DNA of 64,000 nt, taken from Octopus bimaculoides (taxonomy: Eukaryota). Position 1 is the stretch's first letter, and each line of letters begins with the position of its first letter. The stretch spans positions 27,578,357 to 27,642,356 of the forward strand of contig NC_068986.1 in the NCBI RefSeq assembly GCF_001194135.2, in the 5' to 3' direction. This document shows positions 1 through 64,000 of the stretch, in pieces. The notes below the pieces were generated by a model. That model saw only the letters and a program-made list of their open reading frames with translations. It had not been told where the DNA came from and ran no database searches. A program made the position numbers and the translations under genes.

Positions 1-449
1 TTGTGGTCAAAGTCCTATTTTGAAAAAGCTGGATCTTGTTGCATTGTTCTGTGTACTTCATATATATTGATGCAATACAAAAACAGGCAATTGTTGAAAA
101 GAATCGTAATACTGGCCAAAAGAATAAAGTGGAAACTTCTTTGGAGAACACCTTCCGAGAACAATCATAACACGAAAGGTGGTGATGTTGGTGGGAAATA
201 GAATGAGGTGGGGGTAGAGAGAGAGAGAGAGAGAGATTGAAATTCATGTTGTTATGACTTCATGAATAACCCATCATGTTTCGTTGAAGACGAGTAGAAC
301 ATTTTAATATATTATGTATGTAAGCAATGACAACTTCCATTATATTTTCACAATGGTCTAAGTAAAATTAAACGTGATCATATCAAGACAGAATGCTTAA
401 ATACAACACAAAAACGAATAGATAAAATAAGATAAATAGGTGAAGTAAA

Positions 450-489
<40 letters not shown>

Positions 490-654
490 TAAAAGTTGTA
501 TTCTGTTGGAATTACATATTAAACTAAATGTCAGTTGACTCACTATTATAAACTAATTTTTTAGCGTAGGGTTGTACTTTCAATTATCAAAGTTAGTCTC
601 TCTTGTCTGTGGTATCCTTGCCTGACAAGGGCAGTTATCTGTAGCTTGGGTTTC

Positions 655-1345
655 ATTATGGCTGTTTAGCCCCATCTCAATGTCAATCAAGCAGATGGCC
701 TATTATCAGTAGCATTCCAGCCATGACCATCCTGTCTTTTTAGGAGATATGTTTTGGATTGGCTTATCCAGTGTGTTTTTTTCCTTTCCTAAGTCTGGTT
801 TCAAGGAGATTTGGTTGCTATTTCTAGCGACCATGTAGAGAGGTTTTCATGTTGGCCAGTAGTTTGTTTTGGTTGTTGTTTGTGATATTGTTGTTTAACT
901 CCAGGTCAACCCTGATTGAGCAGATTTATGAACAAAGGCATTCCAACTGTGACCTCTTTCTCCTTTTAGAGCTATGCAGGACTACATTATTCACTGTCCT
1001 ATTCTTATTTAAGACACCAAGGTGTGATTTGAGGGAGATTTGGCTACTATTCCCAATGGATAGAGTGACTATGTAAAGGCTTCCTTGATTGATATTTTAT
1101 CACATAGCATGCATCACTCCTCCAATTATTTTATTTTGTGGTGGTGGTGATAGTTATTGCTTAACTTCAGATCAATCCTATAACAAAAAGTATTCCAACC
1201 TTTGCCATCACACCCTTTCTCATAGATCTATATATTATTACAACGTTTGATATCCTCCCTCCATTTTTTGATGGTATGCTGTGTGACTTGAGGGAAATTT
1301 AGCTGCTATTTCTTACCAGTTGAAGAACCATTGTAGATGCATTTT
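655..1345 (-). mobile_element. Three tandem degenerate copies of family E, an (AAC)n-tailed SINE-like repeat
   Basis: Motifs GGAGATTTGG(T/C)T(G/A)CTA(T/C)T and CATTCCA(G/A)C recur about three times; GTTGTTGTTT tail near 870-895; further remnants at ~1410-1535, 8615-8790, 16065-16140, 27285-27375, 42545-42770, 58745-58820. Confidence 0.75.
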
Positions 1346-1639
1346 TCTTGGTTCATTGTTTGATCTTTGTTGCCAAAACTTGCAAAGTGTCAAGTCAGTT
1401 GGTGACCAGACAATCGAGGGAGCTCTCTTGTAGCTACCAAATCTCTCTAAAAAAAATAGGACATATTACAGGATATTGTCCTAGATGCACTGATTCCAGA
1501 CTGACTATGGTATAGCTGGGTCTTGATATGAAACATTAAGACAGCAAAGCAAATTCAAAGAAACTGAAGTGAAGCTACCTAAACACACACACACACACAC
1601 ACACACATACACATATATATGTATAGCTGTCTGGCTTCC

Positions 1640-1887
1640 ATGCTAGTGGCCCGTAAATAGCACCATTTGAGTGTAATCGTTACCAGTGTTGCCTTCTAGC
1701 ACTTGTGCTGGTGGCATGTTAGAAAATGATTCGAGCGAGGTCATTGTCAGTGCCGCTGGACTGGCTCCCGTGCAAGTGGCATGTAAAATACACCTTTTTG
1801 AGCGTTGCTGTTGCCAGTACTGTGTGACTGGCCCTCATGCTGGTGGCACGTAAAAGCACCCACTACACTCTCGGAGTGGTTGGCGAA
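1640..1887 (+). mobile_element. Family B repeat, 3'-truncated (internal GTGCCnGTGGCAC unit array)
   Basis: Repeated GGTGGCA(C/T)GTAAAA units ending CACTACACTCTCGGAGTGGTTGGCG, as in 11533-11861 and 16392-16790. Confidence 0.85.
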
Positions 1888-2184
1888 TTGGTGAATTGCA
1901 TCATGGTGCTGTTTGTTTTTTTGAGATGGTACCCAACTGACCCTACTACACTCTGTAGTCAACAAAATCAAAAACAATGTGCATGTGCGAAATAAAAAAT
2001 ATAAAATGGCGACTATTTACTCATCGCACCCATATTTCTATGTATGCACATACACGCATGTGTGTGAATGTATATATGTATGCATATTGATGTATGTGTG
2101 TGTATGTATGCATATATATATGTTTAATGCATTTGATGGCATGAAAAACGTATGGGTATATTAAATACATACCAATTTCTGCAG

Positions 2185-2259
2185 TGCCTATTCATGGAAA
2201 AAGTTTTTGATGTATTGAAGCATGTAAAATTTAAACCAGCTTTGCATATAAGACCTAGG
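2185..2259 (+). CDS. Candidate orphan exon, 75 nt, phase 0/0 (CLFMEKVFDVLKHVKFKPALHIRPR)
   Basis: TTTCTGCAG acceptor, AGG|GTAAAT donor, only one open frame; no recognised homology. Confidence 0.2.
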
Positions 2260-2795
2260 GTAAATTTTGGGGAATCTTTTTTTCTGAGAGGAAAGAAGTG
2301 CATTATCTTATATACCATCAAATACAGTATCATCATCAACTTCATCATTATGTAATTCAGCCATGGACTTGGATATCTCTAAATTAGCTAATTACAGATA
2401 TTCACAGGCCTTCAAATGGCATATACACAAGTTTACAGCATCAAAATTTTGAAATTGTAATTTCAAGAAACGAAAGTTACTTAGGTATAATAGTCTTTTG
2501 TTATTTGATATTGTAATATCAATGATTGTCCACCTAAGCACAGTCATTCTAATAAAGTATCTGACAGGTAAGGATATACAATACATGTTTAAATGAAAAT
2601 TTAATTGTAGAGCTTCCATGAATTCCTCCTTGCCTGTTGCCATGCTGAGATTGAAATGAGCTAACACAGTAGAACATGGCATCTGTAGCCTGGAAATACT
2701 TATTATACAAGTTTTCTGTAATTTTCTTTTTTTCTTCTTTTTTTTTTGGTTTTCTTTTTGTTTGTTTTTGCTTTATCTGTTTGCAATTGCTTTAG

Positions 2796-2852
2796 AATGA
2801 GCCTGTAGATTTGAACAGCATACAAACTCCATTAGAAAATGTGGAAGCCTAG
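2796..2852 (+). CDS. Candidate terminal coding exon (NEPVDLNSIQTPLENVEA*)
   Basis: Follows a ~70-nt T-rich tract ending GCTTTAG; phase-0 reading gives an ordinary-composition peptide; no recognised homology. Confidence 0.2.
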   Translation, partial: NEPVDLNSIQTPLENVEA

Positions 2853-2974
2853 ATTACAGATCATTATATAATTGATTGTTTCCGAGTTTGTCTTGGCTTT
2901 AACTGTTCGTTGTTTTCTCCCATAAGATAAGCATAACTGGTGCCACGCACAAACACTTAGCTATGCTAGATGCT

Positions 2975-2977
2975 CCT

Positions 2978-3011
<34 letters not shown>

Positions 3012-3021
3012 CTAGCTATAC

Positions 3022-3059
<38 letters not shown>

Positions 3060-3354
3060 GATCTAGCTATATCACACACACAATTACACTACACACACAC
3101 ATACACCTAGCTAACTTAGCTAGCAGTACCCCTTCCACACGCACGCACACACACACACACACACATCTTGCTATGATACACACATACACACACCTTACTA
3201 TGTTACACAGACACATCTACACCTTACTATGCTACACATACAGACACACACACACACCTTGCTGAGTTACACATATTTAACAGTACCATGCACACATGCA
3301 TCTGGTTACCTACACCACACATTCACAAATATGTAAACTTTGCCAGCTATACCA

Positions 3355-3385
<31 letters not shown>

Positions 3386-3545
3386 AATCACATGCATTTA
3401 ACTACACCACACACTTGACTACACTGTACACACATACACCTAGATAACTATGCTACACACTCACAAGTATGTGAACTTAGCTAGCATTACCACACACACA
3501 CTCACACACATGCGCACACACATACACACATGCATACATTCACCC
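2975..3545. repeat. Compound (CA)n satellite punctuated by CTAGCTAT / CTATG(C/T)TA motifs
   Basis: Read directly from the sequence. Confidence 0.85.
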
Positions 3546-4441
3546 TCTTCACATGCATACAGTTATAAAGAGAGAGACATGTTGTCTGCTGCTGGTTAAC
3601 ATATCTCACGAGAGACAACAATAATGGCTTTTATTTCCCAAAGCTACTTGAATACATTTTGCATTTGACTCAGGGAATTCGTTCACGAAGAATCGCTGTG
3701 AAATTCCAAATAACTAGTGTAAAGGGACTATCATAAAGCTCACACACAATTATTTGGTCCATTTTTGACTCCTCCCCAACAACTACAACCACAGATTTTT
3801 TGATTGATGCACCGTACCACTCCAAATCAGTTATTCAAAACATGTTGAATTGTTTGTTTTACAAAGATGGATTTTCCTCCGACTTGCTCCTCTCTGCCCA
3901 CCACCATCACCACTACCACCACCACCACCACCACCATCTCCAAACTCCAATTAAATGACAGAAATGAATTGGATAAATATTGAATGAATTGTTTTCCCCC
4001 TCCCCCTTTCCTTCTATAATTGAGCCAGCTCAATTATATTTCAGATCTGAATAATATATCCCAGTTTGTTAAATAAATGGCACCACAAGAAATTAAATCT
4101 TAATTCTTCTTAGTTCTTGAATCTTCTTTCACCCTTTGTTCCCCCACCCCTTTGTATATCTAAAGTTCTCCAAGATTACTCTAGTTTTGAACTAAATATC
4201 AGTTTTAACACCATTATTATTTGTATTAAAGTGAAGAGCTAGTTGAATCATTGGAGTGTGGGGCAAAATGCATGGTGGCATTTGGTTTTTGGTGTCTCCT
4301 TACACTCTGCATACACATACAAACTTGATCAAGATTTATTTTTCCGAAAGACTAGCAGTGGGGAAGAAGTCAAATGCATCTAAGGAGCAGTCAAGAAACC
4401 TTGAAATGATCCATCAGGAGATTTGCTCTCGTTTTCAGTTC

Positions 4442-4592
4442 AGACGTGGTTGTATGGTTAAGAAGCTTGCTTCTCAACCATGTATGTGGTCTTGGGATCA
4501 GTTCCATGGCATAGCATATTGGGCAAGTGTCTTCTACTATGGCCTCAATCTGATTAAAGCCATGTGAGTGGATTTGGTCAATGAAAACCTGT

Positions 4593-4629
<37 letters not shown>

Positions 4630-4816
4630 ATCCTACCATTGCTTGACAGCTGGTGTTGGTTTCTTTACACCCTTGTAATGTTAGTGGTTTAGCAAATGAG
4701 ATTTATGGAATAAGCACCAAACTCATTAAAAAAGATAAAAGTACTTGGCATGATTTGTTTGCCTAACTCTTTCAAGGCAGTGTCACAGCATGGCCACTGT
4801 CCAATGATCGAAAAAG
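4442..4816 (+). mobile_element. Family A tRNA-derived SINE, old near-full-length copy
   Basis: Head GTGGTTGTATGGTTAAGAAGCTTGC, core TTGGGCAAGTGTCTTCTACTAT, internal (TG)n, 3' end CAGCATGGCCAC. Confidence 0.85.
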
Positions 4817-5034
4817 TTGCCCATGGCTTGTGCATGCGAGTTTCAATTCTCTCTGTCGCTGGTGTTTATCCAAGAGACAGGTTTTTGCTTTGGACTGATA
4901 CAACCTGGCACTAGTGTCATTGCAGGTGTTGCTGTGAAAAATGCACAAGAATCAGATCAGATATCACAAAAAATTTGCCCTCGGCCTCTTATCTGTTTCA
5001 CCAATTCACCTACCTAGATTGGCACATATTTTTT

Positions 5035-5160
5035 CTTTTTTATCCACTCTGAAAGAACGAAAGGCAAAATGAAACTGGTCAGGATTTGAACTCAACGTGT
5101 AGACAGTCAGAACAAATACTACAAACCGTCTCAATGTTGTAATGATTCTGCCAGCTCACT
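5035..5160 (-). mobile_element. Family C SINE remnant
   Basis: GATTTGAACTCA (B-box reverse complement) and GATTCTGCCAGCTCAC head; similar remnants at ~6350-6520, 6600-6750, 9915-10020, 17595-17745. Confidence 0.75.
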
Positions 5161-5624
5161 TTTTAAAAGAAGACCATTTGTCTGATTGGTAAACAGCGTG
5201 TTTCAGTCTTTTTTTTCACCAACACATCACTGCTATATCTACTACAGTTACTTCATGCCTTTTTACACCAACTCCCCCCCCCTCCCCCTCCAAACTGTTT
5301 TTCTCTTTGTTATACTTCCTGCTTGGGATCACATAATACATTCTCTCCTCCTCTCATCATCCCTCATGTATTTTTGTTTCTATGTAAAACACAAGAAAGA
5401 TGATAAGAGGAAGGTAAACTTTGTCCTAGAGACTTTAAAAAAATCTATGAACTAAAAAGATGAAGAAGAGGAAGATAAACCATCCTATAAATTCTGCCAA
5501 ATTCGAGAATGGCATCTCTGGAATTACTTCTTCCTTGCTTACATTATTCTTGCAAATATTCAAACAAATTGAATATTCTCCACAGTAGTATCACCTGTCA
5601 GATAGTTGCCCCTCCTTGTTTCCA

Positions 5625-5663
<39 letters not shown>

Positions 5664-6186
5664 TTGGATATGTGTATACAATAATAAAAATAATGATGAT
5701 TTATTTTAATTTACACATGTTTGTATGTGTGAATTTTTTTTACACCTTGGATATTTATTTAGTGAATACTTTTAGAAATATGAAACTGTTCTGTTAGGAA
5801 TATATAACCAATTAATCTAATTCCCCCTCTCCATCATAACACTTCAGTAATCAGGAGAAATTATCATAATTATTGTAAGGGAATTACTAACATTTATTAC
5901 TGTTGTTGGTAACGACCTCCGCCCTGTAACGCTAACAATAAATAACAGTAAATAATAATAATAATAAGTATTTTCCAACACTACATACTGGAGCAAAACA
6001 AACACAGAACAACTTTAATCACAGTGGTAACTACATAGTCAATTAAACAAAGCAATTTAAGACCCACTGAACTGAAGAGCCATTATTAGCTCGTTAAGAA
6101 AAGGCAAGTAACTACAACTTGATGTTGCCCACTCCAAATAAATACAAGGAAATTAAAAAAAAAAACATGGTTCTCACCCAGCAGCC

Positions 6187-6235
<49 letters not shown>

Positions 6236-6927
6236 CTTCTTTCTTTCTCTCTCTCTCTCTCTTTCTCTCATAGAAAGACTTTTGTTTGAAAAGAAAACAT
6301 TGCGAATGACTTCTTATGTAGGCTCAAGGTTACATATTCGAGAATAAATAGGTCCAGTTAATTATACCACATCTGTCATCCAATACATGACTGGTACTTA
6401 ATTGATTCCAGGAAGTTGAAAGTTTAAACTGTTAACCTTGGCAGAATTTGAGCTCAGAACATAAAACTATGCAACTAATAAATGCCACAAAATATTTTGT
6501 CCATTGCTCTAACAATTCTCTGAATCCACCATGATTATAATAAATAATAAGAATGGCTCATGGTTATTAATTCATTTAATTTGCATAGGGTGTTACAGTC
6601 AGGTTAATTGACTCCTATTAATTAATATGTATTTTATTGACTCAGAAACAATGAAAGAGTGAAGTTGATCTTTGGTAGAATTTGAGCTCAGAATGTGCAG
6701 TGCTGTAACCAAGCACCACAACACATTTTAGCAGTTGCCTTATCATTTCTGTCATTTAGGGGTTTTCAATGAGTATTACCAGTACAAAGTTATGTGTAGA
6801 TATCCATTTTTGGAAGGTGATAGACTTGTATCGCTTGAAAATTGTCTGAACTGCTGACTCACATGAAACTATTAACAATGGTGTGTTAATCTATAGATTT
6901 GACAATATCATACTATATCATAATATA

Positions 6928-7139
6928 CAGGGTGGCCCAAAAATAGGCTTACAGTTATTCAACTATCTCTTTCACATTCATATATTAACAGTTTAGATCT
7001 TAATAATAAAAGAATATGACACCTTTATTCTGTGCTAATTTAGTTAATTGTAAGATAGAAATTCAAATGTAATAAAATGTTTTAAAAGAAATTTAAAGTG
7101 CCTACATGATAATTATAAACCTACTTTTAAGCCACCCTG
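6928..7139. mobile_element. Tc1/mariner-type MITE (212 bp)
   Basis: 31-bp TIRs CAGGGTGGCCCAAAAATAGGCTTACAGTTAT and ATAATTATAAACCTACTTTTAAGCCACCCTG (6 mismatches); TA on the left, TG on the right; no ORF. Confidence 0.85.
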
Positions 7140-7850
7140 TGTGTGTATATATATATATAATGTATGTATAATGGTATTGTCAAATCTATAAATTAGCAAA
7201 TCATTGATAATAGTAATTACAGGCCTTGTGCTAAAATTTGAAACCAACATAAGTCTTTCTGGTTCTCTGTCTCTTTGTTTATTTTTTCACATTTCTGGCA
7301 GTATCCAATTGTTTGAGTTAAGTTGAGTATACTAAAACTTACTGATTTTAGAGATAGTGGCAAACTGCTCTTCTCTGCAAGCTCCCTTGCTTTGAATACT
7401 TTCTTATTAACTTTTTATTATTCCATTTCTTTTTTTCAACAAAGAGAAAAAAAGAAACAAAAAAAAAACAAAAAAAAAAACAAACAAACAAACAAAAAAC
7501 GAATTTTTCTTTCTTCCATTCAAATACTTTCAAATTATAAACAAGAAATAGCAGAAAAGTATAGCTCAAAAATTTTAAATTTAAAACTAAGAAAAAAAAA
7601 ATTTTTTTTTAAATTAAATTTCATTCCTTGGCAGATTATGTGTTCTTTTGGCTTTTTCTTGTTCCATATTTTTCTAACAGTTCATGCTTTTCAGTTGCAT
7701 TAAATCTGCAATAATTTCTACTCTTGAACAGTTCAGTATTAATTACTCCACATTTTAATGCACCAATTCCTGTTTCTGTTTAAGTTTTTCTGTGGTTTTC
7801 CTTTATTTTTTTCCCTTTTGTCACGCTTTCTTTCTTTAACTTCTTTTTCA

Positions 7851-7890
<40 letters not shown>

Positions 7891-9042
7891 TCCCTCTCAT
7901 CTAAATTAATGGCTGCTTTTTCACTGCTTTAAAGAGCTTTCTGTATAAATAAGAAACTGTAGCAGTTGAAATGTTTTGATGTTTGATTGCTAAAACATCC
8001 CTCTGGATTTGCTTTGTTTATTAGCTGAACTCGATATATGTTATGAAATATTTTTCTCTCTCTCTCTTTCTTTCTTTTCTTTTTCTTTTTTTTTGTTATT
8101 CAATATTTATTTATTTGTTTATTTATCTTCTTCAAAAGAAGGAACAAGACAAAAATAAATAAAATAAAATAAAATAAAAGCAAAAAAAATAAATGAAAGA
8201 AAGGAAAGCAAAATAGAAATCAAAAAGAATTACCATTTCATTTTTATTATAGAAATTCATATTTCTAGCTCAGCTTCTGTTCATNNNNNNNNNNTTTTTT
8301 TTTTTTTTTTTTTTAATTTTAGGTGTTTGATAAATTTTTCTTCAATAAAAGTTCAGCTTGCATTGGAGAAAAAAAAAAATCTCCCCCCTCTCGTTCGCTC
8401 ACTCTCTCTCTCTCTCTTTCACTCGCTCTCTGTCTCTCCCTCTCTCACTCACTTTCTCACTCCCATGCACACACACTTTCTCATTTATGTCATATGAAGC
8501 TTCTTGATGACTGCATAGTCTTAGCTTGAAAAGGTCTCTTTCATCATCTTCAGTGTTGGTTGGCCCTGCTCAGCTCCTTCAAAGAGAGAGAGAGAGATGA
8601 GTAATTAAGAAGTGTCTACATGCTAGAAACAACAGCCAAATTTCCCTCAAATCATACCCTACTGACTTAAATAAAGAAGGGTACATCGGACAACATAACT
8701 CTAGATATACAAAAACTCAGAGTGATTAAAGATGGGAGACCTTTTGACCATAAATCCATTCAGTTGAGACTGACATGGGGCCAAACAGGAAAAATGACTA
8801 CAAGTAGCCATGTCAGTCCTTGGAAGTATATTAGTGTTGCAGGTTATATACTACACTTGGTTCACTCTTGAGCCTATGCCACCTTGTTGCTGCAGTTAGG
8901 TTGTTTTAGGCATAATTTGACAGTTGCATATCTGGTAGCTAAAATATACACTTAAAAGGTATAGTGTTAAAGCAATGAACATTTACTGAAAATATGTATT
9001 CAATATTGAAGACTATTAAATTATGTATATGAGGGGGCACTA

Positions 9043-9275
9043 AAAAGTTTTAGTAGTATATATAGATAGATGTATGCATGCAAGCAAGCAAGCACGATGC
9101 AAGCAAATGATCAGAGTTTTAATAGTATATAGATATAAGCACACACGCAAGCAAGCAAGCAAGCACAAAGTTTTAGTAGAATATATATATATATATATAG
9201 ATAGATATAAATATAGATACAAGCATGCAAGCAAGCACATTGCAAGCAAGCAATCAGAGTTTAAGTAGTATATAG
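9043..9275. repeat. Compound tandem repeat: [AGTTTTAGTAGTATATAGAT...(GCAA)n] x4
   Basis: Unit starts near 9046, 9112, 9165, 9254. Confidence 0.85.
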
Positions 9276-9359
9276 ATTTGTGTGTCTATTGACCTGCTTG
9301 GTAGCAGATGAGTTGATCTGTAGCAAGTAGATCTGTTGTCAGTTGAATGATTTGGTGTA

Positions 9360-9582
9360 CAGTAATCCCTCCCCATATCGTGGTCCACCTATCGCTGTTT
9401 ATTATTTAAGCTTACATTGATTCCTCCATGGTGTTGTTTTGCATTTATGATAAAATAAATACATACAAATTATGGGGTAAAAAAAAGATACAGTACAGTA
9501 CTGTTTTTACTTAGTGGATTTTCATCTATCGTGGGGTGGGTGGGTTTGGAACATAACCCCTGCAATAGTCAAGGGATTACTG
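9360..9582. mobile_element. Tigger/pogo-like (TcMar) MITE (223 bp)
   Basis: TIRs CAGTAATCCCT... / ...AGGGATTACTG with a TA duplication on both sides (9358-59, 9583-84). Confidence 0.9.
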
Positions 9583-11104
9583 TAGTTGATGATTCATTAC
9601 TCTAAATTTATCATTGCTTTTTACTTATTTGGGGATTACACTACATTCTTTCACATGCTGTCATTCACTATATGCGGTGCAGTATGACAGTTAGGGCATG
9701 CAGCATTTTAAAATCTTACTACATTATGTAACAGTGTGGTTAAGAAGCAACCATATGGTTTTGAGTTCAGACCCATTGTGTGGTGTCTTGGGCAGGGGTC
9801 TTCTACTATAGCCCAGGTCGGGTGATTTTGGTAAATGGAAACTGTGGAATCCCATCATATATAAATGATGTAAGTTTTGACACCATATTGACTGTAGTGG
9901 TAGTATACTGACTGAATTATTAGAGTGCTGGGTAGAATGATTCATGGTATTTATCTCAATTCTCTGTGCTGAGTTCAAATCCTACTGAGGTCAACTTCAC
10001 TCTTTGTCCTCAATAAAAAAATGTACTAATTTATGGGGATAGGTTAGGAGAGCACTTAGAAGACTGGGCAAGATGCCTTACCATATCTGTTCTAGTTCTT
10101 TGTATTCTGACAACAATGTCTGTGATGCCTCTGATACCAAGTAACGTTGGCCTAAGCCAGTGGCTTTTCCCTTGGTTAAATATCAACTATAAACTTGCAT
10201 GTATGAGCAACTCCTTATCTTCTTCAAGAATGGAAAGAAAACTGCCCATCTCTGTACATATGTGTGTGGATGCGTGGTCAGCATTTACTGACTGAGACCT
10301 GAAACCTTTTGATTGTATTAGTGACACCATATTGAATGCAACAGCACCACCATACCGATTGCAGTATCGGCACTATATTGTATGCAATAACGAGACTACA
10401 CTGACTGTAATGTGAAGGCCAGATTTATTAGGACTAGAAATTTTAATATTTGCATATGAATTAAAGTACAACCTGCATGTACAGTTAATATGCATATATT
10501 AGCTCATTTCCACTACTGAAGAATGAAAGCCTGTAGCCAACTGGAATAAGTGCATAGAACTCAGTACCCACCATATAAAGAATATAAACCAACCCCGTAC
10601 CTATTATTCATTCAACATATTCTGATATATTCATGAGGAGTGAACAATAGGTATGTTTCTGTGTAATCTAATATGTGTGACTTGTCTGTAATATTGTTTT
10701 ATAACAGGACATTTCCCAAATATATTTAGATCAGGTCTATGTAAACATATGTCACTATTTGAAGTGTATACAATGTGATTGATGAATGGACTTTGTAATG
10801 TCCAACTTTATGCTTTGATTGTTGTTGTCGTTGGTTGCTTTTTTTTATACTTATATTCCAACTCCAACATTAATATATAAAGGAGAAACATGATAATTTC
10901 ATTTTGAAGAAAAAAAATGGCAGTTGTTTATGTAATATTCTAAATTTGATAAAAATGATTTACTCATTCCCTGTTCCTCAATAAAAACTCATTGTGTTGG
11001 AGAGCAAACATTCTAAAATATAACAGATATATACAAGATATCTCCATAAAGAAACCAAACTTAAAAAAAAAACCGGAAAAACCATTTATTGCTTTACTTA
11101 CAAT

Positions 11105-11200
11105 TTAATCAGACATATCTTCTTGATAGTAGTTCCTTTTACTGTTGATATAACTGTTCCCAATGTTCTTCCAGTCTTGGAATGCATTTCCAGGAATAGT
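11105..11200 (-). pseudogene. Relic of a mariner (DD34D-type) transposase C-terminus
   Basis: Minus strand reads AFQDWK, a frameshifted WEQ, then INSKRNYYQED*; resembles the recalled mariner C-terminal motif FQxWKxRWxKCIxxxGxYFE. Confidence 0.5.
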
Positions 11201-11228
11201 GTACTGTCTTCATAGTAAATATTCTGTA

Positions 11229-11532
11229 GGCGTAGGAGTGGCTGTGTGGTAAGTAGCTTGCTTACCAACCACATGGTTCTGGGTTCATTCCCACTGCGTG
11301 GCACCTTGGGCAAGTGTCTTCTACTATAACCTCGGGCCGACCAAAGCCTTGTGAGTGAATTTGGTAGATGGANNNNNNNNNNAGTGTCTTCTACTATAAC
11401 CTCGGGCCGACCAAAGCCTTGTGAGTGAATTTGGTAGATGGAAACTGAAAGAAGCCCGTCGTATATATGTATATATATATATGTATATATATGTATGTGT
11501 GTGTATATGTTTGTGTCTGTGTTTGTCCCCCC
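11229..11532 (+). mobile_element. Family A SINE, young 5' part (contains a 10-N gap with duplicated overlap)
   Basis: GGCGTAGGAGTGGCTGTGTGGTAAG head, GGTTCATTCCC B-box-like motif, CCTTGGGCAAGT CORE-like motif, internal (TA)/(TG) tract. Confidence 0.95.
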
Positions 11533-11861
11533 TTCCTGGCACTTGTGCCAGTGGCACTTAAAGAGACATTCGAGCGAGATCATTGCCAGTACCGCTCGAC
11601 TGGCTCCTGTGCAGGTGGCACATAAAATACACCATTTCGAGCGTGGCCGTTACCAGTACTTCCTGACTGGCCTTTGTGCCGGTGGCACGTAAAAACACCC
11701 ACTACACTCTCGGAGTGGTTGGTGTTAGGAAGGGCATCCAGCTGTAGAAACTCTGCCAAATCAGATTGGAGCCTCGTGTAGCCATCTGGTTCACCAGTCC
11801 TCAGTCAAATTGTCCAACCCATGCTAGCATGGAAAGCGGACGTTAAACGATGATGATGATG
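11533..11861 (+). mobile_element. Family B repeat with (GAT)n tail, abutting family A
   Basis: Unit array, GGTTGGTGTTAGGAAGGGCATCCAGCTGTAG, tail GGACGTTAAACGATGATGATGATG. Confidence 0.95.
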
Positions 11862-12089
11862 CTAACTGACTGTGACATGATTTTTATGTTGTTCTTCAAG
11901 TTCACCATCAGACATAGTGCAATTTTTGCAGGAACATTATGCATCTTTAGTTTTTCTCTTAAAATCATGCGATACTTACTCGTTTTGGACTTACGGGCAA
12001 TCAGGGAATGATTTAAAAAACAAGTTTTTATGGTATACAAGTAGTATACATTTGCAATACAATCATCATTTCTTGTCATGGAAGACGTT

Positions 12090-12458
12090 TGTTTAGTAAG
12101 AAGTTTTGCTTTCCGACCACATGGTTCTGGGTTCAGTCCCATTGTGTGACACCTTGAGCAGGTGTCTTCTATTATAGCCATGGGCCAGCCGAAGCCTTGC
12201 AAGTGGGTTTGGTGGATGAAAACTGAAAAAGTCCTTCGTGTGTGTGTGTGTGTGTCTGTGTCCCCCGCCCCCATCACTGCTTGATGACTGGTGTTAGTTT
12301 TCTTACATCCCCTGTAACTTAGTGGTTTGGCAAACAGACTGGTAGAATAAGTATCAGCAAAAGACAAGTACTGGAGTCGATTTATTTGACTAAACTCTTC
12401 AGAGTGGTGCCCTAACGTGACTGCAGCCTAATGATGGAAACAAGTAAAAAATAAAAGA
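12090..12458 (+). mobile_element. Family A SINE, near full length
   Basis: Colinear with the other A copies. Confidence 0.9.
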
Positions 12459-12654
12459 AAGTGCACTAAAATGTATTTTCACTGTAGCCCATAGAGATTG
12501 ATGAAGAGATGTGGCATGAAACTGCCATTTTTAGACTGAAGATACTGATCACTCATACACATCACCATAGTTGCAAGCACACTGTATCAGCTGGTCGACA
12601 TGCTGGTATAAAAATTTGGTTTCTTTTAGAGCAGATGTTTATAGAATAAAATCC

Positions 12655-12890
12655 GTATCATTATCATTGCTTTAATGTCCAATTTTCTATGCTAGCATTG
12701 GTGAGTACAGAATTTGTTGAGACAGACTTCCTCTAGTTGGATGCCCTTCCTGTCACCAACACTCATATTAGTATTTCCCCATAGCCAAATTTGTCTGCAT
12801 GAGTTAATTGGAAATGAATTGACATCACCTGAATAAAGGTGCTACTTGTTTACAACCTTCATGTAATGTAAAGATCACACACACACACGT
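12655..12890 (-). mobile_element. Family G repeat (shares the GGAAGGGCATCC motif and (GAT)n tail with B)
   Basis: GGATGCCCTTCCTGTCACCAAC; other copies at ~44280-44620 (inverted pair) and 47825-48068. Confidence 0.7.
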
Positions 12891-13056
12891 GCACATGAAA
12901 ATTCCTTCCACCCTAACTTCGCAGCTAAATAAATTGAAGTGAATAGATATTACACACCACCCATGCTAGCATTTTAACTCATTACTCAGTGACCGTTACC
13001 ATGTGCTGAACTTACATGTCCTAAATAGGACTAAAGAAGTGCATATGAGCAATCAT

Positions 13057-13323
13057 CAAACCCTTTCCTTTCTATATTTCTCTTGAAATTATTTCAGTTA
13101 ATTTTTTTCAATTAATTTTTCAAATTATGAAGTGTTTGCTGTAAATTTAATAAAATTTATCAAGAATTTAGTGAAATAACTGTCATAATTAAACAGGTGT
13201 TTGAAGCATAAAATTTACATGAATTTTTGTAAGAAGGTTTTAATTTAGATTATTATTTTAACTAAGAAGTCTATGTCAAAGAACCAAGGGCTGTCTCAGG
13301 TGGGTTGGTATCAAAAGGGCGAA
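13057..13323. mobile_element. Degenerate TTAACCCTTT-ended MITE (piggyBac-like ends)
   Basis: Ends CAAACCCTTT... and ...AAAAGGGCGAA; related fragments at ~41745-41860 and 42330-42540; a different TTAACCCTTT-ended element at 45826-45944 is interrupted by a family D SINE. Confidence 0.55.
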
Positions 13324-13687
13324 ATAACTCTGGAAATAAGTTGTCGGCCTCTGGATCGACAGGTTCCTCAGCATTTTCCCTAAGTGGTACAATGCTGTAC
13401 GTACCCCTTGGATAAGTCTCTGAACCATTACTTTGTTACTGTTTATATCATATTAAATCAGATACAGAAAAGAATGACTAGGTGGTAGTGGTATGCGTGG
13501 AGCCTACTGGAAACTGGCCTGTAATTCAGTGAATTTTCACTGCCTAGTCTGAAGTCTCTGACATAAAAATACACAGTAGAATAAATGATATACTGTACCT
13601 ACTTGTTCTATCTCTCTTTTCCTCTCTCCATATATATATATATATATAGACACATACATACATTCATATATATATGTGTGTGTGTAT

Positions 13688-13732
<45 letters not shown>

Positions 13733-14329
13733 TACATACATATNNNNNNNNNNNNNNNNNNNNNNNNNNNNNNNNNNNNNNNNNNNNNNNNNNNNNNNNN
13801 NNNNNNNNNNNNNNNNNNNNNNNNNNNNNNNNNNNNNNNNNNNNNNNNNNNNNNNNNNNNNNNNNNNNNNNNNNNNNNNNNNNNNNNNNNNNNNNNNNNN
13901 NNNNNNNNNNNNNNNNNNNNNNNNNNNNNNNNNNNNNNNNNNNNNNNNNNNNNNNNNNNNNNNNNNNNNNNNNNNNNNNNNNNNNNNNNNNNNNNNNNNN
14001 NNNNNNNNNNNNNNNNNNNNNNNNNNNNNNNNNNNNNNNNNNNNNNNNNNNNNNNNNNNNNNNNNNNNNNNNNNNNNNNNNNNNNNNNNNNNNNNNNNNN
14101 NNNNNNNNNNNNNNNNNNNNNNNNNNNNNNNNNNNNNNNNNNNNNNNNNNNNNNNNNNNNNNNNNNNNNNNNNNNNNNNNNNNNNNNNNNNNNNNNNNNN
14201 NATATGTGTGTGGTCTTTGTCTTGTGTAGGTGTCTGCGGTGTTTGGTCCTTCTGTTTGTCTTTTGCGTGTGCGTGTGTGTATGTGATATTTGATGATTAT
14301 GTATGCCGTGTTTGGTCCTTATGTTTATC

Positions 14330-14378
<49 letters not shown>

Positions 14379-14684
14379 GTATTTGTTGGAGCAATGGTTG
14401 ATGTTTGTTCTTGGCGGTTTATCAAATACTTTACTGATTGACTTTTTGAATAATGGAATAATATTGGTTAATGATTCCAGTCTGTTGCAGTTCAACATAC
14501 TAGTTCAGTTATTTGTTTATTTTTACCTTCATTTTGATTTTGATTTTGATTTTTCTTTTTTGTCTTTTTTTTTTCTGTTTTCAATTTTTTTTTTTTTTCT
14601 GGACTCAATAATAGCTCTCATCCCCACTCCCATCTTCTCACTCCATCTCAACTGTTTGCTTTACCTCTTCTGTCTTTGACATTA

Positions 14685-14725
<41 letters not shown>

Positions 14726-14988
14726 ACCTCTTTCTTTGTCCACATTCTTGTTTTCCATCTTTTTTTTTTCTGTTCTCTTTCTGTTTGGCTATCTATCTAT
14801 CTGTATTTCTTTCTTTCTTTTCCTCTCTTTATCTCAATCATTCCTCCCCCCCCTCCCTCTTCTTTTGTCTGTTTGTCTTTCCCTAACCCTTTCTTTTTGA
14901 TCTAGGCTTTCTTCTTTGTCATTCTTACTCACCCCCTTTATTTTCATTTCTCATGCTTTCCCTTTCATTAATTGCTCCCCCTCTCCCT

Positions 14989-15029
<41 letters not shown>

Positions 15030-15162
15030 TTACTGATTCTTTCAATGTCTTTTCTCTCTCTTTCATTAATTGTCTCTCACTTTTATTTGTTCTCTCTCTC
15101 TCTCTCTCTCTTCACCCTCTCCAGGCTAACATCATGATATGTGTGTTTTTCTCCATTCACCA

Positions 15163-15204
<42 letters not shown>

Positions 15205-16150
15205 GTCAATGTTTACTGTAAACACTTTATTGTTTACCTAAATGATGCAAAAGCTGGCCCGCCACTGGTGTTCTGAGGTCTTTTAATTATCTCCGCCACT
15301 CTGTTTGGTCTTTGATAAATGGCTATTGAGCTGACTGTTTTATGCTGGAATAATCTAATATTTGACTGGCTTACAAAAACCAGCTCCAGGAACAAGACAC
15401 CCTTGTTGCATCACAGTTTATGCTGGAACTGTTTACAGATTTCTGTTAGTTTAGTGCTTGTTTCAGTGTCGGATTTTTCAAGTTTTTTTTTTCTTCCATT
15501 TATTTCATCCTATTGAATTTTTATGTATTTGTATGTTTGTGTTTGCTTTAATTTGCTATTTGTTTTTCCTGTGTCTGAATTTTTTTCTTTTTTTCTTCTT
15601 TTTTTTTCTTCTTTTAAATACGAATCTAATAAAATTGAATCCAATTTGACTTTTTTATGTTTTTTTTTTCTTGTTTGCTTTTGTTAGTATTACAGTTGTG
15701 GGTATTAGTGTACTAGTTGTTTCCATTGATCATTCACACCGTTAATTTGTATTTTATCTTATTATCACATGATTTTTATATGTGTGCGTGTGTGTCGGGG
15801 GTGTATGTATAATTTCAATATTGCTCTGTTCAGTTGCACCTATTGTTGTCTTTCACCTATTATTCTCTTTTCCAGACTGTCGCTTCCATTCTCTTGTTCT
15901 GTCCACCTGTCTTTCTCGCCATTCCCACCTTACAATTCTATCGTCATGCACCAGCATAACCACACATGCATTCCAAATAGTACTGATACATGTTATTGTC
16001 TACATTCACGCACATATATATATCTTTTCCCTGAACTAATATGAATAATGCTGATCATAATGTTACTGCTTAGACCCAGGGTGGCCCTGAGTAAGCAGGC
16101 CTATGAACAAAAGCATTCCAACGATTTCCATTTCATCCTTTTTCTTCTAG

Positions 16151-16345
16151 TCATCATTCATCATCATTTAGCAGCCATTTTCCATGCTGGCATGGGTTGG
16201 ATGGCTTGACAAGAGCTGGCATGGTCAGAAGCTGCTGAAGGTTCTATAGTCGGTTTTAGCTTGGTTACTACAGCTGGATGCCCTTCCTAATGACAACCAC
16301 TTAACAGAGTGTACTGAGTGCTTTTTATGTGGCACTATGACCAGG
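16151..16345 (-). mobile_element. Family B repeat
   Basis: (TCA)n tail, CCATGCTGGCATGGGTTGGA, GGATGCCCTTCCTAATG. Confidence 0.9.
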
Positions 16346-16391
16346 GCTTTTCATGTGCTCCTTATTCAGTGTAATTTTACATATTGTTTTT

Positions 16392-16790
16392 AGGACCCGA
16401 GTGGGATCACTGCCAGAGCAGTGGCTGCTCTTCTGTGCCGGTGGCACATAAAAAGCACCATTTGAGCGCGATCGTTTCCAGCTTCGCCTTACTGGCTCTT
16501 GTGCCGGTGGCATGTGAACAAAACATTGGACTGACTCCTGTGCAGGTGGCATGTAAAAAAACACCATTTGAGTGTGGCCATTGCCAGTACTGCTGGACTG
16601 GCCCCCTGTGCCGGTGGCACGTAAAAAGCACCCACTACACTCTTGGAGTGGTTGGCATTAGGAAGGGCGTCCAGCTGTAGAAACTCTGCCAGATCAGATT
16701 GGAGTCTGGTGTAGCCATCTGGTTCGCCAGTCCCCAGTCAAATTGTCCAACCCATGCCAGCATGGAAAGTGGACTTTAAATGATGATGAT
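16392..16790 (+). mobile_element. Family B repeat with four TGTGCnGGTGGCA hairpin units
   Basis: Unit array followed by the conserved 3' body and (GAT)n tail. Confidence 0.95.
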
Positions 16791-18309
16791 TAGTCAGTAC
16801 CTGACGTATCTTGAGACAAAAGCAAAATGCTTCTAGACCTCTGCTATCTGATTATGTTTACTACCCAATTAAAAGTTTTTGAAGGTCCAAACAGTTATAA
16901 ACCATAACCAACCCATTACCTCTTCCCCTCTTTCAAGGCAGCCTTAGAAAGTTTATCTACACTATTGTTCTTCTTCAAGCCCTTTGTTATTGGAAGTAAA
17001 TAGCTCTCTGTTGCATACATTGATACTAGTGCTGGATTAACCACGAAGCAAAATAAACGTGCTTAAAGCATCAAGGAAAATGGTAAATGGTTTATGGCAC
17101 AAAAGAAATCACTTTAAACTTGTTAAAATAATATTCAAAGTAGTTTATATGACAGGAAGGATTTATTTTATGATTTATCATTGTCTATATTTTGAATTGC
17201 TTATATTGGAGCACCTAAACCTTTTAAGTGCTTGGAGCCTCTGTGGGTCCTAATCCAGCCAAGATTGATACACTCCATCTACAACACCACCACACCACTA
17301 TTTAGAAATATAAACCTTAGTTAAATGATGATGATGATCATGGTGATTGAACTTTATCTAAATTGGATCTGATGTTTTATAGGTTTTTTTTTAATATTCT
17401 TTCTCTTGGCAAGACCAATATCACTAGTGCCAGTGATATGGGAAAAGCATCCTGTACACTCTGTAAAGTGGTTGTCATTAAGAAGGGCATTCAATCAAAG
17501 AGACCATGCTAACAGTGGAACACTGGTTTCAAATTTTGACACAAAACTGGCAATTTCAGAGGAAGTTCAAGCACAAGACTGGCAAGTTCAATTACATCAA
17601 CCCCAGTGATTAACTGGTACTTATTTTATCAACCCTGAAAGGATGAAAGGCAAAGTCGACCTTGGTGGAATTTGAACTCAGAACATAAAGATAGACAAAA
17701 TGCTTAACTTTGTCTGACATACTAATGATTCTGCTGCTCACCGCCTGGAACATTAAGGCAAGATTTGGTTCTCCAACCCATTGGATCCTGTCTAACTGCC
17801 CAACCCATGCCAGCATTGGAAGCAAATTGTAAAATGACGACAACAATGGTGACAATAATGACTTTATAATGATATTGTCTTTCTCGTAGTTGTTGAAAGG
17901 CAGTTGCCACTTCCAAGGAGGAATATTCTAGTGAAATTTAAACAACAGACACAATAACATCTTGTAGTAACACATGAGTGGTGTTGCAAATTTATCTCCT
18001 GATCTTTCAAAGTGCTTGACTTTTTCCTGTTTCACTCTGAAGGCAGTCCTGTACTTGAGATTTTTCTCATCTTAAGTTTGATACATATCTACAGATGGTT
18101 GTACTATGACAGCATCTTAAAGTTGTGTGTGTGCGTGTGCACATGCACGTGTGTGAGGGAGAGAGAGAGAGACAGAGAGTAAGAAAGAGAAGTATACCAT
18201 TGTTTTTAACAGATGTTATGGTTATTTGGGATATTTACCATTTGCTTGCAGTTTGAATTATTTGTATTAGCAACCACCTGTCTTATCTTGTGTGTATGAA
18301 CATATGTCA

Positions 18310-18340
<31 letters not shown>

Positions 18341-18719
18341 CATGTATGTGTTTGTATGAATGTATCTATATGTTTATACACATGTAAGTGAATGTACATG
18401 TATGTGTGTGTGTCTGTGTGTGTGTCTGTGTGTGTAGATATATATGTACACACACACACATATATATACACACGTCACATATATTGGAGTTTCTTATATC
18501 TGTTAAAATGTCTAATTAATGAGCACTGTTGTTTATACCCTCCCTGATGAGATTGATACATTGATCTACATTATTCATCCTGTTGGATTTATTTTGAATG
18601 CATCCATCGAAACATATGTCGATGATATGAAGGTATAAATGATTTAATAACATCTTGAGTGTTTGTCTCCATTTTCAATTTTTCCTATATTTAAATGTAT
18701 GTATCATATGCATTTGTAT

Positions 18720-18887
18720 CATCATTATCATTTAATGTTTGTTTTCCATGCTGGCATGAGTTGGACGGTTTGACTGAAAACAGGTAAGCTGGGGAGCTGC
18801 ACCAGGTTCCAGTCTGGTTTGGCAAGGTTTCTATGGCTTGTAGCTCTTGAACCTTTGCCAAATCAGATTGGAACCTGGTGCAGCTTA
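18720..18887 (-). mobile_element. Family B fragment with internal foldback
   Basis: Tail and body on the minus strand; arms 18795-18831 and 18849-18885 are reverse complements. Confidence 0.85.
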
Positions 18888-18949
18888 TCAGTATGTGTGT
18901 ATGTGTGTGTGTGAATGTACGTTAAAATGATGATGATAAATATGTTATA

Positions 18950-19119
18950 TACTACACTCTCTGAGTGGTTGGCATTAGGAAGGGCGTCCAGCTGTAGAAA
19001 CTCTGCCAAATTAGATTGGAGCCTGGTGTTGCCATCCGGTTTCACCAGTCCTCAATCAAATCGTCCAACCCATGCTAGCATGGAAAGCGGACGTTAAACG
19101 ATGATGATGATGATGATGA
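18950..19119 (+). mobile_element. Family B 3' half, young
   Basis: ACTACACTCTCTGAGTGGTTGGCATTAGGAAGGGCGTCC...GGACGTTAAACG(ATG)n. Confidence 0.95.
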
Positions 19120-19128
19120 TATATTTAA

Positions 19129-19242
19129 CTAATTAACATGCTTTTCACACTTGCGTCTCTTTTCTCATTGTAGGTAAGTACATAATTTATGAAAAACCCT
19201 TCTTAAATGTTTCATCATTAAATTTTGGAATATGCGGTAAGT
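19129..19242 (+). other. Putative recursive splice site (3'ss/5'ss tandem) with a 63-nt RS-exon
   Basis: CTAAT branch motif 19129-33, pyrimidine tract, no AG from 19088 to 19171, TAG|GTAAGT at 19173/74, second GCG|GTAAGT at 19236/37. Confidence 0.55.
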
Positions 19243-19514
19243 TTTTAATTTTTACCTAATGCTGTTAAAGTTGTTCCTTAAATAAATGGGAAAAACAAGC
19301 CATGTTTTGGTTTAAAAAGCAATCAGGAAAAAAGGATCAGGGTTCAATACTTGTGACCTTTATAAGATCCTCCAGATGAGGGTGGTTGATACCCAGTACA
19401 CTGCTAGAACATCCCAAGGTCAATGTCTGCAAGAAATATAAAATAAAAAAAAAAGAAAATGGGTGGGGAGCTTGGTATGAAACCAAAGATCTTGTTAAAA
19501 TGTTTTCTATGATT

Positions 19515-19700
19515 AAGGCAGCAAGCTGTCAGAATCCTTAACACCCCAGACAAAATGCTGTCTTAAAATCCTGCCATGGTCAACTTTGCCTTTCACCCTT
19601 TCGGGGTCGATAAAATAAATACCAGTTATTGGGGCTGATGCAATCAAGTATCTCCATCCTCTGAAATTGCTGGCCTTGTGCCAAAATTTGAAACCAAAAT
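19515..19700 (+). mobile_element. Family C SINE
   Basis: AAGCTGTCAGAATCC head, GGTCAACTTTGCCTTTCACCCTTTCGGGGTCGATAAAAT body, GGCCTTGTGCCAAAATTTGAAACC end. Confidence 0.85.
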
Positions 19701-20238
19701 GTTTACAATTCAGAGCACTCTGCTAAAGGCACCCAAGTACCAAGGTACAGATGTACTAAGGTACCTAAGTACAAAGTGGCAGTGTTAAGCCAGGCAATTT
19801 GTTGTGCTTCTTACAACAGTTGTAGAGTCAGAGTTGTTTAGTTGAAATCAGTTAATATGTACCAGTTTTAACACTGACTAAATGTAAATTGTTATATAAT
19901 GCATTAAAGTTTCAAACAATGCTTTAATCTCGAAAAGGAAAGGTTATGTATGTAATTGATTTTTTTTTTTTCAAAATGATCATTTGTTAAGTTGTTTTAG
20001 GTGTTTTGGTCTTTTAGTTATTAGCTTTGATCTTAAGATTTTTTTTTTGTTTGAAGTAGAAAAGAAAGATGTTCTTGATTTTATTCTTTTATACTGTTTT
20101 TCATATTTTGTTTTTTGTTTTCAACTATTCTTTTACTCTATAGCATTTTTTGATAGAAGCAGCCACTTTTTAAAAAATTTTAAAAGTTAAGTTTTATGCT
20201 TAATTTTTTTTTTTGTATCTTCTTTGATAAAGAGAACA

Positions 20239-20280
20239 AATAAAGGGATTCCAATAAAGGGATTCCAATAAAGGGATTCC
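20239..20280. repeat. Perfect 14-bp x3 tandem repeat (AATAAAGGGATTCC)
   Basis: Read directly from the sequence. Confidence 0.98.
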
Positions 20281-20608
20281 ATAGCCATCACTCACAAACT
20301 AGGATAATTTAGTAGTAGCAGGTGCTTGGCTTTTACTGATTGTTTTAGGTGTCTGTGTAATTGTGAGTAAATGTGGACACCTTTTTAGCTTTCTCCTTTT
20401 TTGGGCCCTGTGAAACATGAAAGATGTGATAACTGGCGAGAGAAAGAGAGAGAGAGCAGCAGCAGCAGCTGCTTACATATGGCTGTTACTCACTTTTATC
20501 TGAGTAGACTGGATCAAACATGTAATCAAGTGCCTTGCTCAAGGACACAACGCCTTATGATTAATTGTAAACCCAACAACCCCTAAACACTAAACATGTC
20601 TTCAAAAC

Positions 20609-21008
20609 TGGCTGTGTGGTAAGTAGCTTGCTTACCAACCACATGGTTCCGCGTTCAGTCCCACTGCGTGGCACCTTGGGCAAGTGTCTCCTACTATAGT
20701 CTCAGACTGACCAAAGCCTTGTGAATGGATTTGGTAGATNNNNNNNNNNNNNNNNNNNNNNNNNNNNNNNNNNNNNNNNNNNNNNNNNNNNNNNNNNNNN
20801 NNNNNNNNNNNNNNNNNNNNNNNNNNNNNNNNNNNNNNNNNNCCAATGCTGATGTGTTTACGTTCCCGTAACTTAGTGGTTCGGCAAGACAAACCGATAG
20901 AATAAGTACTAGGCTTACAAAGAATAAGTCCTTGGGTCGATTTGCTCGACTAAAGGCAGTGCTCCAGCATGGTCGCAGTCAAATGACTGAAACAAGTAAA
21001 GGAGTAAA
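20609..21008 (+). mobile_element. Family A SINE, full length, internal microsatellite in the gap
   Basis: Head to 3' GCATGGTCGCAGTCAAATGACTGAAACAAGTAAA. Confidence 0.95.
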
Positions 21009-21848
21009 TTACGTATTTAAAAAAACGCCATGATGACATAGCTATAAACAGTAATAGGTTAAGGTGCTAAAAAGTAGTCTGATGACCATATATGGAAACT
21101 ATATTAATCTAATTCCAAACAGAAGCATTGGAGCTGGAGTATGTGGTGCCATGAACTGATAAGTCATAGTGAAAGGTTCTGTGTGTTGGCTCTGCAGCCA
21201 GTGCCTGCCACCCAAGGATAAGTCTATGCGTGTAAGAGTGTAAAATTACGATGAGGTATTGTCTCATCATCCATTATGATGTGAAGTTAGTGAGTGCTGT
21301 AATATTTTTGTAAATGTGGAGATATAACAAGACTATTACTAGATGATTATCAGATTGGAAAAACTGGTCTCTCTGGATCAATTTCATCACTTCTGTTAAA
21401 TTAATTAAACCAATTGGTCGTAATTTAATTTTGAATAAATAGTGAAATTAAATTGTAATTGGTAATAATTATTATCTTTTGTAGTATCTTGCAAACTGCT
21501 TTTCGGAATAATCATTTTAATAGGTTTCTATGGCATAGGGAAATGGTAATGAGTTTGTGGGTGTGGGGAATCATGACAGGAAAATAATTTGGGAACTATT
21601 GTGCAATAAAATTTTTTAAATGGACTGTTTATTTTTTATTATTTTTAAGATTTTTATTAACTTTGTTTCTGTTTTTTTTACAGCTGTAGTTATTTTGCGT
21701 GTTTTTCATATTCACATCTGTTGATTTTTCTTTCTATGTCTGCCTTATTGTTTTACAAGTATATTTTGCATTGTAGATTACATTACACCAGTGAGTGTTG
21801 GTGCATTAAGCCTTTCCTGAAATGTACTGAATGAATGCCATCATTTTA

Positions 21849-22135
21849 CTATTACCTCTGCTTTAGCAAAGGCAGAGGTGTTGTTTTCAGCCATGTTTGT
21901 TTGTTCGTTTGTCCATAGACAAGATATCTCAAGAATCGCTGGATGGATTTGGGTGAAACTTTCAGGGATGTTTGCTTTTATATGGGGACTTTTTTTCTTA
22001 AGATTCATTGTGAACAGTAGAATCCTATATTGATAATTTTCCAGGTAGATTAAAACACATAGACCAGGTTCTTCAATAGAAATCTGTCATCATTGCTGTC
22101 ATGGCCACCAAGGTGATAGCAGAGGTGTCTATTTT
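21849..22135 (+). mobile_element. Helentron-associated (HINE/DINE-1-like) non-autonomous element
   Basis: TATTACCTCTGC...GGCAGAGGT short inverted repeat, then GTTT/GTCC core and GGATTTGGGTGAAACTTTCAGG, the recalled HINE layout; possible second GCAGAGGT near 22118; 3' limit uncertain. Confidence 0.6.
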
Positions 22136-22369
22136 ATTATGTTGGCATAAGTAAGATGCAAGTTATTCAAGCAAATTTCCTATGGCTTTATGTTCTTCCT
22201 ATCCCCAGCTCTCATTTGTTTCTTCCTAGTTCCTTTCAACAAGGAACAGCTCAGTGACTGGACATGTTTTCATGTCAGACTGTAAATATAGACACCACCG
22301 TATAGGCAATGGAATTGCTTTTACGCAATGCACAAAAGCCGCACATTTGAACACACACTTGTGGCTGGC

Positions 22370-22520
22370 TTCTTTTAGTGTTTGCCTATCACTTCTATGC
22401 TCAAGGCATTGGTCATCTCAAGGCAATAGTTGACGACACCTGCTCTCAATGCCGCGCAGTGGAATCAAGCCTGCAGTCCACCTGGCTGCAAAGCAAACTT
22501 CTTAGCTACACTCAGGCATG
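22370..22520 (-). mobile_element. Family A SINE head, old
   Basis: Degenerate reverse complement of the A head; similar copies at ~32960-33120, 44098-44240, 47650-47830(+), 52330-52420(+), 53200-53335. Confidence 0.7.
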
Positions 22521-24038
22521 GAAAGAGAGAAGCTTCTTACACATTGTCTCTGAGATTCAAGTCATCTTGATTAAACCACAGTCAAGCTTACAGTGTACTG
22601 TAGTTACTACTGATGCAATTTGAAGTAGCTGTTTACTGAAATAAGCATGTCACAGACAACACATGTAATGCTTATAACAATGCATAACTATGCATTATGT
22701 CATTGGAGGTCTTGAGTGTTATTTATGAATGAGGTACCATGTTCATTCTGTTCAAGTACCTTTACTGCTTTACCGTTTTGATCTAAGAGACGACAACAAC
22801 AGCAACAAAATCGTGTTTTTTTTTTTTGTTTGTTTATATTTTCAACTGTGTTTATATATTTCTTTTCTCATTGTTGATTTTTCTCATATATTTTGAAGTA
22901 TTTTATTTATTTATTTATTTTTTTCTTTTTGAGTACATGTTTGCACAAGTCTCAAAGATTTTTGTCTGTAATCAATCTCTGTCTGTTCCCCCCTCCCTTT
23001 ATGCCTCGCTCTCTCTCTCTCTCTGCCGCCTTCTCAATACGTGTTTAGTTGCTTGTTTCTAATTTCACTTAAAACTGTTGTTTCTCTTAGTATTTTGTGC
23101 TTCATTCTTGCTGCCCCTCCCTCACTCTACCCCTTCCCCCCATAACACACTCCAGATGTCTTGTTAATTTCTCTTATATTCCAATTTATTTCTTAAGGAG
23201 ATAAGTGCTCTTTGTTCTTTACTTTTATTTTGTGTATTTTCTTCTACTTTTTTTTTCTTCCTATTTTCTCCTTATGTATAATCATTTCATCTTTCAGTTG
23301 AGTAAATTATCTTATTTGTGGGTTTCCTCCTATTTATAGACAAAACTATATTTCCTTACATCACTGGTAAAACTATTTAGTCTTTTTCCTCATTATAATT
23401 CGATGAGTTTTATTTTTGTTTTTTTTTTAGTTTTTATTTCATGTATTTATTTATTGTTAACTCTTGTCTCTTCACACCAACTTGCAATGTAAATTATTTT
23501 TTTCCCACCCATTAACGAGTTTGCGACATTTAATAACTCAATTAGGATTTCGTCGTCTTCATTCTTGTCTTTTACCACCGTCTTCTTCTTCATCTTCTTC
23601 TTCATCATTGTCATCATTGTCGTCACTGCCACCACTGCCATCATAGTCATCATTATCACCATCATCATCGTCACCACCACGTTTAATACCTGATATTTAA
23701 TGCCAACAAAATCTACACATTTCTTCAAATCTTCTCTTTGTGCAGTACATAATGGTAGAGTTTTAGTGTGCTAGTGGCTGCTAATGTCACTACTGCAACT
23801 GATATAAATCCTTCGCTCGGTCAGATTAAGTTCTAGATTATCTTCTAGGCAGGCAAGAATCGTCATCTATGATGCTCCTCTTTTGCCGTGTTGGTATTAT
23901 TCGTCAATGAAAAATAGAATTGCTTTGGATATGTATTTCGTCTGTCTCCCTTCTGCCTTCACTGATAGCATGCGGCTCATTGTTCCATCGAGTATTACCA
24001 TACATGTAGACATTTCTTTTTCTTTCAAAAAACTCTTT

Positions 24039-24098
<60 letters not shown>

Positions 24099-24279
24099 NN
24101 NNNNNNNNNNNNNNNNNNNNNNNNNNNNNNNNNNNNNNNNNNNNNNNNNNNNNNNNNNNNNNNNNNNNNNNNNNNNNNNNNNNNNNNNNNNNNNNNNNNN
24201 NNNNNNNNNNNNNNNNNNNNNNNNNNNNNNNNNNNNNNNNNNNNNNNNNNNNNNNNNNNNNNNNNNNNNNNNNNNNNNN

Positions 24280-24333
<54 letters not shown>

Positions 24334-26269
24334 CGTATTGTGTTGTATTTATGACCTTGTGTGTATGTGCACGTGCACGTGTATACACACAAACATATAT
24401 TGTGCATATAGAGACATATACATATGTATATGTGTGTATGTACTGGTCTATATGTGTCTATACATATATTTATGTATATACATTTTTTCTGCTATATATT
24501 TATGTATTGTCTTCATTGAAAAAAACTCAAAAAAAAACTCAAAAAAAAACTCAAAAAAAACACTCAAACAGCAGCTAAATTTATACGTGAATGCATGTTT
24601 ATGCATATGTGTTGGAATCGGGGGTTGAGGTTGGGCTGTGGATAAACTGCCAAATTGTTTCTCAAGCTTTACAAGTTGTATAGATTAGCGATGTGTTAGT
24701 TTTGGTGTTGGCATGTTGTTTATTCCTCTGTCCTGTGCAGTTCCATTATTTTCCCTCGAGAATACTGCTTTCTGTGTATTACAACAGCAACAACAACTTT
24801 TAAATTTCTATATAATAATAATAATAGTCTATTTTATTTTATGCCCAACATTAACGTGGTAGGACAAAGAAATGCACAATATATTGGCGCATCTCTAATC
24901 TATATACTGTTAATGTTAGTTAGGCGTCAATAAAATAGAATATTATTAAATATATTGTAAAAGATGTTGTAGTATATGGAGACCAGTGTCGTAAACAAAG
25001 AATGTCAAAGTTTTCTTGAACAAGCTCTCTCTCTCCCCTTCTCTCTCTCTCTCCTTCTCTCTCTCTCCTTCTCTCTATCTCTCCTCTCTCTCTCCCCTTC
25101 TCTCTCTCTCCCTCCCCTTCTCTCTCTCTCTCTCCCCTTCTCTCTCTCTCTCTCTCTCTCTCTCCTTCTCTCTCTCTCCTGTCTCTTTCTCTTTACAATG
25201 ACACTAGTTTTTTGTTTGAATTCTCTGGGAGACATTTAAGGAAGAATGGATGAATGTTGTGACATGCATGCCTTTCCCCATGTGCAAAGCTAGTTATTCA
25301 AAGTGAAATGAAAATATGTGATAGAGAAAAACAGCCACTAATAGTTTTAATTTCAGTCATGTCACAAACTCTGCTTGCCTGCAGTTCTGTGGCATTCATC
25401 ATTGTCATCACCATTATTACCAGTAGCAGCAGCAGCACTACCACCACCACCACCACCTGCAGCAACACCACCGCTGCCACCATTGTAATCAGCATCAGCT
25501 TTGTTTTTTAACAAAGGTATTCTATACACACGCGTATACATACATCCATAAGTGTGTGTGTATACAAAAGAGAGCTATAGAGAGAAAAAGGGAGAGAGAT
25601 GTGCATGGTGTGTGATTATATATACAGCGTAGACACACACACACATATACCAACATATAAGTACATATACATACACCCATAGTCATGTAAACACTTACGT
25701 ACAAACTTACGTACATCCACGAACATTTAAATATGGTGAGTAGATTCTTCAGTCAATAGCTGCTGCGTTGGTACTATTTCAAGGCTTTAACTATTGATGT
25801 GCTCTTAATGCAATACAGTTGCCCAGCAGCATTATTTAAAATGCCACTGAGCTTAGAATGTCATGGCTCCAGTTGTTTGAGATAGCAATGGTGATCTCCG
25901 GAGAAGTGAAGCGAAAATGTCGTTCACACACTTGACTGATGTCGGATTCTTTTTTTTTGTTTTTTTTTTTTGTGTNNNNNNNNNNTTTTTTTTGTTTTTT
26001 TTTTTGTGTGTCTTTTTTTTTTAAACACCTTTTGTCTTTTTTCCATTCCAGTAGACCTCTCATGCTGAACTTACCACTTTCTCCTTCTCTCGTGTAAAAA
26101 CTAATGTTTGTCAAGCTTCTGTCAGAAACTCCTAAGCTCTAAAGTGGTTCCACTTTTGGTCAGTGTATGGAATGGTCAGTGATTGAACTTATTTGTTCTT
26201 CGTTTGGAATCCAGTGCTGCAGTATGGTGTGTACATACTTATCTGTCTGTGTGTGTATCTACGAACTGA

Positions 26270-26306
<37 letters not shown>

Positions 26307-27994
26307 GTGTGTGTAGTTCACATTTGGTAAGGCAGGCACTGCCATTCTCTAAGTAGCTTATCTGCAGAACATGATGAACAGATAATAACTGTTAAATGTA
26401 ATATATGTATGTGTGCATGTGTATTTGATTGAGTGTCCGTGTACTTTTGTGTGTGTGTTTGTGTATATTTATGTATGCACCAGTATGTAGCTGTTTGCAT
26501 GTGTCTGTGTATATATATATTTATATATGTACACACACACATACACACTGATACATATGCATGCGCAAATTTGCACACATGCCCTTTCTTTTCTCTGTCT
26601 CTTTCATTCTCTGTCTGTCTGTCTGTCCCTCTCTCTCTCTCTCTCTCTCTCTCTCACTTACCCACTCGTTCCCTCACATACAAAAGTGCTCAAGCATTCA
26701 CACATTCACGGAAGCCTATCCATCACCTAGAATTATGGCTGAAGTGCTGTCATAATGTTTTTGTCCATCTTTTACTTTACCTCTTCTTGCAAACTGACCG
26801 CCTCCAACTGCATTACCAGTGACTACACTGGACTGCATTTCCACCTCTCTCTCTCCCCATCTCTCTTTGTATACATGTGTATGAATGTATGTATGTATAT
26901 ATGTGTGTGTGTGTATTTTGTTCTGCATTATACACTAATGGCAAAATATCGGGGTCCATATTTTAAACACTGCTTAGATTTATGCAATGTTGTATTTGAC
27001 CAGATGCCCATTTGTCAATTTGCTCAAAGTTGCAATTACCCAAGGTTTTGCCCTCGCTATGGTTTCTTACATCCATTTGATTTTCAAACAAATTAATTGC
27101 AACATTTTGCTTTTCATGTCTGTTATCCTCTTAGAAAAAGAGTAATTGAGTAATTACTCTATGTGGAATGAGGGAGAGAGCTTTTGGATTGCTGACTGGA
27201 AAAAAAAAAACGATCACGCTGGCACTAGTGCCAGGAAGGCGACTTTGGTAAGAAGGCGACAGATATTAAATGAACAAACTACATTATCCAATGTGTCTTT
27301 CTAAAGCTGACATTGTTGGGTTTGAGAAAAATTTTGCTACTATTTCTAGCATATCAAACGACCATGTTCAGGTATGCCCCTGCTCTTTCATTTGCTTGTT
27401 TTCCCACTATAGATTTGATTGGCAGAGTGGACCTCTGAGTGATTTAAACCTGGCATAATGAAGTGCAAAAGTGGATGCTCTTGATTGTCTAGTAGACAGA
27501 GCATGCCTGTCTCTCTCTGCCAACCACTGTTCTTAATGAAGGTACTTGTGAGGATTCGTTTATCGCAATTTACATGCCCATAATTGTTAAGTAAAATTAA
27601 GATTGGAAAGCAATATTGAATAGCATAGCTGGATCCATCTTGTGTTTGTATATGTGTGTGTTTGTGTGTATATGTATGCTTACATGTATGTTTATGTATA
27701 TATATACATACATACATATATACATGTGTGTATGTATATGTACATGTGTATGTATATGTCTGTGTGTATATATATATGGGTATATGTATACATCCATCTT
27801 CACATAATTTTGATCTGATATCATATAATTCTCTTTGCTATTATGAATTAATTAACTGCTAAAATTTCAACATAAAACCATATCAGATGCTTGTATAAAC
27901 ATGAATTTGATACAAAAAGGGAAAACAGCACCCCTCCCTCTACACACACCTGTGTATGAGCACATGCTCACACACACACACCTGTGCATGAGCA

Positions 27995-27996
<2 letters not shown>

Positions 27997-28075
<79 letters not shown>
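27997..28075. repeat. (CT)n microsatellite
   Basis: Read directly from the sequence. Confidence 0.99.
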
Positions 28076-28089
<14 letters not shown>

Positions 28090-28597
28090 TCTGATGGGGT
28101 GGCATTCAGACAGCATTCCTGATAATGGCAGCTTCTTGTAAAGTAATCATTCTTTTGTATTTTGAAAGAAAAACAATCCAACCATATTGATTCTGACATG
28201 GCATTGATTGTTCCTTGTTTAAAAGACATCGGCAGCTATTGAAGCATCTTTAGCTTCCTTCAATTGTTGGCGATGTTTGGTGAAAGAAATTGGATTCTAA
28301 TTTACTTAGCATAGCTTATTGATTTGGAAACAGGCTAAAATTCTGGGAATGATGTTTAAAATCTGGCATTAGTTAATTATTATTATTATTATTATTTTCA
28401 ATTTTCATATTACAGTGGAAATGGTACAGTGGTAAAGAGTTGGACTATAGGATTGATGGGTGTCTCTCTTTTATATACATCATCAAACTTATACTTCCTT
28501 CTTTTGAAGTCTGTTCACTCTGGAATCAATGAAATAAATTCCAGCAATTTGGTGCTAGGAAGCCATTCAATCAACTGTATATCTTCAAAGTGTAGGT

Positions 28598-28870
28598 AAT
28601 GTGGCTCACTGGTTAGAGAGTTTCACTTCTGTTGGTAATATCATGAGATTATTTTTTTGGCCAGGGTCACACATTATGTCCTTAAGCAAGGCACTTCACT
28701 TCACATTGCTCCTGCCTGTCATGAGTACCAGCTGGGTGCTGGTACAGCCCTCTTCTCCACCATCTGTCTTACCCTGAATTTTCCATTGGGTCAAGAGTGA
28801 GAGACCTGAGAAGAGGTTTATGACTGCTCACAACTGCATTGAACGCTTAAAACAATTAGTGGAAGCATAA
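28598..28870 (+). mobile_element. Family F CORE-like SINE, old
   Basis: TGGCTCACTGGTTAG A-box-like motif and GTCCTTAAGCAAGGCACTTCAC; minus-strand copies at ~39600-39850 and 45240-45540 (GCTCAAG/TTCAAG AACAC...GGAAT(C/T)GAA). Confidence 0.65.
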
Positions 28871-29069
28871 AACTTATTATCAAACCATACTTGCTATATC
28901 TAACAGGTTATGCGACCATGTTGAGGCTCCTGCATTGACTCAGAAGAATATTTAGTGACAGGCAGATGCATTTTCATTTAGGTTCACTGTATTGTGTATC
29001 TTTAATTTTTTTTTACTCATTTCGCTCACTGAACTGAGGCCATGCTAGAGCATTGCTTTGACAGATTTA

Positions 29070-29470
29070 GTTGAATGATTTGACCCCAGTGCATGTTTTT
29101 GAAGTCTGGTACTTATTTTATCGATTTCTTTTTCCAAACTTCTAAGTTACAGCAACATAAACAAACTGGCAGCAGTTGTCAAGTGGCGGGAAGGTAAACA
29201 CAAACTCTAGGACACAGTGACAGACAGACAGACACACACACACATTCCACCACAACCACCACCATCATCATCTAATGTCTGTGTTGCATACTGGTATGGG
29301 CTGGATAGTTTGACAGGATCCAATGTGTCTAAGGACTGCACCTTGCTCCAGTGTCTTTTTTAGTATGGTTTCTAAGGCTGGATGCCCTCCCTAATGCCAA
29401 CCACTTTGCAGCATGGAATGGGTGCTTTATTCATCCCACCCACACTATTGAGGTTGCCATGCAGCACTAT
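29070..29470 (-). mobile_element. Family A tail fragment followed by a family B copy
   Basis: TTGACCCCAGT...GGTACTTATTTTATCG; CATCATCATC tail and GGATGCCCTCCCTAATGCCAACCAC. Confidence 0.75.
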
Positions 29471-30124
29471 GCAGCTTGCAGAACTACAAACCCTGGACGG
29501 ATGGGGTTAGCTTCATGCTAAGGAACAAGGGGATTGAGCTATGAAAAGTAGGTGGGGAGGTAGTGCAGGTTCTTAGTGATTAGAAGTTGATGTGGTTAGT
29601 CTTTCTAACCAATTGAGCCATCACAGAGTAGCTTCTTCATGAGCTCAAAATCCCTCTGATTTATTTTGTTGCTATTATTTGTTTGTTTTTAAATGTGGAA
29701 TTTTTTTCTTTCTATTTTTTTTTTGTCTATTCTTCCCAACCATATATTTTTAAAGTTTACTTCTCTTAATAAATGAGATGTTACATAAGTGATTTTGTTT
29801 GGTTGTCAGAAGCTAATGTGTATGTGAATTTGTAATGAGGGCAAAACAGTCATTTCCTCTTGATATTCTCTTTAAGGTGGCACTAATACTTTCCATAGTA
29901 GTAATAATAGCAATATTCTTGGTTTAGTATTTATTCATGACTTACTCTTGTAGATTTAAAAATAGCTATCAAGACTATTTTAATTCCTAAATAGTTATCA
30001 AAAGGAAATTTTTTTTTTGCGTTTTTCGTAAAAAAAAAAAATGATATAAAGACAAAGAACTTTATATCAAATTTTATAAGTGTTTTGAAACTTGTTTAAT
30101 TGTACTGTGGTAGATTTCACTAGA

Positions 30125-30405
30125 TATAAGATATGGCTGGATTTGAACTCAGGCACTATATGGTTAACTGTCCTGTCATCTAACCACATGGCTAGTTTAA
30201 CTGACTCGTTTCATGCTAAAAATGTGATATATTCTCTCATAAAATCTATGTACATGCAGATGTTTATAGGATGTAAGCTACATTTGAACTCACAACTGTG
30301 TCGTTAACTGTCCTGTCATTTAACTACATAGCTAATATGACTGACTCATTTCATGTTAAAAATATAATAAATTCCCTCATAAATTCTATCATATAATCTA
30401 TGTAT
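30125..30405. repeat. Old 140-bp tandem duplication
   Basis: TTAACTGTCCTGTCAT at 30164 and 30304; ATTTGAACTCA in both units. Confidence 0.9.
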
Positions 30406-30723
30406 AGGTATATGCATGTGTGTGTGTGTGTGTGTGTTTATACACCTATGTGCATGCACACACACACACACATGCACACATATATGCAGACATGCCGGCA
30501 TGTATATGTACATATAATAGAGAGTGGTTTGCATTAAGATGGACATCCATCCATAAAATCTTTTCACTGGTTACTACACTTCAGTACTGTTGTTGTACTG
30601 TTGACAGGGTTGACCTATTCCACCTATGTGAGCATGGAAGCATAGATGTTAAAAGGAAATAATGATGATGGTAATAATGATGGATGGCCATGGTGGCGGC
30701 AGTGGTGAGTGGTCACTATGCTA

Positions 30724-30786
<63 letters not shown>
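30724..30786. repeat. (GAT)n microsatellite
   Basis: Read directly; source of the poly-Asp ORF. Confidence 0.99.
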
Positions 30787-30921
30787 GTGCTGATGATTTA
30801 TCTTATGGCCAGGCTTTCACTGCCAGCTTTGGCAATATCCTGCATTTCAACATATTATTGAGTTTTAAAGATGTGGTATTAATAGTTTTCATTGTAGTGG
30901 TGGTGGCGATGGTGGTAGTGC

Positions 30922-30969
<48 letters not shown>

Positions 30970-31034
30970 GCGTAGTATTTATTCATGGTTAGAAATTCTT
31001 ATTGACAATGCCTCATTGGACAATNNNNNNNNNN

Positions 31035-31079
<45 letters not shown>

Positions 31080-31474
31080 CATACACACACTTTATTCTAC
31101 TTCTCACTACCCATTTCTCTCTCTCTCTCTCCCCATATCTCTCTCTCTCTCTCCCCATATCTCTCTCTCTCTCTCTCTTTTCCTCGCTCTCAATTACCTA
31201 TATTGGCTATTAGCAACAAAGACTATCATGCTACAATATATTGATGTGAGCGCCATTGATGGATAAAAAGTTTTCGCTGTAATAATGGAAGTAACTAAAT
31301 GATATGGAACTTATTTCTGGCCTAACTTTGCCGTTTCTTGACCAAATGCTCTCGGTGGGAAGCGAAGTAAACGTGTTGATGGATGATTTAAGATCTTTTT
31401 CTTTTATCTTCTTTATCTGCTGATAGGAGGAAATTACTAACCCAAGAATTCTCTGTTGCTGCTAACTGATTGAA

Positions 31475-31619
31475 TTCCTTCATATATGTGTGTGTGTGTG
31501 TGTGTGTTTATGTATACACACACACATATATACATATATGTGTGCTCTGTATATATATTATATGTATATATATATTTATATAATATGACTATGTATGTAT
31601 GTGTGTGTGTGTATATATA

Positions 31620-31651
<32 letters not shown>

Positions 31652-31704
31652 ATGGATATGTACATTTGTGTGTGTGTATATATGTATATTTATGTATACA
31701 GTTA

Positions 31705-31756
<52 letters not shown>

Positions 31757-31766
31757 NNNNNNNNNN

Positions 31767-31798
<32 letters not shown>

Positions 31799-31935
31799 CA
31801 TATATACATATATATATATTTATATGTATGCATATATATATATATGCATACATACATATATATATATATATGCATACATGTATATGGATACATACATACA
31901 TACATACATATATATATATGCATGCATATGTATGA
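31475..31935. repeat. Compound (TA)/(TG)/(CA) microsatellite
   Basis: Read directly from the sequence. Confidence 0.98.
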
Positions 31936-32778
31936 AATGGAAATTCAATTTCAACTAAGTTTCAGTTTTCGCTGCTATCATGGAAAATATGCTGCTTCTG
32001 TGTGAAAGCTGTCTTTTAATAGAGAATGTCCAATGATGTTATTAACGAGTAAACGTCTCCTTGCATTAACCCCTTTATTCCTCAGGTGATGATTGAGGAT
32101 TATGATGACGACGATGATGATGATCATTATGATGATGATGATACTGATCGTTATTGTGGTTGATTACTGTTGGTTGAGTCTTTTATTTTTGGTGCGGACC
32201 CACACTGGTACAGACCTCAAATTAGCAGCAGTAGCAATGATGAGGGTGATGGTAGTGGTGGTGATGATTGCAGTGGTGGTGGTTACAGTGGTGATGGTAA
32301 TTATGACAGTGATGGTAACAGTGATGATGATAATGGTGGTGGTGGTGGTGAGGACAATGATTATAAGCTTAACTTCCAGATTATGCGATGTGGAAGTTAT
32401 AGCGTGTAAAAATAAATAAATGTTATGGATTGGTCTTTAAGACATTTTTATTGTAATGGTTTGAATGATGCGGAAAACAACTACACTCCTCCCCACCTCG
32501 CCTCAGTAAGTAGCACCTTAAGTCAGCCCTGACCATGAAGACTAATGATAGGTATGGGTATTTAATCTCTCTCCCCTTCTCCTTTTCTTCCTCCTCCTCA
32601 AACTTAGCATTCCTTAAACCTTTAGCAATTAAACTAGCTGTGTCCAACCCGAATATATTACATCTGTTTTATGTTCAAACTGGCTTGATCCAGCCTCTCA
32701 CACTTATCCTTCAATGTATTACTAAGAAGAAACAATCATTAGCAGCAGCAGCAGCGCTAACATCTGCGTTTCATGCTG

Positions 32779-32828
<50 letters not shown>

Positions 32829-33239
32829 TATAATAATATAGATAATATATATATCCCTTTTACAAGTATATATATATATATGTATGTGTGTGTGTAGGAG
32901 TATATTTCTGTGTGTGTATGTATACACACACACAAATATACTCCTACACACACGATGTACTTCCACATGGTTTCCACCTACCAAATTCACTTCACAAGGC
33001 ATTGGCCTGACCAGGAATTTAGTAGAAAACATTTGCCCAACGCGTATTATACACTGGGACTGAACCCAAAAACCACTTGGTTACAAACTGAGCTTCTTAA
33101 ACACACAACCATGCTAGACTGTAACCCCCCCCCTCTCCTCTTTTGCTGGCTCATGGTGTTAAATGTTTGTGAGAGAGAAGTGACTGAAACATCTTGAAAA
33201 CATATTATGCTTTGGGTGGCTGCTGCTGATGGTAGGTAC

Positions 33240-33276
<37 letters not shown>

Positions 33277-34189
33277 GTAACAAGGGAGATGACTAAGTTA
33301 AGTTTCTAGCTTGTTTCAAACATTACAGCTGAGGCCATGCTAGAGTGCCATGAAATTGATTGCTGATGACTGAGTAAAGAGCTGCTGCTGCTACTGCTAC
33401 TGCTGCTGCTGCTACTGCTACTACTACAGATTCGGTGTTTGATAGTAAGAACTACTTGAAGCAAGATTGGGATTAAGCAGGAGGTAAATGAGAGAAATAG
33501 TTACTGACATGTCGCATTCATCTGATTTGTGTGTCAACAAGAAGTAATGGTTCGTAAAATATGTGTGTGTGTGTGTATGCCTGTACCAGCACGTGTGTGT
33601 GTGTGAAAGACAACTTTTTTCATAGACACAACATGTTTTCAATGAAGTGAAAAGATATGTGTGTGTTAGTTTTAGACTTTGGATAATGCTCAAGTGCTCT
33701 ATGAAACAAGACTATTTTTTATTTCTAATTGCACTACCGTTTGATATTTAACAGTGGATACTCTTGAATCTATTGTACTCTAAATGTCCTTTACCATTCT
33801 ATATGTGCCAGTCTTGAAGTGTTCATCAGCCAGTCTTGAAGTGTGCAATAATCACACCAGTGGTACTAATCTTGGGAAGTGAGGAACTCCCTAACATAAA
33901 GGAGAAAACTCCAACTCTTGACTCGTCATTCAGTTTGATTCTTTAATGGAGTCAGTACATGACTGGGGCTTTGATTCGGAGTCAAATGTGCCAAGATGCA
34001 ACTCCTGACATTGGTTCTTCCTATTGGCACATCTGGAGAGATATGGTCAAGTGAATTAACTATAGTTGTGATACCTAACTTTTTGTTTTTGCACTGTGGT
34101 CTGGTGTCATGCAAGACAATCTTTTTCACAGACTGAAGGATCATGCACTCTTATTATTTATTGTTAGTGTTTGTAGATAAAAAGTACCC

Positions 34190-34480
34190 ATTCTGGTGCC
34201 ATGTAGAAAGAACCCTTTTTGGTGCCATCTTAAAAGCACCCTTTCTGGTGCCATGTAAATAGCCCCTGTGCTGGTGCCTCGTATAAAGCGCTGATGTCAC
34301 TTAAAATGCACCTAGTACACTGTAAAGTAGTTGGTATTAGGAAGGGCAGCCAGCCATAGAAACCATGCCAAAACAGACAATTGGAACCTGGTTGGCCAAC
34401 CCTTGGAACCTGGTTGACCAATCAAACTCTCCAACCCATACCAGCATGGAAAATAGACATTAAATGTTGATGATGATGAT
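34190..34480 (+). mobile_element. Family B variant with short ~26-bp TGGTGCC units
   Basis: TGGTGCCAT(G/C)TAnAAAGnACCC-like unit about 4x, then GTTGGTATTAGGAAGGGCAGCC and (GAT)n tail. Confidence 0.85.
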
Positions 34481-34587
34481 TTGTGGGCTCACTGGTGCAC
34501 AAAAACTGATTTAAATAAGTACGGGAAAGAGGCTTGGAGGGAAGCCATAATTTTTCTAAAGAAAATATGCTGCAATAGTTAATATTG

Positions 34588-34876
34588 TTTATTTATTTAT
34601 GCACCCTTTTAAAGTCTAACCAGGCTCATAGGCCTGGTTTCCCGGTTTCTATGGTGTATGTGTTCCCCCCAGCTGGACGGGCCACCAATCCATCGCAGCA
34701 TTACTCAAGAAACAGGATGAAAGAGTGAGAGAAAGATGGCACGAAAGAGTACAATAGGGGTTGCCATCCACCCCTCCTGCCGAAGCTTTGTGGAGCTTTT
34801 AGGTGTTTTCGCTCAATAAACACTCACAATGCCTGGTCTGGGAATCGAAACCGCGATCCTCTGACCGCGAGTCCGC
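34588..34876 (-). mobile_element. Family D SINE, alternative-tail variant ((TAAA)n end)
   Basis: 5' half matches 62955-63120; 3' half differs. Confidence 0.85.
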
Positions 34877-35402
34877 NNNNNNNNNNNNNNNNNNNNNNNN
34901 NNNNNNNNNNNNNNNNNNNNNNNNNNNNNNNNNNNNNNNNNNNNNNNNNNNNNNNNNNNNNNNNNNNNNNNNNNNNNNNNNNNNNNNNNNNNNNNNNNNN
35001 NNNNNNNNNNNNNNNNNNNNNNNNNNNNNNNNNNNNNNNNNNNNNNNNNNNNNNNNNNNNNNNNNNNNNNNNNNNNNNNNNNNNNNNNNNNNNNNNNNNN
35101 NNNNNNNNNNNNNNNNNNNNNNNNNNNNNNNNNNNNNNNNNNNNNNNNNNNNNNNNNNNNNNNNNNNNNNNNNNNNNNNNNNNNNNNNNNNNNNNNNNNN
35201 NNNNNNNNNNNNNNNNNNNNNNNNNNTGTATGGATACAAGCTTCTGTTTCTATGTTGGTCTTCATTTTCTTTTCAACAGAAATGTACACCTCATCATATA
35301 TTTATTAACTGTTTTCAACAGAATCCACCACCCCCTCTCGTCAAACCACGTCTCACTAGTATACCTGCCAATATTCAGTTGCAAAGCAGTCTTTTTTATT
35401 AC

Positions 35403-35439
<37 letters not shown>

Positions 35440-35855
35440 TTCATAACTGTCAGAATATAGCTGAATAATAGACTAACAGCCAAGTTAAATCATTGTGCTG
35501 AATGAACAATTGGTAGACCAGTCAACAGACAAAGCAACAAGAAAAACAAAAGAAACAAGAAAAAAAAAAGTAAAAAAAGTAAAACTTTGATTTAAACAAA
35601 TGACAGTGGTGCAAGAAAACTCTCTGGATATATAAGATCTGTATGTGGTGCAGAAAGGAGAACATGAAGGGGTGGGGGAACCCTTTAGATAAACCAGTAA
35701 TCATCTTGTTTTAGCTCTATGTAGGGTCTTGCATCTGTCTGTCTGTCTGTCGCTCTCTCTGTCTCTGTTTCTCTCTGTTTCTGTCTGTCCGTCCGTCCGT
35801 CCGTCCGCCCGTCTGTCTGTCTCTCTCTGTCTCCCTCCTCCTCTCTCTCTCGTGC

Positions 35856-36280
35856 AGGCATGGCTGTGTGGTTTAGAAGCTCGATTTGCAACTATGCTGT
35901 TTTAGGTTCAGTCCCACTGCATAGCACCTTGGGCAAGTGTCTTCTTCCATAGATAGGCCCAAGCCAACTAATTACCTTGTGAATAAATATAGTAAATGGA
36001 AACTGTTTGGAAGCCTGTGGTGTGTATGTATGTGTGTGTACACACACAAACATGTATATGTGTATGTATGTGTATTTACATGTCTTTATGCTTGTGCTCA
36101 TCTCCCATTACTGCTTAGCTGCAAGTGATGGTTCGCTTCCCCATAACTTAGCTGTTTGGCTAAAGAGACCGACAGAATAGGCACCAGGCTTATGTACTGG
36201 AGTCAATTTGTTTGACTAAGACCCCTCAGGGTGGTGCTCCAGCATGGCTGTGATCCACTGACTGAAACAAGTTGGAGATA
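35856..36280 (+). mobile_element. Family A SINE, near full length
   Basis: Colinear with the other A copies. Confidence 0.9.
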
Positions 36281-37067
36281 CATGAAAATTACCAAACAAC
36301 AGGAGTGCAGTGTTTTTATTCCATGTTTTTTTTCTTCTTTTTTTTAAAAATCCTAAGTTACATTCATCTCTTTTACTTGAAGGGTGTGAAATGATCCATT
36401 GGATTAGTAAGAAAGAAATTAATGTTAAAGAAAGGTTTCAAGGTTTAAGAAAGAGAAGAAATAAATGAGGAAAACTGTTAACAAAAACAAAAAAAAAACT
36501 CTGTAATTAAACATAATTATGCAGTGGACCATTAATTAAGCTGTGTGACTCCTCATTGAACTTGTGCTGTTTAGGAATTGCAAGTAATACGTAGTGAAAA
36601 GGGAAATAAAATGTAAACTTTTTAGATTAACTTTTCTGTGAAACCCACTTGGGAGAACATCTGTGTGTGTGTGTGTGTGTTTATTAGCAGTTAATTAATT
36701 AAAATGAACTAGAGATATTAATGTAACGGGAGAAATTTGAGTTTAGCTGTTTAAAATAGGTTATATTTTGGGTACCACAAGCTGCAGTAAGAATTGTTGT
36801 CATCATCACTGCTGTTATCATCATCATCATCATCATGGTGGTGAAGATGAGGATGGTGGTGATGATAATGAAGATGATAACAGTGTTGATGGTGATTCCT
36901 ACTGCAGCTAGTGCCCTGCAAAATACATCATCACCATCATTGATCATCATCATCATCATCGTCGTCATCATCATTGTCGTCATCATCATCTTCATCACTG
37001 CCACTATCACCACCACCATTTGTGTATTTATACTGAGAGTTGTTAAGGCAATATTTCACTTTCCAAG

Positions 37068-37258
37068 GGGTGGTGAGCTGGCAGAATCGTTAACATGCTG
37101 GGCAAGATGCTTAATGGTTTTTCATCCACCTTTATACATTCTGAGTTGAAATTCTACTGAGCTTGAATTTGCCTTTCATCCCTTTGATGGGAGGGGGGGC
37201 AATGAAATAAGTACCAGTTGAGAATTGGGGTTGATATAATCGACTTAACCCCTACCCC
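37068..37258 (+). mobile_element. Family C SINE
   Basis: GGTGGTGAGCTGGCAGAATCGTTAAC head, TTCTGAGTTGAAATTC B-box-like motif; further copies at ~45615-45810 and 61235-61513 (expanded (ATT)n tail). Confidence 0.9.
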
Positions 37259-37259
37259 A

Positions 37260-37499
37260 GTGGAAGCGCAATGACCCAGTGGTTTGGGCAGCGGACTCGC
37301 AGTCATAGGATCGCGGTTTCGATTCCCAGACCGGGCGTTGTGAGTGTTTATTGAGCGAAAACACCTAAAGCTCCACGAGGCTCCGGCAAGGGATGGTGGC
37401 GAACCCTGCTGTACTCTTTCACCACAACTTTGTCTCACTCTTTCTTCCTGTTTCTGCTGTGTCTGTAATTCAAAGGGGTCAGCCTTGTCACACTGTGTC
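37260..37499 (+). mobile_element. Family D tRNA-derived SINE, 5' part
   Basis: A box TGACCCAGTGG, B box GGTTTCGATTCC; runs into the gap. Confidence 0.95.
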
Positions 37500-52117: not shown

Positions 52118-52588
52118 TATTAATAATAATAACAACAACAACAACAATAATAATAATAATGAATTTTAAGCATGTGAAATTATTCCTAAGTATTACAAAT
52201 AAACTCAAAAATTCCCCTCAAGGTCGGAAATATTGCCAAAAGCTTACATTGTCCAAAATATATATATATATATATATACACACGTGTATGTGTGTGTGTG
52301 TATTTATATATATATGTATATATGTATGCACAGGCATGGCTGAGAAGCTTCTTTCCCAATGATGTGGTCTTAGGTTCAACCCTACCACATGGCACCTAGG
52401 TATAGTGTCTACTACTATAACGATGGTGCCAACCAATATATGTGCACACACATACAACCATGCCAGCATGGAAAGTGGACATTAAATGATGATGATGATA
52501 TAGGCTATTATTTGCAAACTTGGAAGCATGTACCATGCTTTCTTTGATTGTTTTAGGTGCCTATATTACTGTGAGCAGACATAGGCTA

Positions 52589-52684
52589 CCTCTGGGCTCT
52601 CCCACCTCTGGGCTCTTCCACCTCTGGGCTCTCCCACCTCTGGGCTCTCCCACCTCTGGGCTCTCCCACCTCTGGGCTCTCCCA
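52589..52684. repeat. 16-bp x6 minisatellite CCTCTGGGCTCTCCCA
   Basis: Five perfect units and one single-substitution unit. Confidence 0.98.
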
Positions 52685-53043
52685 TCCATTGATCTCACAG
52701 TACATTGGTAATGTAAGAGCTGGAGGGAGAGAGAGAGAGTTGCTCCACCTTTAGGGTGGTGCTTTTCTTCATTTCAGTTGACAAGATCTGTGTAAAATAA
52801 AGTGCTTTGCTTACGGACTTAATACACTGTCCAGATCAGGAACTGTTCCCATGTTCTTGTTTATGATCATGAGGTAAATACACTTAACCATCAAACCATG
52901 TGCCCTCATACACACCCAAACACAAGCGTGCACACACGTTTGTGTTGTTGAGAAATTTGGTTCTCTGTCTCTCTCTCCGTGTCTCTCTGTCTCTCTCTCC
53001 GTGTCTCTCTGTCTCTCTCTCTCTCTGTCTCTCTCTCTCTCTG

Positions 53044-53107
<64 letters not shown>

Positions 53108-54640
53108 CACATGCATACAGCTCCTTTAGAGGAAGAACTTAAATGACTAAAAACAGAACACACACACACACTCTCTGAGGGATGGGATTTTTGTAATTTC
53201 TATGAAATTCACTCACAAGGGTTTGGTCAAACTGCGGATAGCGTAGTAGAACATACTTGCCCAAGCTGCCATGAAGTGAGACTGAATCTGTAACCATGTG
53301 GTTTGGGAAGCAAACTTTTTAAGCACGTAGCCACTCACTCACTCTACACACACAAACATTGACACAATGATGTGCAGCCATTACTAGTAAGCTTTGCGCT
53401 ACGATGGAGCTTATCCAGGTTTATGCATAATGTTGAGCATTTGAGGCTTCCCATCTCGTATCTCTCCGAGGTAGGATATTAGTGCAGTGCAAGCCTGTCT
53501 CTGAAGGAACTTCATGGCAGTGTGGATGGTTGATTGGGTTGGATTTAAAACTTCAGTATTGTTGACAAATTATTACCAATCAGTAATATATAGATAGAAG
53601 AAGTGGGTGAGGTGTTTTTCTGTTTGTGTGTGTGTGTGTGTGTGTGTGAATCACTTATCTATTTCTCTTCCAAACATACCAAACGATTTAGTTTAGTTTC
53701 CAAGAGAGAAATTATGTTTGTAACTGAACACATTTTTTTCTTTTTTCTGTCTTTTTCTTTCCTTCTCTTCATTTTTTTTTTGTTGCTTATTTTGCTTTTG
53801 ATGGGGAAATGAAAAAAAAAAAAACATAAATAATGAATTTATTTAAGATGTATTTTGCTAAAATCCGTACCACCACCAGCTTATCTTTCTTGTAATACAT
53901 GTGTTTACATGAAAGCATAAAGAGATATGTTGGGTGGGGGTGTCTGCTGGGATGATGGCAGGAAACAATAAGCTAAGCTAATAGTTTCTGCTAAGTAGGA
54001 ATCTGAAAATACCAAAGGTTTAATAATAATAATCTCTGAAATCTCAAGACAGCTCTTAAGATGAGTAATTCTAGTCTCCTATCTTTTTGCCTGTATTTGT
54101 ATGTATGTGGTGGTGTTTGTGTGCATATGCTTTCTGTATATCTCACAATCCTACACACTCATATATATATACACACGTGTGTATATATATGTGTGTGTGT
54201 GTATGTGCATATATATGTATTTATGTATACATATATGTATGTGTGCATATATTTGTACATATGTATGTATACCTGTGTATTTGAGAGCGCACGTGTGTGT
54301 GTATGCTATGTATATAAATGTATGTGTGTGTATATATACATACACACACACTCATAATCATACGTATGCTTGTAAGACAGAGAAACATTATCTCTCTGTC
54401 TCTCCTTTACTCTCTGTCTCTCCTTTACTCTCTGTCTCTCTCTCTCTCTCACACACACACACATACACACATACCACAACAAGATACTTCTGCCTCAGTA
54501 TGTAATCAACTTGTTAAGCAGAATATTAATCTTCTAGAGCTTAAGTGAAATACAATTACAGCTGTTGCTATCAGCACTTCATTTTATAGATTGTTCTGAA
54601 AGTGGAATTGTAGTCTTGGCATAATGTGGACAGTTTTAGC

Positions 54641-54901
54641 TGAGACACAAGGTAATGGTGGACCATGTGGCTGAAACATGAGGTGATTGGTGGTAGACCA
54701 TGTGACTGAGATGTGGTTGAGACATGGTATTAAGTGGTGGCCCATTTGATTGAAACATGAAGTAACTTATGGTGGACCATGTGACTGAGACATGAGGGAA
54801 TAATGGTGGATCATATAACTGAGATATGGAGGAATTTATGGTGGACCACGTGATAAAGACATGAAGTAATGGTGGCCCATGAGACTGAGTCATGGAGTAA
54901 T
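54641..54901. repeat. Degenerate ~31-35-bp minisatellite (GGTGGACCATGTGACTGAGACATGA...), 7 units
   Basis: Unit starts 54657, 54689, 54736, 54771, 54805, 54840, 54871. Confidence 0.92.
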
Positions 54902-54981
54902 TAATAGTTGATCCTGTGACTAATTAATAGTTGATCCTGTAACTATTTAATGATTGATCCTGTGACTAATTAATGGTTGAG
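54898..54981. repeat. 23-bp x3.6 minisatellite TAATTAATAGTTGATCCTGTGAC
   Basis: Unit starts 54898, 54921, 54944, 54967. Confidence 0.95.
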
Positions 54982-54984
54982 TTA

Positions 54985-55162
54985 TGCTGGAGCATCGCTT
55001 TGATAATTGGTTTAGTTGTACAAGTGGATCTCAGTATTTATCTTTTCTAGGCCCGGTACTTTCTCTAATAGCCTTTTTTTTGCCGAACCGCTAGGTTGCA
55101 ATGATGTAAACAAACCAACACTGGATGTCAAACTTTGGTGGGGTACAGTGAAAAGCACAAAG

Positions 55163-55196
<34 letters not shown>

Positions 55197-55284
55197 TAGG
55201 CTTCTACACAGCATCCGTTTAACAAATTCATTGATAAGGCATTGTTTGGCCCGGGGCTATAGTAGAAGGCATTTACCCAAGGTA

Positions 55285-55290
<6 letters not shown>
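54985..55290 (-). mobile_element. Family A SINE
   Basis: TTTGCCGAACCGCTAGG...GGCTATAGTAGAAGGCATTTACCCAAGG. Confidence 0.85.
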
Positions 55291-55323
<33 letters not shown>

Positions 55324-56506
55324 NNNNNNNNNNNNNNNNNNNNNNNNNNNNNNNNNNNNNNNNNNNNNNNNNNNNNNNNNNNNNNNNNNNNNNNNNNNNN
55401 NNNNNNNNNNNNNNNNNNNNNNNNNNNNNNNNNNNNNNNNNNNNNNNNNNNNNNNNNNNNNNNNNNNNNNNNNNNNNNNNNNNNNNNNNNNNNNNNNNNN
55501 NNNNNNNNNNNNNNNNNNNNNNNNNNNNNNNNNNNNNNNNNNNNNNNNNNNNNNNNNNNNNNNNNNNNNNNNNNNNNNNNNNNNNNNNNNNNNNNNNNNN
55601 NNNNNNNNNNNNNNNNNNNNNNNNNNNNNNNNNNNNNNNNNNNNNNNNNNNNNNNNNNNNNNNNNNNNNNNNNNNNNNNNNNNNNNNNNNNNNNNNNNNN
55701 NNNNNNNNNNNNNNNNNNNNNNNNNNNNNNNNNNNNNNNNNNNNNNNNNNNNNNNNNNNNNNNNNNNNNNNNNNNNNNNNNNNNNNNNNNNNNNNNNNNN
55801 NNNNNNNNNNNNNNNNNNNNNNNNNNNNNNNNNNNNNNNNNNNNNNNNNNNNNNNNNNNNNNNNNNNNNNNNNNNNNNNNNNNNNNNNNNNNNNNNNNNN
55901 NNNNNNNNNNNNNNNNNNNNNNNNNNNNNNNNNNNNNNNNNNNNNNNNNNNNNNNNNNNNNNNNNNNNNNNNNNNNNNNNNNNNNNNNNNNNNNNNNNNN
56001 NNNNNNNNNNNNNNNNNNNNNNNNNNNNNNNNNNNNNNNNNNNNNNNNNNNNNNNNNNNNNNNNNNNNNNNNNNNNNNNNNNNNNNNNNNNNNNNNNNAG
56101 GATGGTGGAGGTAGGAAGTGGAACAAGGAGGAAGGGACAGAAGGGTATAGCAGTGAAGTAGAGGCCAGGACAGAGGTATAGATAGAAAGATGGAGGAAGA
56201 CAGATAGATAAATAGATAGAAAGATAGATAGATAGATAGACAGATAGATAGATAGATAGATAGAAAGATAGTCACGTCAGAATAATAGTAGACTTACTTG
56301 TAAAATAGGACGTGAGATAAAGAGACCAATGGCATAAGTAAATCTATATTTTATGTAGAATGTCTTACAGCTGTTTCAGGGAAAATTCAATGTATCCCTT
56401 CATATATATCATTGTTATGTATTCATGCATCATACTTCAGAAAATTGTCATAGCTTTACATACACACATGTGAAGTGTGTGTGTGTGTGTGTGTATACAC
56501 ACGCAT

Positions 56507-56566
<60 letters not shown>

Positions 56567-57299
56567 NNNNNNNNNNNNNNNNNNNNNNNNNNNNNNNNNN
56601 NNNNNNNNNNNNNNNNNNNNNNNNNNNNNNNNNNNNNNNNNNNNNNNNNNNNNNNNNNNNNNNNNNNNNNNNNNNNNNNNNNNNNNNNNNNNNNNNNNNN
56701 NNNNNNNNNNNNNNNNNNNNNNNNNNNNNNNNNNNNNNNNNNNNNNNNNNNNNNNNNNNNNNNNNNNNNNNNNNNNNNNNNNNNNNNNNNNNNNNNNNNN
56801 NNNNNNNNNNNNNNNNNNNNNNNNNNNNNNNNNNNNNNNNNNNNNCGTGGCCAGTAAGTGGAAACGGTCATGTTTTTGCAATTTCAAAAGACAATATGCC
56901 GTATAGACAAATTAATCAGAACTGGCATGTTTAGTTTATAACATGCGTGCTGTTTAGTCACGGAGAGAGAGAGAGAGAAACGGGTGGAGGTACAGACACG
57001 AGTCGGTATGGTTTTACGAAATGTGTGGTTTTTTTAAAAGGAGCTGGATTACAGCTCATACTGTCATACAAACTTCGTGTGTTTTTTTTTTTATCTCGTT
57101 CGTCTATATTACGTAACATAACGTGGCTCTGATTAACTGAAAATAAAAGTACTTGGATTACAGCCGTTCACAGTTGAGTAGTTCAGAGTTGTGTGTTTAG
57201 AGAGAGAGAGAGAGAGAAGAGGGGTGAAGTGGGCAATAAATACATTGAAATATAAAGGTCATATTCCATCACCGCTACCTCACCTTCCCCACCCTCATC

Positions 57300-57331
<32 letters not shown>

Positions 57332-57376
57332 CAGTAACAAGATATAGGTAAAACTTACTTGCAGTAGGTATACATA

Positions 57377-57547
57377 GGCGCAGGAGTGGCTGTCTGGTAA
57401 GTAGCTTGCTCACCAACCACATGGTTCCGGGTTCAGCCCCACTGCGTGGTACCTTGGGCCGACCAAAGCATTGTGAGTGGATTTGGTAGACAAAAACTGA
57501 AAGAAGCCCATCGTATATATATATATGTGTGTGTGTGTGTATGTGTG
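57377..57547 (+). mobile_element. Family A SINE head with a 26-nt internal deletion
   Basis: GGCGCAGGAGTGGCTGTCTGG head; CCTTGGGC joined directly to CGACCAAAG. Confidence 0.95.
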
Positions 57548-58235
57548 NNNNNNNNNNNNNNNNNNNNNNNNNNNNNNNNNNNNNNNNNNNNNNNNNNNNN
57601 NNNNNNNNNNNNNNNNNNNNNNNNNNNNNNNNNNNNNNNNNNNNNNNNNNNNNNNNNNNNNNNNNNNNNNNNNNNNNNNNNNNNNNNNNNNNNNNNNNNN
57701 NNNNNNNNNNNNNNNNNNNNNNNNNNNNNNNNNNNNNNNNNNNNNNNNNNNNNNNNNNNNNNNNNNNNNNNNNNNNNNNNNNNNNNNNNNNNNNNNNNNN
57801 NNNNNNNNNNNNNNNNNNNNNNNNNNNNNNNNNNNNNNNNNNNNNNNNNNNNNNNNNNNNNNNNNNNNNNNNNNNNNNNNNNNNNNNNNNNNNNNNNNNN
57901 NNNNNNNNNNNNNNNNNNNNNNNNNNNNNNNNNNNNNNNNNNNNNNNNNNNNNNNNNNNNNNNNNNNNNNNNNNNNNNNNNNNNNNNNNNNNNNNNNNNN
58001 NNNNNNNNNNNNNNNNNNNNNNNNNNNNNNNNNNNNNNNNNNNNNNNNNNNNNNNNNNNNNNNNNNNNNNNNNNNNNNNNNNNNNNNNNNNNNNNNNNNN
58101 NNNNNNNNNNNNNNNNNNNNNNNNNNNNNNNNNNNNNNNNNNNNNNNNNNNNNNNNNNNNNNNNNNNNNNNNNNNNNNNNNNNNNNNNNNNNNNNNNNNN
58201 NNNNNNNNNNNNNNNNNNNNNNNNNNNNNNNNNNN

Positions 58236-58565
58236 TTTCATTAATGTTTTATGTAGTGTTTTTGGTACCGAAAGACTTTCAAACTTCGTATACTTATCTA
58301 TTTTGTGTTATAGAACAGAAAAACATTTTTGTATTCGGATTTATTTCATGTAAAAAATTGTCTTATTTCGATAATTTCAACCAATCACTGACAAGTATTC
58401 AGCGGTTTACGTAGTCAGCACTTACTGTTATTCGGCTGAATGGACGTCAGTCATTGGTTGAAATTACAGAAATACGACAACTTTAACTTGAAATAACTTG
58501 CGATGTACGTTTTTTTGTTAAGAAGACTAAGAGAAAAAGATGTTTTATATGACACATTTTACTAG
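58236..58565. mobile_element. Probable foldback/MITE-like element with a central ~156-bp imperfect palindrome
   Basis: Arms AATTTCAACCAATCACTGAC (58373-92) and GTCAGTCATTGGTTGAAATT (58446-65) match 19/20; imperfect pairing extends to 58341-58496; outer limits uncertain. Confidence 0.65.
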
Positions 58566-58914
58566 TGTCCCAAGTTAGAAAGTGTTTCGTTAAGAAAATA
58601 CTGGTGCCCCCGTTTTGAACAAGATCCGTAGCCTTAAAGTGTGTTCCCTTGAAGCAAGAAAAGAAATCAATGTTATTGACCCTCAAGTTATAAGGACTGT
58701 TGCTTCTAGAACCTTCGATCTCTTCATTCGCCTGCTGCTTGTGCTGCCTAACTTTCAGAACAGCTTCGATCATGCAGACCTGTGATCGAAGGTGTTTCAG
58801 CTGAGATCATCTTGTCATTTTACCAGTCAGGGTATTTAGACCACCACATTTAGTTGGCAATTATATTTTACGATTCCGTATTGCTATTGTTTACTTCTCG
58901 CTCAGAGATTTAAT

Positions 58915-58963
<49 letters not shown>

Positions 58964-59461
58964 NNNNNNNNNNNNNNNNNNNNNNNNNNNNNNNNNNNNN
59001 NNNNNNNNNNNNNNNNNNNNNNNNNNNNNNNNNNNNNNNNNNNNNNNNNNNNNNNNNNNNNNNNNNNNNNNNNNNNNNNNNNNNNNNNNNNNNNNNNNNN
59101 NNNNNNNNNNNNNNNNNNNNNNNNNNNNNNNNNNNNNNNNNNNNNNNNNNNNNNNNNNNNNNNNNNNNNNNNNNNNNNNNNNNNNNNNNNNNNNNNNNNN
59201 NNNNNNNNNNNNNNNNNNNNNNNNNNNNNNNNNNNNNNNNNNNNNNNNNNNNNNNNNNNNNNNNNNNNNNNNNNNNNNNNNNNNNNNNNNNNNNNNNNNN
59301 NNNNNNNNNNNNNNNNNNNNNNNNNNNNNNNNNNNNNNNNNNNNNNNNNNNNNNNNNNNNNNNNNNNNNNNNNNNNNNNNNNNNNNNNNNNNNNNNNNNN
59401 NNNNNNNNNNNNNNNNNNNNNNNNNNNNNNNNNNNNNNNNNNNNNNNNNNNNNNNNNNNNN

Positions 59462-59646
59462 ATATATATATATATATATATATATACATACACGACGGGC
59501 TTCTTTCAGTTTCCGTCTCCCAAATCTACTCACAAAGCTTTTGGTCGGCCCAAGGCTATAGTAGAAGACAGTTGCCTAAGGTGCCACGCAGTAGGACTGA
59601 ACCCGGAACCATGTGGTTCATAAGCAAGCTACTTACCACACAGCCA
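59462..59646 (-). mobile_element. Family A SINE head, young
   Basis: CGACGGGCTTCTTTCAGTTTCCGTC...CTTACCACACAGCCAC. Confidence 0.95.
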
Positions 59647-60459
59647 CAAAGTTTCCGAAGGATCGATGTTGTACCTGTATATAAAACCCGGTTGTCTGTG
59701 AGCTAATGGAGATTTGACTGTCATTTTTAGTAGCTGAATTAACCACGAGGCTCCTTCGTTTTCTCTTCTCCGTCGACTGTAAAAGCTTTGTCCAAATCTT
59801 GTTTTCATTTTTTTTTACCCCTTTAGCTCTTCTCTTCTCCACTGTTCTCTTTCTCTTTAAGTAGTTAGACTGCAATTCGTATCAACTCTTTCCACAAGAG
59901 GTTTCGCCGGTTTGGATGTATTTTTCTATTCTCGATAAGAAGGAATTGAGAGGGAATTTTTTTTAATGGATTTCTGGTTTATTTCATATTGTTATTATTT
60001 TATATTTCGTTCATTATTTTATGTGTGTGAAACACATTAAAACAGCTTCAATTAGGGCTTGTTAAATAACATCAATCAATAGTTAACTTTGAAATAGCCT
60101 TTCCTAGGAACTGGTCCATCCATACTCTTTCGCCCAACCAGAGGAACTTCACACAAACACACACTTTGGAAAACACTCGTGCCTGTAGTTGTTGTGGTGC
60201 TAGTGGTGGTGCTGGTGGCTGTAATGTTACTGCTACAGTTGTTGTCATTGGTAATTTGTTGTGTCCTTGTTGTCGCTGCTGCTGTTAATTACCCATGCAA
60301 ATGAATGCTTTTTATATTCGGTGAAATGTCTCAAAAATTATTCTTTTATTAATTATTGAGAATCTAATCCAGGTTTATTGACTTGTTTTCAATTTCTACT
60401 TGAAAGCCTTTCCCATCACCCCCTACGCTCCCCCACTGTCTCCCTCGCTCACCCCCCCT

Positions 60460-60491
<32 letters not shown>

Positions 60492-60761
60492 CTCGCATAT
60501 GTCTCCAATGTCCTTGAGAGAGAGAGAGAGAGAGGGAGAGACAGAGACCACATTCGTTTCTCATAAATCTGTTGTGACAATCCATTTCAGAAATCATCGT
60601 CGTTTGTTGAATTTCTTTCTTGATCTGCCAGGTTCAGCAGGCGTACATACTGTCAAATGTGTTCCAGTTATGACCATCATGTCTTTTATTCACACATAGC
60701 GTTAAGAGAACTCGACATGCAATATCTCTTTTCTTTTCTCCTTTTTTTTTTTTTTTTTAAA

Positions 60762-61070
60762 GGCGTAGGAGTGGCTGTGTGGTAAGTAGCTTCCTTACGA
60801 ACCACATAGTTCCGGNNNNNNNNNNTAAAGGCGTAGGAGTGGCTGTGTGGTAAGTAGCTTCCTTACGAACCACATAGTTCCGGGTTCAGTCCCACTGCGT
60901 GGCACATTGGGCAAGTGTCTTCTGCTATAGCCGCAGGTTGATCAAAGCCTTGTGAATGGATTTGGTAGACGGAAACTGAAAGAAGCCCGTGTCGTATATG
61001 TGTGTGTATGTGTTTGTTCCCTCCAACAAACGGCGGTGCATCAGCATGGCCGCAGCTCTGAGCTGAAACT
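60762..61070 (+). mobile_element. Family A SINE with an internal 3' deletion; head duplicated across a 10-N gap
   Basis: ~58 nt of identical sequence on both sides of the Ns at 60816-60825. Confidence 0.95.
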
Positions 61071-61443
61071 AGAGGAAAGAAAATAAATAAAATAATACTA
61101 CAGGGTATGTAACAGTATGGGGGATGTTTTAAGGTATGTTTTACGTTATATTTGACTGATATTTTTAGTAGGTCAAACGCCCAAATTGAAGTTTCTTCTT
61201 TGGTAGACTTAGTGGTATAACAGGCTCGGTTGATGTAGAGCTAGCAGAATCGTTACCACATGGGAAAATGCTTGGTGGCATTTTTTCTGGCTTACGCTCT
61301 AAGTTCAATTACCTCTGAAGTCGACTTTGTCTTACAACCTTTCGGGGGTCGATAAAGTAATTACCAGTTGAGCGCAGAAGGGTAATGTCATCTACTTATC
61401 CCCATAAAATTTTGGGTCTTGTACACCAAATTTTGAAACAACA

Positions 61444-61513
<70 letters not shown>

Positions 61514-62766
61514 NNNNNNNNNNNNNNNNNNNNNNNNNNNNNNNNNNNNNNNNNNNNNNNNNNNNNNNNNNNNNNNNNNNNNNNNNNNNNNNNNNNNNNN
61601 NNNNNNNNNNNNNNNNNNNNNNNNNNNNNNNNNNNNNNNNNNNNNNNNNNNNNNNNNNNNNNNNNNNNNNNNNNNNNNNNNNNNNNNNNNNNNNNNNNNN
61701 NNNNNNNNNNNNNNNNNNNNNNNNNNNNNNNNNNNNNNNNNNNNNNNNNNNNNNNNNNNNNNNNNNNNNNNNNNNNNNNNNNNNNNNNNNNNNNNNNNNN
61801 NNNNNNNNNNNNNNNNNNNNNNNNNNNNNNNNNNNNNNNNNNNNNNNNNNNNNNNNNNNNNNNNNNNNNNNNNNNNNNNNNNNNNNNNNNNNNNNNNNNN
61901 NNNNNNNNNNNNNNNNNNNNNNNNNNNNNNNNNNNNNNNNNNNNNNNNNNNNNNNNNNNNNNNNNNNNNNNNNNNNNNNNNNNNNNNNNNNNNNNNNNNN
62001 NNNNNNNNNNNNNNNNNNNNNNNNNNNNNNNNNNNNNNNNNNNGGGGGGGGGGGTGAGATAAAAAACAAGAGGACCCGAAACCAACAGGATTGCGAAACG
62101 TACTTGACATCCGCATCAACAATGGCTGTAGCTTTTGAAATATTTCTGGGATTCAAAACAGACGAAGCAAATTAAAATTTGGTTTGTTTACTGGAATCGA
62201 ACCTAATCCACTCTTGGTGGATTAGGAAGATGGTGCTGGTGATGGTGGTGTTGATAGTGGATGTAGTGGCGTCTAACTTCGACACGCTCATGGATTTCGT
62301 CTTGGCTGACGGAATGGCAGGCACCCCAGTACCTCCTGGTACTTATTTTACCGAATCTCCATTTTGGATGACATAAAAATCGCTCTGGTTGGAATTGAAC
62401 ACAGAATGGGCTAGGTCAGAACTAACCATTACAGGACAGTATGCCCATCCATTATCCCTTCTGTTTCATTGTTGCTTTTGTGGTGGTGATGATGATGATG
62501 TTGTTAATGGTAATGATGTTCTTTTCTTGGCTGAACACTAGAGGGGTGAGGTATGCCTTATAAATGTTTGAATTGGAATGTGGAGGTATTTTGCGATGGA
62601 CTAGCGTATCGTCCAGTGGCAGAGCTAGGGTTTGTTTCACATCAACTGTTACACTACGGACACTGAGAATTATAAATGCCATTGAGGGGTGGGGAAGGAA
62701 GACTCCAGAATTTGAACTCCTATACCCTGGAGTACCAAACTACATATCACAATGAAGTTCCATTTT

Positions 62767-63154
62767 TGTTGTTGGCACTCCGTCGATTACGACGTCGAGG
62801 GTTCCAGTTGATCCGATCAACGGAACAGCCTGCTCGTGAAATTAACGTGCAAGTGGCTGAGCATTCCACAGACACGTGTACCCTTAACATAGTTCTCGGA
62901 GATATTCAGTGTGACACAGAGTGTGACAAGGCTGACCCTTTTGAATTACAGGTACAACAGAAACAGGAAGTAAGAGTGAGAGAAAGTTGTGGTGAAAGAG
63001 TACAGCAGGGTTCGCCACCATCTCCTGCCGGAGCCTCGTGGAGCTTTAGGTGTTTTCTCTCAATAAACACTCACAACGCCCGGTCTAGGAATCGAAACCG
63101 CGATCCTATGACCGCGAATCTGCTGCCCTAACCACTGGGTCATTGCGCCTCCAC
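62767..63154 (-). mobile_element. Family D SINE, full length (388 bp), tRNA-Arg-like head, (CAA)n tail
   Basis: A box TGACCCAGTGG and B box GGTTTCGATTCC on the minus strand; TSD-like flanks TCCATTTT (62759-66) and TCCATATT (63155-62). Confidence 0.95.
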
Positions 63155-64000
63155 TCCATATTAGGGGCCCACGGTCACAAATTTTAGGGAGTAGTCTTCG
63201 GCACACAGTCAATTAAATTGCCTGCTGTCTTAGTTTTAACCAACCTGCTCCAGTGGGGATTTGAACTTAGGCCGGTTGGTAAAGTAGCGCAGCTGAAATG
63301 TATACCACAAGACATTTTGTCGGGCACTCTACCGACTTAGTAGTCATTTCCAATCCGATCGTTGTCGCTGTCTCAAGAGTTCTACTGATTATCTTTAAGA
63401 CGTGTATCATAACAACTCTCTCTGTCTCTCTCTCTCTCTCTCTCTACCGTCTCTGCTATCTTGAAATGTCCATTGATATTGTACAAGAGAGAAAGAGTGA
63501 GAGAGAGAGAGAGAGAGAGACGAGCAGTTGACTGAGCTGTATTATTATAATCAATGCCAGCATGCTGGTGATTTAGTGTGAGAATAAGACCAGCTTTATA
63601 ATAGCGTGAGAATAAAATCATTTTAATTGCTTAGTCATTTGTTAGAAGGGGAACTAAGTCATTCCTTGTCTTTATGCATGTGTGTATGCATAAGGATAGA
63701 TAGATAGAGAGTGGTGGTAGTGGTGGTTGGTGGTGGTGGTGGTGAGAGATAGAAGTGTTTAGTTGTTTTTTTCCTCCTTCTTCGTCACCGACTCAAGCTG
63801 AACGACCCGGTTGTTTGAACGAAGAGGTGGTGACTGTTTTGTCTGGTAATAAATAGTGTTGTCGCTGGCGATGTTGTGTTGACCGTATTGTCGATCAGGT
63901 TGCTGATGGCGGCGGTGATGACGGATATGGTAGCGGCGGTGATGACGGATATGGTAGCGGTGGTGGTGGTGGTGGGGATAGGTAAGATCAAGTCAGTAAC

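What the first reader, a model, noticed from the sequence alone, without database searches (positions are those of the whole stretch)
19120..19242. Recursive-splice-site ('ratchet point') with a frame-preserving 63-nt RS-exon: possible recursive splicing in cephalopod giant introns
Seen: CTAAT branch motif (19129-33), about 85 nt with no AG, a pyrimidine tract, TTGTAG immediately followed by the perfect donor GTAAGT (junction 19173/74), and a second perfect GTAAGT exactly 63 nt later (19236/37). Established: this tandem 3'ss/5'ss plus a short cryptic exon closed by a downstream 5'ss is the architecture of recursive splice sites in Drosophila and vertebrate long introns. The 63-nt segment is a multiple of 3, open in one phase ([G]KYIIYEKPFLNVSSLNFGIC) and has TAA stops in the other two, so it could act as a zero-length exon, a coding micro-exon or a poison exon. 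Inference: I know of no description of recursive splicing in molluscs.
Basis: partly seen in the sequence, partly recalled or inferred. Interest (0 to 1): 0.8.

Follow-up and report, generated by a model that had tools for sequence, protein, structure and literature searches.

The report
Recursive-splice-like motif, function untested
The sequence really does look like a textbook recursive splice site, but it lies in repeat-rich DNA with no detectable gene, dozens of equally good matches are expected by chance in a genome this size, and nothing available here can show that it is ever used.

Summary
CTAAT is at 19129-33, the AG-free stretch is 84 nt, TTGTAG|GTAAGT meets at 19173/74, and a second GTAAGT follows 63 nt later. 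The 63-nt segment has one open phase.

The bare 9-mer YAGGTAAGT is at chance level: 1 seen, 1.16 expected. The full composite (strong acceptor context plus a second donor) is uncommon, at about 1e-3 per 64-kb window. That still means roughly 30 chance copies in a 2.7-Gb genome, and about 500 without the second donor.

The site sits in a 440-bp single-copy island between dispersed repeats. A SINE ends 9 nt before the proposed branch point, and its (GAT)7 tail supplies 33 of the 84 AG-free bases.

I found no exon, Pfam domain, protein homologue, tRNA or Rfam family anywhere in the window. Whether the + strand is an intron is therefore unknown.

No reachable collection holds DNA or RNA of this organism, and positive controls with the window's own repeats also failed. 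Conservation and transcript use could not be tested.

My best reading is a chance splice-site-like juxtaposition in unconstrained DNA (about 0.6). A genuine recursive site or RS-exon remains possible (about 0.15). Interest is low until RNA-seq or comparative data exist.

The parts
18951..19120 (+). Dispersed SINE copy, + orientation, ending in (GAT)7 at 19100-19120. It abuts the candidate site.
   Evidence: BLAST and alignment against other copies in the window: 93% identical to 11701-11861, 90% to 16634-16790, 86% to 48610-48444. The flanks diverge right after the GAT tail.
19088..19171 (+). AG-free tract of 84 nt. Positions 19088-19120 (33 nt) are SINE 3' end and (GAT)n tail, which cannot contain AG.
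   Evidence: Only 1.8% of AG sites in the window have an AG-free tract this long.
19129..19133 (+). CTAAT, a possible branch-point motif with the A at 19132, 41 nt before the end of the AG. TTAAC at 19134-38 is an alternative.
   Evidence: Read from the sequence. CTRAY occurs 15-50 nt upstream of 16% of acceptor-like AG sites in the window, and YTNAY upstream of 63%. Not tested functionally.
19151..19170 (+). Pyrimidine tract TTGCGTCTCTTTTCTCATTG (80% Y). TT is present at -5/-6.
   Evidence: for the tract, for the 11-nt longest pyrimidine run. The TT rule for Drosophila ratchet points is from 10.1101/006163.
19171..19179 (+). TAG|GTAAGT: juxtaposed acceptor and donor consensus, junction at 19173/19174. 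This is the putative ratchet point.
   Evidence: It is the only YAGGTAAGT in the window, against 1.16 expected. It is the best of 5 relaxed AG|GTRAG[TA] sites on both strands.
19174..19236 (+). 63-nt segment between the two donors, the putative RS-exon. One open phase gives KYIIYEKPFLNVSSLNFGIC.
   Evidence: No protein homologue and no Pfam family. 72% of random 63-mers from the window have an open phase.
19237..19242 (+). Second GTAAGT, preceded by GCG. This is the putative RS-exon donor.
   Evidence: The chance that GTAAGT falls 20-120 nt after an AG is 2.3%.
19563..19696 (.). Copy of a second dispersed repeat that closes the single-copy island 19121-19562. An inverted, 73% identical copy lies at 17524-17676, and other copies lie elsewhere in the window.

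Best explanation
The site is a chance juxtaposition of splice-site-like words in unconstrained, repeat-rich, AT-rich non-coding DNA. It lies in a 440-bp single-copy island between SINE-type insertions.

Shown: a strong acceptor-like tract happens to be followed by GTAAGT, and a second GTAAGT lies 63 nt further on. No gene, exon or conserved element was found around it.

Inferred: the site has no dedicated function.

Conditional prediction: if this stretch is transcribed on the + strand inside an intron, the spliceosome would probably define 19174-19236 as a cryptic exon at some level. Because the exon starts with GTAAGT, it could then be removed again. That would be recursive-type behaviour as a by-product, not evidence of a selected ratchet point.
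For: - The core 9-mer is at chance: 1 seen against 1.16 expected. GTAAGT itself is not enriched: 33 against 36.5, with 13 on + and 20 on -.
- Block shuffles reproduce the acceptor-like version at 0.0087 per window and the version with a second donor at 7.5e-4 per window. The factorised estimates are 0.011 and 6e-4, which give about 500 and about 30 chance copies per 2.7 Gb.
- 33 of the 84 AG-free bases are a SINE tail.
- The neighbourhood is nested SINE fragments, microsatellites and assembly gaps.
- No Pfam domain in ORFs of 40 aa or more across about 14-24 kb.
- No protein homologue for ORFs around the site, or for all single-copy ORFs of 44 aa or more in the window.
- No tRNA and no Rfam family.
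- The open phase and the length divisible by three are uninformative.
- Cryptic RS-exons in flies are usually out of frame (PMC8605326), so the frame-preserving feature does not point to that class.
Against: - The full composite is uncommon per window (about 1e-3; about 1e-4 with thresholds at the observed values).
- This is the best AG|GT site in the window on every measure.
- It also has TT at -5/-6 and a CTAAT at branch-point distance, as real ratchet points do.
- If cephalopods had several hundred true sites of this strength, true sites would be about as frequent as chance ones.
- The negative gene searches are weak. The positive controls made from the window's own repeat ORFs also found nothing, and exons under 44 aa were not searched.
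Confidence: 0.6

Rival explanations
1. It is a genuine intronic recursive splice site (ratchet point) with a cryptic RS-exon. The window would be part of a long + strand intron. U2AF and U2 would recognise the 19129-19173 branch point, tract and AG, and exon definition would use the 19237 donor. The upstream exon would be joined at 19174, and the regenerated GTAAGT would then remove the rest of the intron, usually skipping the 63 nt.
For: The architecture matches published ratchet points: strong tract, TT at -5/-6, AG|GTAAGT, and a downstream donor about 50 nt away (10.1101/006163, PMC8605326). The composite is rare by chance per window. No exon was detected in 64 kb, which is compatible with a giant intron.
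Against: There is no evidence that the + strand is transcribed or intronic. Conservation is untested. Chance sites outnumber or match any plausible number of real ones genome-wide. In O. vulgaris the median intron is about 2.5 kb and there are about 8 genes per Mb (PMC10700109), so my own estimate of the prior for lying in a sense-strand giant intron is well under 0.2. Both donors are GTAAGT, so nothing predicts that the first one wins. Recursive splicing has not been described in any mollusc.
Confidence: 0.15
2. It is an ordinary cryptic or alternative cassette exon (pseudo-exon, micro-exon or poison exon) of 63 nt. It would be used at low or tissue-specific level through acceptor 19173 and donor 19236, and its leading GTAAGT would be incidental.
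For: The segment has a good acceptor and a perfect donor 63 nt apart. Its length preserves the reading frame, and it has one stop-free phase.
Against: The peptide has no homologue and an AT-driven composition. 72% of random 63-mers from the window are open in some phase. The same lack of any gene context applies.
Confidence: 0.1
3. The two GTAAGT words act only as U1 snRNP binding sites or decoy donors within a long transcript, for example protecting against premature cleavage. There would be no splicing at 19173.
For: Two perfect U1-complementary hexamers lie 63 nt apart on one strand.
Against: GTAAGT is not enriched in the window or on the + strand (33 against 36.5 expected; 13 on + and 20 on -). 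Nothing specific supports this reading.
Confidence: 0.05

Closest known systems
Drosophila intronic ratchet points with cryptic RS-exons (Ubx, kuz, Bx, luna; Duff et al. 2015 preprint 10.1101/006163; Joseph et al., PMC8605326)
   Same: Juxtaposed acceptor|donor with a prominent pyrimidine tract, TT at -5/-6, GTAAGT immediately after AG, and a short downstream segment (about 50 nt in flies, 63 nt here) closed by another donor.
   Different: Fly sites are defined by junction reads, saw-tooth coverage, lariats and very high conservation of the AG|GT core inside introns of 11 kb or more. None of that is known here. Fly cryptic RS-exons are usually out of frame, whereas this one preserves the frame. 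The organism is a presumed cephalopod, where the process has not been described.
Vertebrate RS-exons in long neuronal genes (Sibley et al. 2015, as summarised in PMC5126111; EJC-repressed RS-exons, PMC6224609)
   Same: A YAG|GT site followed by a competing downstream donor. Whether the short exon is included or skipped is decided by competition between the two donors. Included exons often act as poison exons.
   Different: The vertebrate cases were found from RNA data and are more conserved than their flanks. Here there is sequence only. This segment has a stop-free phase, so it would not necessarily be a poison exon.
Expressed RS-exons / micro-exons such as Ubx mI and mII (51 nt, frame preserving; PMC8605326)
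   Same: A short, frame-preserving exon that begins with a consensus donor.
   Different: Ubx micro-exons are deeply conserved coding sequence. The 63-nt segment here has no homologue and has the composition of random AT-rich DNA.
Pseudo-exons and chance splice-site pairs in long introns (e.g. DMD pseudo-exons, PMC7175933)
   Same: Good acceptor and donor consensus a short distance apart in repeat-rich non-coding DNA, normally silent or used as splicing noise.
   Different: The extra donor directly at the acceptor is what makes this one look recursive.

Membership tests
Recursive splice site / ratchet point (fly type) | [quoted passage not shown] | tested here: met
   TTGCGTCTCTTTTCTCATTGTAG|GTAAGT: 80% pyrimidines, 11-nt pyrimidine run, 84-nt AG-free zone.
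Recursive splice site / ratchet point (fly type) | TT at positions -5 and -6 (99.5% of fly ratchet points, 44% of all fly introns) | tested here: met
   The bases ...CATTGTAG| have T at -5 and at -6. The rule is from 10.1101/006163. It is a fly-specific statistic of unknown relevance to molluscs.
Recursive splice site / ratchet point (fly type) | Short cryptic RS-exon closed by a downstream donor, needed for exon definition | tested here: met
   GTAAGT at 19237-42 lies 63 nt downstream. About 50 nt is typical in flies (PMC8605326).
Recursive splice site / ratchet point (fly type) | Lies on the sense strand of a long intron (11 kb or more in flies) of an expressed gene | tested here: inconclusive
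   No exon, Pfam domain or protein homologue in the window. Look-ups of two neighbouring ORFs found no contig. The positive controls failed as well, so the gene context is simply unknown.
Recursive splice site / ratchet point (fly type) | Conservation of the AG|GT core and tract above the flanks in related species | not testable with these tools
   No sequence of this organism or its relatives is in the reachable collections. Scans for the site pattern and for the SINE core both returned 0, and the protein searches were empty.
Recursive splice site / ratchet point (fly type) | RNA evidence: exon-to-ratchet-point junction reads, saw-tooth intronic coverage, recursive lariats | not testable with these tools
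   No RNA-seq access.
Cryptic (always skipped) RS-exon | The ratchet-point donor outcompetes the RS-exon donor. The exon is usually out of frame or carries a stop codon. | tested here: not met
   Both donors are GTAAGT (GTAAGTAC against GCG|GTAAGTTT), so no clear winner can be predicted. The segment is 63 nt with one stop-free phase. These are tendencies rather than strict requirements (PMC8605326).
Expressed coding RS-exon / micro-exon | Conserved coding sequence that preserves the reading frame | tested here: inconclusive
   The frame is preserved and one phase is open. However, there is no homologue, 72% of random 63-mers are open in some phase, and conservation could not be tested.

The most novel reading that the evidence does not exclude
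The site is a working recursive splice site, with a frame-preserving 63-nt RS-exon, in a giant intron of a cephalopod gene. That would be the first recursive splicing event shown in a mollusc or any spiralian. It would imply that the fly and vertebrate mechanism is also used for the long introns of the large cephalopod genomes.
Probability: 0.12. Interest if true: 0.55.

Novelty: not a real feature. Interest (0 to 1): 0.15.

Why it matters
If it were real, it would extend recursive splicing from insects and vertebrates to a third, independently large-genomed and large-brained lineage. It would also offer a concrete locus for studying how cephalopods remove very long introns. That would be a modest but genuine advance, because the mechanism is already regarded as general to metazoan spliceosomes.

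As it stands, the finding is one consensus match with no gene context. Its main value is as a reminder that a genome-wide, strand-aware count of such motifs in annotated cephalopod long introns, checked against total RNA-seq, is the experiment worth doing. This single site is not.

Tried and rejected
1. Finding the host gene.
- I extracted stop-to-stop ORFs in six frames and masked window-internal repeats and low complexity.
- A Pfam scan of the ORFs of 40 aa or more across about 14-24 kb found no family.
- Two concatenated protein searches covered all single-copy ORFs of 55 aa or more and then 44-54 aa. Neither found a hit.

2. Finding transcripts or orthologues through predicted proteins.
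- ORFs around 19137-20583 found no hit.
- Exact look-ups of two neighbouring ORFs found nothing on record.

3. Positive control.
- Four repeat-derived ORFs from the window were added to the query and also found nothing. The protein collection is therefore blind to this organism's non-genic ORFs, and the negative results above are weak.

4. Metagenome scans.
- A scan for the site itself returned 0.
- A scan for the conserved SINE core, used as a control, also returned 0. That collection holds no DNA of this organism.

5. Rfam and tRNA scans of the whole window found nothing.

6. A literature search for the SINE sequence, to name the organism, returned 0 papers. The 2015 octopus genome paper is not held.

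7. Readings I considered and rejected.
- The site is part of the SINE. The alignment shows the repeat ends at the (GAT)n tail, at 19120.
- The inverted repeats at 17524-17681 and 19558-19696 are the ends of one transposon carrying the site. The same repeat occurs singly elsewhere and the two copies are only 73% identical.
- A real exon ends at 19173. The frame is open only from 19137, and the sequence upstream is SINE.

8. Strand-asymmetry hints were too weak to indicate a transcribed strand: AATAAA 67 on + against 86 on -, GTAAGT 13 against 20, and a T excess over A on +.

Full report
**Observation**

Reading 18800-19600 and checking it by script confirms every coordinate in the finding.
- CTAAT is at 19129-33.
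- The last upstream AG ends at 19087, which leaves 84 AG-free bases (19088-19171).
- TTGCGTCTCTTTTCTCATTG (19151-70) is 80% pyrimidine.
- TTGTAG (19168-73) is followed directly by GTAAGT (19174-79).
- A second GTAAGT is at 19237-42, so the enclosed segment is 63 nt.
- One phase of the segment is open (KYIIYEKPFLNVSSLNFGIC). The other two each contain TAA.
- T is present at both -5 and -6, which 99.5% of Drosophila ratchet points share (10.1101/006163).

**Is it more than chance?**

The bare word YAGGTAAGT occurs once in the window, against 1.16 expected from dinucleotide shuffles. GTAAGT occurs 33 times against 36.5 expected. So the core is at chance.

The context is better than average. Of five relaxed AG|GTRAG[TA] sites on both strands, this one is best on every measure.

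Among 6305 usable AG sites in the window:
- 1.8% have an AG-free tract of 84 nt or more;
- 1.6% have 80% or more pyrimidines;
- 2.3% have GTAAGT 20-120 nt downstream, and 5.7% have GTRAGT.

Multiplying real acceptor-like contexts by word frequencies gives three rates per window:
- 0.011 for acceptor-like YAG|GTAAGT;
- 6e-4 with a second GTRAGT;
- 6e-5 with thresholds set at the observed values.

A direct test with 12,000 shuffles inside 100-nt blocks gave 0.0087, 7.5e-4 and 1.7e-4.

The composite is therefore unusual for a single window. It still corresponds to roughly 500, 30 and 3-7 chance copies in a 2.7-Gb genome.

The coding-looking features add nothing. 72% of random 63-mers from this window have an open phase, and divisibility by three has a prior of one third.

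**Surroundings**

The window is 9.4% N in 19 gaps, about 35% G+C, and dense in microsatellites and dispersed repeats.

A SINE copy in + orientation occupies 18951-19120 and ends in (GAT)7.
- It is 93% identical to the copy at 11701-11861.
- The alignment with five other copies shows that similarity stops at the tail.
- The candidate site is therefore not part of the SINE. However, the SINE ends 9 nt before the proposed branch point and supplies 33 of the 84 AG-free bases.

Further upstream are a SINE-fragment hairpin (18795-18885) and TG/TA microsatellites.

Downstream, a second dispersed repeat starts at 19563. It has an old inverted copy at 17524-17676, but it also occurs singly elsewhere, so the pair does not delimit one element.

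The candidate thus sits in a 440-bp single-copy island (19121-19562).

**Gene context**

- No tRNA and no Rfam family anywhere in the window.
- ORFs of 40 aa or more between about 14 and 24 kb match no Pfam family.
- Three searches of the 5.8-billion-protein collection found nothing. They covered ORFs around the site, all single-copy ORFs of 55 aa or more, and ORFs of 44-54 aa.
- Four repeat-derived ORFs added to the last query as positive controls also found nothing. The collection evidently does not hold non-genic ORFs of this organism, so these negatives are weak.
- Exons shorter than 44 aa were not covered.
- Exact look-ups of two ORFs next to the site found no contig.
- A metagenome scan for the site returned nothing. 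A control scan for the SINE core also returned nothing, so that collection has no DNA of this organism.

In short, I cannot say whether the + strand is transcribed, whether the window is an intron, or whether the site is conserved.

**Comparison with known systems**

Published fly ratchet points have these properties (10.1101/006163; PMC8605326; PMC6110457):
- a very strong acceptor fused to a donor;
- a cryptic RS-exon of about 50 nt;
- location in introns of 11 kb or more;
- very high conservation of the AG|GT core;
- RS-exons that are poorly conserved and usually out of frame.

Vertebrate RS-exons work by competition between the regenerated donor and the downstream donor (PMC5126111; PMC6224609).

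The sequence features here are met. The defining functional and evolutionary features are untested. The frame-preserving length fits expressed RS-exons such as Ubx mI and mII better than cryptic ones, but there is no sign of coding conservation.

No paper in the held library describes recursive splicing in cephalopods, molluscs or other spiralians.

**Weighing**

In O. vulgaris the median intron is about 2.5 kb and gene density is about 8 per Mb (PMC10700109). Introns and intergenic DNA are roughly equal across animal genomes (PMC5534336). From these I estimate the prior that a random base lies in a sense-strand long intron to be well under 0.2.

Chance copies of the motif (tens to hundreds per genome) are at least as numerous as any plausible number of real sites.

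Against that, the composite is rare per window. If it were transcribed, it would very probably be seen by the spliceosome.

My estimates are:
- chance juxtaposition without dedicated function, 0.6;
- genuine recursive site, 0.15;
- plain cryptic or alternative exon, 0.1;
- other readings, the remainder.

**Verdict**

Interest is low until annotation, RNA-seq or comparative data are consulted. The decisive checks are listed under next steps.

Noticed in passing
window 11701-11861, 16634-16790, 18951-19120, 34326-34480, 43939-44097 (+); 48610-48444, 16313-16151, 18833-18718 (-): One SINE family of about 170 bp with a (GAT)n tail is scattered through the window in both orientations at 70-93% identity. 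No tRNA-like head was detected by ARAGORN or Rfam. From memory it resembles the abundant octopus SINE, but I could not confirm the organism.
   Followed up: partly
window 18795-18885: A near-perfect hairpin with 44-nt arms, 84% complementary, and a 3-nt loop. It is built from an inverted duplication of a SINE fragment and lies about 300 nt upstream of the site.
   Followed up: no
window 62676-63131 (+), 37154-37499 (-), 46168-46259 (+): A second repeat carries a 151-aa ORF (MPLRGGEGRLQNL...). Related copies end at assembly gaps. It has no homologue in the protein collection, so its nature is unknown.
   Followed up: partly
window, 19 N runs (e.g. 13744-14201, 37500-38211, 50547-51467): Gap density is one per 3.4 kb. 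This equals the contig density of the chromosome-scale O. bimaculoides assembly (713,915 contigs in 2342.5 Mb; PMC10700109). It suggests, but does not prove, that assembly as the source.
   Followed up: partly
window 14001-16000: Strong strand asymmetry (AT skew -0.48, GC skew -0.22): a pyrimidine-rich + strand made of CT/TC/TG microsatellites and T-rich 20-mers.
   Followed up: partly
window 20239-20281: A perfect 14-nt tandem repeat, AATAAAGGGATTCC, in 3.1 copies.
   Followed up: no
window 47940-47970: Two donor-like AG|GTRAG motifs face each other on opposite strands 11 nt apart (CTTACCTGGAAACAGGTGAG), near other dispersed-repeat copies. This is another example of splice-site-like words arising in repeats.
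   Followed up: no
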